From positions 49,691-113,690 of the forward strand of contig JBBQZX010000018.1 of the NCBI GenBank assembly GCA_038207335.1: a DNA stretch of 64,000 bases, read 5' to 3'. Position numbers and translations under genes: made by a program. The notes below the pieces were generated by a model. It was not told the origin of the DNA, searched no databases, and worked only from the letters and a program-made list of their open reading frames with translations. Each line of letters begins with the position of its first letter. Positions within the stretch are counted from its first letter, which is position 1. The DNA comes from Chthoniobacterales bacterium (GTDB taxonomy: Bacteria > Verrucomicrobiota > Verrucomicrobiia > Chthoniobacterales > Chthoniobacteraceae). Shown one piece after another: positions 1 to 64,000 of this stretch.

Positions 1-1019
1 AACGGCTCCAGATGCGCCAGCTCGATCGGAAGCGAAAGCAGCGTCACAAAAAGTACCACTGCGAGCAGCAGCGGCGGCAGCCAGCGCAAACCGGCATCCA
101 GCCCGTGTGGCACGCCGATGCGCCAGCGCCGCGGCGCAATGCGATGGAGGATTTCCTGCGCCGCGCCATGCGGGCAAATCTGCTGGCAATAGAGCGCCTT
201 CCCGCTCACCCACGGCACCGCGAGCGCCGCTGCGAGCAGCAGCACGAGTCCCGGCGCAGTCCGCCACGGCACCCCCGATTCCGCCCAGCCCTCGAAGATC
301 GACTGCGACAGCAAATCCCCGCTCACGAACCCGACGTAACCGATCACCAGCGCCTGAAATCCGCGCCGCAGCCACGCCCGCCCATACGTCCCCGTGAACG
401 CCAACACGAGCCCCGCCGCAATCACCGCCGCGAGCCCCGAGTCGTGCCACCGCCAGCGGATCGGCGGTGGCCGCACCGCGAGCGCGGCGTCGGCGGATTG
501 CAGTCGCCGCATGATTCCCTCCGCCATCGCCATGCTCGTCATCGTCGCGCCGCTCACCCCCTCGATCCCCTCCTCTTCCGGCGTCCGCCGCGCGACTTCA
601 TCCCACGATTTTCCGTTCCACGTTTTGAGAAAAGTGCGGTCGTCACGCACGTCGCCGACATGCTCACGAGTGTCCTGGCTCGCATGAATCCGAACCCCCA
701 CCACGTGCAGCGCCGGATCGAACGCAACCAGCGAATCCGTCCACCCGCGATACCCCACGATTCCATCCGCAAACGGCGAAGTCCGCAGCACATAACCCAG
801 CTCGTTCCCGTCCGCATCGCGCACCCACATCCCCGCACGCTCACCCGCATCCGGGCTCAGTTCCGCTACCGTCGGATAAATCTCGCGCACTTCATCGAGA
901 GCAATCGGCGCGTGCCCCTCGATCCGCAGCCGCACTGCGTGAGCGCGGATGATCCACGCGATCGCGACGAGCACGGCGAGCCGGTAGATTTGGAGAAAAG
1001 CATGCCGACTCGAAAACAT
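1..1019 (-). CDS. FMN-binding domain / 4Fe-4S-binding membrane protein (NosR/NirI-like), runs off the window start
   Basis: Not in the ORF track (stop lies outside the window). Hand translation from ATG at 1019: MFSSRHAFLQIYRLAVLV...GYRGWTDSLVAFD...IEGVSGATMTS (flavinylation-type SGAT), TM helices, then LYCQQICPHGAAQE (CxxxCP). Confidence 0.85.
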   Translation of the reverse strand, partial: MFSSRHAFLQIYRLAVLVAIAWIIRAHAVRLRIEGHAPIALDEVREIYPTVAELSPDAGERAGMWVRDADGNELGYVLRTSPFADGIVGYRGWTDSLVAFDPALHVVGVRIHASQDTREHVGDVRDDRTFLKTWNGKSWDEVARRTPEEEGIEGVSGATMTSMAMAEGIMRRLQSADAALAVRPPPIRWRWHDSGLAAVIAAGLVLAFTGTYGRAWLRRGFQALVIGYVGFVSGDLLSQSIFEGWAESGVPWRTAPGLVLLLAAALAVPWVSGKALYCQQICPHGAAQEILHRIAPRRWRIGVPHGLDAGLRWLPPLLLAVVLFVTLLSLPIELAHLEP

Positions 1020-1052
1020 CGCAAGACGGGATTTTGAGCCGCCTCGCTCGCC

Positions 1053-3341
1053 TCACGGCACCGGCAAAAGCTGCACGACATCCGCGTGGACATTTCCATC
1101 CGCAGGCGCTCCACCGAGCATCACGACCGCAGGCTTCGCCGGGTCGAAATGGAACACGCCGAGCGAATTGAACCCGCCCGGAAGCGCCGAGGCTACGCGC
1201 TGATTCACCGTCAATTTCTTCACCCCATCCGCGCTCTCGATCGTCACCGGCGCATTCGTTGCGCGGTTCTCATGGACGCCCGGACTGAGCCGCACATCAT
1301 ACTTGCCCGCTTTCGCGATCTTGAATTCGTACCGCGCCGCGCCGTCGTCATTCGCGCTGCGATAGCGGTATCCATTTCCAAAATATCCTGGCAGCCCGCT
1401 GCCCTCCGTCCATTTTCCCGTCAGCTTCGCCTGCGAATCGTCGAGCGCGAGCCCCGGCAGCGCGGCGACCGGCAAACCCGGCACGCCAACGAGCTTCACC
1501 GGCTGCACCGGCGGCGGCTTGAAGCCCGCCGGCAGATGAATCGGCGCATCCACCGTTTCGCGCCGCGCGACGCCATTCAGCGCGAGCATCTCCTTCAGTT
1601 CGGGAAAGTAGCGCTCATAAATTTCGCGAGGCGTGCATTGATGCTTCACGCACAACGACGCCGCCTTTCCCACGACCTCGCCGATCATCCCGCCAGTCTT
1701 CATCACGCGCACTGTGCCGAGCGCCTCATGCGTCACGCTGATGTCGCGCCCGGCCATGAAAAGGTTGTCGATATTCCGCGAATACATGCAGCGATACGGC
1801 ACCGGATACCCGTGCTCGCGATCGACTTTTTTGTCGAAAATCGCCTTCGAGATGAACGGGTTTTCCGGGAATTTTTTCGCGTATTGCTCTTTCGGATAAT
1901 GCAGATCGATGTCCCAAGTCGTCGGCACCGTGCCGTCGGGAAATGGCCGCTTTTCCGCGATGTCCTCGCGCGTCAGCAGGACATCGCCGAGAAGTTGCCG
2001 CGACTCGCGCGTGCCGCCGATGTAGGCGATCCATTCGAGCCGCGCATTCGCGTGCTCCGCCTTGCCGCCCTTGTTTTTCATCGCGTCGAATGCGCCGAAA
2101 ATCGCGCGTAGATTCCAGTCGCGCGTCTCCTCCAGCCCGGTGATCGGATTCACATTGAAGCCGCCCTCCCAAAACCATTCCGCGTGTCCGCGGCGCGGAT
2201 ACGGAAAGTCATCCATCTCGAGATTCAGCGCCCACGGCACCGACGGAAAAGTCTGCGACGTCTCGGCCGTGTCCCATCGCCACATATTGCTCATGCCGAG
2301 ATGCTCCGTCTCGCGCACCGTGAGTTGCGCGCCCGCGAGTGCGCCCACCGTGCCGTGCCCCGTGCAATCGACAAAAAGCCGCCCGGAAAATTTGCGCCGC
2401 GCGCTCGTCCGCGTGTCGAGCGAAGTGACCGACGCGACGCGCTTCGGGTCCGCCATTTCCACCTCGACGACGTGGTTGTTCAGGAAAAGTGAGATGTTCT
2501 TTTCAGCCCGCACCAGCGCCTCTTTTTTGTCGTCGCCGAACTCCTCAAACGTCCCCGGAGACGCCTTCGCCTGATCCATGAATTCCTCCACGATCTCGCC
2601 GAGATTCGGGTAAAGCCCGCGCCGAATCCCGCCCATCGCCCACACCCGAATTTCGCTCGACCCATTTCCGCCGAGCACCGGTCGATCCTGCACCAGAGCC
2701 ACCTTGCAGCCCATGCGTGCCGCCGAGAGCGCCGACCCCATGCCCGCGTAGCCGCCGCCGACAACCACCAAATCATACGTCCCGGCATCCGCCGGTTTCT
2801 CCGGCAAGCCGAGCGTCGCGAGCCGCCATTTCGCGAGCGCCGCCGCGTCGTTCGGCGGCGTGGCGGACGGATCTTTCGTGAAAAAGATCGCGTCGCAGCG
2901 TCCGTTGAATCCCGTCAGATCATGCAGCGCCAGCGTCGTCGTCGACTGCGCGATTTCCACCGTCCCACCATTCTGCCATGCCCACTCCGCGCCATTCGTT
3001 CCGAACGTTTCCGGCAGCGCCTTGCCATCCACCACGATCTGAAATTTCCCCGGCGCGCCCGGAGCTTTCCACTGCGCGACCCAATCCTTCGTTCGCACAA
3101 AGACGCGATATTTCCCCGCGCCCGGAAATGTAACCGTAGTGGTTGCATCTTTCACCGGCGCGCCCATCCCGTGCGCCATGAGATACGGCGAGCCCATGAT
3201 CTCGATGAACTGCGTGTCGAGCACCCAGCCACCGGGATTTTCAAAACTCTCCGCCTCGACCAAAAGCTGGTCCGCCGCCATCGCGCGCGCGACCGCGAAT
3301 ACCACCGCCGCCGCTGCGGCCAAATACGTGGGAAGCCGCAT
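1053..3341 (-). CDS. Secreted FAD-dependent oxidoreductase with N- and C-terminal beta-sandwich (CBM/golvesin-like) domains
   Basis: Signal peptide; DLVVVGGGYAG Rossmann motif, LGGNGSSE, FVDCTGHG, RESRQL, NLFMAGRDIS. Confidence 0.88.
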   Translation of the reverse strand: MRLPTYLAAAAAVVFAVARAMAADQLLVEAESFENPGGWVLDTQFIEIMGSPYLMAHGMGAPVKDATTTVTFPGAGKYRVFVRTKDWVAQWKAPGAPGKFQIVVDGKALPETFGTNGAEWAWQNGGTVEIAQSTTTLALHDLTGFNGRCDAIFFTKDPSATPPNDAAALAKWRLATLGLPEKPADAGTYDLVVVGGGYAGMGSALSAARMGCKVALVQDRPVLGGNGSSEIRVWAMGGIRRGLYPNLGEIVEEFMDQAKASPGTFEEFGDDKKEALVRAEKNISLFLNNHVVEVEMADPKRVASVTSLDTRTSARRKFSGRLFVDCTGHGTVGALAGAQLTVRETEHLGMSNMWRWDTAETSQTFPSVPWALNLEMDDFPYPRRGHAEWFWEGGFNVNPITGLEETRDWNLRAIFGAFDAMKNKGGKAEHANARLEWIAYIGGTRESRQLLGDVLLTREDIAEKRPFPDGTVPTTWDIDLHYPKEQYAKKFPENPFISKAIFDKKVDREHGYPVPYRCMYSRNIDNLFMAGRDISVTHEALGTVRVMKTGGMIGEVVGKAASLCVKHQCTPREIYERYFPELKEMLALNGVARRETVDAPIHLPAGFKPPPVQPVKLVGVPGLPVAALPGLALDDSQAKLTGKWTEGSGLPGYFGNGYRYRSANDDGAARYEFKIAKAGKYDVRLSPGVHENRATNAPVTIESADGVKKLTVNQRVASALPGGFNSLGVFHFDPAKPAVVMLGGAPADGNVHADVVQLLPVP

Positions 3342-3347
3342 GGTCGC

Positions 3348-3782
3348 TTACTTCACGACCGGCTTGCCCGCTTCCTTCCACGCCCTGAAGCCGCCATTCA
3401 TGTGCAGGATCGACGGCACTTTCAACGCCTCAACTTTCGGCAAAACCTGCCCGCTGCGCCCCCCCGCCGCGCAATGCAAAACGATCGGCTGCGTGGGATC
3501 GAGCGCCGCGATCTTCTCGTCGAAATCGGGATCGACCGAGCTGATGTTTTTCGCCCCCTCGATGTGCCCATCCGCAAATTCTCGAGGAGTCCGCACATCC
3601 AAAATCGTAACCTTCGGATTGCTCGCGATGAGCTTCGCCACGTCATCCGGCGTCCCATTCGAGACGCGCGGTGCAGGAGCCTGCGGCGCTCTAGCCTTCA
3701 CTGGCTCAGTCTTTTCCGTCGGTGCGGCAAAAAGCGGGGATGCAATAAGTGCGAGAGCGATGAGGAGCGGTGAAGTTTTCAT
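3348..3782 (-). CDS. Rhodanese-like domain protein, exported
   Basis: ILDVRTPREFADGHIEGA and LHCAAGGRS active loop; signal peptide from ATG at 3782. Confidence 0.9.
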   Translation of the reverse strand: MKTSPLLIALALIASPLFAAPTEKTEPVKARAPQAPAPRVSNGTPDDVAKLIASNPKVTILDVRTPREFADGHIEGAKNISSVDPDFDEKIAALDPTQPIVLHCAAGGRSGQVLPKVEALKVPSILHMNGGFRAWKEAGKPVVK

Positions 3783-3924
3783 GGGAAGCTGATTCAAGCG
3801 AGTTGCGACAGCCGCGCAAGCGGGCTGTTAACATCGCAGATTTCCCACCTCCTAGAATGCCGGAAAGGACGCTGACCAAATTCGTGTTGAAAGTCGCAAG
3901 CGTCGGAGTATCCATCGCAGACAA

Positions 3925-4785
3925 ATGCGGTATTCCCCTTTGTTCATTTCCGCCGTCGCCTCTCTAGCTCTGTTGAGTGCATCACATGCCGCGAGCGTCA
4001 CTCTTGCCGGTTCCATCACCGGCCTTCCCGGAGCCAACAACGACCAGATCGACGGCTGGCGCTCTACCAACTTTCTCAAGAACTTCGACCCCGACGGCGA
4101 CAACATCTACGGCACCGCTGGTTACGTCCTCTACGGCACCGACGCGGCAGTCAACAGCACCGCCGGCAGCGTCCAGACCGCCGACCCCCTCACCTTCAAT
4201 AACGGAGTCATCCGCACCCTCAACTCCGTCCCCGGTTACCTCACCCTCGCCAACAGTCTCAACGGCCAGAACCAGCTCGCCAGTAGCTACGGGTACAAAC
4301 TGTTCGACGACCCTACCCAGCCCACCGGCCCCACCGTCTCCGACGTCGAGAGCGGAGCCGCCCTGCGCGGAGGCGTTGCCCTTGGCACCGAGTCCCCTCT
4401 CCTGAACATCACCATTGGCACCGGCTTCCCCACCGCCGGGCTCCGCATCGGCCTCATCTACGACAACACCGACAACTACGCGGGCTACTTCCGACTCACG
4501 CAGACCACCGGCGGCGGCGCCACCAGCACCTTCACCTTCGGCGTCGTCCCCGCCGGACAGGAGCTCGGGCTCGCCTTTTTCGACCTCAGCGGCGTCGTGC
4601 AGGGCGACGTTTTCACTCTCTACGGCGCAAAGGATGGCCCTACCCAGCCCACAGGCGGCAACTCCAACACCAACGTCATCTACGGCGGCCTCAGCTTCGA
4701 CGTCGTCCCCGAGCCCACCAGCGCCGGCCTTCTCCTCCTCGGCGGTGCGCTCATCGGCATGAAGCGTCGGCAGCGCCTACTCTGA
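3925..4785 (+). CDS. PEP-CTERM sorting domain protein
   Basis: Signal peptide; C-terminal VPEPTSAGLLLLGGALIGMKRRQR. Confidence 0.93.
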   Translation: MRYSPLFISAVASLALLSASHAASVTLAGSITGLPGANNDQIDGWRSTNFLKNFDPDGDNIYGTAGYVLYGTDAAVNSTAGSVQTADPLTFNNGVIRTLNSVPGYLTLANSLNGQNQLASSYGYKLFDDPTQPTGPTVSDVESGAALRGGVALGTESPLLNITIGTGFPTAGLRIGLIYDNTDNYAGYFRLTQTTGGGATSTFTFGVVPAGQELGLAFFDLSGVVQGDVFTLYGAKDGPTQPTGGNSNTNVIYGGLSFDVVPEPTSAGLLLLGGALIGMKRRQRLL

Positions 4786-4921
4786 GATCGGAAATTTTGG
4801 GCGCTGGGGTCGGTGAACGAATCACGCGCAGCGATGAGGTTGCATCGCGCGCGACTTCTCCGCTAATGGTTCGCGCTCGCGCAGGTTCTCCTGCCTGCCC
4901 AAACTCCCACACATCACACAC

Positions 4922-5695
4922 ATGAAACTGCTCTCGTCACTCCTCGTCCTCGCCACGCTCGGCACCGCCGCCGCTCACGCCGCGGACGCTCCCGTCCTCA
5001 ATGTCCCCGACCTCCCCGCGCGCAACAGCGCTGCGGGTGAGCACAAAATTTTCAACGGCAAAGACCTCGAAGGCTGGTCTGGAAACCCAGAGCTCTGGTC
5101 GGTGGAAAACGGCGCGATCACTGGTAAGACGACCGCCGAGCATCCGACCAAACATAACACCTTCCTCGTCTATACCGACGGCGAAGTCGGTGACTTCGAA
5201 CTCACTTTCAAATATAAGATCGTCCCCGGCGACGACAAAGGCTTTGGCAACTCCGGCGTGCAATATCGCAGCAAAGTCCTGCAACCCGGCGAGAGCGGCC
5301 CGATCATCGGAGGCTATCAGGCGGACTTCGAGTGCGGGAAAACTTACTCCGGCATCCTGTATGAAGAGAAAATGCGCGGCATCCTCGCCAAGCGCGGCGA
5401 GAAAACGGTGATCAAGTCAGACCCCGCGGATCCGAAAAAACCGATCATCGAAGTCGTCGGCAAAGTCGGCGACAGCGACGAGATTCAGAAGAGCATCAAC
5501 AAGGACGATTGGAACGACTACAAGATCATCGCGAAGGGCAACCACCTTCAGCATTTCATTAACGGAATGCAGACGATCGACGTGACCGACGAGACGCCCG
5601 AAGGCGCGAAAACGGGCGTGCTCGCGCTGCAACTCCACGCCGGCGCACCGATGACGGTGCAGTTCGCCGACATGGTCTTGAAGACGCTGAAATAG
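4922..5695 (+). CDS. DUF1080 (3-keto-disaccharide hydrolase family) protein
   Basis: IFNGKDLEGW, GNSGVQYRS, GYQAD, WNDYKI, LALQLH motifs; signal peptide. Confidence 0.9.
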   Translation: MKLLSSLLVLATLGTAAAHAADAPVLNVPDLPARNSAAGEHKIFNGKDLEGWSGNPELWSVENGAITGKTTAEHPTKHNTFLVYTDGEVGDFELTFKYKIVPGDDKGFGNSGVQYRSKVLQPGESGPIIGGYQADFECGKTYSGILYEEKMRGILAKRGEKTVIKSDPADPKKPIIEVVGKVGDSDEIQKSINKDDWNDYKIIAKGNHLQHFINGMQTIDVTDETPEGAKTGVLALQLHAGAPMTVQFADMVLKTLK

Positions 5696-5741
5696 CCGGC
5701 GCCGGTGGCGGGAATCGCCAACCGGCACCGACTCAAAATTT

Positions 5742-5775
5742 AAAACGCCGCCCACTCTCAGGGCGGCGTTTTTTT
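5742..5775. terminator. Intrinsic terminator, probably bidirectional
   Basis: aaaacgccgccc-actctca-gggcggcgtttt followed by T-run, between convergent genes. Confidence 0.85.
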
Positions 5776-5864
5776 GTTTGGGTGGATCGGAGCCGGAGCG
5801 GCTGCGCGAATCCGCGCCTCCTTTAACCGCTCGCCGGGATCGTTGATCAGCTACAGCGCTCGGG

Positions 5865-7124
5865 TCACCGCGGCGCGAGAGTGTCGAGTTTGCGTTTCCA
5901 TTCCTGCGCGGTTTTCCGCTGACCGCTCGCGGCGTAGAAATGAAGCAGCCGTTTGGAAATCGCCGCGAGGCGTTGCTTGTCAGGCTCCGCGGCAGGCGCC
6001 CCCAGCGGTTCGATGATGTCGCCCACGGCTTTAAACTCAGCCCCCGCCTCCGCGTCTTTGTTTTTTTGAAAGAGGGCTACTCCCAGAATGCTGTGCGCAT
6101 CTGCGGCAGGCCAGCCGGCGATGTCTTGCGCGGCGAGGATTTCGAGCCATTCACGCGCGGCGATTTCCGCTTCGGCATATTTTCTTTTTTCCAGATTTTC
6201 CGTCGCCACTGCCGCCGCGCGATCCGCTGCGGACTCGGCATTTGTCGGCGGTGCCACTGGTGCCACTGGTGCCACTGGTGCCGTTGAGACGACCGGACGA
6301 ACCGGCGACGCAGTCACTTGAGCCGCGGAAGGCGAACGCTGCTCCTCGAGTTCGGCGCGCAGTTTGTCGGACTCCGCACGTGCGGCGAGCGCCTGCTGCG
6401 AGTGCGCGCTGGCCTGCGCGCGCAACTCCGCGGACTCCGCACGCAAGCCCTCGGAATCTTTCCTAAACCGCTCTGAATCCGCGCGCGCCGACTCGAGTTG
6501 CTGGCTCTGCATCGCCGCAGTCTGCTCGCCGCGCACCGCGATTTCATCGCGTGATCGCTCCGCCGCTGCGCTCGCGGCGCGCGCCTGCTCGGCGACATTT
6601 TCGGCACGCTGGCGCGCTTCTTTTTCCTGAAAAGTGATGACCGCAAGCGCGCCGACCACCGCCGCCAAAACCGTGGCCGTGATCCACGGAAAAGTATTCG
6701 AGCGAAACGGCGCGGTCGCAGTCGCGAGCTGCCGAGCGGACATCGGCACGAGCGCCACCGCCGACGGATGCGCGCCTCCCTGCGGCTCGGCAACGCGTAC
6801 GAGATCGGTGCTCGTCGGCGCACCTTTTTTCTCATCGCCGTCGGCTGGAACTGGCGCGGATTTCCAGACCGGCGGCACGGCACGCAGCTTCAGATTTGGC
6901 GCAGATGCAGCATCCGAGGGAGAGGCTGCGACCCTCTCGGCGACGCGTTTTTCCATCCGCTCGCGGAACTCTCCCTCCGCACCGCAAGTCGCATCGAGAT
7001 ACGCCGCGCGCTCCGCCGGATCTGCAAGCCCGGCAGCCACCGCGCAGATCGAATCGTTGCGCGCTTCATCGGGCGAGGCGGGCTCCGGTGGATGATCGAA
7101 TGGGCGTGGAGTGAACGGTGTCAT
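5865..7124 (-). CDS. Membrane-anchored coiled-coil/TPR protein resembling a TPR Ser/Thr kinase without its kinase domain
   Basis: N-terminal DPAERAAYLDATCG segment, one TM (WITATVLAAVVGALAVITF), coiled coil, TPR-like C-terminus ending RLLHFYAASGQRKTAQEWKRKL; no kinase motifs. Confidence 0.7.
   Translation of the reverse strand: MTPFTPRPFDHPPEPASPDEARNDSICAVAAGLADPAERAAYLDATCGAEGEFRERMEKRVAERVAASPSDAASAPNLKLRAVPPVWKSAPVPADGDEKKGAPTSTDLVRVAEPQGGAHPSAVALVPMSARQLATATAPFRSNTFPWITATVLAAVVGALAVITFQEKEARQRAENVAEQARAASAAAERSRDEIAVRGEQTAAMQSQQLESARADSERFRKDSEGLRAESAELRAQASAHSQQALAARAESDKLRAELEEQRSPSAAQVTASPVRPVVSTAPVAPVAPVAPPTNAESAADRAAAVATENLEKRKYAEAEIAAREWLEILAAQDIAGWPAADAHSILGVALFQKNKDAEAGAEFKAVGDIIEPLGAPAAEPDKQRLAAISKRLLHFYAASGQRKTAQEWKRKLDTLAPR
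6250..6282. repeat. 9-bp tandem repeat (ggtgccact x3.7), encodes (APV)n linker
   Basis: Read directly in the sequence. Confidence 0.9.
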
Positions 7125-7320
7125 CGCATGAAAAAGTCAGCGAGCGAGATAGCGCACGCCGCATGGTCTTGGCGAGATCGGCGTTCGTCTCGCGACCTCC
7201 CGCTTCTCCGCAAATCCCCGCCACACCTAAGTCCGCAGCGGCTTCGCGAATTAAGAATGCCGTCGCCAATCCCGGCGGAGCGCCGATAGATTGAGCGCTC
7301 ACATTCAGTCCCACTAATCC

Positions 7321-8673
7321 ATGAACAACCCCACAAACATCATCACTCCCGACTCGCTCTCGCGCCGCACTTTCCTCAAGCGCGGCTCCGCGGGCGTCGC
7401 CGGTGCCGCACTTCTCGGCGCCATCTCGCCCGAGCGTTTCGCTTTTGGCGCAGCCTCAAATGACACGCTGAAAATCGCACTCGTCGGCTGCGGCGGACGC
7501 GGCTCAGGCGCTGCGAATCAAGCGCTCAGCACCTACGGCCTCGGCCCGGTCAAACTCGTCGCAATGGCCGACGTCCACGAAGACCGCCTCAAGAGCTCGC
7601 TCGACAACCTGAAAAAGACGCACGCCGACCGCGTCGATGTCCCGCCGGAGAATCAATTCCTCGGCTTCGACGCATTCAAAAAAGCGATCGCACTGTGCGA
7701 TGTCGCCATCCTCGCCACGCCTCCCGGGTTTCGCCCGATGATGTTCGAAGAGGCCGTGAAGCAGGGCAAAAACATCTTCATGGAGAAGCCCGTCGCCACC
7801 GATGCCGCGGGCGTGCGCAAAGTGCTCGCCGCCGCTGAGGAAGCGAAAAAGAAAAACCTCAAAGTCGGCGTCGGCCTCCAGCGGCACCACCAGGACGGAT
7901 ACCTCGAGACCGTCAAGCGCCTGCAAGACGGCCAGATCGGCGACATCGTCTCCATGAGCTGCTACTGGAATGGCCAGCGCCCGTGGCAGAAAAAGCGCGT
8001 CGATCTCGAGAAGCAATACGGCCGCAAGCTCACCGAAATGGAATACCAACTGCGCAACTGGTACTACTTCACCTGGATCGGCGGCGACCACATCGTCGAG
8101 CAGCACATCCACAATATCGACGTCATCAACTGGGTGAAAAACGCGCACCCGGTGAAGGCCCGTTGCATGGGCGGGCGCGAGATCAATCTCGGCGGCACGG
8201 ATGACGGCGTGATCTTCGACCACTTCGCCACCGAGTTCGATTTCGCGGACGGATCGACCGCTTACAGCTACTGCCGGCACCAGCCCGGCTGCTGGAATAG
8301 CGTCAGCGAGCACGTCGTCGGCACGAAAGGAAAGTGCGACGTGAGCGGCCACAAAATCACCGGTGGCGACCAGTGGCGCTTCAAGAAAGAGGGCGCGAAA
8401 GACCCGTATCAGCAGGAGCACGACGACCTCTTCACCGCGATCCGCAACAACCAGGAATATAGCGAAGCGGTGCGCGGCGCGGAGAGCACGATGACCGCGA
8501 TATTCGGCCGCATGGCCGGCTACTCGGGCAAGGAACTCGACTGGGACGCGGCGATCGGCTCGAAGATCGAGCTGCTCCCGAAAAACCTCGCTTGGGACGC
8601 CGAGGCACCGGTCAATCCGGGTCTGGACGGCTACTACCCGCGGGCGATCCCGGGGAAGACCGAAGTCATCTAA
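7321..8673 (+). CDS. Tat-exported Gfo/Idh/MocA family oxidoreductase
   Basis: SRRTFLK Tat motif, ALVGCGGRG, FMEKPVA, IVEQHIHNID. Confidence 0.92.
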   Translation: MNNPTNIITPDSLSRRTFLKRGSAGVAGAALLGAISPERFAFGAASNDTLKIALVGCGGRGSGAANQALSTYGLGPVKLVAMADVHEDRLKSSLDNLKKTHADRVDVPPENQFLGFDAFKKAIALCDVAILATPPGFRPMMFEEAVKQGKNIFMEKPVATDAAGVRKVLAAAEEAKKKNLKVGVGLQRHHQDGYLETVKRLQDGQIGDIVSMSCYWNGQRPWQKKRVDLEKQYGRKLTEMEYQLRNWYYFTWIGGDHIVEQHIHNIDVINWVKNAHPVKARCMGGREINLGGTDDGVIFDHFATEFDFADGSTAYSYCRHQPGCWNSVSEHVVGTKGKCDVSGHKITGGDQWRFKKEGAKDPYQQEHDDLFTAIRNNQEYSEAVRGAESTMTAIFGRMAGYSGKELDWDAAIGSKIELLPKNLAWDAEAPVNPGLDGYYPRAIPGKTEVI

Positions 8674-8695
8674 TCAGCCAGCACGCTTGATTCCC

Positions 8696-8738
8696 AGCGC
8701 CCCGCGTTTCCTAAAAGCAGGAACGCGGGGCGCTTTTT
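8696..8738 (+). terminator. Intrinsic terminator
   Basis: agcgccccgcgtt...aacgcggggcgct followed by ttttt. Confidence 0.85.
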
Positions 8739-8802
8739 GCGTGGGAGCCGCGCTTTCTCGAGAAGCGCGCTCCTCCAAAAAAGTCACCGCGCGGCGCGGA
8801 GT

Positions 8803-9804
8803 TCACCGCTGCACGGGCCACCGCGATGATAGGACAAATTCCACCTTCTCTTCGGGCTTCCGCGCGAGGTGCGCAGCTGTGTCCAGCGTCGCTTCGATCA
8901 GCGCGAGTCCGCGCTGGGGGCCAAGCACGCTCACAGCAGTCGCGAGGCTGTCCGCTGTCGTGCAGTTCGGAGCGAGGATCGTGACGAGGCCGTGATCTGT
9001 GAGCCCGAGTCCGGTGTGCGGATCGACGATGTGCGAGTATCGGACGCCACCGATTTCCACTCGCTGGAAGACATCGCCGCTCGTCGCAATCGCGCTGTTT
9101 CTTAAGAACACGATCTCCGGCGGCGGCGCGCCGGGGATATCGAGCGGCGCGACTTCGATCCGCCATCCCGGCTGGCCCGGGGGCGCGTCGCCCGCCGCCA
9201 TGTCGCCGCTGCCGCCAACCAGCGCGCGCGTGATCCCGCGCTTTCGCAGCACTGCAAGCGCTTCATCGACCGCGAAGCCTTTTGCAATCCCACCGACATC
9301 GAGCCGCATTTCCGGCACGAGCAGTTCTGCCGTGTGCGCTTTCTCATCGAGCCGCAGATTTTTGAAACCGACCCGCGCCCGCATCTCCGCGAGAGTTTCG
9401 GCAGCGGGCAATTCTTTCGTCCGACGCGCGCGGCGCCAAAGATTCACGAACGGCCCAACCGTGATGTCGAACGCCCCATCCGTCCGCGCTGCGAGCGCCT
9501 GCGAGCGTTCCAGCACGCGCCACAAATCCGTGCTCACCGGCACCGCTTTCCCCTGTCCTGCCGTGCGTGAAAGTCGGCTCAATTCGCTGTCGCTGTCGTA
9601 GTCGCTCAGCACCGCGTTCAACTCCGCGATCCGCTCAAATGCAGAAACCGCAGCCGATCGCGCGCTCTTCTCATCCTCCGCGAACAGCGTGACGCGGAAC
9701 GGCAGCCCCATCTCCGCCTTCTCAAAAACAAACCGCTCCTCCGCTTCCGCGCGCCATACGCAGAACAGCGCGCTGACGACCGCAAACACGCGCAACACGC
9801 TCAC
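8803..9804 (-). CDS. apbE: FAD:protein FMN transferase (ApbE family)
   Basis: EMG..F, LSDYDSDSELSRL, TDGAFDITVGP, LDVGGIAKGFAVD, ATSGD, YSHIVDPHTG, ADSLATA. Likely GTG start at 9804 overlaps the upstream stop (GTGA). Confidence 0.9.
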   Translation of the reverse strand: MSVLRVFAVVSALFCVWRAEAEERFVFEKAEMGLPFRVTLFAEDEKSARSAAVSAFERIAELNAVLSDYDSDSELSRLSRTAGQGKAVPVSTDLWRVLERSQALAARTDGAFDITVGPFVNLWRRARRTKELPAAETLAEMRARVGFKNLRLDEKAHTAELLVPEMRLDVGGIAKGFAVDEALAVLRKRGITRALVGGSGDMAAGDAPPGQPGWRIEVAPLDIPGAPPPEIVFLRNSAIATSGDVFQRVEIGGVRYSHIVDPHTGLGLTDHGLVTILAPNCTTADSLATAVSVLGPQRGLALIEATLDTAAHLARKPEEKVEFVLSSRWPVQR

Positions 9805-11084
9805 ATTTCGCGAGCCCACTCCGGCCGCTCGCGGAGGTGATACAACATCTCCCCAGCCTTCGGAACCAGCAGCACGCCCTCGTCCTCGCGGTTCGCAAAA
9901 TCCGCCGGGTCGATCGTCGCAGGGTCGCGATAACCGAGATTCACCGCCTCGCATTCCTCGCGCGGGATACCGGTCGCGAGCGTCACGCGGACGCGCAGCT
10001 TCTCCACGCCGTTCTCGTATTTTCCGATCCCCGCGACGTGCGTCGAGTGCGCGAGCGTGCCCCACGGGAAATCTTTGAACTTCTCCCACTGCCCCAAAAA
10101 ATAGCCGACGCAGTGATAGCCGACCCGTCGGATGAGGTCGCCGTGCGTGACCGAAATCTCGTGGATGTGCGGCGCGTAGATAATGAGTTCGCCCCCATCC
10201 GCGATCACGGGCTCGAGTTTATACATGCACTTCGCGCCGACCCAGAGTTCGTCATACATCTTCGGAGCGCACGAGAGGACTGTGTGAAACGGGCGCTCTT
10301 TATACGTGATGTGCAGCCGCCGCGAGAGCTCGGAAGCCTGATCCCATGCGGCTTCCGGGCTGCCGATGAAAAGCCCCGCGAGCTGTCCGGCCTCGACGAC
10401 CATGCACATGCACAGCTTCGGGACGGTCACCATTGCACCGACGTGATCGACCACTTTTCTCACGGGCGTCCATTTGTTTCCGATGATCAGCGGGTTCGTG
10501 ACGATCGCACCGAGCCAGTGGAAAAAATTGAGCACTTCCGGCCCGCTCACGCCGGGGAAGAGGTATTTGTTGCCGCCGGAAAAACCGACAACCTCGTGAG
10601 GAAAAACCGGGCCGCAGATCACGAGCTGATCGTAGTCGAAAATACGCGCGTTGATGTTCACCGGCACCTCCATCGCGAAGAGTCCGCCAGTCAGCTCGCG
10701 TGTCGTCTCCTCGCTCAGCGTGCCGATATTTCGCAGAGCGCCGGGGTCGTCCCACGCGTGATTGAAAAATCGGACGCCCGCATATTTCCCACTCCGCTCC
10801 TCCGCCGATATCTCTAGCCGCGCACAAATCGCCTCGTCGCTCATCGGTTGATGCGTGCCGAGCGCGATCATCACATCGAAGGCTTTCGTGACATGCCCGA
10901 CCTGATCGAAAATCCCGGTAAACAGCATCCCCAGCGGGCATGTCCGTGTCGCATCCGGCACGATCAGCAAGATGCGCCGGTCTTTGAAATCCTTTGCCGG
11001 ACAGGCCTGCGCGATGAGCTCGCGCGTCTGCTCGGTACTCAGATTCGACCCGTCGGGAGCGGTTTTTGAGATCGTGGGAGCCAT
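9801..11084 (-). CDS. Lactate racemase (LarA/DUF2088) superfamily protein
   Basis: LLIVPDATRT, IALGTHQPM, NHAWDD, VFPHEVVGFSGGNKYLFPG; start trimmed to ATG 11084. Confidence 0.85.
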   Translation of the reverse strand: MAPTISKTAPDGSNLSTEQTRELIAQACPAKDFKDRRILLIVPDATRTCPLGMLFTGIFDQVGHVTKAFDVMIALGTHQPMSDEAICARLEISAEERSGKYAGVRFFNHAWDDPGALRNIGTLSEETTRELTGGLFAMEVPVNINARIFDYDQLVICGPVFPHEVVGFSGGNKYLFPGVSGPEVLNFFHWLGAIVTNPLIIGNKWTPVRKVVDHVGAMVTVPKLCMCMVVEAGQLAGLFIGSPEAAWDQASELSRRLHITYKERPFHTVLSCAPKMYDELWVGAKCMYKLEPVIADGGELIIYAPHIHEISVTHGDLIRRVGYHCVGYFLGQWEKFKDFPWGTLAHSTHVAGIGKYENGVEKLRVRVTLATGIPREECEAVNLGYRDPATIDPADFANREDEGVLLVPKAGEMLYHLRERPEWAREM

Positions 11085-11115
11085 GAGAAACTCTAGCTCA
11101 GAAGACGGCTCTTGC

Positions 11116-11925
11116 TCAAATCGTCTGCGATAAAAAGCCGCCATCGACGCGGAGGTCGATGCCGGTGACGAAGCCCGCGGCGCGGCGGCTCGCGAGGAAA
11201 ATCGCGGCTCCGACGAGTTCTTTCGCGTCGCCAAAACGCGCCATCGGCGTGTGGCCGAGGATGGATTGCGTGCGCGCGGTCGGGGAGCCGTCGTTGTTGA
11301 AGAGCAGTTTGCGATTTTGCTCGGCGGGGAAAAAGCCGGGGGTCAGCGAGTTCACGCGGACGCCTTTCGTCGCCCACTCGCGCGCAAGGAATTGCGTGAG
11401 GCTCAGCACGGCGGCCTTTGAGGCGGAATAAGTGACGACTCGCGAGAGCGGCAGATGCGCGGAGACGCTCGCGATATTGATGATGCTGCCGAGTCCTCGC
11501 GCCGCCATCGCCGGGCCGAATTCCTGGCATGGCAGCAGCGCACCGCCGACGAGGTTCAGGTCGAAATTCGCGCGCCAATCGTCGGCGGAAATCTGCTCGA
11601 ACGAGCGCTCCGCTGTAACCGTGACTTTCGGGTCGTTGCCGCCCGCGGCATTCACCAAGACGGTCGGCGCGCCGAGTTCCGCGGAGATCACCGCGTGCGC
11701 TGCGGCGAGACTCGCGCGGTCGGTGGAATCCGCGGACACGAACATTGCGCGCCCGCCCGCATCGACGATCGCCTTCGCCCGCGCCGCGCCACGTTCGGCG
11801 TTGCGCCCGAGCACCGCGACGCGCGCGCCCGCGCTCGCGAGGCCCTCGGCAAGCGCGCCGCCGAGGACGCCCGTGGCACCGATGACGACCGCAATTTCAT
11901 CCGACAAATCGAAGAGTGAATTCAT
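11116..11925 (-). CDS. SDR family oxidoreductase, D-mannonate oxidoreductase (Firmicutes UxuB-type)-like
   Basis: GATGVLG, NAAGGN, YSASK, PGFFPAEQNRKLL...ILGHTPMARFG, VDGGF. Confidence 0.8.
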   Translation of the reverse strand: MNSLFDLSDEIAVVIGATGVLGGALAEGLASAGARVAVLGRNAERGAARAKAIVDAGGRAMFVSADSTDRASLAAAHAVISAELGAPTVLVNAAGGNDPKVTVTAERSFEQISADDWRANFDLNLVGGALLPCQEFGPAMAARGLGSIINIASVSAHLPLSRVVTYSASKAAVLSLTQFLAREWATKGVRVNSLTPGFFPAEQNRKLLFNNDGSPTARTQSILGHTPMARFGDAKELVGAAIFLASRRAAGFVTGIDLRVDGGFLSQTI

Positions 11926-12070
11926 ACGGAAACGAGGACAACGGGGGCGGCGCGCGTTGGCAAGAACGCTCGGGTGCTTCGTGAATATGGATTGACAATT
12001 CGCGAACCACGCTAGCGAGTGTCCTCGCCGGAAACTGGCACCATCCCTTTCGTTTTGAAAATGGGCGCTT

Positions 12071-13057
12071 TCAGCGCTGCACTCGCCCGCCGTGTGTGCC
12101 GCGCGCTAGGGCTTCGACTTCGGAGAGGGAGACGAGATTGAAATCGCCGGGGATCGTGTGTTTGAGCGCGCTCGCGGCCACCGCAAAGTCCAGCGCGGCT
12201 TGCGATTTGTCACCGCGCATCAGCGCGAAAATCAGCGCGCCGGTGAAGCTGTCGCCCGCTCCGACTCGATCGACGATCGCGATGTCGTGCGTCTCGGAAG
12301 TGAACGCGCCGCTTTCATCGAAGAACATCGCGGCCCATTCCGTTTCGCATGCGCGCTCGGCCTTTCGCTGCGTCATCGCGACGCGCGCAATGCCAAATTT
12401 CTCGCGCATCTTCGCTGCGATCTCAGCCTCCGAGGCGCCTTCGATCCCGAGCACGCTTCGCGCTTCCTCTGCGCCGCAGACGCACAAATCGACATGCTCC
12501 AACAGCGGCGCGAGCACCGCGCCGGCCTGCTGCGGCGTCCAGAGTTTCGCCCGATAATTCAGGTCGAAACTCACCGTGAGCCCCGCCCGCCGCGCCGCAG
12601 CGCACGCCTCGCGACTCAGCTCCACGGCTGATTCCGAGAGCGCAGGCGTGATCCCGGACCAATGAAACCAGCGCGCCCCATCGAAGATTTTCTCCCAGTC
12701 AAAATCACCCGCCGACGCCTCGGAAATCGCGCTGTGAGCTCGGTCGTAAATGATCTTCCCCGCGCGCTGACTCGCCCCCTGCTCGAGAAAATAAACACCG
12801 ATCCGCGACCCGCCGCGCACGATCCAATCGACCCCCACGCGACAGCGCCGCAGCTCATCCAACGCGCGATCCGCGAGTTCGTTTTCCGGCAGCCGCGTCA
12901 CAAATCCCGCGCTCCCGCCGAGCTGCGCGATCATAACCGCGACGTTCGCCTCCGCGCCGCCAAACGTCACCTCGAGCTGCTGCGCCTGCGCAAACCGCTG
13001 ATGCCCCGGCGTCGTGAGACGCAGCATGATTTCACCGAAAGCAACAACGTCGGGCAT
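12071..13057 (-). CDS. kdgK: PfkB sugar kinase, 2-dehydro-3-deoxygluconokinase-like
   Basis: FGEIMLRL, GGAEANVA, SFDLNYRAKLW, VDRVGAGDSF, LKHTIPGDFN. Confidence 0.82.
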   Translation of the reverse strand: MPDVVAFGEIMLRLTTPGHQRFAQAQQLEVTFGGAEANVAVMIAQLGGSAGFVTRLPENELADRALDELRRCRVGVDWIVRGGSRIGVYFLEQGASQRAGKIIYDRAHSAISEASAGDFDWEKIFDGARWFHWSGITPALSESAVELSREACAAARRAGLTVSFDLNYRAKLWTPQQAGAVLAPLLEHVDLCVCGAEEARSVLGIEGASEAEIAAKMREKFGIARVAMTQRKAERACETEWAAMFFDESGAFTSETHDIAIVDRVGAGDSFTGALIFALMRGDKSQAALDFAVAASALKHTIPGDFNLVSLSEVEALARGTHGGRVQR

Positions 13058-13156
13058 AGCACCGGAGAATGTGCGATTCGCGCCACCCGCACCAAACGAA
13101 AAGCGCCGCCTCATCGGCGGCGCTGATCGCAATTCAATCTGCGCAGGATCGAGCCG

Positions 13157-13777
13157 CTACTCGGTCGGCAGCTCCTTGATCTCGATCTTCCGGAAGCTCA
13201 CCGCCCCGTGATTTCCCTGCAAAAAGATCGCGCCCGGCTCCTTCACCTTGTTGTCGATCTCACTCCCCGTCGCCACGTCGCATTCGACCGCGTCGTGGAT
13301 TTTGACGCCGTTCAAAATCACCGTGATCTTGTTCCCGACGATCGTCGCTTCGCACGTCTGCCACTCGCTTCCCGGCTTCGACACGAACTCCGACGGCGCC
13401 TCGAAATTGTAGATCGCACCGTTGCCGTTCTTCGCGGGCTTGCCAGCCGCGAAGTCGCCGAGGATCTGGAGCTCGTGCCGACCGCGCAGATAGAATCCCG
13501 AGTTCGACCCGTCCGGCACCTGATACTCGTAGCGCACCGTGAAGTTCCAAAACTTCTTGTCCGTCACGAGATCGACGCCGTGCTCGCCGGACTGCAAATC
13601 ATTGTGTAGCACGCCGCCGTCTTCGATCTTCCACGCGCTGTGCCCATTCTCTTCGCGGAGATGCCAGCCGGCCAGGTTTTTGCCGTTGAAAAGCGGCACG
13701 AACCCGGCATCCGAATCCGCCGCGAAAGCCGCGGACGCAGCGCCGATGAGTACGAGGAAAAGTGAAAGCAATCTCAT
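13157..13777 (-). CDS. DUF1080 family protein
   Basis: LFNGKNLAGW, SNSGFYLRG, ELQILG, IFLQGNHG; signal peptide. Confidence 0.9.
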   Translation of the reverse strand: MRLLSLFLVLIGAASAAFAADSDAGFVPLFNGKNLAGWHLREENGHSAWKIEDGGVLHNDLQSGEHGVDLVTDKKFWNFTVRYEYQVPDGSNSGFYLRGRHELQILGDFAAGKPAKNGNGAIYNFEAPSEFVSKPGSEWQTCEATIVGNKITVILNGVKIHDAVECDVATGSEIDNKVKEPGAIFLQGNHGAVSFRKIEIKELPTE

Positions 13778-13802
13778 AGGTATGAGTCGTAAATGACGCG
13801 CG

Positions 13803-14807
13803 TCACTTCACGTTCGGATTTGGTGCCGAGCTGCCGTCGGCGAGCCCGAGCGCCCATTTGATTCCGCCCAAAATGTGCGCCTGATACTGCTTGCTCATCT
13901 CCACGGAATTCTTCCGATCTTTCAAATCCGCGCTGTCATCCCACAGATCCTCGCGATGCCCGAGCGACGTGTAGAAAACGCGCCCTTTTTCCGCCATGCG
14001 GCACCACGAAACCGGAAAGAAAACCTCTTTCGTCACCTCATTCGGATCGTGGCGCATGAACCAAATCGCATGCACCTTCGACGAATCCTGACGCTTGATG
14101 TGATACATCTCCTCCTGCACCAAGTCCCATTTCGCGCCGATCCCACCATTCGCCGGATGCGACTCATCGCCCGCGATCAAATTCGCCGGCACTTGCGCGC
14201 CATGCCCGCCAAATTCGCCCTGCAGCATATCGAGATATCCGGGAAATCCGTGAAAAGTATCGCTCGCCGAGTGCATCCCCATGAACGCGTGCCCATCCTC
14301 GATCCATTTGATGAAACCGTCCTTGTCCGGCAGCAGCAGGTCGCCTGTCGTGTTGGCGAAAATCACGCCGTCGATGTTTTTGGCCTTCAGATTCTCGGGC
14401 GAAAGTTTCGCCAGGCTCGCCTTCATCTGCGTCTCGAAATCGCCCGCCGCCGACTTCGACTTCGCATCCATCTCCGGCGTCCACTTCGCCATCTCCGCCT
14501 CATACTTCTCCTTGTCCTTCGCGTAGTTTGCCTTCGCCTTTTCATCGGCGTCCGATTTCGGCTCATTCGGTTTGTTCGGCTTCCGCGGCACCTGCACATC
14601 GGGCTGCCGCGCAAAATCGACGATCGTGAATGCTTTCGATTCGTCCGCGAGCTTCTGTAGCGTCTTCTCCGCAGTCGCGATCGAGCTGTGTCGGAAGCCC
14701 GTCGTGACCGTGCAGACGATGACCTTTTTCGGCTCTGCCGCCTGTGAGGAAAACACCGGCAGCGCGAGCGCTGCGGCGAGGATGAGTGTGAGGGAGGTTT
14801 TGTTCAT
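13803..14807 (-). CDS. ThuA (trehalose utilisation-like) domain protein
   Basis: TTGFRHSSI, FANTTGDL, GMHSASDT, GRVFYTSLGH, HILGGIKWALG; signal peptide. Confidence 0.88.
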   Translation of the reverse strand: MNKTSLTLILAAALALPVFSSQAAEPKKVIVCTVTTGFRHSSIATAEKTLQKLADESKAFTIVDFARQPDVQVPRKPNKPNEPKSDADEKAKANYAKDKEKYEAEMAKWTPEMDAKSKSAAGDFETQMKASLAKLSPENLKAKNIDGVIFANTTGDLLLPDKDGFIKWIEDGHAFMGMHSASDTFHGFPGYLDMLQGEFGGHGAQVPANLIAGDESHPANGGIGAKWDLVQEEMYHIKRQDSSKVHAIWFMRHDPNEVTKEVFFPVSWCRMAEKGRVFYTSLGHREDLWDDSADLKDRKNSVEMSKQYQAHILGGIKWALGLADGSSAPNPNVK

Positions 14808-14894
14808 GTGGGTTGTTTAGGTGTGGTTTTTAGATGCGTGGGTAGATCGAGAACCCGCGTCGTGCGCATTGATTAGCGGCGGCGTTGCGACCTT

Positions 14895-15227
14895 TTAGAT
14901 TCCCATGTTCGAGAGCGTCACCGCGATGCGGTTCACCGTCTCCACGAGCTTCGGATGCGTTGCCTCCAGCCCATCTACCGACGCATTCAGCTCGCCGAGC
15001 GCGCCTTCGAATTGCTCCGGCTGCCGCTCCCCGCGGATACTTTCATCCGCCGAGGCATCGACCGATCGCGCCACCCGCATCGCCTCCGCCTCGCGCGTTT
15101 CAGACAGCATGCCGACCTCCGCCTTGAGCTGCTCGAGCAGCGCCAAAAGCTCCGCCTTTCCCGGCTCGGCGAGAGACTGGCTCTCTTGGACTTTCGTGCT
15201 AATTCGGTCGATGTGCTCCTGAATCAT
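14895..15227 (-). CDS. DUF4404 family small helical protein
   Basis: C-terminal LEATHPKLVETVNRIAVTLSNMGI signature. Confidence 0.8.
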   Translation of the reverse strand: MIQEHIDRISTKVQESQSLAEPGKAELLALLEQLKAEVGMLSETREAEAMRVARSVDASADESIRGERQPEQFEGALGELNASVDGLEATHPKLVETVNRIAVTLSNMGI

Positions 15228-15324
15228 GCGCCCACTTTACCGCCCCCGCGCGCACTCCACCATCGCCGAATGAATCCACCCTCGACCTTGTCTCCACGGG
15301 CATTCGCGGGTTTTCTTGGTGAAA

Positions 15325-15909
15325 ATGAATGCACCAAAAATCCTCGCCTTCGCCGGCAGCACGCGCACCGAATCCTTCAATAAACGCCTCGCCGCGATCG
15401 CCGCTGAAGGCGCGCGCGAAGCCGGTGCCGAGGTCTCGCTCATCGACCTTCGCGATTTTCCCATGCCGCTCTACGACGGAGATTTGGAGGACGAGAGCGG
15501 CCTCCCCGACAACGCCAAAAAACTCAAAGCGCTGCTCGTCGCGTGCGACGGATTCATCGTCGCCTCGCCCGAATACAACAGCTCGATCACCGGCGTCCTA
15601 AAGAACGCAATCGACTGGGCCTCGCGCACCGAAACCGACGCAGAGCAAGCACTGGCGGGCTTTCGCGGGAAGGTCGCCGCAATTTGTAGCGCCTCGCCAG
15701 GCGGCCTTGGCGGGATGCGCGGCCTCGTCACGTTGCGCTCCATATTGGGGAACATCGGCGTCATCGTGCTGCCCGACCAAGTCGCGATTTCGAGCGCCTC
15801 CACGGCCTTCGACGAAGCCGGCCAGCTCAAAGACGCCCTCAAGCAAAGCAGCGTCAAAGCCCTCGGCCGCACCCTCGCCGAACTCCTCAAAAAGACCGCT
15901 GCAAAATAG
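15325..15909 (+). CDS. NADPH-dependent FMN reductase
   Basis: ILAFAGSTRTESFN, SPEYNSSITGVLKNAIDWASR, SASPGGLGG. Confidence 0.92.
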   Translation: MNAPKILAFAGSTRTESFNKRLAAIAAEGAREAGAEVSLIDLRDFPMPLYDGDLEDESGLPDNAKKLKALLVACDGFIVASPEYNSSITGVLKNAIDWASRTETDAEQALAGFRGKVAAICSASPGGLGGMRGLVTLRSILGNIGVIVLPDQVAISSASTAFDEAGQLKDALKQSSVKALGRTLAELLKKTAAK

Positions 15910-15915
15910 CGCGCG

Positions 15916-16689
15916 ATGACCGGAATCGAAGCGCTCGCCCTCGCCACCGCGGCTGCGCTCGCAGGCGCGATCAATGCCGTCGCGGGCGGTGGCACGATGC
16001 TCACATTTCCCGCACTGCTAGCGTTCGGCACGCCAGCGGTCATCGCGAATGCGACGAGCACGCTGGCGCTCGTCATCGGCACAGCAGGGAGCATCTTCGG
16101 CTTCCGCTCGAAGATCGCAAAAGTGAAGCCGTGGCTCGGGCGCTTCATCCCCGCGAGCGCGCTTGGCGGCTTTCTTGGCAGTTGGTTGCTCACGCGCACG
16201 AGCGAGTCGGTGTTCGCGCGTCTCGTCCCGTATCTCATCCTTTTCGCGACTGTTCTTTTCGTCGCGCAAAACGCCTTCCGCCGCTTTGCGCGCACCGAGA
16301 AAGGCGAAACCCCCGTCACGACTCGGCGCGCAGTTTGGATCGCCGTGCTTTTCCAATTCGGCGTCGCGATCTACGGCGGATATTTCGGCGCTGGCATCGG
16401 CATCCTGATGCTCGCGTCGCTCGGCTTGCTCGGCCTCTCCGACATCCACGAGATGAACGCGCTCAAGAACATCCTCGGCTCGCTCATCAATCTCGTAGCG
16501 GCCGCGTGGTTCGTCGCCAGTGGCCTCATCGACTGGCCAAAGGCCGGGGTCATGACGGCAGGCGCGCTGGCGGGATATTTCCTCGGCGCGCACTTTTCGC
16601 AGCGCATTCCGCAGCCGCGCATCCGCCAGCTCATCACCGTCATCGGCCTCACGATTTCCGCCGTCATGTTCTACCGGCAGTTTGCATAG
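15916..16689 (+). CDS. TauE/SafE sulfite-exporter family membrane protein
   Basis: AGAINAVAGGGTMLTFPAL, ANATS, YGGYFGAGIG. Confidence 0.9.
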   Translation: MTGIEALALATAAALAGAINAVAGGGTMLTFPALLAFGTPAVIANATSTLALVIGTAGSIFGFRSKIAKVKPWLGRFIPASALGGFLGSWLLTRTSESVFARLVPYLILFATVLFVAQNAFRRFARTEKGETPVTTRRAVWIAVLFQFGVAIYGGYFGAGIGILMLASLGLLGLSDIHEMNALKNILGSLINLVAAAWFVASGLIDWPKAGVMTAGALAGYFLGAHFSQRIPQPRIRQLITVIGLTISAVMFYRQFA

Positions 16690-16759
16690 CCTAATCTCAA
16701 AGCGGGGGGCTGAGCCACACTTGATCGCCAGACGATCCGCCGCCATTTTCACAACCAAA

Positions 16760-17863
16760 ATGACCGCCCGCATCCTCGCGCTCACCGTCGCACTGCTCGC
16801 CCCATTTTCCCGCGCCGACGAGCCCGCACCACCCGACGAGCAAGCCCATTTCCTAGCCGGCCTACCCGTGCGCGGCACACCGCTGGAACATGTCTCGCTG
16901 ACCTACGAATGGACCGAGCACGCCAGCGCACTCGACGCCGCGTGGCGGAAACTCGAATCCCGCCAACTCGCTCCGATCCGAGCCTGGTCGCCCCAATTCC
17001 TCGGCCTCGCCGCAACCGAAACCACCCCACTTTTCTACACATTCAGCGGCCCCGATTTCCTCTACGCACACGCATTTTTCCCAGACGCCTCGACCTATAT
17101 CCTCTGCGGCATCGAGCCCATCGGCGCGCTGCCAGATGTCATGAGCGTCCCGACCGACACGCTCGCCCATTCGCTCGCGCTCCTGCGCCAGTCGCTCGAT
17201 TCCGCCCTAAATTTCGGCTTCTTCATCAGCAAAGACATGCGCGCCGAATTCGAGCAAAACCAGCTCAACGGCACGCTCCCCATCCTCTACATTTTCCTCG
17301 CGCGCTCCGGCTGCCACATCGATTCCGTCGAATTCCTCCGCGTCCAGAAAGACGGCACCCTCACGCCCGGCGAAGGCGCAAATCCCGGTGTAAAAATCAC
17401 ATTCACCACAACCGACCATGCACCGCAGACGCTCTACTACTTTTCGACCGACCTCTCCGACGGCCCGGTGGAAAAAAGTGGCTTTCTGCGCTGGTGCGAC
17501 ACATTCGGCGAGGGCAGCGGATTCTTGAAAGCCGCGTCTTATCTAATGCACGGCGGCAACTTCGACACCGTGCGAAAGTTCCTCCTCACGCACTGCCGCA
17601 CCCTCGTCGAGGACGACTCGGGGATCCCCCTGCGCTTCTTCGCCCCAACCAATTGGCGCCTGCGTTTCTGCGGTGCCTATCCCGGCCCGATCGAGATTTT
17701 CAAAGAACACTTCCAGCCCCAGCTCGCCGCCACTTTTCACGGCGCTCATCCCGCTCCACTGCCATTCGGCTTCGGCTACCGCTGGCAGCGCGCGGAATCG
17801 ACGCTCATCATCGCGAAGAAAAAAACGCCCGCGGTGGAAAACGCCTTACCGCCCGAGCAGTAG
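16760..17863 (+). CDS. Conserved secreted hypothetical protein
   Basis: Signal peptide from ATG 16760; globular sequence with LFYTFSGPDFLYA, LKAASYLMH, EDDSGIP; overlaps the convergent gene by 18 bp. Confidence 0.75.
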   Translation: MTARILALTVALLAPFSRADEPAPPDEQAHFLAGLPVRGTPLEHVSLTYEWTEHASALDAAWRKLESRQLAPIRAWSPQFLGLAATETTPLFYTFSGPDFLYAHAFFPDASTYILCGIEPIGALPDVMSVPTDTLAHSLALLRQSLDSALNFGFFISKDMRAEFEQNQLNGTLPILYIFLARSGCHIDSVEFLRVQKDGTLTPGEGANPGVKITFTTTDHAPQTLYYFSTDLSDGPVEKSGFLRWCDTFGEGSGFLKAASYLMHGGNFDTVRKFLLTHCRTLVEDDSGIPLRFFAPTNWRLRFCGAYPGPIEIFKEHFQPQLAATFHGAHPAPLPFGFGYRWQRAESTLIIAKKKTPAVENALPPEQ

Positions 17864-18865
17864 CCGCAGAAACTCCCCATCCGAAAATCGCGCGTCGGTA
17901 CCCTGCCGCACGATGATCAACTCCATCGACGGAATCACGAAAAGCCGCTGATACCCCGAGCCCACCGCCGCCACCAAATCCGCCGGTGCCGCACGGCAGA
18001 TGCACGCCCGCCGCCAATCCTGCTGCGCCCACTTTTTCTCAAGCATCTCCTCGATGTCGAATTCCCGCGCCCCGGCGCTGCCTGCCGTGCGATTATTCCA
18101 GAAGCCAATGCCAAACGCCGGATTCGCGCCCGTGCCCCAGAAACACTGTGCCAGCGAGCCTTCCGCGACCACGGGCGAGCCACCGCGCAGGATCAGCCGC
18201 CCCATCCGCGACCACTGCTCCGCCGTCATCTGAAAACCCGATGCCAGCAGCGGATTCCCGGCCCCGTCAAGCTTGTAAATCTGCGTCCCGAGTCCCAGCG
18301 GCTTCATCACTTTCTTCTCAAGCCACCCGACCGGCGTCGTCCCGCGCGCCGCGAGTTTTCGTTTGAAAATCTCACCAAATACCTGCAGCGCCGCCGGCCC
18401 GTAGATGAAGCTCCTGCCGGCCTCCCCAACGATCGGCACCCGCAGCGCCACCGAATTCCGATCCGGCAAATCGCTGTGCAAATGAAACTCCGCATCCAGC
18501 CCGCTCGTGAAGCTCAGCAGCTCCCGGATCGTCAGGCGCGACTTCGCCGCATCCTCGCGCCACTCCGGCAGCGTTTCCGCCGCGCGCTCGTCCATTTTCA
18601 AAATCCCATCCTCCGCCGCCGCCAGCGCCGCCAGCACCCAAAAGCTCTTCGTCCCGCTGTAAATTTTATGCGGCTCTCCCCTTGCCGCACCATTTTCCAC
18701 CTCATGAAAAAGCACATTTTCATGTTGGATCACGAGCAGCTCCAGCCCCCGCCGCGCCGTCGAATACCGCGCCGCCGCCGCGATGTCCGCGCGCCTCAAA
18801 TCGCCCGCAAACGCGCTCTCGCACAGCAATCCGACGATCAAAAGAATTCCGAATCGCGTTCGCAT
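17846..18865 (-). CDS. Serine hydrolase (beta-lactamase/AmpC-like family)
   Basis: YSGTKSF (SxxK), TIRELLSFTSGL, FIYG, AVGSGYQRLFVIPS. Confidence 0.87.
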   Translation of the reverse strand: MRTRFGILLIVGLLCESAFAGDLRRADIAAAARYSTARRGLELLVIQHENVLFHEVENGAARGEPHKIYSGTKSFWVLAALAAAEDGILKMDERAAETLPEWREDAAKSRLTIRELLSFTSGLDAEFHLHSDLPDRNSVALRVPIVGEAGRSFIYGPAALQVFGEIFKRKLAARGTTPVGWLEKKVMKPLGLGTQIYKLDGAGNPLLASGFQMTAEQWSRMGRLILRGGSPVVAEGSLAQCFWGTGANPAFGIGFWNNRTAGSAGAREFDIEEMLEKKWAQQDWRRACICRAAPADLVAAVGSGYQRLFVIPSMELIIVRQGTDARFSDGEFLRLLLGR

Positions 18866-18915
18866 TGACTCGATCTCTCCACTCTCAACCAAAAACTCTC
18901 AACTTCCAAAAAGAG

Positions 18916-18988
18916 TGGATGAGCTGGGAATCGAACCCAGAACCTAGCGATTAAGAGTCGCTTGCTCTGCCAATTGAGCTACTCATCC
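18916..18988 (-). tRNA. tRNA-Lys(CTT), CCA not encoded
   Basis: GGATGAG-TAGCTCAATTGGCAGAGC-A-AGCGA-CTCTTAA-TCGCT-AGGTT-CTGGG-TTCGATT-CCCAG-CTCATCC-A; full cloverleaf. Confidence 0.96.
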
Positions 18989-19170
18989 GAACGCCCTGTC
19001 GCAGTGGCCGGGCCACCTGACAAAAACGGGCGCGAACATTAGCCCCAGCGCGCCTCCCCTCAAGGCTTTTTTTTCGCACCACCCAGCTCCGAAAAGAGCG
19101 CCCCGCAAATCCGCAAAGGCTTGTCTGGAAAGCCATCTGCGACACTTTCCTGCGCCTCCCGCTTCCCAGC

Positions 19171-20280
19171 ATGTCCGCCCCGCAAATTCTCATCGTCGCC
19201 AACGACCCCATCCTCTCGACCATCTACGGCGAAGGGCTGGCCGCCGCTGGCTTTCACGCCGTCGTCGCTACCACAGGCGAAGAAGCGCTCCGGCTCCTGC
19301 CAAACGAACAGATCCGCGCCGTCGCCCTCGACCTGGCGCTCCCCACCATGAGCGCCGCCGAGGTCGTCGATCGCCTCCGCGCAGAAAAATCCACCCGCCT
19401 TCTCCCCATCATCGGCCTCCCCACCGACATCGAGCCCCTAGCCCGCAACGCCACGAAAGCGGGCCTCACTCGGCGGCTCAAGCGGTTCGCAAATCCCGTC
19501 GCCACCCTCATCCAAGCCATCCTCGGCGCGGTGACATTTGACGACGAGAGCATCGCGACCGGAACACAGCCCCCGCAGCCCGTGCGCTTGCCGCACGGCG
19601 CTCTCGAACACCGTCTCGCGCAGCTTCGCCATTCGCTTCCGTCCGCCACCGCCGCCGCCCCCTCCCCGACTCGCTTTTCCCAGCTTCTCCAGGACATCCA
19701 CCAGTTCACCGAGCTCGCCGCCCTCTCCACTCGCGCCCCACTTTTCCAAATGGCCGGTGCCACCGAGTCCCTCATCTTCGACCTCCATCGCCAGACCGCC
19801 GCCGTTACCCCCTCCTGCATCCGTACCATCGGCCAAGCCATCGACCTCCTCGCCACACTCATCGCCGCCGATGCCGCCGCCCCAGACACTCCCAGCGCCA
19901 CGCAAGTCCTCGTCGTCGACGACGACGCCAACGCCCGCCAGCTCATCATGGCCGCGCTCTCCCTCGTCAACCTCACCTCCGCCCCCGCCGCCACACCCGC
20001 ATCCGCCCTCGAAATACTCACGCAGACGTCATTTGAGCTCATCTTCCTCGACATCGGGATGCCGAAAATGAACGGCTTCGAACTCTGCACGAAAATTCGC
20101 GCACTACCGCTCCACGCGAAGACCCCCATCGTATTTCTCACCGGCTCTTCCTCATTTGAAAATCGTGTCCAGTCCAGCCTCCGGGGCGGCAACGACTTCG
20201 TCGGCAAACCCTTCAGCCTTGCCGAACTCGGCCTCAAAGCCCTCCTCTGGATCGGGAAAAGTCGCGTCCTCGCGGCATGA
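19171..20280 (+). CDS. Response regulator with two receiver domains and a central Hpt-like helical region
   Basis: Degenerate N-terminal REC (ILIVAND...ALDLALP); canonical C-terminal REC (VLVVDDD, FLDIGMPKMNG, FVGKP). Confidence 0.85.
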   Translation: MSAPQILIVANDPILSTIYGEGLAAAGFHAVVATTGEEALRLLPNEQIRAVALDLALPTMSAAEVVDRLRAEKSTRLLPIIGLPTDIEPLARNATKAGLTRRLKRFANPVATLIQAILGAVTFDDESIATGTQPPQPVRLPHGALEHRLAQLRHSLPSATAAAPSPTRFSQLLQDIHQFTELAALSTRAPLFQMAGATESLIFDLHRQTAAVTPSCIRTIGQAIDLLATLIAADAAAPDTPSATQVLVVDDDANARQLIMAALSLVNLTSAPAATPASALEILTQTSFELIFLDIGMPKMNGFELCTKIRALPLHAKTPIVFLTGSSSFENRVQSSLRGGNDFVGKPFSLAELGLKALLWIGKSRVLAA

Positions 20281-20457
20281 ATCACGCTGTCAAAGAGCTG
20301 AGCGACACTTGCTCCGCACCCCCCAAAAGCCCCCGCGCGACCCCTCCCAAACGATTCCTCTTCTGACCCCTGACACGACTGTCACCATTTCAGAGAATAT
20401 TTTATCACAAACTACTTGCGTCCCTCCCAGAATCCATTAATTAGAACCCTCATCCCC

Positions 20458-21555
20458 ATGAAATCACTCGACCTCCTCCTCCGGAAATCCGTCGCCGTCC
20501 TCGCCATCGCGATCACGGCCCCGCTCCTCCAGACCGCCTCCGCCGATACCGCAACGACCGATCCGGTCGGGTTTGTGACCATGAACATTGCCGGCACTGG
20601 CGGCGGGTCGCAGGGAAAAATCTCCTTCAAAGCGCTCGGCCTCACGCAACCCGTTGTCTATCAAGGCAGTGCCGAAACTGTGAACGTCGGTACCAAGACC
20701 CTAACCGACAACGAGGCCACATGGACGGACAGCCAATTCAACGGAGCGGCCGGCCTCTACTATCTCGAAATCGTTCGCCCAGTAGGCCAAGCCACCGCTG
20801 CCCCCGGCGAAGGCACCACCTACGACATCGCCTCCACAAACGCTTCGGCGAAAACGATTGCGACGGTTCAGCCACTCGCATCTGCCCTCGTAAACGGCGC
20901 AAATTTCAAGATTCGCAAACACTGGACCATCGCAACCGTTTTTGGGCCCACCAATACAGCTGGCCTAGGTGCTGGAGGCGACCCCACTACTGCTGACCAA
21001 CTTCAGATCTGGTCTAATAATGGTACGACCAGCGGATTTTCCACGTATTACTACCAAAACCTCTCTACTCAACAGGGCGGAACGGGATGGAGGTCAGCGG
21101 ATGACAACTTTGCAGATGCCTCTGCAACGCCCATTTATCCAGATGATTCACTTGTATTCCGCAGGCTTCAAAGCGCCGCAGCGAATGTCGTAGTAATGGG
21201 AGCTGTTAAGACGGGCCAATCTTCTATTCCAGTTCAAGCAGGTGTCAACATTCTCGGAAATGTTTACGCCGCGCCAATGACGCTCCAGAGTTGTGGTTTG
21301 CAGGCGAGCGGCATCTCAGCAGGCGGTGACCCGACAACGGCGGATCAAGTGCAACTTTGGAATGGCACTGGCTACGATACCTACTACTATCAGAATCTGC
21401 CGACCAACCAGGGAGGAACTGGCTGGAGATCTGCCGACGACCAATTTGCAGATGCCGGAAACACTTCGATTCCCGTTGGAGCCGCAGTCGTGGTCCGGCA
21501 CAATTTCGGCGCTGCATTGAATTGGGTCAGCCCGCAACATCCCAGCTCACTCTGA
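20458..21555 (+). CDS. Secreted TIGR02597-like verrucomicrobial surface protein with internal duplication
   Basis: Signal peptide then ATTDPVGFVTMNI; HWTIATVFG; two copies of AGGDPTTADQ..W...YYYQNL...QGGTGWRSADD.FADA. Confidence 0.75.
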   Translation: MKSLDLLLRKSVAVLAIAITAPLLQTASADTATTDPVGFVTMNIAGTGGGSQGKISFKALGLTQPVVYQGSAETVNVGTKTLTDNEATWTDSQFNGAAGLYYLEIVRPVGQATAAPGEGTTYDIASTNASAKTIATVQPLASALVNGANFKIRKHWTIATVFGPTNTAGLGAGGDPTTADQLQIWSNNGTTSGFSTYYYQNLSTQQGGTGWRSADDNFADASATPIYPDDSLVFRRLQSAAANVVVMGAVKTGQSSIPVQAGVNILGNVYAAPMTLQSCGLQASGISAGGDPTTADQVQLWNGTGYDTYYYQNLPTNQGGTGWRSADDQFADAGNTSIPVGAAVVVRHNFGAALNWVSPQHPSSL

Positions 21556-21585
21556 CCCCCGTTGTGTGCTTTAACCCCACTGAAA

Positions 21586-22287
21586 ATGATCTATAAAACT
21601 GCACTAACCGCATTATTCGCCACCAGTATTTTCGTTGCAGCGGCGATGGAGTCGGACGCTGCAACAATTGCATGGAACGCTTCGTCCTCTAACAACGGCT
21701 TTGACACAAAGAACGGCACCGACTTGCAGGCAGGTAATTTCGTACGCATCGGCAACTTCAACATTAGCGACAGCGAGATCCAAGCACGTTTTCAAGTGGG
21801 AGACCTGCAATATCTCGATTTACACTTCACAGAAGCTGCTACAACCACGATTGGAACAGGGGTCGGAAACAACGATGGACACTTCACGAAAAACACTCCT
21901 TCCTACAACAATGCCATAGCGCTAGCTGGCAAGCAGGTATACATCTGGGTACTGAACTCCACAAATAACAGCAACATATCGACAAGCATAAACACGGCCT
22001 TTGAAGTCGGGATTTTTTACGAGCCGCTTGCGAGCAACTCCTCTTGGGCGTTTCCAGCTGATGCTGCGGCCGGGAGCACTGCTGTCTCAACAGGCCAACT
22101 GGCGAACGCTGCCGGAAATGCAGCGCTTCCAGAAGCTAAATTTATTGTCGGTCAGTTTGGTCCGGGAACAACAGCTCTGAGTGGAAAAACAGCTTTTACC
22201 CTCGCTGCTGTCCCTGAGCCCGGCAGCATCGGCTTGGCGCTTTTGGGCGGGGTGGCCTTGCTCGCGCGGCGGCGGCGGATGAGCTGA
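21586..22287 (+). CDS. PEP-CTERM sorting domain protein
   Basis: Signal peptide; VPEPGSIGLALLGGVALLARRRR. Confidence 0.93.
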   Translation: MIYKTALTALFATSIFVAAAMESDAATIAWNASSSNNGFDTKNGTDLQAGNFVRIGNFNISDSEIQARFQVGDLQYLDLHFTEAATTTIGTGVGNNDGHFTKNTPSYNNAIALAGKQVYIWVLNSTNNSNISTSINTAFEVGIFYEPLASNSSWAFPADAAAGSTAVSTGQLANAAGNAALPEAKFIVGQFGPGTTALSGKTAFTLAAVPEPGSIGLALLGGVALLARRRRMS

Positions 22288-22313
22288 GAGTTGCTTCTCT
22301 CATTTCGATTTCG

Positions 22314-22341
22314 CGAAGGCAAGCCGATCGGCTTGCCTTCG
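22314..22341. terminator. Perfect 28-bp palindrome, probable terminator/attenuator upstream of gspF
   Basis: cgaaggcaagccgatcggcttgccttcg equals its own reverse complement; followed by tgctttt. Confidence 0.65.
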
Positions 22342-22369
22342 TGCTTTTCAGGTCTAGACTCTGAAGCTC

Positions 22370-23644
22370 ATGCCACAATTCAGGTTCGTCGCTCGCAATC
22401 CTGAAGGTCAATTGGTGGACGGTGTCCTCACCTGCAACGACCGCGCTGCCGCCATTCATCAGGTCGAAAAGGCGCGCAACGTCCCGATCAAAATCGAGCC
22501 GATCACCAGCGCCAACAGCGCTGCGAGCCCTTCCAATGCGTCGGCATCCGCGGCTCCGGCAAAGCCCGAAGAAGCTCGCACCACCCCCGCCGCGACCGCT
22601 TCGCTCACGCTCTCCCACACACAGCTCTACCTTTTCACCGAGCAGCTCGCGCACCTTCTCTCGGCGGGCATGACGCTCGACGAAGCCCTCGGCATCCTCG
22701 TTCGTCGGCTCAAGCACCCGCGGCTCGGAGCGCTCTCCAAGGCCCTCCACCAGGGCCTAGTCGATGGCCGCAGCCTCTCGCAAGTCATGCGCGACTTCCC
22801 GCGCATCTTTACTCCGCTCTACGTCAATATGGTCTCCGCCGGCGAAGCCAGCGGCGCGCTCTCCGACATCCTGCGGCGTCTCGTCACACATCTTTCCGAG
22901 CTGAAGGCCCTGCGCGACCGCGTGCAACAGGCCATGGTTTATCCCGCGCTCCTCGTCGTCGTCGGCCTAGGACTCATCGTCGTTTTCATCAAAGTGATGG
23001 TGCCCCAGTTAATGGGATTTTTCACCAAAACCGGGCAAACGCTCCCCCTGCCGACGCGCGTTCTACTCGAGACCAATCGCCTCCTCACGAGCTACTGGTG
23101 GGTCGCCGCGCTCGCCGTCTTCGGCATCTACACGGCCTTCAAGGCACTCACCCGCAGCAAGGAAGGCCGCCACGCATGGGACACCTTCCTCTGGAAGCTC
23201 CCACTTTTCAGCCTCATCATCCGCTACCGCTACTTCGCGCAATTCGCCCGCACGCTCGGCACCTTGATCGAAAATGGCGTGACGCTGCTCCGCGCGCTCG
23301 AGCTGCTTGAGGAAATCTCCGGCAACGAATTCGTGCGTGCAAAAATGAGCGCCGTCCGCCGCGCGGTCGTCGATGGCGCGACGCTCTCCGTCGCGCTCGG
23401 CGAACAGAATATTTTCCCCGAGCTTTTCGTGGACATGATGTCCGTCGGCGAGCAGTCGGGAAAATTCGGCGCGACGATGCAGATGATCGCCGACGTGTAT
23501 GAGCGCGAACTCGACAAGCAGGTGCAAATCACCTCCGCGCTCATCCCACCGCTCGTGATGCTCGCCATCGCCAGCGTCGTCGGCCTCGTCGTCTTCGGCG
23601 TCCTCAGCGCGGTCTTCAGCCTCACGCAGGGCTTGCACGCGTGA
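22370..23644 (+). CDS. gspF: Type II secretion system F family protein (GspF/PilC)
   Basis: FTEQLAHLLSAG, YVNMVSAGEASG, AMVYP, FARTLGTLIENGV, VGEQSG; three TMs. Confidence 0.9.
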   Translation: MPQFRFVARNPEGQLVDGVLTCNDRAAAIHQVEKARNVPIKIEPITSANSAASPSNASASAAPAKPEEARTTPAATASLTLSHTQLYLFTEQLAHLLSAGMTLDEALGILVRRLKHPRLGALSKALHQGLVDGRSLSQVMRDFPRIFTPLYVNMVSAGEASGALSDILRRLVTHLSELKALRDRVQQAMVYPALLVVVGLGLIVVFIKVMVPQLMGFFTKTGQTLPLPTRVLLETNRLLTSYWWVAALAVFGIYTAFKALTRSKEGRHAWDTFLWKLPLFSLIIRYRYFAQFARTLGTLIENGVTLLRALELLEEISGNEFVRAKMSAVRRAVVDGATLSVALGEQNIFPELFVDMMSVGEQSGKFGATMQMIADVYERELDKQVQITSALIPPLVMLAIASVVGLVVFGVLSAVFSLTQGLHA

Positions 23645-23685
23645 GCCACCGCGCATAAGCAAACCGCGCTTTCGAGCCCCCGCAC

Positions 23686-24711
23686 ATGCCGCGTCTTCTC
23701 CTCCTCCTCGCCGCGCTCCTCGGCATCGTCGCGACCGCATCCGCTCAGGAGTTGCGTGTGCAGCCCACGCCGTTCTCCGTCTGGCTCGACCTGCGCTCCA
23801 TCGGCACCGCCAGCCTCACGAAAGCGTCGCTCCCCATCTGGATCGAATCCGTCCAGCGCGACCACACCGAGCGCACCACCGAGATCGCTGAAAAGACGAC
23901 CTTCCGCATCCGCCTCCGCCGCCTCGGCAATCTCAACAACGAAATTCAGCTCCGCATTTTCTTCGATGACGAGCCCGGCGAAAGCCCCGAAATCTCCGGC
24001 TGGACCGAAACCGGGAGCCGTCTCTACAGCTCCAGCCACCTCGGTGCCGGGTTGAGTCTCCCGACTTCCGAGAAAATCACGATCCCGGTGGCAGACCTCG
24101 ATTATCTTGAGATCAACGCACCGGGCGATGGCTCCAGCGTTCGAGGCGCATTCCTCACCACACTGCGAAAATACGAAGGCCGCCACGCGCTCGACTTCGA
24201 GCCCCTGGCATCCGTGGACGATCCCTTCAACGCCTCCATCGAAACCCAACCCAGTCACGACGACTCCTACCTCTACGGCCGCGTCAAAGCCACGCTCGAC
24301 GCCGGCATCGTGAAGCTCACCCCACGCACCGCACCGCGCACTGCCGTCGAATTCGAACTCGACGCCGTCCCTCTCGTCGCTGTCGTCACCTTCGAAATTC
24401 TCGACGTCGATCCGATCTACCCGCCCGACCTCCGCATCAACGACCATCCACTCGGTCACGTCGCGCTCCAGCTCCCCGACCTCGCCGATCCCGGCTTCCA
24501 GGGCGAAGTCCGCCCGCTAGAGCGAGACATGCGCTTTCACTACACCGGCTGGATTCGCTGCCAGCAGATCATCCCCGGCTCGAGCCTCGCCGCGGGCTTG
24601 AATAAACTCGAAATTTCGCTTAATAAAGACTCGACCCCGATCGCCATTCGATCCGTCGAAATCGAACTCAAACATCACTGGCACAACCTCGATTACGAAC
24701 TCTCTCCCTGA
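23686..24711 (+). CDS. Secreted hypothetical protein (beta-rich) between gspF and gspG
   Basis: Signal peptide, host-like codon usage, tight operon spacing. Confidence 0.75.
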   Translation: MPRLLLLLAALLGIVATASAQELRVQPTPFSVWLDLRSIGTASLTKASLPIWIESVQRDHTERTTEIAEKTTFRIRLRRLGNLNNEIQLRIFFDDEPGESPEISGWTETGSRLYSSSHLGAGLSLPTSEKITIPVADLDYLEINAPGDGSSVRGAFLTTLRKYEGRHALDFEPLASVDDPFNASIETQPSHDDSYLYGRVKATLDAGIVKLTPRTAPRTAVEFELDAVPLVAVVTFEILDVDPIYPPDLRINDHPLGHVALQLPDLADPGFQGEVRPLERDMRFHYTGWIRCQQIIPGSSLAAGLNKLEISLNKDSTPIAIRSVEIELKHHWHNLDYELSP

Positions 24712-24714
24712 CCT

Positions 24715-25146
24715 ATGAAATTCTCCCGCTCCCGCTCTCTCGCAGCCTTTACGCTGCTCGAAATCATGATCGTCGTCGTGATCATCGTCCTCCTCCTTGG
24801 CTTCGCGATCTCGAAAATGGGCGGTGCGCTCGACGTGGCAAAAGAAGCGCGAGTCCGCGGTGATATCCAGTCGATCGGCACGCAATTGATGGTCTATCAG
24901 ACACTGAACGGCTTCCTTCCGTCCACCGAGCAGGGCCTCAAAGCCCTCACCACGAAGCCCGAGAGCGAGCCGAAACCGAGGAGTTGGCGCAAGCTGATGG
25001 ACGATGCGCCAATCGACGCCTTTGGCCACGAATACCACTACGTCCAGCCCGGCGTGCACAATCCCGACAAATACGACCTCTTCTCCGGCGGTCCTGATGG
25101 CAAGCCAAGCACTGCCGACGACATGGGGAACTGGAAGCAGGAATAG
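24715..25146 (+). CDS. gspG: Type II secretion major pseudopilin GspG
   Basis: A|FTLLEIMIVVVII prepilin motif, PSTEQGLKAL, PIDAFGHEYHY..PG, YDLFSGGPDG....DDMGNW. Confidence 0.93.
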   Translation: MKFSRSRSLAAFTLLEIMIVVVIIVLLLGFAISKMGGALDVAKEARVRGDIQSIGTQLMVYQTLNGFLPSTEQGLKALTTKPESEPKPRSWRKLMDDAPIDAFGHEYHYVQPGVHNPDKYDLFSGGPDGKPSTADDMGNWKQE

Positions 25147-25293
25147 CGTTCGGGGATATCGCAGTCATCGTTCGAACCGTTGCTCCGCAGGCGGCCGTCG
25201 TAGAGCGTAATCTTTGTCGTTTCGGACGAAAAAAATCGCAGCTACAACCGGATATTGCCCGCACGCTTCGTCCGGCCAACATTCAGAGCGACG

Positions 25294-25530
25294 ATGGCCT
25301 CACTTCCGCAAACTGAAGGTCGTAAGCTGAAACTCTTCCAAGCCAGCGACCCATTTAAGCAGTGGTGGTCGCTCGGAGAGACGCGGGTTTGCGCAAAGTG
25401 CGAACGCCTATTTACCGGTCATGACATCCGCCTTAACTTGGATGACGAGGAAGTCATTCGATTTCAATGTCCGACCGAACATTGTCCCGGGGAATGGACC
25501 GATTGGAATTATCCCCAGCTCCATCTCTGA
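25294..25530 (+). CDS. Small zinc-ribbon-like protein
   Basis: CAKC and CPTEHC cysteine pairs in 78 aa. Confidence 0.7.
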   Translation: MASLPQTEGRKLKLFQASDPFKQWWSLGETRVCAKCERLFTGHDIRLNLDDEEVIRFQCPTEHCPGEWTDWNYPQLHL

Positions 25531-25558
25531 ATAGGTGCGAATTTTGTCAGGGAAAGTA

Positions 25559-25586
25559 TTGACGCCTCACAAGCCTTCGATAGTTT
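25559..25586 (+). promoter_or_regulatory. Putative sigma70 promoter for the 25598 gene
   Basis: TTGACG-16 bp-TAGTTT just upstream of ATG 25598. Confidence 0.45.
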
Positions 25587-25597
25587 TGGAATCCAGT

Positions 25598-25978
25598 ATG
25601 TCAAATCCATCAAACTCGTTAGACCGCATCGAAGCACTCAAAGCTGAGATCGCCTCACTCGAATCCGCCGCCCTTAAAGAACTCAAAGACCGCCGCAGCG
25701 CGCTCGCCAGCGAACTCGCATCCGTCGATGCAGAACTCGCACGCATGACCGGCAAGCCGCTGGACAAAGGTCCGAAACGCACCATCGAAAAGCAGCCTAG
25801 GAAATCCATCCCGTTGCAAGAACTCAAGGAAATGCTCGCCAATGCCCCCGATAAGACGATCGGAATCCGCAAAGAGGGGCTCGATCTCTCGAATATTAAG
25901 ACACTCGCGAACGCGAACCCCGGCCTGCTGCAGATCGGCAACAAGGGTCCTTGGCCGACCGTCACCCTCCTCCGCTAA
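25598..25978 (+). CDS. Small coiled-coil/basic protein, possible nucleoid-associated protein
   Basis: N-terminal coiled coil, Lys/Arg-rich linker, compact C-terminal domain; flanked by its own promoter and terminator. Confidence 0.75.
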   Translation: MSNPSNSLDRIEALKAEIASLESAALKELKDRRSALASELASVDAELARMTGKPLDKGPKRTIEKQPRKSIPLQELKEMLANAPDKTIGIRKEGLDLSNIKTLANANPGLLQIGNKGPWPTVTLLR

Positions 25979-26000
25979 CCCTCAGCCGCAATTCGTAATT

Positions 26001-26034
26001 AAAAACCCCGCCGGTCATCCGGCGGGGTTTTTTT
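26001..26034. terminator. Bidirectional intrinsic terminator
   Basis: aaaaaccccgccgg-tcat-ccggcggggttttttt between convergent genes. Confidence 0.9.
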
Positions 26035-26075
26035 GTTTCAAGGCAGTCGCCGTATCCCGGGTTCATGGGCAAGAC

Positions 26076-26723
26076 TCATTGGTCGCTCCCCCGCGATACC
26101 GAGCGCGACGGCACGCGGACCTCCACATCGAAATCCGGGGCCAGCTTGTTGCGCAAGCGATCGGTAAGGGTGGTCAGTGCTTCTCTCTCCAAGCCCGCGC
26201 CGTGCGCTTTCGCCTTTGCGAGGAGTGACAGCGCGCGGATGTCACTCTCGAGTTCGTCCGGCTTGATCTTGTTCCAGATGCCATTTTCGAGCGCGAGGAT
26301 TTCGAGGCTTTTTTCCTCCACGCTGAGGATTTTCGGCGGCGGCACGCTCGCCGTGACGCGCGTCCCTTCCACGCGCACGGAAAAGGGCTGCGTGAGGTCG
26401 AACCCGGCTTTCACGACATAGACGCCGCGCAGTTTGATCCGCTTCGTGCTGCCGAGCCACTCGTGTTCCGTCTCGCGTTCGATTTGCGTCTCGCGGCTCA
26501 CGACGGCGAGGTCGAGGACGGAGGTCGTCTGCTCGAAAAAGACGCGGTCGTGAATCGTGATCTTTGGCTGCAAATGCGCGACCTCTGCGAACGCCCGGCT
26601 TACCTCGCCCGCCGCGCGCGCAGGCCACGCCTCGACGCGCCAGAAGACCCACGCGCCCGCCGCGAGCAGCATCGCGACGAGGATCAGAAAAGTCGCGCGC
26701 CAGCTCAGCCGGGAATCGCTCAT
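26076..26723 (-). CDS. DUF4230 domain membrane-anchored protein
   Basis: N-terminal TM, VVKAGFDL, VPPPKILS; ATG 26723 overlaps the upstream stop. Confidence 0.8.
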   Translation of the reverse strand: MSDSRLSWRATFLILVAMLLAAGAWVFWRVEAWPARAAGEVSRAFAEVAHLQPKITIHDRVFFEQTTSVLDLAVVSRETQIERETEHEWLGSTKRIKLRGVYVVKAGFDLTQPFSVRVEGTRVTASVPPPKILSVEEKSLEILALENGIWNKIKPDELESDIRALSLLAKAKAHGAGLEREALTTLTDRLRNKLAPDFDVEVRVPSRSVSRGSDQ

Positions 26724-27472
26724 GCGCCGCGCAGCGTGCGGTGAAACATCTCCACCGCGATGCCGAGGCATTGACGCGCGAGGACGGGATTGTAGCGCGG
26801 CCCCTCGTCGCGCAGAAACGCGTGCGCGGCGTTGACCTCCAGCCATTGAAAATTCGCGCCGGCGTGATGGAGCGTTTCATGGATCGCCCGTCGGCCTTCG
26901 TTCGGCACATGCGGATCCTGCCGTCCGAAAATCATGAGCAATTCCCCGTGAATATCCCCTCGCGCCGCGCGCTCGAGTGAGTCGTCGTCTTCACCTTCGC
27001 CGAGACTGCGCTTGTGGATGTCGGTCGGGTAAAAGCACGCGGTCGCGAGCACGTCGCGATTCATCGCCGCGCGGAAGGCGAGATGCCCGCCGATGCAGAT
27101 GCCCACAACGCCAAGGCGTCCCGTGCAGGCCGACTGTGCGGCGAGGAAATCGAGCGCAGAGCGCGCGTCGGCGTCATAGTTCGCGAGCGGTTTTGTGACC
27201 TTCAATTCATTGCCGCGATCGGCTCCGGCAGAGTCGTAGGCGAGCACCGTCCCGGCCGCTTCATACTCGTGATAAATCTCGGGCACTGCGACGACGAAGC
27301 CGTTCCCCGCGAGCATCGCCGCAGTGCGGCGGATGGGGCCCGTTACTTGGAAAATCTCGGAGAACAAAATGAGACCCGGATATTTTCCCTCCGCCGATGG
27401 ACGGAAAAGATGCGTGCGCATCGGGCCAGCCGGCGTCGCGATGTCGGAGAATTCATGATCGAGAGTCGTCAT
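26720..27472 (-). CDS. Dienelactone hydrolase family protein
   Basis: SEIFQVT, VGICIGGHL (GxCxGG), QDPHVP, AHAFLRD. Confidence 0.92.
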   Translation of the reverse strand: MTTLDHEFSDIATPAGPMRTHLFRPSAEGKYPGLILFSEIFQVTGPIRRTAAMLAGNGFVVAVPEIYHEYEAAGTVLAYDSAGADRGNELKVTKPLANYDADARSALDFLAAQSACTGRLGVVGICIGGHLAFRAAMNRDVLATACFYPTDIHKRSLGEGEDDDSLERAARGDIHGELLMIFGRQDPHVPNEGRRAIHETLHHAGANFQWLEVNAAHAFLRDEGPRYNPVLARQCLGIAVEMFHRTLRGA

Positions 27473-27477
27473 AATAT

Positions 27478-28227
27478 TTAGCCGCCGTAGGCTCGGACGC
27501 GCGACTTCCAGCCAGCCAGCCATCGCGATTCGTTTCGGTCGGGCGGCGAGTTCTTAACTCGTCGTTCGAGCACATTCGCGGCACTCGCGGCGAAGGCCTC
27601 CGGCGAGCTGCCGCGCATCCCGGCAAGGACTTGCAGCAGGCCCCAGCCCTCGCCTTTGTAACGCTCCTCCGGCTTCGTTCCTTCGCCTTTGAAATTTACG
27701 TAATCAATGAGCGCAAATGTCCCAGCGCCCGTCGCCGCGAGACTGCGGAAATTCTCGCGAATCTTGTCCCGCTGCCCGCCGGGCGCCGCCGCGACCATCT
27801 TCGGCAGCGCCTCGTCCATACGTTGCGCAAGGAAGCGGCTTTGCTGCGGGACCGTCGCCGCCAGCATGTCACGCAGCTCGTTCATCCGCACGCTGTGAAA
27901 ATCTTTTTGAAACTCCGCTCGCGTGCTCCACGGGCAATCCGCGCCGTCGCGCAACCAAGCTGGCACCTTGACTCCCGCGTCGCGCAGCGCGCGCACGAGC
28001 TTCGGAAAACTCTCCTCGAACGGCCCGCTCGCGCCGCGCGGATACCAGATGAAATGCCCGATGCCGAGCGATGCAAAATCCTCACCCACATTCCATGAAG
28101 TCAGCCCGTCGCGAGTCCCGCCACACTCGTTTTTCCAGACGCGCCGTCCGATCGATTCGAGTTCTTTTTCGGAAAGCGCAGCGCTGGCAGTGAGCACGGA
28201 CGCAAGCAGGATGAGGAAAATTTTCAT
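27478..28227 (-). CDS. Secreted conserved hypothetical protein
   Basis: Signal peptide from ATG 28227; WKNECGG, SLGIGHFIWYP, ALIDYVNFKGEG, GWGLLQVL. Confidence 0.8.
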   Translation of the reverse strand: MKIFLILLASVLTASAALSEKELESIGRRVWKNECGGTRDGLTSWNVGEDFASLGIGHFIWYPRGASGPFEESFPKLVRALRDAGVKVPAWLRDGADCPWSTRAEFQKDFHSVRMNELRDMLAATVPQQSRFLAQRMDEALPKMVAAAPGGQRDKIRENFRSLAATGAGTFALIDYVNFKGEGTKPEERYKGEGWGLLQVLAGMRGSSPEAFAASAANVLERRVKNSPPDRNESRWLAGWKSRVRAYGG

Positions 28228-28326
28228 GTTGGATGAGCGCGCGAAGAATACACACGCCGCGAAGTCGTGACCGAGGCAATCGTTTTTCCCCATGACTTGC
28301 GCGGTGCCTCCGGTAGCGTCGCGACC

Positions 28327-29400
28327 ATGCAGAAATCCGATGGAATGAATTACGCCCCCGAGGGCATCCCCGCGCCCGTCGTCGAAAAAGGCGAGTTCCC
28401 TTTTGCTGCTATTGCGCTCGATCACGGACACATTTACGGCCAGTGCAAGGGGATCATCGAGGCGGGTGGCGACCTGCGGTTCGTCTATGACCCCGACCCG
28501 TTGAAGGTGGAGAAATTCTGCAAAACCTTTCCCTCCGCTGAGCCAGTCGCGAGCTTGGAAGCGATCCTCGAAAAGCCGGAAATTAAGCTGGCTGCCGCCG
28601 CCGCGATTCCGAGCGAACGCGGCCCGCTCGGGATGCGCGTGATGGATGCAGGGAAGGATTACTTCACCGACAAGGCACCCTTTACCACGCTCGCGCAGCT
28701 CGACACCGCACGGGCGAAAGTCGCGGCGACAGGGCGAAAATATGCCGTCTATTTTAGCGAGCGACTGCATGTGGAGTGCGCGGTGCGCGCAGGGCAGCTC
28801 ATCGAGCAGGGCGCGATCGGGCGCGTCGTGCAGGTGATGGGACTCGGGCCGCATCGCTGCTCGCCGAGCACGCGGCCGGACTGGTTTTGGTCGAAGGAAA
28901 AAACGGGCGGGATTTTGTGCGACATCGGCTCGCATCAGTTCGAGCAATTCCTCCACTACACCGGGGCCAAAAGCGCGACGGTCGTGAACGCGCAGGTTGC
29001 GAATTATCACCACAAAAACTTCCCGGAATTCGAGGACTGGGGTGAGGCGAATCTCGTCGCGGACAATGGCGCGACGAATTACATCCGCGTCGATTGGCTG
29101 AATCCCGACGGACTGCGGACATGGGGCGACGGCCGCACATTCATCCTCGGCACCGCGGGCTACATAGAGCTGCGCAAATACGTCGATGTGGGTCGCGAAT
29201 ACGAAGGCGACCAGCTTTACCTCGTCGATCACGACGGCGAGCAGCACATCCGCTGTCACGGCCAGGTCGGCTACCCGTTCTTCGGCGGGCTCATCCTCGA
29301 CTGCCTAAATCGCACCGAACTCGCGATGACGCAGGAGCACACATTTCTCGCCGCCGAGCTGTGTCTGCAGGCGCAGGAAATGGCACGGCGGATCGAGTAA
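28327..29400 (+). CDS. Gfo/Idh/MocA family oxidoreductase
   Basis: LDHGHIYG, FTDKAP, GGILCDIGSHQ, TWGDGR. Confidence 0.9.
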   Translation: MQKSDGMNYAPEGIPAPVVEKGEFPFAAIALDHGHIYGQCKGIIEAGGDLRFVYDPDPLKVEKFCKTFPSAEPVASLEAILEKPEIKLAAAAAIPSERGPLGMRVMDAGKDYFTDKAPFTTLAQLDTARAKVAATGRKYAVYFSERLHVECAVRAGQLIEQGAIGRVVQVMGLGPHRCSPSTRPDWFWSKEKTGGILCDIGSHQFEQFLHYTGAKSATVVNAQVANYHHKNFPEFEDWGEANLVADNGATNYIRVDWLNPDGLRTWGDGRTFILGTAGYIELRKYVDVGREYEGDQLYLVDHDGEQHIRCHGQVGYPFFGGLILDCLNRTELAMTQEHTFLAAELCLQAQEMARRIE

Positions 29401-29441
29401 TCGCGGTGGACAGAGCCGATGCGTCGGGTAAAAGCCAGCCC

Positions 29442-29561
29442 ATGAAATCGCTCTTCACCGTGCTCTCAATCGTCGTTGTCGCACTCACGTTCACCGCCTG
29501 CCAAAGCGCGCCGAAAAAACAATGCTGCTCAACCGGCGGCACCTGCGCGGTCAAGAAGTAG
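29442..29561 (+). CDS. 39-aa Cys-rich lipoprotein
   Basis: MKSLFTVLSIVVVALTFTA|CQSAPKKQCCSTGGTCAVKK; lipobox-like FTAC; fills the intergenic gap. Confidence 0.72.
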   Translation: MKSLFTVLSIVVVALTFTACQSAPKKQCCSTGGTCAVKK

Positions 29562-29570
29562 CGTCGCTTT

Positions 29571-30719
29571 TTACCACTCCGCGACCACGCCGTCCTCGGT
29601 GCGCCAGACGGGGTTCCGCCAACGGTGCCCGACTTTCGCGGCCTCGCGGACTTTCGCCTCGTCGATGTCGATGCCGAGGCCGGGCTTCGTGAGGAGATCG
29701 ACGAAGCCGTCGCGGTAGTGGAAGACGCTGGGGTCGGCGAGGTAGTCGAGAACGTCGCTGCCTTGATTGTAGTGGATGCCGAGCGACTGCTCCTGAATAA
29801 AGGCGTTAGGCGTGCAGAAATCGACCTGAAGCGAGGCGGCGAGGCAGATGGGACCGAGCGGGCAATGCGGCGCGAGCGCGACGTCATAGGCCTCGGCCAT
29901 CGTCGCGATTTTCTTCAGCTCGCTGATGCCGCCGGTGTGCGAGACATCGGGCTGGATGATGTCAGCGCCGCCGCTGGCGAGCAGCGTTTTGAAACCCCAG
30001 CGCGTGAACTGCCGTTCGCCCGTCGCGATCGGGATTGATGACGTGCGGCGCAGGTCGAGCAGAGCTTCGTTGTTTTCGGCGAGCACGGGTTCCTCGATGA
30101 AAAGCGGGCGCACGCTTTCCAGCTCGCGCATGAGCAGCTTCGCGGTGCCTTTGTGGACGCGGCCGTGGAAGTCGATCGCGATGCCGAAATCCGGCCCGCA
30201 CGCCTCGCGAATCGCCACCGCGCGCGCGACGGCTTCGCTGATTTTTCGCGGCGAGCCGATCCACTCGACCTCCTCGGTGCCGTTCATTTTGATCGCGGTG
30301 TAGCCCTGCTCTTTTTTTGCGAGCGCTTCCTTTGCCACGTCGTCGGGGCGGTCGCCGCCGATCCACGCATAGACGCGAATTTTCTCGCGCACCGCGCCGC
30401 CGAGCAGCTCGTACACAGGCACGCCGAGCGCCTTGCCTTTGATGTCCCACAGCGCCTGGTCGATGCCGCTCATCGCGCTCATCAGCACCGGACCGCCGCG
30501 GTAAAATCCACCGCGGTAGAGCACTTGCCAAAAGTCCTCGATGCGGCGCGCGTCTTTGCCGATGAGGAAATCGCTCATCTCCTCGACTGCCGCGCGCACG
30601 GTGTCGGCCTTGCCCTCGACGACGGGTTCGCCCCAGCCAACCAAGCCGGACTCGGTCGTGAGCTTGAGAAAGCACCAGCGCGGGGCGACGATGAATGTTT
30701 CGAGGGAGCGGATTTTCAT
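29571..30719 (-). CDS. dgoD: Galactonate dehydratase (mandelate racemase family)
   Basis: MKIRSLETFIVAPRWCFLK, GWGEPVVEG, FYRGGPVLMSA, DFHGRVH, FIEEP, APHCPLGP, QEQSLGIHYN, WRNPVWR..DG.VAEW. Confidence 0.93.
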   Translation of the reverse strand: MKIRSLETFIVAPRWCFLKLTTESGLVGWGEPVVEGKADTVRAAVEEMSDFLIGKDARRIEDFWQVLYRGGFYRGGPVLMSAMSGIDQALWDIKGKALGVPVYELLGGAVREKIRVYAWIGGDRPDDVAKEALAKKEQGYTAIKMNGTEEVEWIGSPRKISEAVARAVAIREACGPDFGIAIDFHGRVHKGTAKLLMRELESVRPLFIEEPVLAENNEALLDLRRTSSIPIATGERQFTRWGFKTLLASGGADIIQPDVSHTGGISELKKIATMAEAYDVALAPHCPLGPICLAASLQVDFCTPNAFIQEQSLGIHYNQGSDVLDYLADPSVFHYRDGFVDLLTKPGLGIDIDEAKVREAAKVGHRWRNPVWRTEDGVVAEW

Positions 30720-30758
30720 TCTTTCTAAGAGCGCGCATGGTTCCGCATTCTCCGAAGC

Positions 30759-31622
30759 ATGACAAGAATCCCCACCCTCCTTTCCGCCGCGCTCGCCGCC
30801 CTCGCGATGAACACGATCGCTCATGCCGTTCCGATCCCGGACGACGCAAAAACCAACGGCTTCGCCATCGGCTGCCAAGCTTATACCTTCAATCGCTTCA
30901 CCGTCTTCGAGGCCATAGAGAAGACGGCGGCGGCAGGCGGCAAGGTGATCGAATTTTATCCCGGCCAAAAACTCAGCAAGGATGAGCCGAACGTGAAATG
31001 GGATCACAACGCGCCGGATGAAGTGGTCGCGAAGGTGAAAGCGAAGCTCGCGGAGCACAAAATCCGCGCGGTGAATTATGGCGTCGTCGGCATCCCAAAA
31101 GAAGAGGAAGGGGCGCGGAAAATTTTCGAGTTCGCGAAGAAAATGGGACTCTACGGCGTTACGACGGAATCGACGGACGCGATCGATACGATCGAGAAAA
31201 TGGTGAAGGAATACGATATCCGCGTCGGCTTCCACGATCACCCGCGCCGCCCAGACCATCCCGAGTATCGGATGTGGGATCCCTATTACATCCTCGAGGT
31301 GTGCAAGGGTCGCGACCCGCGGATCGGCGCGTGCGCGGACACCGGCCACTGGCAGACTTCAGGACTGAATCCGCTGTGGTGTGTGAAGACACTGAAAGGC
31401 CGCATCATCAGCAGCCATCTCAAGGACAAGGAGGCGTTTGGCCAGAGCCACGATGTACCGTACGGCACGGGCGTCGGCGAGGTCGGCGCGATCCTCAACG
31501 AATACAAGGCGCAGGGATTCGAGGGGAATATTTCCATCGAATACGAGTATAACTGGGACAACTCGCTGCCGGAGGTGACGAAGTGCATCGACTTCGTGCG
31601 CGAGCACAAAGCGGCGAATTAA
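30759..31622 (+). CDS. Sugar phosphate isomerase/epimerase (xylose isomerase-like TIM barrel), exported
   Basis: Signal peptide; ADTGHW, SHLKD, SIEYE. Confidence 0.88.
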   Translation: MTRIPTLLSAALAALAMNTIAHAVPIPDDAKTNGFAIGCQAYTFNRFTVFEAIEKTAAAGGKVIEFYPGQKLSKDEPNVKWDHNAPDEVVAKVKAKLAEHKIRAVNYGVVGIPKEEEGARKIFEFAKKMGLYGVTTESTDAIDTIEKMVKEYDIRVGFHDHPRRPDHPEYRMWDPYYILEVCKGRDPRIGACADTGHWQTSGLNPLWCVKTLKGRIISSHLKDKEAFGQSHDVPYGTGVGEVGAILNEYKAQGFEGNISIEYEYNWDNSLPEVTKCIDFVREHKAAN

Positions 31623-31641
31623 TCGACCGCAAATCAAGTCT

Positions 31642-31672
31642 GGGCGGGCATCGGAAGGTGCCCGCCCTTTTT
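31642..31672 (+). terminator. Intrinsic terminator
   Basis: gggcgggcat-cggaa-ggtgcccgccc followed by ttttt. Confidence 0.85.
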
Positions 31673-31676
31673 GCGT

Positions 31677-32639
31677 CTAGATCATTCCGCGCGCTTCGAG
31701 CATCGCGAATGCCTCCGCGCAGACACGCTCCGTGGTGATCTGCGCGAAGTCGCCGGCGGGGGCTTCGAGGATTTGCACGCGAGGATTTGCAGGCGCCCAG
31801 ATGGCGGGATCGGTCGCGCCGAACAGCAGGACGCAGGGCGTTCCGACGGCTGCAGCGAGGTGTGAGATGCCGCTGTCGTGGCCGAGGAAAAGCGAGGCAT
31901 TTGCGAGCACTGCTGCGAGGTGCGGGAGAGGCAGGTCGCGGGCGAGCACAAAGTCTCCGGCTGACGCAAACCCGAAGTCGTTGAGCGCGGCATCATCCGC
32001 CTCGCCGCCAACCAGCAGAATCTGAGGATGCGGCGCTGTGTCGAGCAGCGCGTGTGCGACGGCAGCCCAGCGCGCTGCGGGCCAGTTTTTCCGCGTGCTG
32101 CCGCTGCCGGGATGGATCGCGATCAGTGGGCAGCGAGCGGCATGGAGAAACTCCTCGGCAAAGAGACGGTCCCCGACGCTCGGGAATATCTCGGCGGCGT
32201 GGTTTTCGAGATACAGCGCGAGCCGATCGAGAGGGCGTGCGAGCTGGATCGCGGCGTGCGCGGAGTCGTCGATGCGCGAGTATGCGGCGAGGATGTTGCG
32301 CGCTCCGGCGCGGCGAAGATTGGCCTCGAAGTGGCCATTCGGATCGTAGAGGTAGCTGACGATTTGCTGGAAGCTGGCGAAGTACTCGACGAGTTCCGGC
32401 GCGAGTTCGGCACCGGGTGTGAAGAAGGCGGCCATCGGCGCGTATTCGATCGAACGCGTGGCGTCGGCATAAAAACGGCCCTCGGCAAGCGCAACGATGT
32501 GCTTGTAGCCGAGGATTTCGAGATGCGCGCCGGGGAAATTTTCGCGCAGCAATCGAATTGACGGGAGCGTGAGGATGAAGTCCCCGATCGCACCGCCGCG
32601 GATGACAAGGATGCGAGGCTGCTGCGGCATCGGAGTCAT
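31677..32639 (-). CDS. Glycosyltransferase family 9 (ADP-heptose:LPS heptosyltransferase-like)
   Basis: ILVIRGGAIGDFILTLP, IHPGSGSTRKNW, GHDSGISHLAAAVG, LFGAT. Confidence 0.92.
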   Translation of the reverse strand: MTPMPQQPRILVIRGGAIGDFILTLPSIRLLRENFPGAHLEILGYKHIVALAEGRFYADATRSIEYAPMAAFFTPGAELAPELVEYFASFQQIVSYLYDPNGHFEANLRRAGARNILAAYSRIDDSAHAAIQLARPLDRLALYLENHAAEIFPSVGDRLFAEEFLHAARCPLIAIHPGSGSTRKNWPAARWAAVAHALLDTAPHPQILLVGGEADDAALNDFGFASAGDFVLARDLPLPHLAAVLANASLFLGHDSGISHLAAAVGTPCVLLFGATDPAIWAPANPRVQILEAPAGDFAQITTERVCAEAFAMLEARGMI

Positions 32640-32701
32640 ACGCAAGCAGCGGTGGCGCGATCAAGTGCTCAGACTCTCAAGACAGCGGCACAGCCGCACG
32701 G

Positions 32702-32872
32702 TCAGTTGCTCTGCGGGTTGAAGCCGCCGAGTGCCCCCTGCCCCTCCCACTTTTCCGGGCGGTTCCACGGGATCGTGCTCACCCGGTTCGGATCCTCACT
32801 CTGGGAAGTCGCGCAACCGGAGGCGGCCAGCAGCGTCAAGGCGAGAAAGAGGAGCGCGAAAAAGCGGGCCAT
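32702..32872 (-). CDS. 56-aa lipoprotein (below ORF-track cut-off)
   Basis: Hand translation MARFFALLFLALTLLAASG|CATSQSEDPNRVSTIPWNRPEKWEGQGALGGFNPQSN*; lipobox ASGC; co-oriented with both neighbours. Confidence 0.82.
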   Translation of the reverse strand: MARFFALLFLALTLLAASGCATSQSEDPNRVSTIPWNRPEKWEGQGALGGFNPQSN

Positions 32873-32895
32873 GCAGTTTTCGAAGCATAGCGCGA

Positions 32896-33687
32896 TTAGC
32901 GCTTCAACTCCAGCACGACCGTGTCGCCGGGTTGCACGCTCTGGCCTTTAGCGAGCGTGCCGGGGATGACGTCGGCGATGGAAGTCGCAGGCTCAACAGT
33001 CGTGACTTTGACCTTCGCAATCGGCTGTCCGCCACGCGTGACTAGCATCTGCGCGTTGTTCTTAAGCCCTGCACGGTCGCCGATGCTGAGAACCACAAAA
33101 TTCCACCCGGCATTGAATGCCAGCACGCGTCCGGTGAGGCCGGGCTTGGAAATCTCCTGCTTGTATTCCTGAACGACGCGCTGGGTGGAAGACAGCTTCC
33201 CTTCGGTGTCCTTCTTCGACGCTTCGAGCGAAATGTTGACCTGCTTCATTTCCGCGAGTTCGGTTTGATTTTTCGCGAGCTGCGCCTCCATGTCTTGGAC
33301 CTTCGCTTTGATTTCCTCAGGATTGATCCCCTTGAATGCTTCTTGAATCTTGGCCAAATCGGCGGCGTACTTGTCGGCTTCCGCGGTCTTATCCTCGAGG
33401 GCCTTCGTCGCGTCCGCGAGCTTTTTGGTCGTGTCCTCAAGGTCGCTCTTCAGCTTCGTGATTTGCATCTCACGATCCGCGAGCGTCGCTTTCGTCGTCT
33501 CGAGTTCCTCTTGAGTCGCTTTCAACGTGGCCTCGGTTTTCGCGAGCTTGTCCTTGGTCGCAGCGAGCGTCTGTTTGGTCTGCTTGATGTCCGCTTGCAG
33601 CGCGACGACTTTGACTTTGGTTTCGTAGCCGAGGTACGCGGTTCCAGCGATGAGCAGGAGTGCAAAGCCGAGGAGGTATTTAGCCAT
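32896..33687 (-). CDS. Membrane-anchored long coiled-coil protein with C-terminal beta domain
   Basis: N-terminal TM, heptad region, C-terminal GWNFVVLSIGDRAGL...VQPGDTV. Confidence 0.85.
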   Translation of the reverse strand: MAKYLLGFALLLIAGTAYLGYETKVKVVALQADIKQTKQTLAATKDKLAKTEATLKATQEELETTKATLADREMQITKLKSDLEDTTKKLADATKALEDKTAEADKYAADLAKIQEAFKGINPEEIKAKVQDMEAQLAKNQTELAEMKQVNISLEASKKDTEGKLSSTQRVVQEYKQEISKPGLTGRVLAFNAGWNFVVLSIGDRAGLKNNAQMLVTRGGQPIAKVKVTTVEPATSIADVIPGTLAKGQSVQPGDTVVLELKR

Positions 33688-33845
33688 ATTTGAGGGTAGC
33701 GGAAATGAAGGGAACCATTTGCGGAGAGTCGCCGCGAGTGGGGTGGGCCGACTTTTAAGCGTCGTTTTTTCACGGATGCAAGCGGTTTCCCCCAAATGTT
33801 CACAAAAGATTTGTGTTCACTCCTCCCCGCGCCATATTCCGCGCT

Positions 33846-33939
<94 letters not shown>

Positions 33940-34139
33940 CTTTTTTTGCCCGCGCAGTCGCGCCACGAAGATTTTGACCGACGGATTTCGCGGATGCGCG
34001 AATATTTTGAAAAGTGAAAACCGTGTGGTGTGCGACATCCGCGGTCGTTTCCGAGCGGTCCGATTTTCAAAATCACGTCTCGCGAGAGGCGACCATTTTG
34101 CGATTGGCGGCGGCAGGCGGCTCCCCTTAATTCCGCCCC

Positions 34140-35378
34140 ATGTTTCGCAGCGGCGCCCATTTTGCCATCCTCGTGCTGGTGATCGGCCTCGTCCTGATGC
34201 GGGAAGCGCGGCAGGAGCCGGTGCGGCAGATCGACGAGGCATTCGCGGACTTTCTCTCGCGCAATAGCCACCGCTCCGAGGAGCCCGTGCCGCTCACGCT
34301 CGTGGAGATCAACGAGGCGAGCATGAAGGGGCATCCGTGGCCGTGGACGCCGCTCGATTTTGCTCTCTTTTTTCAAGCGGCAAATAACTTCGAGCCGGAT
34401 GCCCTCGCGACGGATGAAGTGCTGCGCTGGGACGACCGGGCGGGGCGCGCGGATCTGCAAAACAAGCTGCCCCAATACAAGACGATTCTGCGCGAGCATT
34501 TGCTGCGAGCGCGGCGCGTTCTGCTCGGCGCGCAGCTCGGCTTTCCCGCAGATCCCGAAATCATCCCGCCACTCGAGGAAGTGCCACTCGTGAGGAATGT
34601 GCGCGGCGATTTGAGCGCTGTGCCGGAGTTCACCACGATCAAGGCTCAGGCCGAGGAGGAGTTCCGGCTTTCCAGCACGACAGGCTTCACAAATCTCATC
34701 GATAAAACGCGCGCGCTGCACTCCGTCCCGCTGCTGCTGCGATACCGCGGGCAGGTCGTCCCATCGTTCGTTTTGCAGGCGCTCATGATCTGGGAAAAGC
34801 TGACGCCCGACGATTTGCAGATCGTCGGCGGCGAGCACATCCGCGTCGCGGATCGATTCGATATTCCGATCGATGCGAGGGGTGAAATGCGCGTCGATTT
34901 CGGAGTCCCGCGAGGTCGCTGCGGATTCGACGAACTCGTGCTTGCAAGCGCACAGGCCGATGCGAAAACGCCGACGAATATTCCGCTGGAGACGATCAAC
35001 GGGCGCTTTCTGTTGCTCGCGCGCACCGATGCGGAGTCGCGTAACTTGCACTTCGCAGCGGGTCGCCACGGCTCGGTCGGCGAGCTTTTTGCAGCGGCGA
35101 TCGCCACGTTGCAGAGCCGGTCGTTTCTGCATCGCGCTCCGGCGTGGATGGAGTTCGCAACCATCGCACTGGCGATGCTGGGCGGCTGGTTCGCGCCGCG
35201 CTGGAGCCGCTCGCGGGTCTTCGCCGCGTGCGCTGTCGGCGTGATCATCTACGTGATGGTTGCGATGTCGGTTTTCAGCGCGAGCCTGACATGGATGCCG
35301 CTCATGTTGCCCGCGGGCCTCGCGCTTTTCATCGCGACGTATCGAATGGTCAGCCCATCGGCTCCGCGAGGCGCGTAG
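34140..35378 (+). CDS. CHASE2 domain membrane protein without a cytoplasmic output domain
   Basis: LTLVEINEAS...WPWTP, GFTNL, VPLLLRYRG..VPSF, IPIDARGEMRVDF; three C-terminal TMs, then stop. Confidence 0.8.
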   Translation: MFRSGAHFAILVLVIGLVLMREARQEPVRQIDEAFADFLSRNSHRSEEPVPLTLVEINEASMKGHPWPWTPLDFALFFQAANNFEPDALATDEVLRWDDRAGRADLQNKLPQYKTILREHLLRARRVLLGAQLGFPADPEIIPPLEEVPLVRNVRGDLSAVPEFTTIKAQAEEEFRLSSTTGFTNLIDKTRALHSVPLLLRYRGQVVPSFVLQALMIWEKLTPDDLQIVGGEHIRVADRFDIPIDARGEMRVDFGVPRGRCGFDELVLASAQADAKTPTNIPLETINGRFLLLARTDAESRNLHFAAGRHGSVGELFAAAIATLQSRSFLHRAPAWMEFATIALAMLGGWFAPRWSRSRVFAACAVGVIIYVMVAMSVFSASLTWMPLMLPAGLALFIATYRMVSPSAPRGA

Positions 35379-35423
35379 CACGGCCCTCACGGCCCTCACG
35401 GCCCTCACGGCCCTCACGGCCTT
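35379..35423. repeat. Intergenic 9-bp tandem repeat (cacggccct x5, last copy imperfect)
   Basis: Read directly; begins immediately after the CHASE2 stop codon. Confidence 0.95.
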
Positions 35424-35491
35424 TACTGGACGCGGCGGAGGCGGGTGCGCCTTGCTTTTGAGAAGTCCCGCCCTAGCTTCCTTGCCCACCA

Positions 35492-37588
35492 ATGGCCCAG
35501 GAACCGAGTATCGAAGAAGCGCGCGGCCGTATCCAACGACTCGTCGAAGAGATCGCAGCGCTCAGCAAAAAGGACGTCCGCAGCGAAGAATATTTCGAGC
35601 AATTCCTCATCCGCGTCGTGCAGGCTTGCGACGCGAAAGGCGGCGCGGTCTGGCTCGTCGGAAAGACGAGCGCTGATGGCAAAAGCGAGTTTCAGCTCGC
35701 GGCTCAAGTCGAGTTCGAGGCGACGCTATTTCAGACTGACGAACAGCAGCGCGCGAACCTCCTCAAATCGCTCTCCGAAGTCGTCCAGAGCAAGCATCCG
35801 ATCGTCTTTGCTCCCGCCCATTCGCAGACCGGGGACAGTTCGCTGCAAAGCCAGCTCCAACAGCTCCAGGGCGCATCGCCTCAACCTGAGGGCAACAAAA
35901 CGCCGTATCCATTTCTGAGCGTTCCGCTCTTTCTCAAAGAGCAAGTCCTCGGCGTGCTGCAGGTCTGGCTTCAGCCATACGTCACGCCGGCGAATTACGC
36001 CGAATTTGCCACATTCCTCACCTCGCTCGCGGCGAATGTGGAGCAGCATCTCCAGTCGCGCCGTCTCGGCTCGCTCGTGCTCGAGACGCAGCGCCTCCAG
36101 CACCTTTTGAAATTCACGAGCGACCTCGCCGGCTCGCTCGATCCGCTCGAGGTCGCGCGCCTCTCCGCCAATTACGGCCGCGACCTCATCGGCTGCGAAC
36201 GCTGTTCAGTGCTTGCTCTCGACGGCGACCGCTGGAAAGTGCTCTCGATTTCCGGGCAGGAAACCGTCGAGAAAAAAAGCTCGATGGTGAAGGCGATGGC
36301 CGCATTCGTCGGCGCGCACTCGCGGCCCGAGTTCGTCACTTTGAGCAAAAAGGAACTGCTCGCTCGCGCAGAAGCCCTGCAAAATTCCAACGGCGAAAGC
36401 GCACCCTTGAACGGCGACGAATCCGCGATCGTGCTGCGCCGCACGGACGCCATCGACCTCGCCTATTTCGAGCTCTCGCATGTCGTCAGCGCGGTCGTCG
36501 CGCCGATGCTAGATGACGATAAGCAGATCGTCGGCGCGTATTTCGCAGAGAGCACGAGCGAGGGATTTTTCGAGCCGCAGCCGGGGTCGAAAGATGCGCC
36601 CGCCGGCAGCCGCGTCGCCGAGTGGCTTTCGACGCACACGAGTCGCTCGCTGCGCAGCGCGGACGAGTATCACTCGCTCCCATTTCTCGGCATCACGAAG
36701 CGCATCCGCGGCACTCGCCAGCTCCTCACCGGGCGCAAGCGCAACCGCACGCTGCTCAAGCTCACGGTCATCCTCGCGATCCTCGCCGTCGTCTGCATCT
36801 ATCCAAAACTCGACCGCGTCGACGGCAACGCATCGCTCGTCCCGATGCACCGCGCCGCGGTCGTGCCCGAGATTCCCGGGCGCATCGAGAAAGTCATCGT
36901 TCGCGAAGGCGACCATGTAAAAAAAGGCGATCCGATCGCGCAGATGGACACCAACCGCATCGAGACCGAACTCGCGACGAACGAGCAGGAAAAACTGCGC
37001 GTCTATGCCGACGCGCAGCGCTACCGCGGAATCGGCGACGAAGCCAGCGCGCAGGTCGCCACGCTCCAGGCGCAGGTCATGGAGCAGAACGAAAAGAAGC
37101 TCCGCGCTGACCTCGAAGCCGCCACGCTCCGCAGCCCGATCGATGGCGTCGTGCTGACCAAAGACATCGAGCAGCACGTCGGCGAATTCATCCAAGCGGG
37201 CGCGGGTTTCGCCGAGATCGCCTCACTCACCGAGTGGGAGCTGCAGGTCGATGTGAACGAAAAGGAAATCGGACGCGTCGAATCCGCACTGCCGAAAAAA
37301 CCGACCGACCCGCCGCTCAATGTGAACTACATTCTCTACAGCCAGAGCGCACATGAACTGCACGCGAAGCTCGCGCGCCACGAGCAAATCAGCGCTGCGG
37401 CCTATCCGCGTGAAAAAGACAACGTCTTCCTCATCACCGCGCAAAACCTCGACATCCCAAAACAAATCCTCCCCGCCATGCGCCCCGGACTCACCGGCCG
37501 TGCGAAGATTGACCTCGGTCGGCGGCCTCTCGTCTGGCTCGTCGGGCAGCGCGTCTGGCATTGGTTTGAAATGCGGATGATCGGCTGA
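35492..37588 (+). CDS. GAF-domain-fused membrane fusion protein (HlyD/efflux adaptor)
   Basis: Two GAF-like N-terminal regions (VPLFLKEQVLGVLQV; IGCERCSV), TM, then VREGDHVKKGDPIA lipoyl half, LRSPIDGVV, MRPGLTGRAKI. Confidence 0.85.
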   Translation: MAQEPSIEEARGRIQRLVEEIAALSKKDVRSEEYFEQFLIRVVQACDAKGGAVWLVGKTSADGKSEFQLAAQVEFEATLFQTDEQQRANLLKSLSEVVQSKHPIVFAPAHSQTGDSSLQSQLQQLQGASPQPEGNKTPYPFLSVPLFLKEQVLGVLQVWLQPYVTPANYAEFATFLTSLAANVEQHLQSRRLGSLVLETQRLQHLLKFTSDLAGSLDPLEVARLSANYGRDLIGCERCSVLALDGDRWKVLSISGQETVEKKSSMVKAMAAFVGAHSRPEFVTLSKKELLARAEALQNSNGESAPLNGDESAIVLRRTDAIDLAYFELSHVVSAVVAPMLDDDKQIVGAYFAESTSEGFFEPQPGSKDAPAGSRVAEWLSTHTSRSLRSADEYHSLPFLGITKRIRGTRQLLTGRKRNRTLLKLTVILAILAVVCIYPKLDRVDGNASLVPMHRAAVVPEIPGRIEKVIVREGDHVKKGDPIAQMDTNRIETELATNEQEKLRVYADAQRYRGIGDEASAQVATLQAQVMEQNEKKLRADLEAATLRSPIDGVVLTKDIEQHVGEFIQAGAGFAEIASLTEWELQVDVNEKEIGRVESALPKKPTDPPLNVNYILYSQSAHELHAKLARHEQISAAAYPREKDNVFLITAQNLDIPKQILPAMRPGLTGRAKIDLGRRPLVWLVGQRVWHWFEMRMIG

Positions 37589-37615
37589 TCCCGCAGCTTA
37601 ACTTTTCTCAGACTC

Positions 37616-38344
37616 ATGAAATTTCTCATCGCTCTTTCTGCCATCGCCCTCTGCGCATTCGGTGCCGTCCGCGCCGAAGACACGCAGGGCCTCGTCCTGC
37701 CGTTCAAACTCGTCAGCGTCAGCTCGCCCGTGCTTCAGGAGGTCATCACCGATGTGCTCGTGGAAGAAGGTGACACCGTCAAAGAAGGCCAGGTGATCGT
37801 GCAGCTTCGCGCCGAAAAAGAGGAACTCGAAGTCGAGCGCACCGAGAAGCAAATCGAACTCTACGAATTCAAGGCGAAGGGCTCCGACACACTTTTCCAG
37901 GAGAAAATGGGGAGCAAGGAAAAGTCGCTCGAAGACCAGGCGCAGCTCGCGCTCGCAAAAATCCTGCACCGCTCGGCGGAAGTTTCGCTAAAAGAAAAGA
38001 CGGTCCGCTCACCGCTAGCGGGCATCGTCGTGAAGAAATACAAGGAGGCCGGTGAGTCCGTAGATCGCGTCGAAAAGCTCATCGACATCGTGAATATCGA
38101 CCAGGTCTTCGTGCAGTTTTACCTCGATCCCAAGCTGATGACCTCGCTCAAGAACGACGAGCAGATCCCGGTGAAATTTCCGGTGATTGGCAACGAAACA
38201 TTTCAGTCGAAAATCGCATTCATCGAGCCGCGAATCGATGCCGGCAGTGGCCTCTTTCGCGTGAAAGTCCTCATCGAAAACAAGGACCACAAAATCAAGG
38301 CCGGGATGCGCGGAACCGCCGACTTTTCAAAGACAGGAAAGTGA
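37616..38344 (+). CDS. Stand-alone periplasmic adaptor (MFP) with signal peptide
   Basis: VEEGDTVKEGQVI, VRSPLAGIV, RIDAGSGLFRVKVLIEN...IKAGM. Confidence 0.9.
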   Translation: MKFLIALSAIALCAFGAVRAEDTQGLVLPFKLVSVSSPVLQEVITDVLVEEGDTVKEGQVIVQLRAEKEELEVERTEKQIELYEFKAKGSDTLFQEKMGSKEKSLEDQAQLALAKILHRSAEVSLKEKTVRSPLAGIVVKKYKEAGESVDRVEKLIDIVNIDQVFVQFYLDPKLMTSLKNDEQIPVKFPVIGNETFQSKIAFIEPRIDAGSGLFRVKVLIENKDHKIKAGMRGTADFSKTGK

Positions 38345-38345
38345 C

Positions 38346-40568
38346 ATGAGCGCGACCGCTGCCGCAGCCCCGGAGCCGATCTCCCCGCCACCTCCGCCGC
38401 AGCAGGAGAACATCGTCCTGCCAGCGCTTCGCGGCGATCTAGTCGTCAACAAGCAGCTTTACGAGGGCCGCAGTTACTACGTCGTCAAGGACCCGATCTC
38501 GCTCCAATATTTCCGCATGACGGCGGAGGATTATTTCCTCGCCACGCTTTTCGACGGACGCCGCACATTCGGACAAATCCGCGACCTCTACCTCCAGCGC
38601 TACCCGCACGTCCGGCTCGACTACGACCCGGAGGAGCTGAACGAGCGCGTGCTGCGCTTCGCAAACGACCTCGCTTTGATGCAATTTTTGAGCGTTCAGG
38701 GGATGCGCGTGAAAGCGCGGCTCGACGCCGCGAAGACCCGAAAGAAATCGAAAGGCGGCCTCTACAATCTCGCGAACCAGGTCTTCTTTTTCCGCTTCTC
38801 GCTTTTTGATCCCGACAAGATTTTTGGCCGGATGGCCAAGCCGGTCTGGTGGGTCTGGACACAGCCGGTGCTCTGGATTTCCTGCGCGCTCATCGCCGCC
38901 GCAGTCGTCGTTTTCATCCGCAACTCGGAGGGGCTCGACCAAGCGCTCGCGAATCTTTTCCACTGGGAAAATATCGCGCTCATGTGGGTCAGCACGATCG
39001 TCGTGAAATCGATTCACGAGCTCGGCCACGGGCTCACGTGCAAGCACTTCGGCGGCGAGGTCCACGAGGTCGGCTTCATGGCGCTCGTCTTCACGCCCTA
39101 TTTTTTCGTGAACGTCAGCGACACATGGACCATGTCGAATCGCAAGCACCGGATGCTCGTCTCGGCTGCGGGCATTTACGTCGAGCTCATCTTCGCCGCC
39201 TTCGCCGTCTTTTTATGGGCAGTTATCCAGCCCGGCTGGCTGCACAATTTCCTCTTTAACATCATCATCATCACGTCGGTCTCGACGATCATGTTCAACG
39301 CGAACCCGCTCATGCGGTTCGACGGATACTACATCCTAACCGACCTCATCGAGGTGCCAAACCTGCAGGGCAAAGCGCGCGCGCTCATCCAGCACCAGTT
39401 CAATCAACTGCTCTTCGGCCACAGCTCGAAGGACGCCGTCCTCTCCCGGATGCCGCTCCCGCGCCGCCGCTTCGCGCTCTTTTACACCTACGCCGTGCTC
39501 TCGTGGATTTACGGCTACTGGGTCATCTACAAGCTCATCGTTTTCATGAAGCCGCACCTCCAGCCGCTCGGCCTCGAGGGGCTCTCGGACTGGTTCGCCG
39601 GCCTCGCGCTCGTCTCGTGGATTCTGCTGCCCATCGTTGGATTTTTCAAAACCATGCACCTCACGAAACAAGACTGGAAGCCGCACGGACGCCTGCGCCG
39701 CCTCTCCGCCATCGGCCTCGTCGCGGTCGGAATCTTCGGTGCCGCCTGCTTTCTTCCGGTCAATTTGAAAATCAAACGCGTCGGCGCGGTGGAGCTCGCC
39801 GAGCCCGAGCAGGTGCGCCCGGAGGTCCCGGGATTCGTGGAGGAAATTTACGTGAAAGAGGGCGATCACGTCACCGCCGGGCAGCCGCTCGCTAAGCTCG
39901 GAAACCGCGAACTTTCGCAAAGTCTCAACTCAGTCGAGAACCGCGTGAAAGTCTCGAAGGCAATGGTCGCGCGCGCGCTTGGAATGGAAAAACCGGCGGA
40001 GCTGAAACAGGCTCAGAATCTGCAAGCAGGCCACGCCGCGAAGTTCGAGGAAGCGCAGCGAGACGTGGAAAGTCTCACGCTTCGCGCGCGCACGACGGGC
40101 ACCGTTCTCACGCGCGACATCGACAAGAAACTCGGCCATTTGCTGAGGGGTAACGAGCTCTTCTGCGAAATCGCGGCGCTCGACCCGATGCGGATCAAAA
40201 TCGCATTGAATGAGAAGCAGGTTCGTTACGTGAAGCGTGGGCAAAAGGTGGTGCTTAAGGTGAATGCCTACCCCGACAAAACGCTCCACGGCACGGTCGC
40301 GGAAGACCCGATCATGTTTTTTGGCGAGTCGATTCCCGCCGCTTTTTCAGCGCGGCGCTCCGGCGATGTGCCGGTGTATGTCGATGCAAAAGGGCACGAC
40401 GTGCCGCTCGAGCGCACCTTCGAGGCGGTCGTGTCGGTTGAGAATTCGGAAGGTCTGCTGCGCCCCGGCATGACCGGCCGCGGCAAGATCGACGCGGGCT
40501 CGCGGCTGTGGGGGCAATTGGTGTTGCAGTCGATTCGCGACCTCGTAAGCCTCGATTACCGTTTTTGA
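38346..40568 (+). CDS. PqqD/RRE-like + M50 (site-2) zinc protease + MFP fusion protein
   Basis: YVVKDPISLQYFRM...LFDGRRT N-terminal module; HELGH (39015-39029), SAAG, NANPLMRFDGYY; then VKEGDHVTAGQPL and LRPGMTGRGKI. Confidence 0.88.
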   Translation: MSATAAAAPEPISPPPPPQQENIVLPALRGDLVVNKQLYEGRSYYVVKDPISLQYFRMTAEDYFLATLFDGRRTFGQIRDLYLQRYPHVRLDYDPEELNERVLRFANDLALMQFLSVQGMRVKARLDAAKTRKKSKGGLYNLANQVFFFRFSLFDPDKIFGRMAKPVWWVWTQPVLWISCALIAAAVVVFIRNSEGLDQALANLFHWENIALMWVSTIVVKSIHELGHGLTCKHFGGEVHEVGFMALVFTPYFFVNVSDTWTMSNRKHRMLVSAAGIYVELIFAAFAVFLWAVIQPGWLHNFLFNIIIITSVSTIMFNANPLMRFDGYYILTDLIEVPNLQGKARALIQHQFNQLLFGHSSKDAVLSRMPLPRRRFALFYTYAVLSWIYGYWVIYKLIVFMKPHLQPLGLEGLSDWFAGLALVSWILLPIVGFFKTMHLTKQDWKPHGRLRRLSAIGLVAVGIFGAACFLPVNLKIKRVGAVELAEPEQVRPEVPGFVEEIYVKEGDHVTAGQPLAKLGNRELSQSLNSVENRVKVSKAMVARALGMEKPAELKQAQNLQAGHAAKFEEAQRDVESLTLRARTTGTVLTRDIDKKLGHLLRGNELFCEIAALDPMRIKIALNEKQVRYVKRGQKVVLKVNAYPDKTLHGTVAEDPIMFFGESIPAAFSARRSGDVPVYVDAKGHDVPLERTFEAVVSVENSEGLLRPGMTGRGKIDAGSRLWGQLVLQSIRDLVSLDYRF

Positions 40569-40578
40569 TTTCTCCTCG

Positions 40579-42444
40579 ATGCTGACACCCCGCCCGCGCG
40601 CGCTCGCGCTCGCCCTTCTCGCCGCCAGTTTCTGCACCGCCCGTGCGGCCGATCCGGTAAAGCCGCCGACCTTTCGCACCGGCACTTCGCGGCCCGGCAA
40701 GACCACGAAAGGCGCGGGCATTTTCGACGGGAAGCTCATCGAGAAAATCACGTTGCGCGAGGCGATCAACCAGGCGCTGCGCAACAACCTCGACGCCAAA
40801 TTCGACAACCTCGGCATCGCTTCGGAACACGCGCGGCTGCGGTTCGAGGCAGGCGTTTTCGACCCGACGTTCAGCATCGATCTAGCGCGGGAATCGCTGC
40901 GGCGACCCGAGAATGCGAACGACTTCACCAGCGTCGAGCAAGTCCGCCAACAGAACCAAATCAACGTTGCGGCCGCGCAAGCCGTCGCGCTCAACAACGT
41001 CGCCGCCTCCAGCGCCGCGCAGACCGCGCTCATCAACGCGCAATTCAACGCCGCCGCCTCGCAGGTTGCCGCGGCCGGTGGAGATCAGCAGCTCGCCGCG
41101 CAGCTACAGTCCGCAGCCAGCGCCAATCTCAACGCCGCCGCCAACGCCTTCAACAGCGCCACGGCCGTCTCGAAGTCGGTCAGCAACAATGCCGGCCTCA
41201 CGACTTTCAACTCCACCATCTTCGACCAGCAGAACGACCGCTTTTCCGCGAACCTCATCCAGCGCACGCCGTGGGGAATGCGCTACGGGGTCTTCGTCGA
41301 GTCGAACCGCCTGCGGAACACCTACAGCGGCGACACGCGCGTGGTTTTTCCCGAATATCAGACGCTCGCGCAGGTGCAGATCGTCCAGCCGCTGCTCAAG
41401 GACTTCGGCCCTGCGGCGAATCTTTCGAATGTCCGCATCGCGCGGATCAGCAAAAAGATCGCGATCCTGACGTGGCAGCAGCGCGTGGAGACGAGCATCC
41501 AGTCGGTCATGGCGGCTTACTACGACATGATCTTCGGCCTCGCGGACATCGGCGTGAGGCAGGATGCGATCGCGGCGGATGAAAATCTCGCGCACCAAAA
41601 TCAGCGGCGGCTCGATGTCGGATTCATGCAGCCCTTCGACGTGCAGCAGGCGCTCGCGCAGGTGTCCCTCGATCAGGAGCAATTGCTCACCGCGAAGAAC
41701 ACGCTCTTCGAGCGGCAGTTCGCGCTGAAGCGGCTCATCACCGACCGCTTCGAGGTTAACGACGCGCGCATCTTTCTCCCCGTCGCCGAGCCGCCGCTCA
41801 CGCCGCCGTCCATCGACCGCTCGTTCTTTTTGCAGCAGGCATTTGCGAATCGCCCCGACTTCCAGCAGGCGCTCGCCGAGGCCGATGCGCAGGACATCCG
41901 GCTGCGATTCGCGCGCAACCAACTCCTCCCGCAGCTCGACCTCGTCGCCACCTACGGGCTCAACGGCCTCACGCAGGGGAGCTCGAGAGACAGCTTCGAC
42001 CAGGCCTTCGAGGGGCACACGCCGTCGTGGACAGTCGGGGTCAATTTCCGCGTCCCGCTGGGCAACGTGCAGGCCCGCGCGCAGCTCGCGCTCGTGAAGT
42101 CGCAGAAAGAGCAGGCGATCATCAAAATCAAGCAAAGCGAGCTCGGCATCGGCGTCGATGTGGACACCGTCATCAGCCGCATCGAGGTGAATCAGCAGCG
42201 CGTCACCACCGCGCGCAACACCAGCGCGCTGTACGAGGAAGCCGTCCGCATCGCCTATCGCCGGCTGGATGAAGGGCAGATCTCCAGCTTCGACATCATC
42301 GAGCAACAGCGGCGCCTCTACGACGCTCGCAGCCGCGAGGCCGCCACGCGCGCCGAGCTGAGCAAATCGATCACGCAGCTCTGGCTTGTGACCGGCACGA
42401 TTCTGGAAAAGCTCAACATCCGCCTCGACGCCGGACCGCCGTAG
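40579..42444 (+). CDS. TolC family outer membrane protein with a long Ala/Asn/Gln insertion
   Basis: ITLREAINQALRNNL, QPLLKDFG, NRPDF, LLPQLDL, GQISSFDI. Confidence 0.9.
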   Translation: MLTPRPRALALALLAASFCTARAADPVKPPTFRTGTSRPGKTTKGAGIFDGKLIEKITLREAINQALRNNLDAKFDNLGIASEHARLRFEAGVFDPTFSIDLARESLRRPENANDFTSVEQVRQQNQINVAAAQAVALNNVAASSAAQTALINAQFNAAASQVAAAGGDQQLAAQLQSAASANLNAAANAFNSATAVSKSVSNNAGLTTFNSTIFDQQNDRFSANLIQRTPWGMRYGVFVESNRLRNTYSGDTRVVFPEYQTLAQVQIVQPLLKDFGPAANLSNVRIARISKKIAILTWQQRVETSIQSVMAAYYDMIFGLADIGVRQDAIAADENLAHQNQRRLDVGFMQPFDVQQALAQVSLDQEQLLTAKNTLFERQFALKRLITDRFEVNDARIFLPVAEPPLTPPSIDRSFFLQQAFANRPDFQQALAEADAQDIRLRFARNQLLPQLDLVATYGLNGLTQGSSRDSFDQAFEGHTPSWTVGVNFRVPLGNVQARAQLALVKSQKEQAIIKIKQSELGIGVDVDTVISRIEVNQQRVTTARNTSALYEEAVRIAYRRLDEGQISSFDIIEQQRRLYDARSREAATRAELSKSITQLWLVTGTILEKLNIRLDAGPP

Positions 42445-42465
42445 GCCGCGCAACTCGACGACGCA

Positions 42466-43734
42466 ATGATCATTCGTCGCGCGTTCCTCCAAACCACCGC
42501 CGTCGCCGCGCTCGCCTCGCGACTCCTCGCGGACGACACACGCACGCTGCCGCCGGTGCGCGCGATCACACACGGGCCGAAATTTCATTGGTTCGGGTAT
42601 TACGACAAATTGCAGTTCGACCCAAGCGGGCGATACGTGCTCGGAAATCAGGTCGATTTCGAGCACCGCTCGCCGACGGCGGACGACAAAATTCAGGTCA
42701 GCATGGTCGATTTGGAGAACGGCGACCAATGGATCGAACTCGGCGAATCGCGCGCCTGGAATTGGCAGCAGGGCTGCATGTTGCAATGGCTCCCGGACTC
42801 GGCAAGCGAGGTCATGTGGAATGATCGCGAGCCGGGCGCGGACGACTTTTGCTGCCACATCCTCGATGTCTTCAACGGAAAAAAGCGGACGCTGCCCCAC
42901 CCGGTTTACAATCTGAGCCCGGAAGCGCGGTGGGGCATCGCGCCGGACTTCCGGCGGCTCAACGACTGCCGCCCCGGGTACGGATATCCGGGCATCGACG
43001 ACCCGAATCGCGATGTCGCCGCGCCGGACGACGCGGGGATTTGGAAAATGGACATGGCGACCGGCGCTCGGGCACTCATCATTCCGCTGAGTAAAGCCGC
43101 GACGATCCCGTTTCAGGGCGGCTTCCCGGAAGGTGCGAAGCATTGGTTCAATCACCTGCTTTTCAATCAGGACGGCTCGCGTTTCATCTTCCTCCACCGC
43201 TGGCACGGTGCGAAGGAGCTGAAAGGGAAGTTTTCGACGCGCCTGTTCACTGCGGCGGCGGATGGCAGCGATCTCTTCATCACCGACCCGCGCGGACGCA
43301 CCTCGCATTTTGTCTGGCGCGATCCACAGCACATCGCGGCCTTCGCCGGGCATCCGATGAGCGAGGAGGATCGCTTCTATTTGTTCACGGACAGAAGCGA
43401 CATCGTCGAGCCGATCGGCCACGACGTGATGATCGTGAACGGCCACAACACCTATCTCCCGCGGCACGGCAACGAGTGGATCCTCAACGACACGTATCCT
43501 GACGGGCGCCGCTTGCAAAATCCATATCTTTTCCACGTCCCGACGGGCCAGCGCACATGGCTCGGGCACTTTTTCTCGCCGCCCAAATACGCCGGCGAAT
43601 GGCGCTGCGACAACCATCCGCGCAGCAACCCGATTGGCACCGCGGTGTGCATCGACTCGCCGCACGGCGGCGGCGGGCGGCAGATGTATTTGATCGACAT
43701 CCGCGCGCTCGTCCCGCCGCCGGAGGCGGCGTAA
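42466..43734 (+). CDS. Tat-exported beta-propeller (TolB/oligogalacturonate lyase-like) hypothetical protein
   Basis: IRRAFLQ Tat-like motif; HWFGYYDK, AWNWQQG, WFNHLLFN, RCDNHPR. Confidence 0.75.
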   Translation: MIIRRAFLQTTAVAALASRLLADDTRTLPPVRAITHGPKFHWFGYYDKLQFDPSGRYVLGNQVDFEHRSPTADDKIQVSMVDLENGDQWIELGESRAWNWQQGCMLQWLPDSASEVMWNDREPGADDFCCHILDVFNGKKRTLPHPVYNLSPEARWGIAPDFRRLNDCRPGYGYPGIDDPNRDVAAPDDAGIWKMDMATGARALIIPLSKAATIPFQGGFPEGAKHWFNHLLFNQDGSRFIFLHRWHGAKELKGKFSTRLFTAAADGSDLFITDPRGRTSHFVWRDPQHIAAFAGHPMSEEDRFYLFTDRSDIVEPIGHDVMIVNGHNTYLPRHGNEWILNDTYPDGRRLQNPYLFHVPTGQRTWLGHFFSPPKYAGEWRCDNHPRSNPIGTAVCIDSPHGGGGRQMYLIDIRALVPPPEAA

Positions 43735-43814
43735 CGCGCTAAAACTTTAGCCGCAAAGCGGAAATTGCCGGGTCGAGCACGCCGATCTGGCTCCTGCGAC
43801 GGAGTCTCGCCCCA

Positions 43815-45209
43815 TCATGCCACCGGAAGATGCACCGTGAAGATGCTGCCTGCTTCGCGGCTGCTGACTTCGATTTCGCCGCGTTGCGATTCGACGAGGG
43901 ATTTGCAAATCGCGAGGCCGAGGCCCGCGCCGCCGGTGACGCGGTTGCGCGCGGAATCGGCGCGGTAGAATCGCTCGAAGAGGTGGGGCAGATGTTCGGC
44001 TGAAATGCCGGGACCGGTGTCGGCGATGCGGAGGATGGCGGCCCCGTCTTTGTGCTCGGTGCTGACGAGAATCTCATCGCCGGGGCGAATATATTTCACG
44101 GCGTTCGTGAGGAGATTGATGAGAATGCGCTCGATTTTCTCGGGGTCGGCGAGACACGGCGCGGGGTCGAGCGAGGTCTGCATAGTGATGCCGCGCTCGC
44201 CTGCGAGGATGCGGAATTGGTGGACTTGAGCGCGCGTGATTTCCGCGATGTCGCACCGCTGCAACGGCTCGGAGACGCTGTGGGAATCGAGCACGGACAG
44301 CTCGAGGAGTGATTCAATCAAGGCGCTCATCCGCGTGCCGGAGCGTTGGATGGTCGTGATGATTTCAAGATGCTCCTCGACGCTGCGCGGACGGCTGAGC
44401 GCGAGCTGCGCTTGTGCCAGAATGATCGCGACGGGCGTGCGCAGTTCGTGCGCGGCGTCGGAGGAAAATCGCGTCTGCTGCGCGAAGGCGGCGTCTAGTC
44501 GGGTGAACGTGTGATTCAGAATGGCGGCGAGCTGGCCGAGTTCGCTTCCGGCCTCGGCGACCGGGATTCGCTCATCGAGGTGGCCGTCGGCGATGCGCGC
44601 GGCGGCGCCGCTGATCGCGTCGATGGGCGCGATGGCGCGAGTCGCCACGAGCCAGCCACCAGCAAGGCCGAGAGCGAGAACGATACCACCGAGTGCAGCA
44701 AGCCCACCAGCAAAGCGGCGCATTTCGGAATCGACCGCATCTTCTGAGATGCCCGCCAGCAGACATTCTCCGGGCGGCGTGAAGTGAGCCATTTCACGAA
44801 ATCCGGCGCGCGAACGAATGGAATCACCGTCGGGCTCAGGCTCCCGGAGCGGCTCGGGCGCGTGGTCGGATTTGCCGAGCAGGAGCCCGTCGCGGCGCCA
44901 AACGGTGTAGTAGAATGCGGGAGGGCTGGGAGCGAACAGCGCAGCATCCTCAAGGAGCGGTTGAAACTTTTGCGGGTCGTCTTCGGGACGCGGTGGGCGG
45001 CGCCCCGGCGGTTCGTGCTCCGGCCCTCCTCGCTGCAGGCTCGCGGCGAGGCTCTCGATACGGCGGCGCAGCGCATCGTCGAGATGCCGCAGTTCATTTG
45101 CCCGCTGGAGCCGATACGCGACGACGCCAAAGCCGATGAGCACCGCCAGCAAAAGCGCGCCGTGCCAAATCTGGATGCGCCAGCGGATCGAGCGCGGGAG
45201 CATTCTCAC
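43815..45209 (-). CDS. HAMP sensor histidine kinase (CusS/BaeS-like)
   Basis: Two TMs, HAMP, DAAHELRTP, NLLTNAVKY, DTGPGI, GAGLGLAI; GTG start overlaps the regulator stop. Confidence 0.93.
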   Translation of the reverse strand: MRMLPRSIRWRIQIWHGALLLAVLIGFGVVAYRLQRANELRHLDDALRRRIESLAASLQRGGPEHEPPGRRPPRPEDDPQKFQPLLEDAALFAPSPPAFYYTVWRRDGLLLGKSDHAPEPLREPEPDGDSIRSRAGFREMAHFTPPGECLLAGISEDAVDSEMRRFAGGLAALGGIVLALGLAGGWLVATRAIAPIDAISGAAARIADGHLDERIPVAEAGSELGQLAAILNHTFTRLDAAFAQQTRFSSDAAHELRTPVAIILAQAQLALSRPRSVEEHLEIITTIQRSGTRMSALIESLLELSVLDSHSVSEPLQRCDIAEITRAQVHQFRILAGERGITMQTSLDPAPCLADPEKIERILINLLTNAVKYIRPGDEILVSTEHKDGAAILRIADTGPGISAEHLPHLFERFYRADSARNRVTGGAGLGLAICKSLVESQRGEIEVSSREAGSIFTVHLPVA

Positions 45210-45859
45210 AGGCCGATGCTGTAGCCCTGCCCGCGGTGCGTGGCGATGAAGTCGAAGCCGAGTTTCTTGCGCAGATTTGAGACGTGGACATCGACGAGAT
45301 TGGAAAGCGGCGTCTCCGTTTCATCGTGCAGATGCTCGTAAAGCTGGGTGCGCGTGATGATCCGGCGGCGGTGATGCACGAGATACTCGAGCACTGCAAA
45401 TTCCCGCGCGCTCAGCGGCACGGCGACCCCGCGAAGGGTCGCCTGCCGTGCGGCAAGATCGACTTCGACTTCGCCGATTTTCACTGACGCCGCAGCCGTG
45501 CCGCTGGCGCGGCGGACGAGTGCGCGCAGCCGTGCGGCGAGTTCGTCGAGATCGACAGGCTTCGCAAGATAATCATCCGCGCCGGTGTCGAGGCCACGGA
45601 TGCGATCCTTCACCTGAAGCCGCGCGGTGAGCATGAGCACCGGCGTATTCCTCGTCTCGCGAAGCCGCCGCAGCACCTCGAAGCCGTTCATTTCCGGCAA
45701 CATCACATCGAGCACGATCGCGTCGTACTCGACCGATTTGGCTTTGTAGAAACCCTCCTCGCCGTCGCTCGCGGCATCGACGGAATAGCCTTCCTCCCGC
45801 ATCGCCTGGACGATCGTGCGGAGAAAATCGGGCTCGTCTTCGATGATGAGGATGCGCAT
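45206..45859 (-). CDS. OmpR family response regulator
   Basis: MRILIIEDE, LDVMLP, GADDYLAKP, SNLVDVHVSNLRKKL, THRGQGY. Confidence 0.95.
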   Translation of the reverse strand: MRILIIEDEPDFLRTIVQAMREEGYSVDAASDGEEGFYKAKSVEYDAIVLDVMLPEMNGFEVLRRLRETRNTPVLMLTARLQVKDRIRGLDTGADDYLAKPVDLDELAARLRALVRRASGTAAASVKIGEVEVDLAARQATLRGVAVPLSAREFAVLEYLVHHRRRIITRTQLYEHLHDETETPLSNLVDVHVSNLRKKLGFDFIATHRGQGYSIGL

Positions 45860-45898
45860 GGAGGCGGGAGGATCTGGCCGCAAATTTGCAGGCCGATC

Positions 45899-45977
45899 AT
45901 TAAGCCAGCGTGAACGTCGGGCGAAAGTTCACGCGTAATTTTTGCGAGAAAGTTCGCCGCTTTCATGCTGGCTTAAT
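45899..45977. promoter_or_regulatory. 16-bp inverted repeat pair in the divergent promoter, candidate regulator boxes
   Basis: ATTAAGCCAGCGTGAA (45899-45914) and TTCATGCTGGCTTAAT (45962-45977), 15/16 reverse-complement match. Confidence 0.6.
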
Positions 45978-45988
45978 CTTCACCCCCG

Positions 45989-47863
45989 ATGAGTGCGAAT
46001 ATGAAACTGCTCCCCCTCTGCGCCGCGCTGGCGCTGGCTTCGACGGCTTTTGCGGACCCGCTGGTTTCTTCGTGGATCACGGGGAATTCGACGAAATACG
46101 CGCGGATTTACCAGACGGATGCGGCGAAGCTGGCGGGGACGACGGTGGCGACTTGGACGAATGGGCAGCAGAGTCAGGGCAGCCCGGCTTACTGCGGGGT
46201 GCAGGAGATCGCGGCGTCGGCGAGCTGGGTATATGTGCGCTCGACGGGGCTGGGGAGTCACACGATGGGGCCGTGGTACAATGATGCGTCGCGGACGACG
46301 GCGTTTGTGAATCTGCCGGTGAATCAGAAGGAGATTTTCCGTGTGCCGAGGACGCCGACGGTGCCGGGGACGAAGTCGGTGGTGCAGAATGAGTTCGGGA
46401 TTTTCGTGGATGGGGTGCACGGCTTTGACTCGACGGATGCGACGTCTTACTCGACGACGAATGGACGCGACGGGGACCCGCCGGGGACGCCGAGTGGGGT
46501 GACGGGGAACGGCATCTGGAATCGCGATGCGTTTGTGAATGAGGCGATCACTTTCGACACGGCGCTGGCGCATCAGCAGAACACGGGGGTGTATCATTAC
46601 CACGCGAACCCGATCGGGCCGCGATACCTGCTCGGGGATCACGTTGATTTCAATGCGACGACGAAGGCCTACAGCGAAAGCACGGGTGCGCCCGGGCATT
46701 CGCCGATCATCGGATGGGCGAAGGATGGGTATCCGATCTACGGCCCATACGGCTACGGGAGCGCGATGAACGCCGCGAGCACGGTGCGCCGGATGGTGTG
46801 CGGATATGTGCCGCGCGATGGTGCGAACGGGACGACGAATCTCGCGAGCACCGGCCGGCAGACGATCCCCGCGTGGGCGGGGCGTGTGCAAAATCGCGCG
46901 GTGGCGCTGACTTCCACGCAGTATGGGCCGGCTGTAAGCTCGGCTTTTCCGCTCGGGCGTTACATCGAGGACAACGATTATCTCGGCGATCTCGGCAAGA
47001 CGCAGGGCGTGAATTTCGACCTGGATGAATACAACGGGCGGCTGTGCGTGACGCCGGAGTATTCGAGCGGGACGTATGCGTATTTCGTGGCGATCACGAG
47101 CGCGGGGGTGTCGCAATTTCCCTACAATGTCGGGAAGCGCTACTACGGCTCGCCGACGGGCGGATACGTGACGAGCATCGCGGAAACGGTGACGACGTTC
47201 TTCAGCGGCGGGCCGTCGAAACAGGAGACGATGGTCTCAGCAACGCCGAACGCCAGCGACGTGACGGTGGTCTGGAGCAGCACGGAAGGCGGCACGTATA
47301 AAGTCGAGGGTTCGAGCGATCTGACGGGCGCGTGGAGCACGCTCTCGACGACGAAGACGGCGGATGCGAACGCGGTGCGGACGACTTTCACCGACACGAA
47401 TGGACGGGTCGGGAAGACGCAGCGATTCTACCGCGTGACGCGCACCGCGCTGGCGGCTTACGACGATGTGAGCAGCGGCACGACGGGCGGCGGCAGTGGA
47501 ATTCTGACGGTCTCGCCGACTTCCGGCGCGCGTGGGACGACGGTCGGGCTGACGATCAATCTCGATCCGTCGGTGAATCCGCCGCCGCAGAATGCGCCCA
47601 TCAACAGCGCGACGATCGGCACGATCAATGGCACGAATTTGGTGCACGTCAGCGCGACGCAGGTGACAGGTTCGTTCACGATTCCGGCGGGCGCGGCGCT
47701 CGGCGCGCAGACGGTGAGCGTGACCTTTCCCGGCCCGCCGGGAAATCCGACGGCGACCGTGACGTACACGCTCACGAATGGCTTCACGGTCACGCCGGCG
47801 GGGCTGGCGGCGCAGTCCGCGACGCGAGCGGCCAGGCGCGCTGCGCGGCTCAAGGCGCAGTGA
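45989..47863 (+). CDS. YHYH domain secreted protein with C-terminal beta-sandwich/IPT-like domains
   Basis: Signal peptide (alternative start 46001), AHQQNTGVYHYH, HSPIIGWAKDGYPIYGPYGY, DLDEYNGR..VTPEY..GTYAYF. Confidence 0.9.
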   Translation: MSANMKLLPLCAALALASTAFADPLVSSWITGNSTKYARIYQTDAAKLAGTTVATWTNGQQSQGSPAYCGVQEIAASASWVYVRSTGLGSHTMGPWYNDASRTTAFVNLPVNQKEIFRVPRTPTVPGTKSVVQNEFGIFVDGVHGFDSTDATSYSTTNGRDGDPPGTPSGVTGNGIWNRDAFVNEAITFDTALAHQQNTGVYHYHANPIGPRYLLGDHVDFNATTKAYSESTGAPGHSPIIGWAKDGYPIYGPYGYGSAMNAASTVRRMVCGYVPRDGANGTTNLASTGRQTIPAWAGRVQNRAVALTSTQYGPAVSSAFPLGRYIEDNDYLGDLGKTQGVNFDLDEYNGRLCVTPEYSSGTYAYFVAITSAGVSQFPYNVGKRYYGSPTGGYVTSIAETVTTFFSGGPSKQETMVSATPNASDVTVVWSSTEGGTYKVEGSSDLTGAWSTLSTTKTADANAVRTTFTDTNGRVGKTQRFYRVTRTALAAYDDVSSGTTGGGSGILTVSPTSGARGTTVGLTINLDPSVNPPPQNAPINSATIGTINGTNLVHVSATQVTGSFTIPAGAALGAQTVSVTFPGPPGNPTATVTYTLTNGFTVTPAGLAAQSATRAARRAARLKAQ

Positions 47864-47921
47864 GATGCGCTCACGCGGGGCCGGTTGCGCTTCGCGTCTT
47901 GTGCGAGAAAGTCGGGGAAGC

Positions 47922-49667
47922 ATGAACTTTCTGAAGCGCATTTGCTGCATCGCGGTCGCGCTCATCGCCGCTGCGACAACGGCGGAGGGTGCGGCGCTGG
48001 ATCTTTCGATGCGGCATACTTTTGGCGGTGAGCCGCTGCTGCTCGATTCGCTGCGATACAAGAACGCTGTGGGCGAAACGCTATCGATCACGCGGCTGAG
48101 CTATCTGCTGAGCGGCTTTGCGGTTCAGGGCGAAAATGGAGAGTGGATCGAACTGCCGGGGCAGTTTGCATGGATCGATGCAGGCGCGCGGCGTACGTCC
48201 GCGCGGCTGCCGGAGGTGCCGGTCGGGAAATATCGCGCGCTGCGCTTTTTCATCGGGCCGGACGCGAAAACGAATGCCGCGGAGGCGGGCGCTTTTCCCG
48301 CCGATCATCCACTGAACCCCAATCTCAACGGACTGCACTGGAGCTGGCAGGGCGGCTACATTTTCCTCTCGCTGGAGGGCCGCTTCCGCACGGCGGCGGA
48401 TGCTCCGCTCGACGGCTTCGCGTATCACCTGGCGCGCGATCCGCACCGGACGAGCATCACGCTCGCAGCCGCGCTCGATCTCACGCAGGACGCCGCGGTG
48501 CAACTCGATTTCGACATCGCAGCGCTGCTCCGGGCGCCGCGTCCGCTCTCATTTGCGAGCGACGGAACTGCCACGCATTCGCGCGACGGCGATCCTGTGT
48601 GCGCGGCATTGATGGCGAATTTGCCGGGAGCCTTTTCTGTCAGCGCGACCACCGGGGCGGCCCCGACTACTCCGGCTGTCACGCGAGTTGCGCCGCTGGA
48701 TTTGCCGGCAAAATTCACGCCGTATCGGTTCAAAGTCAGCCGCACTTTTCCGCCGCCGAAGCTGCCAAACGACAATCCGCTGATCGAGGAGCGTGTGGCG
48801 CTAGGAGCCGCGCTTTTCAAGGAGACCGCACTCTCGCGCGACGGGTCGATTTCATGCGCCTCGTGCCACCGGCCGGACACGGCTTTTTCCGACAACCGCG
48901 CAACCAGTCCCGGCATGGACGCGCGCACCGGCAGGCGCAACGCGATGCCTCTCACGAACCTTGCCTGGAAGAGCGCGTTTTTTTGGGACGGGCGCGCGCC
49001 ATCTCTCCGCGCGCAAGTGCTGATGCCGATTCAGGATCACGCGGAGATGGACGAATCGCTGGATCGCGTGGCCGCAAAACTAGCGGTGCGCGACGATTAT
49101 CGGACGGAGTTTCGCGCGGCTTTTGGGAGCGGGGAGATCAGCGCGGAAAAGCTCGCGCTCGCACTCGAGCAATACCTGCTGACACTCACGGCGAATCACT
49201 CGAAATTCGATCGCATGCTGCGCGGCGAGGAGAAGCTGAGCGACGAGGAGCAGCACGGGTTCGAGCTGTTTATGACCGAATACGATCCGCGCACCGGCAA
49301 GCGCGGCGCGGATTGCTTTCACTGCCACGGCGGGCCGCTCTTCACGGACAATCTCTTTCACAACAACGGCCTCGCGCCCGATCGCGCCAACCCCGACATC
49401 GGCCTCGGAGCGATCAGCGGCAACGCTGCGGACGCGGGGAAATTCGCGACACCGAGCCTGCGTAATGTCGCCCGCACCGCCCCCTACATGCACGACGGCC
49501 GCTTCGCCACGTTGGAGGAAGTCGTGGCGCACTACTGCAACGGTGTGGAGCGCAGCGAGACACTCGATCCGAATCTCGCGAAGCACCCCGCCGCAGGGCT
49601 ACCGCTCACGACGGAGGATCAGCGCGCACTCGTGGCGTTCCTGAAATCGCTGACGGATGCTCCTTGA
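47922..49667 (+). CDS. MbnP-like domain fused to a di-heme cytochrome c peroxidase (MbnH/MauG family)
   Basis: Signal peptide; LHWSWQGGYIF WxW motif; CASCH and CFHCH heme sites; FFWDGRA, TPSLRNVARTAPYMHDGRF. Confidence 0.88.
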   Translation: MNFLKRICCIAVALIAAATTAEGAALDLSMRHTFGGEPLLLDSLRYKNAVGETLSITRLSYLLSGFAVQGENGEWIELPGQFAWIDAGARRTSARLPEVPVGKYRALRFFIGPDAKTNAAEAGAFPADHPLNPNLNGLHWSWQGGYIFLSLEGRFRTAADAPLDGFAYHLARDPHRTSITLAAALDLTQDAAVQLDFDIAALLRAPRPLSFASDGTATHSRDGDPVCAALMANLPGAFSVSATTGAAPTTPAVTRVAPLDLPAKFTPYRFKVSRTFPPPKLPNDNPLIEERVALGAALFKETALSRDGSISCASCHRPDTAFSDNRATSPGMDARTGRRNAMPLTNLAWKSAFFWDGRAPSLRAQVLMPIQDHAEMDESLDRVAAKLAVRDDYRTEFRAAFGSGEISAEKLALALEQYLLTLTANHSKFDRMLRGEEKLSDEEQHGFELFMTEYDPRTGKRGADCFHCHGGPLFTDNLFHNNGLAPDRANPDIGLGAISGNAADAGKFATPSLRNVARTAPYMHDGRFATLEEVVAHYCNGVERSETLDPNLAKHPAAGLPLTTEDQRALVAFLKSLTDAP

Positions 49668-49729
49668 ATAGAGAGCGACGAGGGTCCGGGATCAACGATT
49701 GCTAGGCGTAACGCTTCGCCAGCGGCTGC

Positions 49730-51796
49730 ATGTTGCACGTTTTACACTCCCACTTCGACTACCTCGCGTTCGCAGCAGGCTCGCTACTCCTGCTCTCAGC
49801 GGTGCATTGGTGGCTCGGGCGGACGAGAGTGAACCGTCCGGGATTCCAAAGTTGGCTCATCCTCGCGCTGATTCTCATCCTCGGCTGGTTTTCGACCGAT
49901 GAGGCGGGGCGCAGCGAGCAAGAGCAACTGAGAACGATGGTCGAAGGATTTCCTCCTACCTATGCGCAGGAAATGCAGCGAATGGGTCACGCAAAGCTGA
50001 CGCTGGAGACGCAGCCGGACGACCCGCTTTATCTCGAAATGATCGCCGCGGAAATCCGCTGGCTCGCGGTAAATCGCAGTATCAATGACATCTACACTTT
50101 CCGGAAACTCCCGGACGGCACGGTGGTGCTGATGGTCGATTCGGAGACCGATTACGATCACGATGGAAAATACGAAGGCGAGAGAGAGCAGCGCACGAAG
50201 CTCGGAGAGGTGTATCCCGATGTGACGCCGACGCTTTCGCGCGCGCTGGACGGCCACATCGAATTCGACGGCGAGCCCTACACCGACCGGTGGGGAACAT
50301 GGGTCAGCGCCTACGCGCCGCTTTACGATCCGCAGGGGAAAATGGAGGGCATTCTCGGTGTGGATTACACGGCGGCGTCTTGGGTGCAAGCGATCGAGCA
50401 GGCACGGCTGACCATGATCGGATATCTGTCGGTCCTCGTGGTGCTCACCGCAGCGGCAAGCGGCGTGACGGCATTCGCAGTGGCATCGCGCGAACTGGCG
50501 GCGGAGGTTCGCGAGAAGGAGTTGGCCCGCATTTCGCAAAAGAAAATCGAGACGCTCATCAACTCGCTCGACGCGATCGTCTGGGAGGCGGACGCGGGGA
50601 CGTTTCGCTTCTGCTACGTGAGTTCGCAGTCGGCGCGAATCCTCGGTTACACGCCGGAGGAGTGGCTCGCGAGCGAGACGTTTTGGGCGGATCACCTGCA
50701 CCCGGAGGACGGGTGGGCCGTGGGGTATTGCATGGAGATGGTGGCGCGCCTCGAGACGTATCAGTTCGACTATCGGATGCTCGCCGCCGACGGACGCACT
50801 GTCTGGATCCGCGAGAGCGGCGGCATTCTGGCAGAAGATGGGCGACCCGTGCTGGTGCGCGGAGTTTTCCTGGACATCACGGCTCAAAAACTCGCCGCAG
50901 CCGAGCTGGAGGCCACGCACGCGAAGCTGATGGAAGCCTCCCGGCAAGCCGGCATGGCGGAGGTGGCGACTGGCGTGCTGCACAATGTCGGCAACGTGCT
51001 GAACAGCGTGAACGTCTCGAGCACCATCATCAACGACCGGGTGTGCGGCTCGCAGGTGGCGAGCCTGACGAGAGTCGCGGCGCTCCTCCGGGAGAAGGGC
51101 GAGGGGCTGCCGGCATTCCTCGCGGACGACCCGCGCGGGAAGGTGCTTCCAGCGCTCATCACCAGCCTGGCGGATGCGCTGGTGGCGGAGCAATCGACGC
51201 TCAAAAACGAGCTCGAAGCGCTCACGCGGAACATCGCCCACATCAAGACCATCGTGGCCATGCAACAGGATTACGCAAAGGTCTCCGGCGTCATGGAACC
51301 GCTGGAGGTGGCCGCGTTGGTGAGCGACGCGCTTCAGATCAATGCGACATCGCTCTGGCGCCACGAGGTGACGGTGGTGCGCGATTTTCAAGACGTGCCG
51401 CCAGTGCTCGCGGACAAGCACAAGGCGCTGCAAATCCTCGTGAACCTCATCCGAAACGCGAAGCAATCGCTCGACGACAGCGCAAGTGCGGACAGGCGAA
51501 TCACCATCACCATCCGGTGCGAGAACGCGGTGAATGTGAAAATCACCGTGTCGGACACGGGCATGGGGATCGCGCAGGAAAATCTCGAACGCGTATTTTC
51601 TCTCGGCTTCACCACGAAGCCGGACGGGCACGGCTTTGGACTGCACAGCGGGGCGAATGCGGCGCACGAGATGGGCGGCTCGTTGCTGGGGTCGAGCGAT
51701 GGGCCGGGGACGGGTGCGACATTCACGCTGACACTGCCGGTCGCCGGGAGCGATGCCGCGTCGGCGGGCACGGCGAATGCATCATCGCGCTCGTGA
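49730..51796 (+). CDS. Membrane PAS-domain sensor histidine kinase
   Basis: TMs, Cache-like YTDRWGTWVSAYAP, PAS (HLHPED, DGRTVW), GVLHNVGN H-box, HGFGLHS. Confidence 0.92.
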   Translation: MLHVLHSHFDYLAFAAGSLLLLSAVHWWLGRTRVNRPGFQSWLILALILILGWFSTDEAGRSEQEQLRTMVEGFPPTYAQEMQRMGHAKLTLETQPDDPLYLEMIAAEIRWLAVNRSINDIYTFRKLPDGTVVLMVDSETDYDHDGKYEGEREQRTKLGEVYPDVTPTLSRALDGHIEFDGEPYTDRWGTWVSAYAPLYDPQGKMEGILGVDYTAASWVQAIEQARLTMIGYLSVLVVLTAAASGVTAFAVASRELAAEVREKELARISQKKIETLINSLDAIVWEADAGTFRFCYVSSQSARILGYTPEEWLASETFWADHLHPEDGWAVGYCMEMVARLETYQFDYRMLAADGRTVWIRESGGILAEDGRPVLVRGVFLDITAQKLAAAELEATHAKLMEASRQAGMAEVATGVLHNVGNVLNSVNVSSTIINDRVCGSQVASLTRVAALLREKGEGLPAFLADDPRGKVLPALITSLADALVAEQSTLKNELEALTRNIAHIKTIVAMQQDYAKVSGVMEPLEVAALVSDALQINATSLWRHEVTVVRDFQDVPPVLADKHKALQILVNLIRNAKQSLDDSASADRRITITIRCENAVNVKITVSDTGMGIAQENLERVFSLGFTTKPDGHGFGLHSGANAAHEMGGSLLGSSDGPGTGATFTLTLPVAGSDAASAGTANASSRS

Positions 51797-51831
51797 GGGC
51801 GAAATAGCTCTCACTTTACCCACACACCCCT

Positions 51832-53958
51832 GTGACCACTGAAACTCCGCACTACCGAATTCTCATCGTCGATGACAACCCCGCGATCCACGACGATTTC
51901 CGAAAAATCCTGAACGGCGCGTGCCCTGCGAATGAGGCTGTCACCAATCTGATGGCGCAGGTTTTCGGTAAGGCGCCGAGTCGCGAGGTGCATGCGATTT
52001 TCGAGCTGGAATCAGCGATGCAGGGCCGCGAGGCGCTGGAAAAAGTGGAGCGCTCGGTGGCGGAGGAGCGGCCCTATTCGATGGCGTTTGTCGATGTGCG
52101 GATGCCTCCGGGGTGGGATGGCGTCGAGACGATCACGCGGCTGTGGGCTGTGGACCCGTCGATCCAGATGGTGATCTGCACGGCATACTCCGATTTCTCG
52201 TGGCACGAAATCGTGGAGAAGCTTGGGAACTCCGACCGTCTCGTGATTTTGAAGAAGCCGTTCGACAACATCGAGGTGCTCCAGCTCGCACACGCACAGT
52301 CGCGCAGATGGCTCGTGACCTCGCAAGCCGCGTGCAAGCTCGAAGACCTCGAGAAGATGGTGCGTGAGCGCACGGCGGCCCTCAATGAGGCGAATCGCAA
52401 GCTGCAATCCGAAGTGTTCGACCGCGCGACAGCGCAGGACGCACTGCGGCGATCGGAGGAGCGCTTTTCAAAGGCCTTCAACACTACCCCGCTCCCGTTC
52501 GCGATCCTCTCCGCGAGGGAACATCGATACGTGGATGTAAACCCGAGCTTTCATCTCACGCTGGGATTCTCGCGGGAGGAGATCGCCGGGCGGTGCCCGC
52601 AGGAAATCGGCCTGTGCCTGGATGCCGAGCATCTCGCGGAGATCGACCGCGGATGCAGCGTGACGGCACAAGCAACCCATTTTCTCACGCGCTCGGGCGA
52701 AAAGCGCACCTGCCTCCTCTGGCTGGAGCCGATCGATTTCGGCGGCGAATCCCACATCCTCGCGATCGTGCACGACACATCCGAGCGGCAACTGCTCGAG
52801 GAGCAGCTCCGGCAGGCGCAAAGCATGGACGCCGTGGGCACCCTCGCGGCCGGGGTGGCGCACGACTTCAACAACATCCTCACAGTCATCCAAGGCCACG
52901 CCAGCTTGCAAATTTCCAAGCGGAGACTCGATGCCGAGATCGAGGCCTCCCTGCGCGCCATCGGCGAGGCATCGGCGCGCGCGGCGGAGCTCACACGACA
53001 GCTCCTGGCATTCAGCCGGAAGCAGGTCATGCAGCCGCGCGTCGTGCGGCTCGACCAGATCGTGAACAACATCAGCGCCATGCTCCAGCGGCTCGTCGGA
53101 GGCTCGATCGAGTTCGTCCTCACCCACGACGAAGCTCTCCCCTGCCTGCGCGCCGATGTCTGCAACATCGAGCAAGTCCTCCTCAATCTCGCCCTCAACG
53201 CCCGCGACGCCATGCCCGCCGGAGGCATGCTCACGCTCGCCACCAGCAGCGTCACTTTCGCCAGCGACAGGGACGCCGCGCATCCGGAGGGACGCGCCGG
53301 GAACTTCGCCCTGCTCCGCGTCTCGGACACCGGCGTCGGCATGGATGCGAAATTGAGCGCGCAGATATTCCAACCGTTCTTCACGACCAAAGAATTCGGG
53401 AAAGGCACCGGCATGGGACTCGCGACCGTCTATGGGATCGTGAAACAGCACGACGGCTGGGTCGCCGTGAAAACCACGCCCGGCGCGGGCTCCACGTTCG
53501 AGATTTTCCTGCCCGCCACCGAGGACACCGCGCCGTCCATCGACTTCGCCGCGGCGCCGACCGATGTGAAAGGCGAAGGCGCCACGGTGCTCCTCGTCGA
53601 GGACGACGCCATGGTGCGCGAACTCGCCTCCGAAGTCCTCGCCCACCACGGCTTCACCGTCATCGAAGCGTGCGATGGGCACGCCGCCCTCGCCGCGTGG
53701 ACTCTGGACTCGCACCGCATCGACCTGCTCCTCACCGACATGTCCATGCCCGGCGGGATGTCTGGGAAAGATGTCGCCGAGCGGCTGCGCGAGTCGCGTC
53801 CGGACTTGAAAGTCATCTACAGCAGCGGCTACAGCGCCGAGCTCTTCGGCGAGGACTTCGACACGAACTACTACCTGCCAAAGCCCTACCTCTCCGCCAC
53901 CCTCGCCGAGACCGTCCACCGCGCCATCCAAGAACCCGCGCGCCTCGCGCTCGCCTGA
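51832..53958 (+). CDS. Hybrid REC-PAS-histidine kinase-REC protein
   Basis: GTG start; ILIVDDN..VDVRMPPGWDG, GVAHDFNNIL, FFTTKEFGKGTGMGL, C-terminal REC. Confidence 0.93.
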   Translation: MTTETPHYRILIVDDNPAIHDDFRKILNGACPANEAVTNLMAQVFGKAPSREVHAIFELESAMQGREALEKVERSVAEERPYSMAFVDVRMPPGWDGVETITRLWAVDPSIQMVICTAYSDFSWHEIVEKLGNSDRLVILKKPFDNIEVLQLAHAQSRRWLVTSQAACKLEDLEKMVRERTAALNEANRKLQSEVFDRATAQDALRRSEERFSKAFNTTPLPFAILSAREHRYVDVNPSFHLTLGFSREEIAGRCPQEIGLCLDAEHLAEIDRGCSVTAQATHFLTRSGEKRTCLLWLEPIDFGGESHILAIVHDTSERQLLEEQLRQAQSMDAVGTLAAGVAHDFNNILTVIQGHASLQISKRRLDAEIEASLRAIGEASARAAELTRQLLAFSRKQVMQPRVVRLDQIVNNISAMLQRLVGGSIEFVLTHDEALPCLRADVCNIEQVLLNLALNARDAMPAGGMLTLATSSVTFASDRDAAHPEGRAGNFALLRVSDTGVGMDAKLSAQIFQPFFTTKEFGKGTGMGLATVYGIVKQHDGWVAVKTTPGAGSTFEIFLPATEDTAPSIDFAAAPTDVKGEGATVLLVEDDAMVRELASEVLAHHGFTVIEACDGHAALAAWTLDSHRIDLLLTDMSMPGGMSGKDVAERLRESRPDLKVIYSSGYSAELFGEDFDTNYYLPKPYLSATLAETVHRAIQEPARLALA

Positions 53959-54015
53959 GATCGACCCGGTCCGCCGTCCTTTCAGATTTCTCTGCCATCC
54001 GATACAACGGGCACG

Positions 54016-54135
54016 GTGTTAGAAAATCGTGCATCTGCCGCTTGGCTCACGATCCCGGACGGCTCTGAAATCCCCGTGATCGGCGCATGCGGCATCGGGC
54101 GTTCATCGGCAAATGCCGTGCATCTCGATAGATAG
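54016..54135 (+). pseudogene. Truncated FHA-domain gene remnant
   Basis: GTG-start frame VLENRASAAWLTIPDGSEIPVIGACGIGRSSANAVHLDR*; FHA IGR motif, stops before SRxH. Confidence 0.55.
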
Positions 54136-54303
54136 CCTCCTCAGACAATGCACCGTATTGGGCGTAGTCCCTTAGCCCTCTGTCGTCGGAAGCGGTGTCT
54201 TCTTCGAGTATCCGCCAGCGCTTGGTGTCGGCATCCTGCTTTGCCACGCCGTCTGCCTGCAGCATCCCTAAGATGCTCCGCATTCAGGCGGGGCGGGATA
54301 CAG

Positions 54304-55239
<936 letters not shown>

Positions 55240-55385
55240 CGGCGGAACGTGCTCCGCGATCTAGCAGCCCGCCATTGGCAAATGTGCGCGGAGTGCGAAA
55301 ATTCACGTTCCCACTTTCCCCGGCGATGCTTTAGACGGCTGCGCGCAGGGTGCGTTCCGATCGTTTTCCGCCCCCCTCAGACTTC

Positions 55386-57149
55386 ATGCAAATCGCCATC
55401 GTTTTCACCCTGCTCATCGCCGCCGTGGTGCTTTTCGCCACGGAGAAATTCCCGGTGGATTTCGTCGCGGTGATGGTGCTCGGCGCGCTGCTTGGGCTGG
55501 GGCTCGTGACCCCGGCAGAGGGCGTCTCGGGCTTCAGCAATCCCGCGACGATCACGGTCGGCGCGATGTTCGTGCTCAGCGCCGGGCTGCGTAAAACGGG
55601 CGCGCTCAGCGTCGTCGGGCGGTCGCTTTTGCGCTTCGGGAAAAAGCCCGGCACGCTCCTGCTGCTCATCGTCGTGACCGTCGGCGCCGTCTCCGCGTTC
55701 ATCAATAACACCGCTGCGGTCGCCGTCTTTCTCCCGCTCGTACTCACGCTCGGGCGGCGCAGCCACGTCGCGCCGTCGAAGCTCCTCATCCCCCTTTCCT
55801 ACGCGGCGCAGTTCGGCGGCGTCTGCACGCTCATCGGCACTTCCACGAATCTCATCGTCAGCTCGATTTCAGAGCAAGGCGGAAGCGGCGCGTTCTCGAT
55901 GTTCGAGTTCGCCCCACTCGGCCTGATCATGCTCGCGGCGGGCACACTTTACCTCGTCGTGTGCAGCCGCTGGGTGCTGCCGGATCGCGCCAGCGGGCCG
56001 CTCACCGAGACGTATGGCCTCGGCGATTACATCATCGAACTCCGCGTCCCCGACACCTCTCCGCTGATCGGAAAGACCGTGCTCACCAGCATCCTCGGCG
56101 AGTCGCGCGCTGCCACCGTCCTCGAGATTTTGCGTGAGAAATCGAAGCTGTGGCGTCCTCTCCACGAGCCTCTCCGTGCAGGCGACATCCTCCTCGTCAG
56201 CGGAAAACTCGACGAACTCATGGACCTGCGCGACGCCGCGAAACTCGTGATCCAACCGCGCTTCAAGCTCGAGGACGCGACACTCCGCTCCGCCGGCGTC
56301 GCGCTCGTCGAGGCGCTCGTCGCCCCGAGCTCCAGCCTGATCGGGATGACGCTCGCGGACATCGGCTTCAGCCGCCGCTACAACGCCATCGCGCTCGCCA
56401 TCCAGCGCCGCGGGCAGACTCTGCGCGAGAAGCTGAAAGACGTCCCCCTGCGATTCGGCGACGCGCTGCTCTTGCAGGCGCCGACCGCCGAGATCGAGCG
56501 CTTCCGCCGCGACGAGAATTTCATCGTCCTCTCCGAAGTCGAGGAGCCTGCGCTCCGCAGTCGCAAGGCGCCGATCGTCCTCGGCACCATCGTGCTCGTC
56601 GTCACAGTTGCCGCGCTCGGCATCATGCCGATCCTCACTGCCGCGCTGCTTGGCTGCGTCGCGCTCATCCTCACGCGCTGCATCAGCCTCGAGGAGGCAT
56701 ACGCGGCGATCGATTGGAAAGTGATCTTCCTCCTCGCGGGCATCCTCCCGCTCGGCATCGCGATCGAGAAAAGCGGCGCGGCGAAATTGATCGTGCATCA
56801 CACGATGGCGCTGGTCGGTTCGTCCGGCCCGACCGCAGTCCTTGCCGCCGTCTATTTTCTCACCGCGCTGATGACAGAATTCATGAGCAATGCCGCCGCC
56901 GCCGTGCTGCTCGCGCCCATCGCCTTCACCACCGCCGCGACGCTCGGCGTCGATCCGAAGCCCTTTCTCATGGCCGTCTGCTTCGCAGCATCGACGAGCT
57001 TTTCCACTCCCGTCGGTTACCAGACGAACACGATGGTCTATAACGCCGGAGGGTATCGCTTTACCGATTTTCTCCGCGCCGGACTGCCGCTAAACCTTCT
57101 GTTCTTCGGCCTCTCCGTCTATTTCATCCCGAAATTCTGGCCCTTCTGA
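55386..57149 (+). CDS. SLC13/CitMHS-type permease with two TrkA-C domains
   Basis: [42 protein letters not shown]. Confidence 0.92.
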
Positions 57150-57748
57150 TGCGCCGCCCGCGCTCGATTTTCGTCGCCCTCCTCGCCGTTGCCACCGCGC
57201 TCGCGGAGGACGATCTGCCAAAGCGCGGCGCGACCGATTTGCTCGACGTAGAGCCCACGCTGATGCCCAACCGCGCGGAGCTTCCCGAGCCCGCGACGGA
57301 CCACAGCGTCGCGCGGCTGGAGGTGGAGGTGGAGCGCGCCCGCAACAACGCGGCAGCCGGCGAGCGACTGTTCCGCTCTGGCATTCTCTCGAAAGTGGAG
57401 GCGGAAACTCGCGTGCTGAAACTGGTGCGCCTGACTGCCGATCTCGCAGCCACGCGCCTCGCGGCGGCCGAGACCGAGGCGACGGAAATGCGCGCGAAAT
57501 CTGCAGCGCAGCATGTCTCAAAAGACGCGCTCGAAGCCACCGAAACTGCGCTCGTTTCCGCAACAGCGGATGCCAGGAAAACAGCAGCCGCGCGCGACAC
57601 CGCCGAGATCAAAGCCGCGGAACTCAATGTCTCACGGCGGCGTCAATTGCTCGCCTCCGGCATCGGCAGAAAGAGCGACGTTCAGCGCGCCGAGGATCAG
57701 CTCGCCGCGCTGCGCGAAACCATCGCCCGCCGCTCTGCCGAGAAGTAA
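57149..57748 (+). CDS. Secreted helical hypothetical protein
   Basis: TGATG overlap with the permease; signal peptide; two RxxxLxxSGI helical hairpin-like segments. Confidence 0.7.
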   Translation: MRRPRSIFVALLAVATALAEDDLPKRGATDLLDVEPTLMPNRAELPEPATDHSVARLEVEVERARNNAAAGERLFRSGILSKVEAETRVLKLVRLTADLAATRLAAAETEATEMRAKSAAQHVSKDALEATETALVSATADARKTAAARDTAEIKAAELNVSRRRQLLASGIGRKSDVQRAEDQLAALRETIARRSAEK

Positions 57749-57795
57749 CCGCGCGCGTTGCCCTGCTCCCGAGTTTCCTCCATCGTCTCCCGCGC

Positions 57796-59619
57796 ATGGC
57801 CGTCTTTCTACTGCCTCAGCGCCTCTCGATTCGGCACAAGGTGCTGCTCGGCTTCGGGCTCGTTCTCGCCATGCTGGCCACCATCGCGCTGCTCACCTGG
57901 CGCAGCACGCGAGGCTTCGTGAAAACCGCGGAACTCGTCGCGCGCTCGCATCAGGTGCTCGCAAATGCCGACAAACTTCTGCGTTACCAGATGCAGATGG
58001 AGAGCGGACGCCGCGGCTTTTTGCTCACCGGCGACGATCGGTTTTTGCGCGGCTACGAGCAGGCGCAGTCCGCCGTCCTGGATACGCTTGACGTGCTGAA
58101 AACAGACACGATCGGCACGCCGGGGCAACGCGAGCGCATCGAGGAACTGAAGGAACTCATCTCGAAAAGCTTCGCGCTCCAGGGCAGTGAGATCGAGGAG
58201 CGCCGCACGAGCGGCTTCGACGGCGCTCTCAAGATGTTCGAGGATTCGCCGCGCGAAAAAGTCGGCGAGGAACTCCGCGTCGTGCTCGAAAAAATCACCG
58301 ACCGCGAGCGCACCGAACTCGCGAATCGCGAGGAACTCGGCAACGAAATCGCAATCGGCACGACGATCATCATTTTCGTCGGAACCGCCGTCACGCTCGT
58401 CGCGCTCTTCATCGCCGGGCGGACGATTTTGCGCGACATCGCCGCGCGCCGCCGCGCCGAAGAATCGCTCGCCGACCAGCACAATCTCCTCAGCAGCATC
58501 CTGGAAACAATGCCTGACCAAGTCTTCCTCAAGGACGTGAAAGGCCGATTCATCATGGACAATCGCGCGCACCGGCGCTTCCTCGAGCTGCGCGAAGGCG
58601 AAGCAATCGAGGGCAAGACGGTCTTCGCCTTTTTCCCAAAAAACCTCGCTGCCATGTATGCCGCGAGCGACGAGGAAGTCCTCACTGGTAGCGGATCCGT
58701 GCTCGATCGCGAGGAACCCGCAATCACACGCAGCGGCAATGAAGTCTGGCTTTCCACGACCAAAGTCCCACTCCGCGAAGCCAACGGACGCGTGCTCGGA
58801 CTCGTCTGCGTGAGCGCGGACATCACCGTGCGAAAAAGCGACGAAGAGCGGCTCCGGCGCTTCGCCCAGCAGCTCGAGCGGAGCAATGCCGAGCTCGCCA
58901 ATTTCGCCTCCGTCGCCTCGCACGACTTGCAGGAGCCGCTGCGAAAAATCCAGGCGTTCGGCGACCGGCTGCGCGCGAAATACTCGGTCCAGCTCGGCGA
59001 GGGAGGGCTCGATTATCTCGAGCGAATGGAGAACGCCGCGACGCGGATGCGAGTGCTGATTCAAGACCTGCTGAAGCTCTCACGCATCACGAGCCGCGCG
59101 CAGCCATTCGAGCGCTGCGACCTCGCCGTCATCGTCCGCGAAGTGCTCTCCGATCTCGAAGTCGCGATCGAGCAAAAGGGCGCGCGTGTCGAAATCGGCA
59201 CGCTGCCGTCGATCGACGCCGACCCGTTGCAGATGCGTCAACTTTTTCAAAATCTTATCAGCAACGCGATCAAGTTTCAGAAGCCCGGCGACGTGCCCGA
59301 GGTGCAAATCGAGGCGAAAATCCTGCACGCCACCGCGCGCGAAATCACCGGAGCGGGACCGGGCGACGAGATTTGCCAGCTCATGTTGAAGGACAACGGC
59401 ATTGGCTTTGACCAGAAATTCGCCGATCAGATTTTCGTCGTTTTCCAACGGCTCCACAACCGCACGGAATTCGAGGGGACGGGCATCGGGCTCGCCGTTT
59501 GCCGCAAAATTACAGATCGCCACGGAGGGAGCATTGTGGCAAAGAGCAGCGAGGGAGAAGGTGCGGCGTTCATCATCACGCTGCCGGTGCATCAACCCTC
59601 CCACCTGACCCATGAATAA
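57796..59619 (+). CDS. CHASE3-PAS sensor histidine kinase
   Basis: MESGRRGFLLTGD CHASE3, PAS, ASHDLQEPLRKI, GTGIGLAVC. Confidence 0.93.
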   Translation: MAVFLLPQRLSIRHKVLLGFGLVLAMLATIALLTWRSTRGFVKTAELVARSHQVLANADKLLRYQMQMESGRRGFLLTGDDRFLRGYEQAQSAVLDTLDVLKTDTIGTPGQRERIEELKELISKSFALQGSEIEERRTSGFDGALKMFEDSPREKVGEELRVVLEKITDRERTELANREELGNEIAIGTTIIIFVGTAVTLVALFIAGRTILRDIAARRRAEESLADQHNLLSSILETMPDQVFLKDVKGRFIMDNRAHRRFLELREGEAIEGKTVFAFFPKNLAAMYAASDEEVLTGSGSVLDREEPAITRSGNEVWLSTTKVPLREANGRVLGLVCVSADITVRKSDEERLRRFAQQLERSNAELANFASVASHDLQEPLRKIQAFGDRLRAKYSVQLGEGGLDYLERMENAATRMRVLIQDLLKLSRITSRAQPFERCDLAVIVREVLSDLEVAIEQKGARVEIGTLPSIDADPLQMRQLFQNLISNAIKFQKPGDVPEVQIEAKILHATAREITGAGPGDEICQLMLKDNGIGFDQKFADQIFVVFQRLHNRTEFEGTGIGLAVCRKITDRHGGSIVAKSSEGEGAAFIITLPVHQPSHLTHE

Positions 59620-60067
59620 AGACGCCATGCCGATCACCATTTTAATGGCAGACGACGACGACGACGACAAACGCCTCACACAAGAGGCGCTCGAGGAAGG
59701 TCGTCTCATCAACGATGTGCGCTTCGTCGCGAATGGCGAGGAGCTCATGGATTACCTCCATCGCACGGGCAAATACGCGCCGCCCGCTGAGACTCCGCGC
59801 CCCGGTCTCATCCTGCTCGATCTGAACATGCCGCGCAAAGACGGGCGCACGGTTTTGAAGGAAATCAAAAGCGATCCCGAGCTCCGGCAAATCCCCGTCG
59901 TCGTGCTGACCACGTCGAAAGCGGACGAGGATATTTTCAAAAGCTACGACCTCGGCGTGAACAGCTACATCGTGAAGCCGGTCACCTTCGAGGCGCTCGT
60001 GGACATCCTGCAAACGTTGGAAAAATACTGGTTCGAGATCGTGGAGCTCCCGCCGCGGAAGGAGTGA
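59612..60067 (+). CDS. Single-domain response regulator (Rcp1-like)
   Basis: ILMADDD, LLDLNMPRKDG, LTTS, NSYIVKPV. Confidence 0.93.
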   Translation: MNKDAMPITILMADDDDDDKRLTQEALEEGRLINDVRFVANGEELMDYLHRTGKYAPPAETPRPGLILLDLNMPRKDGRTVLKEIKSDPELRQIPVVVLTTSKADEDIFKSYDLGVNSYIVKPVTFEALVDILQTLEKYWFEIVELPPRKE

Positions 60068-60109
60068 AGAAATTTAGGATCTGGGATTTGGCATTTGGGA
60101 TTTTTGGTC

Positions 60110-60757
60110 GTGCTCACGCCTGCTGAACTCGCGGCGTTGCGGCGCGATTATTCGCAGCGCGGATTGCGGCGCGCGGAACTCGCGGGCGATCCGATTTTGC
60201 AATTCAACGCATGGCTCGCGGAGGCGCATGGAGCGCAGATTCTGGAGCCAAATGGAATGACGCTCTCGACCGTCGATGACGCCGGGCAACCGTGGTCGCG
60301 CACGGTTTTGCTGAAAGTGTGCGACGAGCGCGGGTTCACGTTTTTCACAAACTACGAGAGCGAAAAGGGCCGGCAGCTCGCGGCAAATCCGCGCGCGGCA
60401 CTGACGTTTTGGTGGGGCGGTTTGGAACGCCAGGTGAATGTAACCGGCTCGGTAACAATGAGTCCGCGCGACGAAAGCGACCGCTACTTTCACACGCGCC
60501 CGCCCTCAAGCCAGCTCGGCGCATGGGCCTCGCGGCAAAGCGCGCCGGTCACCGATCGCGCCCAGTTGGAGAAGCAGTTCGACGAAGCGCGCGAAAAATT
60601 GGGTGACACCGTCCCGCTCCCGCCGCATTGGGGCGGATACTGCCTGCGTCCGGCCACGATCGAGTTCTGGCAAGGCCGCACCAGTCGCCTCCACGATCGC
60701 CTCCGCTACGCCCGCCAGCCAAATGAGACTTGGCTGATCGAGCGCCTCTCGCCGTGA
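60110..60757 (+). CDS. pdxH: Pyridoxamine 5'-phosphate oxidase
   Basis: LRRDY, RTVLLK, FFTNYESEKG, ERQV, GAWASRQS, WGGY, EFWQGR..RLHDR, RLSP; likely GTG start at 60110. Confidence 0.95.
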   Translation: MLTPAELAALRRDYSQRGLRRAELAGDPILQFNAWLAEAHGAQILEPNGMTLSTVDDAGQPWSRTVLLKVCDERGFTFFTNYESEKGRQLAANPRAALTFWWGGLERQVNVTGSVTMSPRDESDRYFHTRPPSSQLGAWASRQSAPVTDRAQLEKQFDEAREKLGDTVPLPPHWGGYCLRPATIEFWQGRTSRLHDRLRYARQPNETWLIERLSP

Positions 60758-60760
60758 AGA

Positions 60761-62566
60761 CTACTTCGCCGGGACGTTGAAGACGTTGCCGGTTGCCTGC
60801 ACTTTGCGGCGAAAAATTTTGTCGCCGTTTGTCACGTAGAGGTAGCCGCGATCGGCACCGGCGAGCGTGCAACTCGTGAGCGGTTTGCCGGGTTGCGGTT
60901 TTGGCAGCACACCGCACATGCGACCGGTCGGGTCGAAGATTTGCACGCCGAGCGCGCTCGTCACGTAGTAGCGGCCTGCAGAGTCGGTCGTCATACCGTC
61001 GCCGCCCGAGGCCTTTTTGAAAGGCGGCGGTTGCTGATGCTCGAACTTTCCCGCCGGGTCGATCGGCAGCCGGAGCTTCATGTAAGGCGACTTCGCGGAA
61101 AGCGTACCATCCGGCGCGATGCGGAAAACCCACGCATTTTCGCCGCCGTAATCCGACACCGCGAGCGTCCCTTGGTCCGGCGAAAGCGTGATTCCATTCG
61201 GCGCGGTGATGCCCGTGTCTGCCGCCTTTACCGGACGCGCGGCGTCGGGCGATCCCGCATTCACGTCGATGAAACTCACCTGTTTTTTCCCGGTCTCCGT
61301 GAAGTAAATCTGCCCCTTTCGGCTCACCGCGAGGTCGTTCGGCTGCACGTCGGTCGCCAGCACGCTCACTGCCGGAGGCGTCTTCGAGAGATCGATCGCC
61401 ACCAGCCGCTTCTGCGATCCCTGGCATGCAAAGAGCCGCCCATCCGGCCCGAATTTCAGTCCGCTCGCACCCTCATCCGAAATCTTCGTCCTCACTCCAT
61501 CCGGCGTGATTCTGAAAATTCCCGGCGCCTTCATGTCCGAGAAATAAAAGTTCCCCTCCGCATCCGTCGTCGGCCCATCGGCAAAGCCCAATCCCTCGGC
61601 CACCAGCTCCCAATCCGACCCCTTCACGAGGATCGACTCGAGCGGCATGTCACCTCCGATGCTCTTCTGCTTCGCCGCCGCGAGAGCAGGCTTGTCCTTG
61701 CGCCAGAGCCACTTCGCGGCTTCCGGGAAAAGCGGCCCCGCGTGTTTCGAGCTGTGGCTGAAGCCCTCGCCGAACTCGAATTTCACATCGTAGCCCTGAA
61801 ATTTCAGCGCCGCATTCATCTGCTGATTCGCCAGCGGCCAGTTGCCAAATTGATTGTCCAAATCCCCCGTCGAATCGGCGAGCCAAACGCGAATCGGCTT
61901 CTGCTCCGTCTTGCGGATCAGCGACGGATACGCATTCCCGCCGCGAATATTCGTGAAAGTCCCGATCGTCGAGAGCACCTTTCCAAACGCCTCCGGATGC
62001 TCCCACGCCGCCGTGAAAGCGCAGATCGCGCCCGAGCTCGCGCCGCAAATCGCGCGCATCGCTGGGTCGTGCGAAAGCGGGTGCGTCTTCTCCACTTCCG
62101 GCAATATCTCCTCCAGCAAAAACCGCGCGTACCGATCGCCGAGCGAGTCGTATTCAAAGCTGCGATTGCTGTTATTCCACGCGCTCTTCGGCCGGTCCTT
62201 CGCCACATCGTGCCCCGGATCGATGAACACCGCGACCGTCACCGGCATCTCCCCGCTCGCGATCAAATTATCGAAGACCACCGGCACACGCCACGCGCCC
62301 TTTTCGCCGGCATAATCGTGCCCGTCCTGGAAAATCATCACCGCCGCCGGCTCCTCAGCCTTGTATTGCGCGGGCACATAGACCGACCAATCGCGCGTCG
62401 TGTCCGGGAAGATTTTCGACAGCCAAGGCGGCATCTTCGTCACCGTCCCATGCGGCACATCCGCGTGCACCTCGGACAGCGGGCCATACGCATTTTCCTC
62501 GGAAAAAAGCGGAGTCGCCGCAAAACCGCACATGGCCGCGAGAGAGGACAGTAAGAGGGAACGCAT
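60761..62566 (-). CDS. Esterase (enterochelin esterase-like) fused to an SMP-30/gluconolactonase domain
   Basis: IFQDG, RSFEYD, GASSG nucleophile motif; then FADGP, PNDL, PNGITLSPD, DGMTTD. Confidence 0.88.
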   Translation of the reverse strand: MRSLLLSSLAAMCGFAATPLFSEENAYGPLSEVHADVPHGTVTKMPPWLSKIFPDTTRDWSVYVPAQYKAEEPAAVMIFQDGHDYAGEKGAWRVPVVFDNLIASGEMPVTVAVFIDPGHDVAKDRPKSAWNNSNRSFEYDSLGDRYARFLLEEILPEVEKTHPLSHDPAMRAICGASSGAICAFTAAWEHPEAFGKVLSTIGTFTNIRGGNAYPSLIRKTEQKPIRVWLADSTGDLDNQFGNWPLANQQMNAALKFQGYDVKFEFGEGFSHSSKHAGPLFPEAAKWLWRKDKPALAAAKQKSIGGDMPLESILVKGSDWELVAEGLGFADGPTTDAEGNFYFSDMKAPGIFRITPDGVRTKISDEGASGLKFGPDGRLFACQGSQKRLVAIDLSKTPPAVSVLATDVQPNDLAVSRKGQIYFTETGKKQVSFIDVNAGSPDAARPVKAADTGITAPNGITLSPDQGTLAVSDYGGENAWVFRIAPDGTLSAKSPYMKLRLPIDPAGKFEHQQPPPFKKASGGDGMTTDSAGRYYVTSALGVQIFDPTGRMCGVLPKPQPGKPLTSCTLAGADRGYLYVTNGDKIFRRKVQATGNVFNVPAK

Positions 62567-62627
62567 GAGGTCGTTCTAAACAGGCCAGCGCGCCTTTGTC
62601 GATGCCGCCCCATTGCCCCGGAAAAAA

Positions 62628-62676
62628 TGGTGCGCGGTGCAGGTTTCGAACCTGCGACCCCTGCCGTGTGAAGGCA
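62628..62676 (-). mobile_element. 3' fragment of tRNA-Val(CAC), probable att-site duplication of an integrated element
   Basis: Minus strand TGCC-TTCACAC-GGCAG-GGGTC-GCAGG-TTCGAAA-CCTGC-ACCGCGC-A-CCA; no D-arm or 5' acceptor strand upstream. Confidence 0.8.
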
Positions 62677-63011
62677 TCGAACGACTCTGATGGTGGAAAA
62701 CGTTGCCACTCCATTGCCATTTGGCACGTCGCAAATCCGCGAAATCCCCAGAAAACTGCGGCACCGCTTCGAGCCCTCGGTTAGATATTTGATCACCCAT
62801 TGGCTTGCGGCTTTAAAGTCACGCCGGTGCGGCATCGAAGATGACCATTAACAGTTCGCTCGACTCATTGGCGGAACGAAGACGCCACCGCTCGATGCTC
62901 AACCAATGAGAAGTTGACCTCGTTGGAATTTGATAGGGCCTCCGAGACGTGCAGCCACATTGATGAATTCCTTCGAAGAGACGGTGAGCCTCAACCAAAC
63001 ATCAGCTCCCA

Positions 63012-63245
63012 ATGAACGAATCCCACCTGCCCGCTTTCCTCGTCAGTTTCGGCCTCTTCGGCATCATCCTGGCCATCGTCACCACATTGTTTTGGATTTG
63101 GATGCTGATCGATTGTCTGACCAACACGCGGCTCGACGGCGTGAACAAAATCATCTGGCTGCTCGTGATCTTCTTCCTGCATGTCCTCGGAGCCATCGTG
63201 TATTTCTTCGTCGGTCGGAGTGGCCGCAACAAAGTGGCGATTTAA
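63012..63245 (+). CDS. PLDc N-terminal domain small membrane protein
   Basis: FWIWMLIDCL...KIIWLLVIFFLHVLGAIVYFFVGR. Confidence 0.85.
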   Translation: MNESHLPAFLVSFGLFGIILAIVTTLFWIWMLIDCLTNTRLDGVNKIIWLLVIFFLHVLGAIVYFFVGRSGRNKVAI

Positions 63246-63719
63246 TGCGTCAGCGCCCAAGTCGAGCACGACGCCGAGATTCTCGAAGCAGATGACGACG
63301 CGCTGCGAGCTGACGCACATCATGAATTGAGCGGCATGCCGAAGTGCCTAGACGGTCGCTGACGGGCAGCTCACGACGATCGCCGAGATCGGTGGGCAAA
63401 AAATTAGCGCGACCATTTCTGATCGCGCTGCGGAAACATTCCGCTTAAAAATCCGATTCATCTTGATGCTCTCGAACCCGCAGGGATCGTGAATTGCGAA
63501 CGACTCTTCAAACAGGGTGAGCGAGCGGTGGATATTCCTCAAGCGGGCGATGCGCAGCTTTCAACGCCCTTCTCTGCACAGCAGTTGCCAAGGAAACGCT
63601 CTAATCTTCGACTGAGCTACGAGATTTAGATCAGCTGACGGAGCAAATCGAACCGTCTTCCGCCGGTGGCGGCGAGACGACCGCGCACTCACCCTGACGC
63701 TTCTTGAAACATTCGCCGA

Positions 63720-64000
63720 TCACCTGGCTTGTTTGGCAAGGGCGGCAACTGTGGCCACGAGTTCCGTCGCGTCCACCGGCTTCGGAAGGAGGATCTGAAA
63801 CCCGGCGCACATTGCCTGCACTCTGTCCTCAACGCGTGTATAGGCGGTGAGAGCTGCGGCGGGAACCTTGCCGCCCTTCTCCTTTGGCCGTCTGCGTAAA
63901 TCCTCGATCAGTGCGTAACCGTTCTTTCCCGGCATTCCAATGTCGCTCACCAGCACATGCGGCAAGTTTGCTTCCAGTGCTTTCAACGCGTCATCTGCGC
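63720..64000 (-). CDS. C-terminal receiver domain of a (probably hybrid) signalling protein, 5' part outside the window
   Basis: VLVSDIGMPGKNGY, AAALTAY, AGFQILLPKPV. Confidence 0.85.
   Translation of the reverse strand, partial: ADDALKALEANLPHVLVSDIGMPGKNGYALIEDLRRRPKEKGGKVPAAALTAYTRVEDRVQAMCAGFQILLPKPVDATELVATVAALAKQAR

Follow-up and report, generated by a model that had tools for sequence, protein, structure and literature searches.

In peptidase-containing ABC transporters, export is coupled to the cleavage of an N-terminal leader. In type I secretion (HlyB-HlyD-TolC, LapBCE), large repetitive cargo passes through a duct made by an MFP adaptor and TolC, as described in general terms in the available parts of PMC4452313 and PMC6584795. 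A secretion-like locus of PVC bacteria and Proteobacteria was described in 2015 by Kamneva, Poudel and Ward, with genes for secondary SecA_DEAD, Peptidase_M50-HlyD, GAF-HlyD, HlyD and OEP proteins; in the sections available, the M50 protein was proposed to be a membrane pore and the secondary SecA its ATPase, and Methylobacterium extorquens AM1 is mentioned as a carrier (PMC4452313). The daptide leader peptidase MpaP/DapP combines an RRE and a site-2 protease in one fusion protein (bioRxiv 10.1101/2023.03.08.531785; NF041824). According to the accessible text of that preprint, the daptide tag is ELExMEAP and the product begins after the Pro; the cut was inferred from product masses, and the motif mutants were assayed on MpaB and not on MpaP. 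The Planc_extracel motif RRLxxExLExRxLLA (PF07595) and the LEPR-XLL motif (NF012209) were proposed as a novel export signal, to which the available part of PMC8567305 assigns no machine; the N-terminal planctomycete motif is credited there to Studholme 2004.

In our study, the window (the whole stretch of 64 kb that was analyzed) was found to contain five ORFs on the plus strand at 34140..42444 (Table 1). The coordinates, the strand and the intergenic gaps of 27, 1 and 10 bp between the last four genes were re-measured and agreed with the preliminary description; the spacing between the CHASE2 and GAF-MFP genes was 113 bp. Two GAF-type domains spanned about residues 31-395 of the GAF-MFP protein, followed by one hydrophobic segment (residues 420-438) and a periplasmic adaptor. 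Pfam found the first GAF only. The second was recognized by its fold, as the model of residues 5-410 formed two GAF-type layers with tandem GAF proteins as the closest structures, in line with the tandem GAF proposed earlier. The hydrophobic N-terminus of the stand-alone MFP may be a signal peptide, as judged from hydropathy. The TolC gene was present in cis at 15 of 20 same-type loci (same type meaning an M50-MFP of at least 49% identity, with other types at 37% or less), and a contig edge ended four of the other five. The CHASE2 gene, which had been counted as a cluster member, was a neighbour in just 4 of the 15 same-type loci with enough upstream sequence; it is therefore probably not a core part and was ruled out as one. 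An upstream SRP RNA, present in the window and in 2 of 8 tested loci, was rejected as a functional link and read as local synteny.

Table 1. Positions of the genes, domains and motifs of the cluster in the window.
Feature	Position	Strand	Description
CHASE2 membrane protein, stand-alone	34140..35378	+	412 aa; no catalytic domain found; Pfam CHASE2
GAF-GAF-TM-MFP adaptor, core	35492..37588	+	698 aa; Pfam GAF and HlyD domains
MFP adaptor, stand-alone, core	37616..38344	+	242 aa; Pfam HlyD domains
RRE-M50-MFP fusion, core	38346..40568	+	740 aa; leader-binding domain, multi-pass site-2-type metalloprotease, periplasmic adaptor
RRE/PqqD-fold domain of the fusion	38412..38687	+	about residues 23-114
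HELGH zinc-binding/catalytic motif of the M50 domain	39015..39029	+	H224-H228
NPLMRFDG motif of the M50 domain	39303..39326	+	contains D326
TolC-family outer-membrane channel	40579..42444	+	621 aa; Pfam OEP

The fusion protein contained HlyD domains and matched Peptidase_M50 of Pfam with an E-value of 1.9e-5 and 24.5 bits, under the cut-off of 27.2. The H224, E225, H228, P321 and D326 residues were invariant in 72/72 aligned sequences, with the HExxH and NPxxxxDG motifs intact in every one, and the M50 protease read earlier from HELGH and NPLMRFDG was thus confirmed. We take D326 to be the third metal ligand, from established M50 chemistry. No PqqD match was found for the window protein itself; 36 of the 72 aligned N-termini contained one. 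The predicted fold of residues 20-160 followed the RRE order of three strands and three helices and was closest to TbiB1 (Z 8.5, rmsd 2.6, 79 aligned), followed by TfuB1 (Z 8.3) and PqqD (Z 6.7), which supports the PqqD/RRE-like domain suggested in the preliminary description. R57 was invariant and lay within RRE strand 3 (Q54-T59), which the model predicts to be the leader-binding edge. An RRE-M50 profile gave weak matches only among the sequences of solved structures (MJ0392, E 0.063; TfuB1, E 0.61). The M50-MFP family yielded at least 2930 matches among 8000 scored candidates. The best NCBIfam match of the fusion was the daptide protease NF041824, with 162.8 bits where the cut-off is 300. 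The RRE fold and the intact motifs of an MpaP-type enzyme were present, whereas a neighbouring short precursor with modifying enzymes was absent. The fusion shares with MpaP the RRE-M50 architecture, and the tag described below shares with daptides the spacing L-E-x-x-x-A-P; in the accessible text, however, daptide systems are without MFP fusion or TolC, carry short-peptide cargo and co-occur with ABC transporters, and their tag has Met where that of the window genome has Arg, at a position of importance for the MpaB RRE.

The preliminary description had seen no obvious substrate gene in the window, and neither a cargo gene nor a tagged ORF was found there. Outside the window, 24 large proteins of the genome were found to start with a tag, ExLExRIAPA. 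The genome contained 27 such tags, 24 on long ORFs, one reaching a contig end and two on short, apparently broken frames. The long ORFs continued for 588-3352 residues beyond the tag, which lay 2-39 residues past the nearest upstream Met in 24/24. A hydrophobic signal peptide was absent in all of them (best 19-residue hydropathy 0.66-1.47); all 24 are thus large proteins that lack such a peptide and carry the ExLExR core close to the N-terminus. A common C-terminal region was present in 15 of the 24 and absent in nine. In the 23 tagged proteins scanned there was no match to the RTX calcium-binding family, to an autotransporter barrel or another listed export domain, or to the PF07595 and NF012209 profiles (E 0.001 and 0.01). 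The core, its N-terminal position and its place on large adhesin-like proteins without a signal peptide are common to the Planc_extracel/LEPR-XLL proteins as presented in PMC8567305, whereas the present tag has an IAPA ending, and neither profile detects it. An ORF of 24,413 codons on another contig (C16) carried the LEPR-XLL form, with an NF012209 match above the cut-off, and lay about 21 kb from a SecA-bearing paralogous cluster. Tagged genes were the immediate upstream neighbours of the cluster at 2 of 26 same-type loci. A literature search that covered mainly open-access papers found none linking the tag with the module. The Synechococcus SwmB gene may lie beside such cluster genes; the Pectobacterium MRP adhesin was dropped as a user of the machine, as the literature available on it describes a LapA/LapG-type system. 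Since the daptide protease is the closest curated family, a small ribosomal, daptide-like peptide may be imagined as the cargo, with the large tagged proteins incidental. The lengths of the tagged ORFs and their absence from the window argue against it, and no peptide-modifying enzyme was recurrent beside the cluster; we consider this reading highly improbable.

No ABC, RND or MFS family was matched among the 51 window ORFs scanned, an ABC signature regular expression found nothing in the six frames of the window, and none of the four ABC exporters and the one RND pump used as tblastn queries gave a match there, which bears out the reported lack of such a pump in the cluster; the search for MFS proteins covered the window only. 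According to the preliminary description, an ABC or RND transporter consistently linked in other genomes would speak against its proposal. Such a cognate pump was missing from 103 of 109 loci; any ABC ATPase or RND match occurred in just six, at different positions and in no common arrangement, and the single RND match was the query itself, 5.4 kb off on the opposite strand. No conserved pump-like neighbour emerged from clustering the ORFs of 80 loci or from a scan of 28 chosen neighbours. The MFP and TolC parts of type I secretion were therefore present without a linked ABC transporter, and the linked pump of RND/MFS efflux was likewise absent. The cluster differs from type I systems and peptidase-containing ABC transporters also in its three different adaptors and in having a membrane metalloprotease in place of a C39 cysteine peptidase.

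An unlinked ABC transporter might nevertheless read a C-terminal signal and pump the cargo via these adaptors, with the RRE-M50 protein just trimming an N-terminal retention or chaperone segment. The whole genome contained four ABC_membrane genes, the common C-terminal region of the 15 proteins is possibly such a signal, and for two Chlorobium LEPRxLL giants a 2026 preprint puts forward type I export that begins with the C-terminus. However, none of the four ABC exporters was on a contig with an MFP or TolC query match, no ABC gene is conserved in cis, and the nine proteins without the common C-terminus and the lack of RTX matches point the other way. Unlike type I substrates, the candidate cargo, proteins of 600 to over 3000 residues, likely carries its signal at the N-terminus. 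IS-bounded five-gene cassettes also move without an ABC transporter. Plasmids of Azospirillum and Thalassospira were found to carry the module. In E. coli, a five-gene, ATPase-free cassette was found between IS elements, and ATPase-free cassettes with a tagged giant were present in E. coli, Kosakonia and Thalassospira; in a Magnetospirillum plasmid cassette the upstream gene carried no tag and may be a remnant. The type I route is hence judged unlikely.

The profiling for co-occurring leader motifs suggested in the preliminary description was carried out, and ExLExRIAPA and the cluster were found to coincide. Among 104 genomes of the family, the same-type M50-MFP was present in 39 and the tag in 42; both occurred in 39, neither in 62, the tag only in three and the cluster only in none, while the reversed-pattern control gave 0 in all 104. 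From incompleteness alone 3.0 misses were expected among the 42 tag genomes, and three were observed. Genomes G056 (87% complete) and G141 (96%) contained many tags and no M50-MFP or GAF-MFP was found in them; G078 contained tags and an M50-MFP of distant type only. All three tag-only genomes contain the strong DUF3467 class, for which an Atlas comparison on function returned only the family of DUF3467 itself, and the single paper given for it concerns another subject. Of 17 genomes whose M50-MFP was exclusively of another type, 16 were without the tag. On a tree of 81 of the family genomes, the tag changed 7, the cluster 9 and the secondary SecA 18 times, and the cluster followed the tag in all 7 of the independent pairs in which the tag differed, the tree being that of a single gene (SecA) and the choice of pairs greedy. 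We regard the tie between the cluster and the tagged proteins as very likely. At the phylum level, LEPR-XLL proteins were found in 14 of 201 genomes, all 14 with an M50-MFP, and in 0/154 without one; 33 of the 47 genomes with an M50-MFP showed no LEPR-XLL match. Of 151 Planctomycetota genomes, 14 matched PF07595, mostly below the cut-off (9/45 with M50-MFP, 5/106 without), and 36 M50-positive ones lacked it. Loose DNA patterns for the tag were discarded at the phylum level, as their counts did not exceed the reversed control in most genomes.

The window contained the M50+HlyD, GAF+HlyD, stand-alone HlyD/biotin-lipoyl and OEP genes of the Kamneva 2015 locus and no secondary SecA, which was in cis at 3 of 80 related loci. 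The two share three HlyD-type proteins, an optional OEP gene and the lack of an ABC transporter (PMC4452313), but that locus was defined by its SecA paralogue, and its published account, in the parts available, names no cargo, RRE or leader. Our cluster belongs to a clade that carries no SecA in cis and often has no secondary SecA genome-wide, and it tracks dispersed ExLExRIAPA proteins; it is a variant of that locus and not a full member. The preliminary description knew of no established mechanism for the assembly, although the 2015 account already describes the module and proposes a pore and an ATPase for it. A secondary SecA was present in the source genome beside the paralogous cluster on C16, and the term pump-less is therefore established at the level of the locus, not of the genome.

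A SecA-type ATPase may be obligatory for the same cargo and tag, the secondary SecA acting in trans from C16 here and the housekeeping SecA elsewhere, possibly with SecYEG for the inner step and MFP-TolC for the second. PMC4452313, as far as available, mentions unlinked copies of the proposed ATPase. The secondary SecA was found in 29 of 31 planctomycete-type genomes tested and was enriched with the tag (25/42 tag-bearing against 12/62 other family genomes); housekeeping SecA was matched in 103/104. However, the secondary SecA was undetected in 15 of the 39 family genomes with a same-type cluster, where 2.8 were expected and some were 96-100% complete, and in 8 of the 19 in which all candidates were scored. 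It also followed the tag in only 2 of the 7 pairs, and the tag is without a hydrophobic core for SecYEG. We give this account a real but lesser chance. Apart from the motor, it has most steps in common with our best explanation.

M50 enzymes have an established regulatory role in intramembrane proteolysis. The cluster might accordingly be a processing and signalling device and no conduit, in which RRE-M50 clips tagged proteins leaving otherwise, while sensing or anchoring falls to the adaptors, GAF domains and TolC; ECF-type sigma factor genes inside two paralogous loci and the lack of a linked pump are in keeping with this. Against it, the association of the protease with three MFP domains and TolC persists across phyla, the tagged proteins have neither a hydrophobic core in their leaders nor an export domain of the kinds listed above, and the M50 enzyme EpeP is considered both to cleave and to export. 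We find such a device quite improbable.

The complex of the tag peptide with the fusion was predicted with a score of 0.68, against 0.02 for the best of three controls; the pass mark was reached by 116/157 solved pairs and 2/215 mismatched ones, counts that are only rough. The runs agreed in at least 49% of contacts, with a partner pLDDT of at least 47. In the predicted complex, in which the fold of the peptide is uncertain, peptide residues 11-23 contacted RRE strand 3 and E225, H228 and D326. RRE-leader complexes have already been solved (TbiB1, TfuB1), and the pass may therefore come from likeness.

Our preferred explanation is that the four genes at 35492-42444 form a dedicated exporter for large surface-type ExLExRIAPA proteins, which we think fairly likely. 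The RRE would bind the tag along strand 3 and, in the model, bring its end up to the M50 metal site. If daptides are a guide, the protease would cut where the tag ends, probably behind the Pro. The freed N-terminus would enter a ring of three adaptors docked on TolC, and the domain content suggests exit N-terminus first; the small DUF3467 protein may be an accessory factor, judging from gene linkage, and the GAF domains may gate the export, as put forward in the preliminary description. The proposal that the M50 fusion recognizes and cleaves a leader is thus strengthened by a candidate leader, the genome profile, the predicted complex and the daptide analogue; we hold cleavage of the tag by this protease to be probable, and export of the tagged proteins by the cluster equally so. 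For the energy step, an ATPase-optional core is our tentative choice, with threading during translation and a pull from folding outside; the secondary SecA would be a booster, retained chiefly by cluster copies with giant cargo. A borrowed housekeeping SecA is a somewhat weaker possibility, and an unlinked ABC pump is doubtful.

It falls just short of an even chance, in our judgement, that these clusters are a secretion class of their own. In such a class, the place of the ABC transporter would be taken by a RiPP-style reader (the RRE) together with an intramembrane protease; these would recognize short N-terminal tags of the ExLExR family (RIAPA, LEPR-XLL, Planc_extracel) and pass proteins of 600-24,000 residues, N-terminus leading, into a TolC duct with three adaptors. 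A dedicated ATPase would be dispensable, and SecA paralogues would serve as optional boosters. An N-terminal signal is compatible with export during translation, and the C-terminal signals of type I are not. The SecA-less clade poses the question of what powers a TolC duct without a pump. As only four genes, a tag of ten residues and a predicted cut site are involved, each step is directly testable; a tag-directed exporter would be useful for laboratory protein secretion. If true, the proposal would unite the 2015 locus, which had no cargo, with N-terminal motifs that have been proposed as an export signal since 2004 and had no machine, and would explain the surface display of very large adhesin-like proteins in Verrucomicrobia, Planctomycetes and many Proteobacteria.

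In our study, the five genes of the window cluster were found to be co-oriented, with gaps of 27, 1 and 10 bp among the last four, as the preliminary description had stated. Pfam detected CHASE2 in gene 34140 (genes are named by their start), GAF and HlyD in 35492, HlyD in 37616, a weak Peptidase_M50 and HlyD in 38346, and OEP in 40579. The second GAF domain of 35492, claimed earlier and missed by Pfam, was seen in the folded model of residues 5–410 (mean pLDDT 85), the best matches of which were tandem GAF structures. The N-terminus of the 38346 protein was modelled as a three-strand, three-helix domain, and its structure matches, of moderate Z values, included TbiB1 (Z 8.5, rmsd 2.6, 79 aligned), TfuB1 (Z 8.3) and PqqD (Z 6.7). 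Seven of its nine top matches were taken to be RRE-bearing proteins. Pfam PqqD was matched by 36 of 72 homologous N-termini, and with the modelled fold this bears out the proposed PqqD/RRE-like domain; the claimed M50 motifs were also confirmed, as HExxH and the NPxxxxDG aspartate were invariant in all 72 aligned sequences. No ABC, RND or MFS gene was detected across the 64-kb window, in agreement with the absence of a pump gene noted before. The closest homologues belonged to Chthoniobacteraceae-type Verrucomicrobia (55–87% identity), followed by Planctomycetes (~30%). The CHASE2 gene, previously counted in the cluster, is not a regular member; it was found in only 4 of the 15 same-type loci (M50-MFP close to the 38346 protein) with enough upstream DNA. 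The same-type clusters of L017 and L124 contained MFP, M50-MFP and TolC genes with no GAF-MFP gene alongside.

The features around the window cluster and in other loci are listed in the table. The small SRP RNA gene was also present upstream of the cluster in two other loci (L002, L009) and absent from six. The 422-aa ORF matched no Pfam or NCBIfam family and was not seen beside the cluster across 80 related loci. The YHYH and MbnP-MbnH genes likely form a copper-related locus.

Coordinates of features in the window, in other contigs of this genome (G000) and in comparison loci (L)
Feature	Location	Strand	Remark
Membrane-anchored coiled-coil protein	window 32896-33795	-	divergent from cluster; synteny kept in 5 close loci
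Bacterial small SRP RNA gene	window 33847-33941	+	directly upstream of cluster, co-oriented
9-bp tandem repeat	window 35379-35421		4.8 perfect copies, in part of CHASE2/GAF-MFP gap
422-aa ORF	window 42466-43734	+	21 bp past TolC; twin-arginine-like start
YHYH protein, then MbnP-MbnH (di-haem peroxidase) fusion	window 45989-49667	+	adjoins two-component pair
DUF3467 gene	L132:1456-1764 (G000:C2)	-	upstream of two tagged genes
24,413-codon open frame, LEPR-XLL start	G000:C16:1616-74857	-	~21 kb from SecA-bearing paralogous cluster
Tag on soon-stopping frame	G000:C5:70506	+	broken gene or assembly error
Tag on soon-stopping frame	G000:C7:127958	-	broken gene or assembly error
2169-codon ORF	L081:3933-10442	-	downstream of C16 SecA paralogue; PEP-CTERM motif (residues 218-242), then FG-GAP and TSP3 repeats; may be two genes in a single frame
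Gemmataceae-type middle gene (~710-760 aa)	L049:7587-9857	+	WD40 beta-propeller, fused to MFP domains
Gemmataceae-type middle gene (~710-760 aa)	L037:7778-9916	+	WD40 beta-propeller
Large (~660 aa) sigma-70/ECF-type gene	L114:5858-7837	+	between MFP and GAF-MFP genes; paralogous, SecA-less cluster type
Large (~660 aa) sigma-70/ECF-type gene	L115:12964-14973	-	as in L114
Three small 'tail fiber' genes	L131:22131-24238	+	after Kosakonia cassette, co-oriented

Genes for M50-HlyD, GAF-HlyD, HlyD and sometimes OEP proteins around a secondary SecA_DEAD protein were reported previously (Kamneva, Poudel and Ward, 2015; PMC4452313). No ABC transporter was found there; SecA was proposed as the ATPase and the M50 protein as the pore, the SecA copies were sometimes unlinked, and the biological role was called unknown. 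A term search of the available text of that paper returned no mention of PqqD, Planc_extracel or DUF3467. The assembly, for which the preliminary description knew of no established mechanism, was thus already in print with a SecA/M50 proposal. Contig C16 of this genome contained a second cluster of the published form, in which SecA_DEAD adjoins the M50 gene, whereas the window cluster lacks the SecA that defines that locus. When 60 M50 domains were placed in a tree, the window copy clustered with other Chthoniobacteraceae copies, separate from the C16 copy, the window clade node having a support of only 0.57 behind a long branch.

A secondary SecA was found in the fetched flanks, some of them short, of 3 of 80 related loci. 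The family survey covered 104 genomes, each at least 85% complete, with at most 10–11 candidates scored per genome. The window-type M50-MFP was present in 39 of these (at least 49% identity; all other copies at most 37%), and a full-length secondary SecA was missing from 15 of the 39 against 2.8 expected from incompleteness, including four of the five same-genus genomes and some that were 96–100% complete. When all candidates were scored (50 of 79 genomes given), 8 of 19 verrucomicrobial genomes had no secondary SecA, and 29 of 31 planctomycete-type genomes had one. The window cluster is thus a variant of the published locus without its defining SecA, and an obligatory secondary SecA is excluded by the data for the window-type clade. 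A consistently linked cognate ABC or RND transporter, the finding that would have spoken against the preliminary description, was not seen in other genomes: 6 of 109 loci carried any such gene in cis, and none was conserved. This genome encodes four ABC exporters, none on a contig with a match to the MFP or TolC queries.

The N-terminal motif of Planctomycete proteins was the starting point for the cargo search. A pattern search found 27 occurrences of the tag ExLExRIAPA in this genome, of which 24 headed long ORFs (588–3352 residues after the tag), one left the contig end and two lay on short broken frames. The tag was located 2–39 residues past the nearest Met and had no hydrophobic core. 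Gly, Ala, Ser and Thr were abundant in the mature parts and Cys was almost absent; the post-tag regions sorted into 13 groups, and a C-terminal region was common to 15 of the 24 proteins. Among 23 proteins scanned, FG-GAP, Calx-beta, SBBP propeller, passenger repeat, collagen and cyclophilin domains were found (in 9 by Pfam, in 7 by NCBIfam), and neither scan detected an autotransporter barrel. The giant C16 frame had no in-frame ATG before its LEPR-XLL motif (NF012209), a motif that resembles the tag, as does Planc_extracel (PF07595).

Phylogenetic profiling, proposed earlier for co-occurring leader motifs, showed that tag and window-type cluster coincide. The tag was found in 42 of the 104 family genomes (reversed-pattern control 0 everywhere); 39 of them contained the cluster and 3 did not, and no genome contained the cluster without the tag. 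The tag was missing from 16 of 17 genomes with other M50-MFP types only. The distribution was patchy within genera (both/tag only/neither: g22, 12/1/7; g7, 3/1/16; g12, 2/0/1). A SecA tree covering 81 of the 104 genomes gave seven independent pairs that differed in the tag; the cluster followed in 7/7 and the secondary SecA in 2/7. The three tag-only genomes compare with 3.0 such misses expected from incompleteness; on rechecking, G056 and G141 had no M50-MFP or GAF-MFP match and G078 had a distant M50-MFP match only. In 2 of 26 same-type loci, the cluster was immediately preceded by tagged genes. A DUF3467 gene closely preceded tagged genes both here and in five other genomes with listed tag positions, and was also found inside M50-MFP clusters elsewhere. 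The strong DUF3467 class (best E < 1e-11, a threshold picked after a gap appeared in the scores) was present in 38 of the 42 tag-bearing genomes, including all three tag-only ones, against 1 of 62 others. From these sequence patterns, DUF3467 appears to link the tagged proteins to the M50-MFP cluster.

In daptide clusters, an RRE is fused to a site-2 protease, the tag is ELExMEAP and the products begin after Pro (bioRxiv 10.1101/2023.03.08.531785). The best NCBIfam match of the 38346 protein was the daptide protease family, below cut-off. The daptide leader L-E-x-x-x-A-P aligns with L-E-x-R-I-A-P of the present tag, and by this analogy cleavage would fall at Pro-Ala. For the complex prediction, residues 20–480 of the 38346 protein were paired with the first 32 residues of a tagged protein, and the score was 0.68 (best control 0.02). 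The mark that it passed, which applies only roughly here, had been attained by 116 of 157 solved pairs and by 2 of 215 mismatched ones; run agreement was at least 49% and partner pLDDT at least 47. Confident contacts came only from the tag (residues 11–23) and involved RRE strand 3 with the invariant R57, the invariant W261, P338 and N339, and E225, H228 and D326. Since solved RRE-leader complexes exist, the prediction indicates likeness rather than binding. The claim that the M50 fusion recognises and cleaves a leader thus gained a candidate tag, predicted to lie at RRE and metal-site residues. Judging by domain content, the tagged chain would leave by way of the adaptors and TolC. A review presents EpeP, an M50 enzyme, as believed both to cleave and to export (PMC10885120). 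In Planctomycete proteomics, 20 of 52 motif-bearing proteins were detected, the motif being called a proposed novel export signal (PMC8567305), and two LEPRxLL giants of Chlorobium leave the cell and were assigned to C-terminus-first type I export (preprint 10.64898/2026.03.19.712371).

In the phylum, M50-MFP was found in 47 of 201 genomes. LEPR-XLL proteins occurred in 14, all among these 47, and in none of the 154 others; all 14 contained an M50-MFP copy scoring E 1e-50 to 1e-62, within 5 kb in five. The LEPR-XLL profile had no match in the remaining 33; of the loci read there, three (L109, L110, L111) showed ExLExR or LExR-type starts in the vicinity, and in several others 20 kb contained none. 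Among 151 Planctomycetota genomes, PF07595 matched in 14, mostly below cut-off: 9 of the 45 with an M50-MFP and 5 of the 106 lacking it. Of 73 plasmid records with a match, six were examined. The E. coli, Kosakonia and Thalassospira plasmids contained a giant gene starting LE[PS]RxL with TolC and three adaptors, without an ATPase alongside; those of Methylosinus and Alisedimentitalea included a SecA paralogue (the giants' starts lay outside the stretch examined), and in Magnetospirillum the gene upstream of the cassette was without the tag. The E. coli cassette, five genes flanked by IS elements, occurred in 24 of 5426 genomes and was both plasmid-borne and chromosomal.

The preferred explanation, in its weakest step, would have a core for which the ATPase is optional. 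The LEPR-XLL ORFs (26 matches) were much longer, with a median of ~5,800 codons, than the RIAPA proteins, in which a median of ~1,260 residues followed the tag, and LEPR-XLL is the form near the SecA-bearing cluster in this genome; this would fit such a core. Our literature search found no paper tying the tag to this module. Overall, the observation in the preliminary description was borne out and its interpretation was supported in part. By their membership criteria, the window module does not belong to the type I secretion systems; it probably works like a leader-directed secretion system, with the housekeeping SecA, proton-motive force or translation as possible energy sources in the window-type clade.
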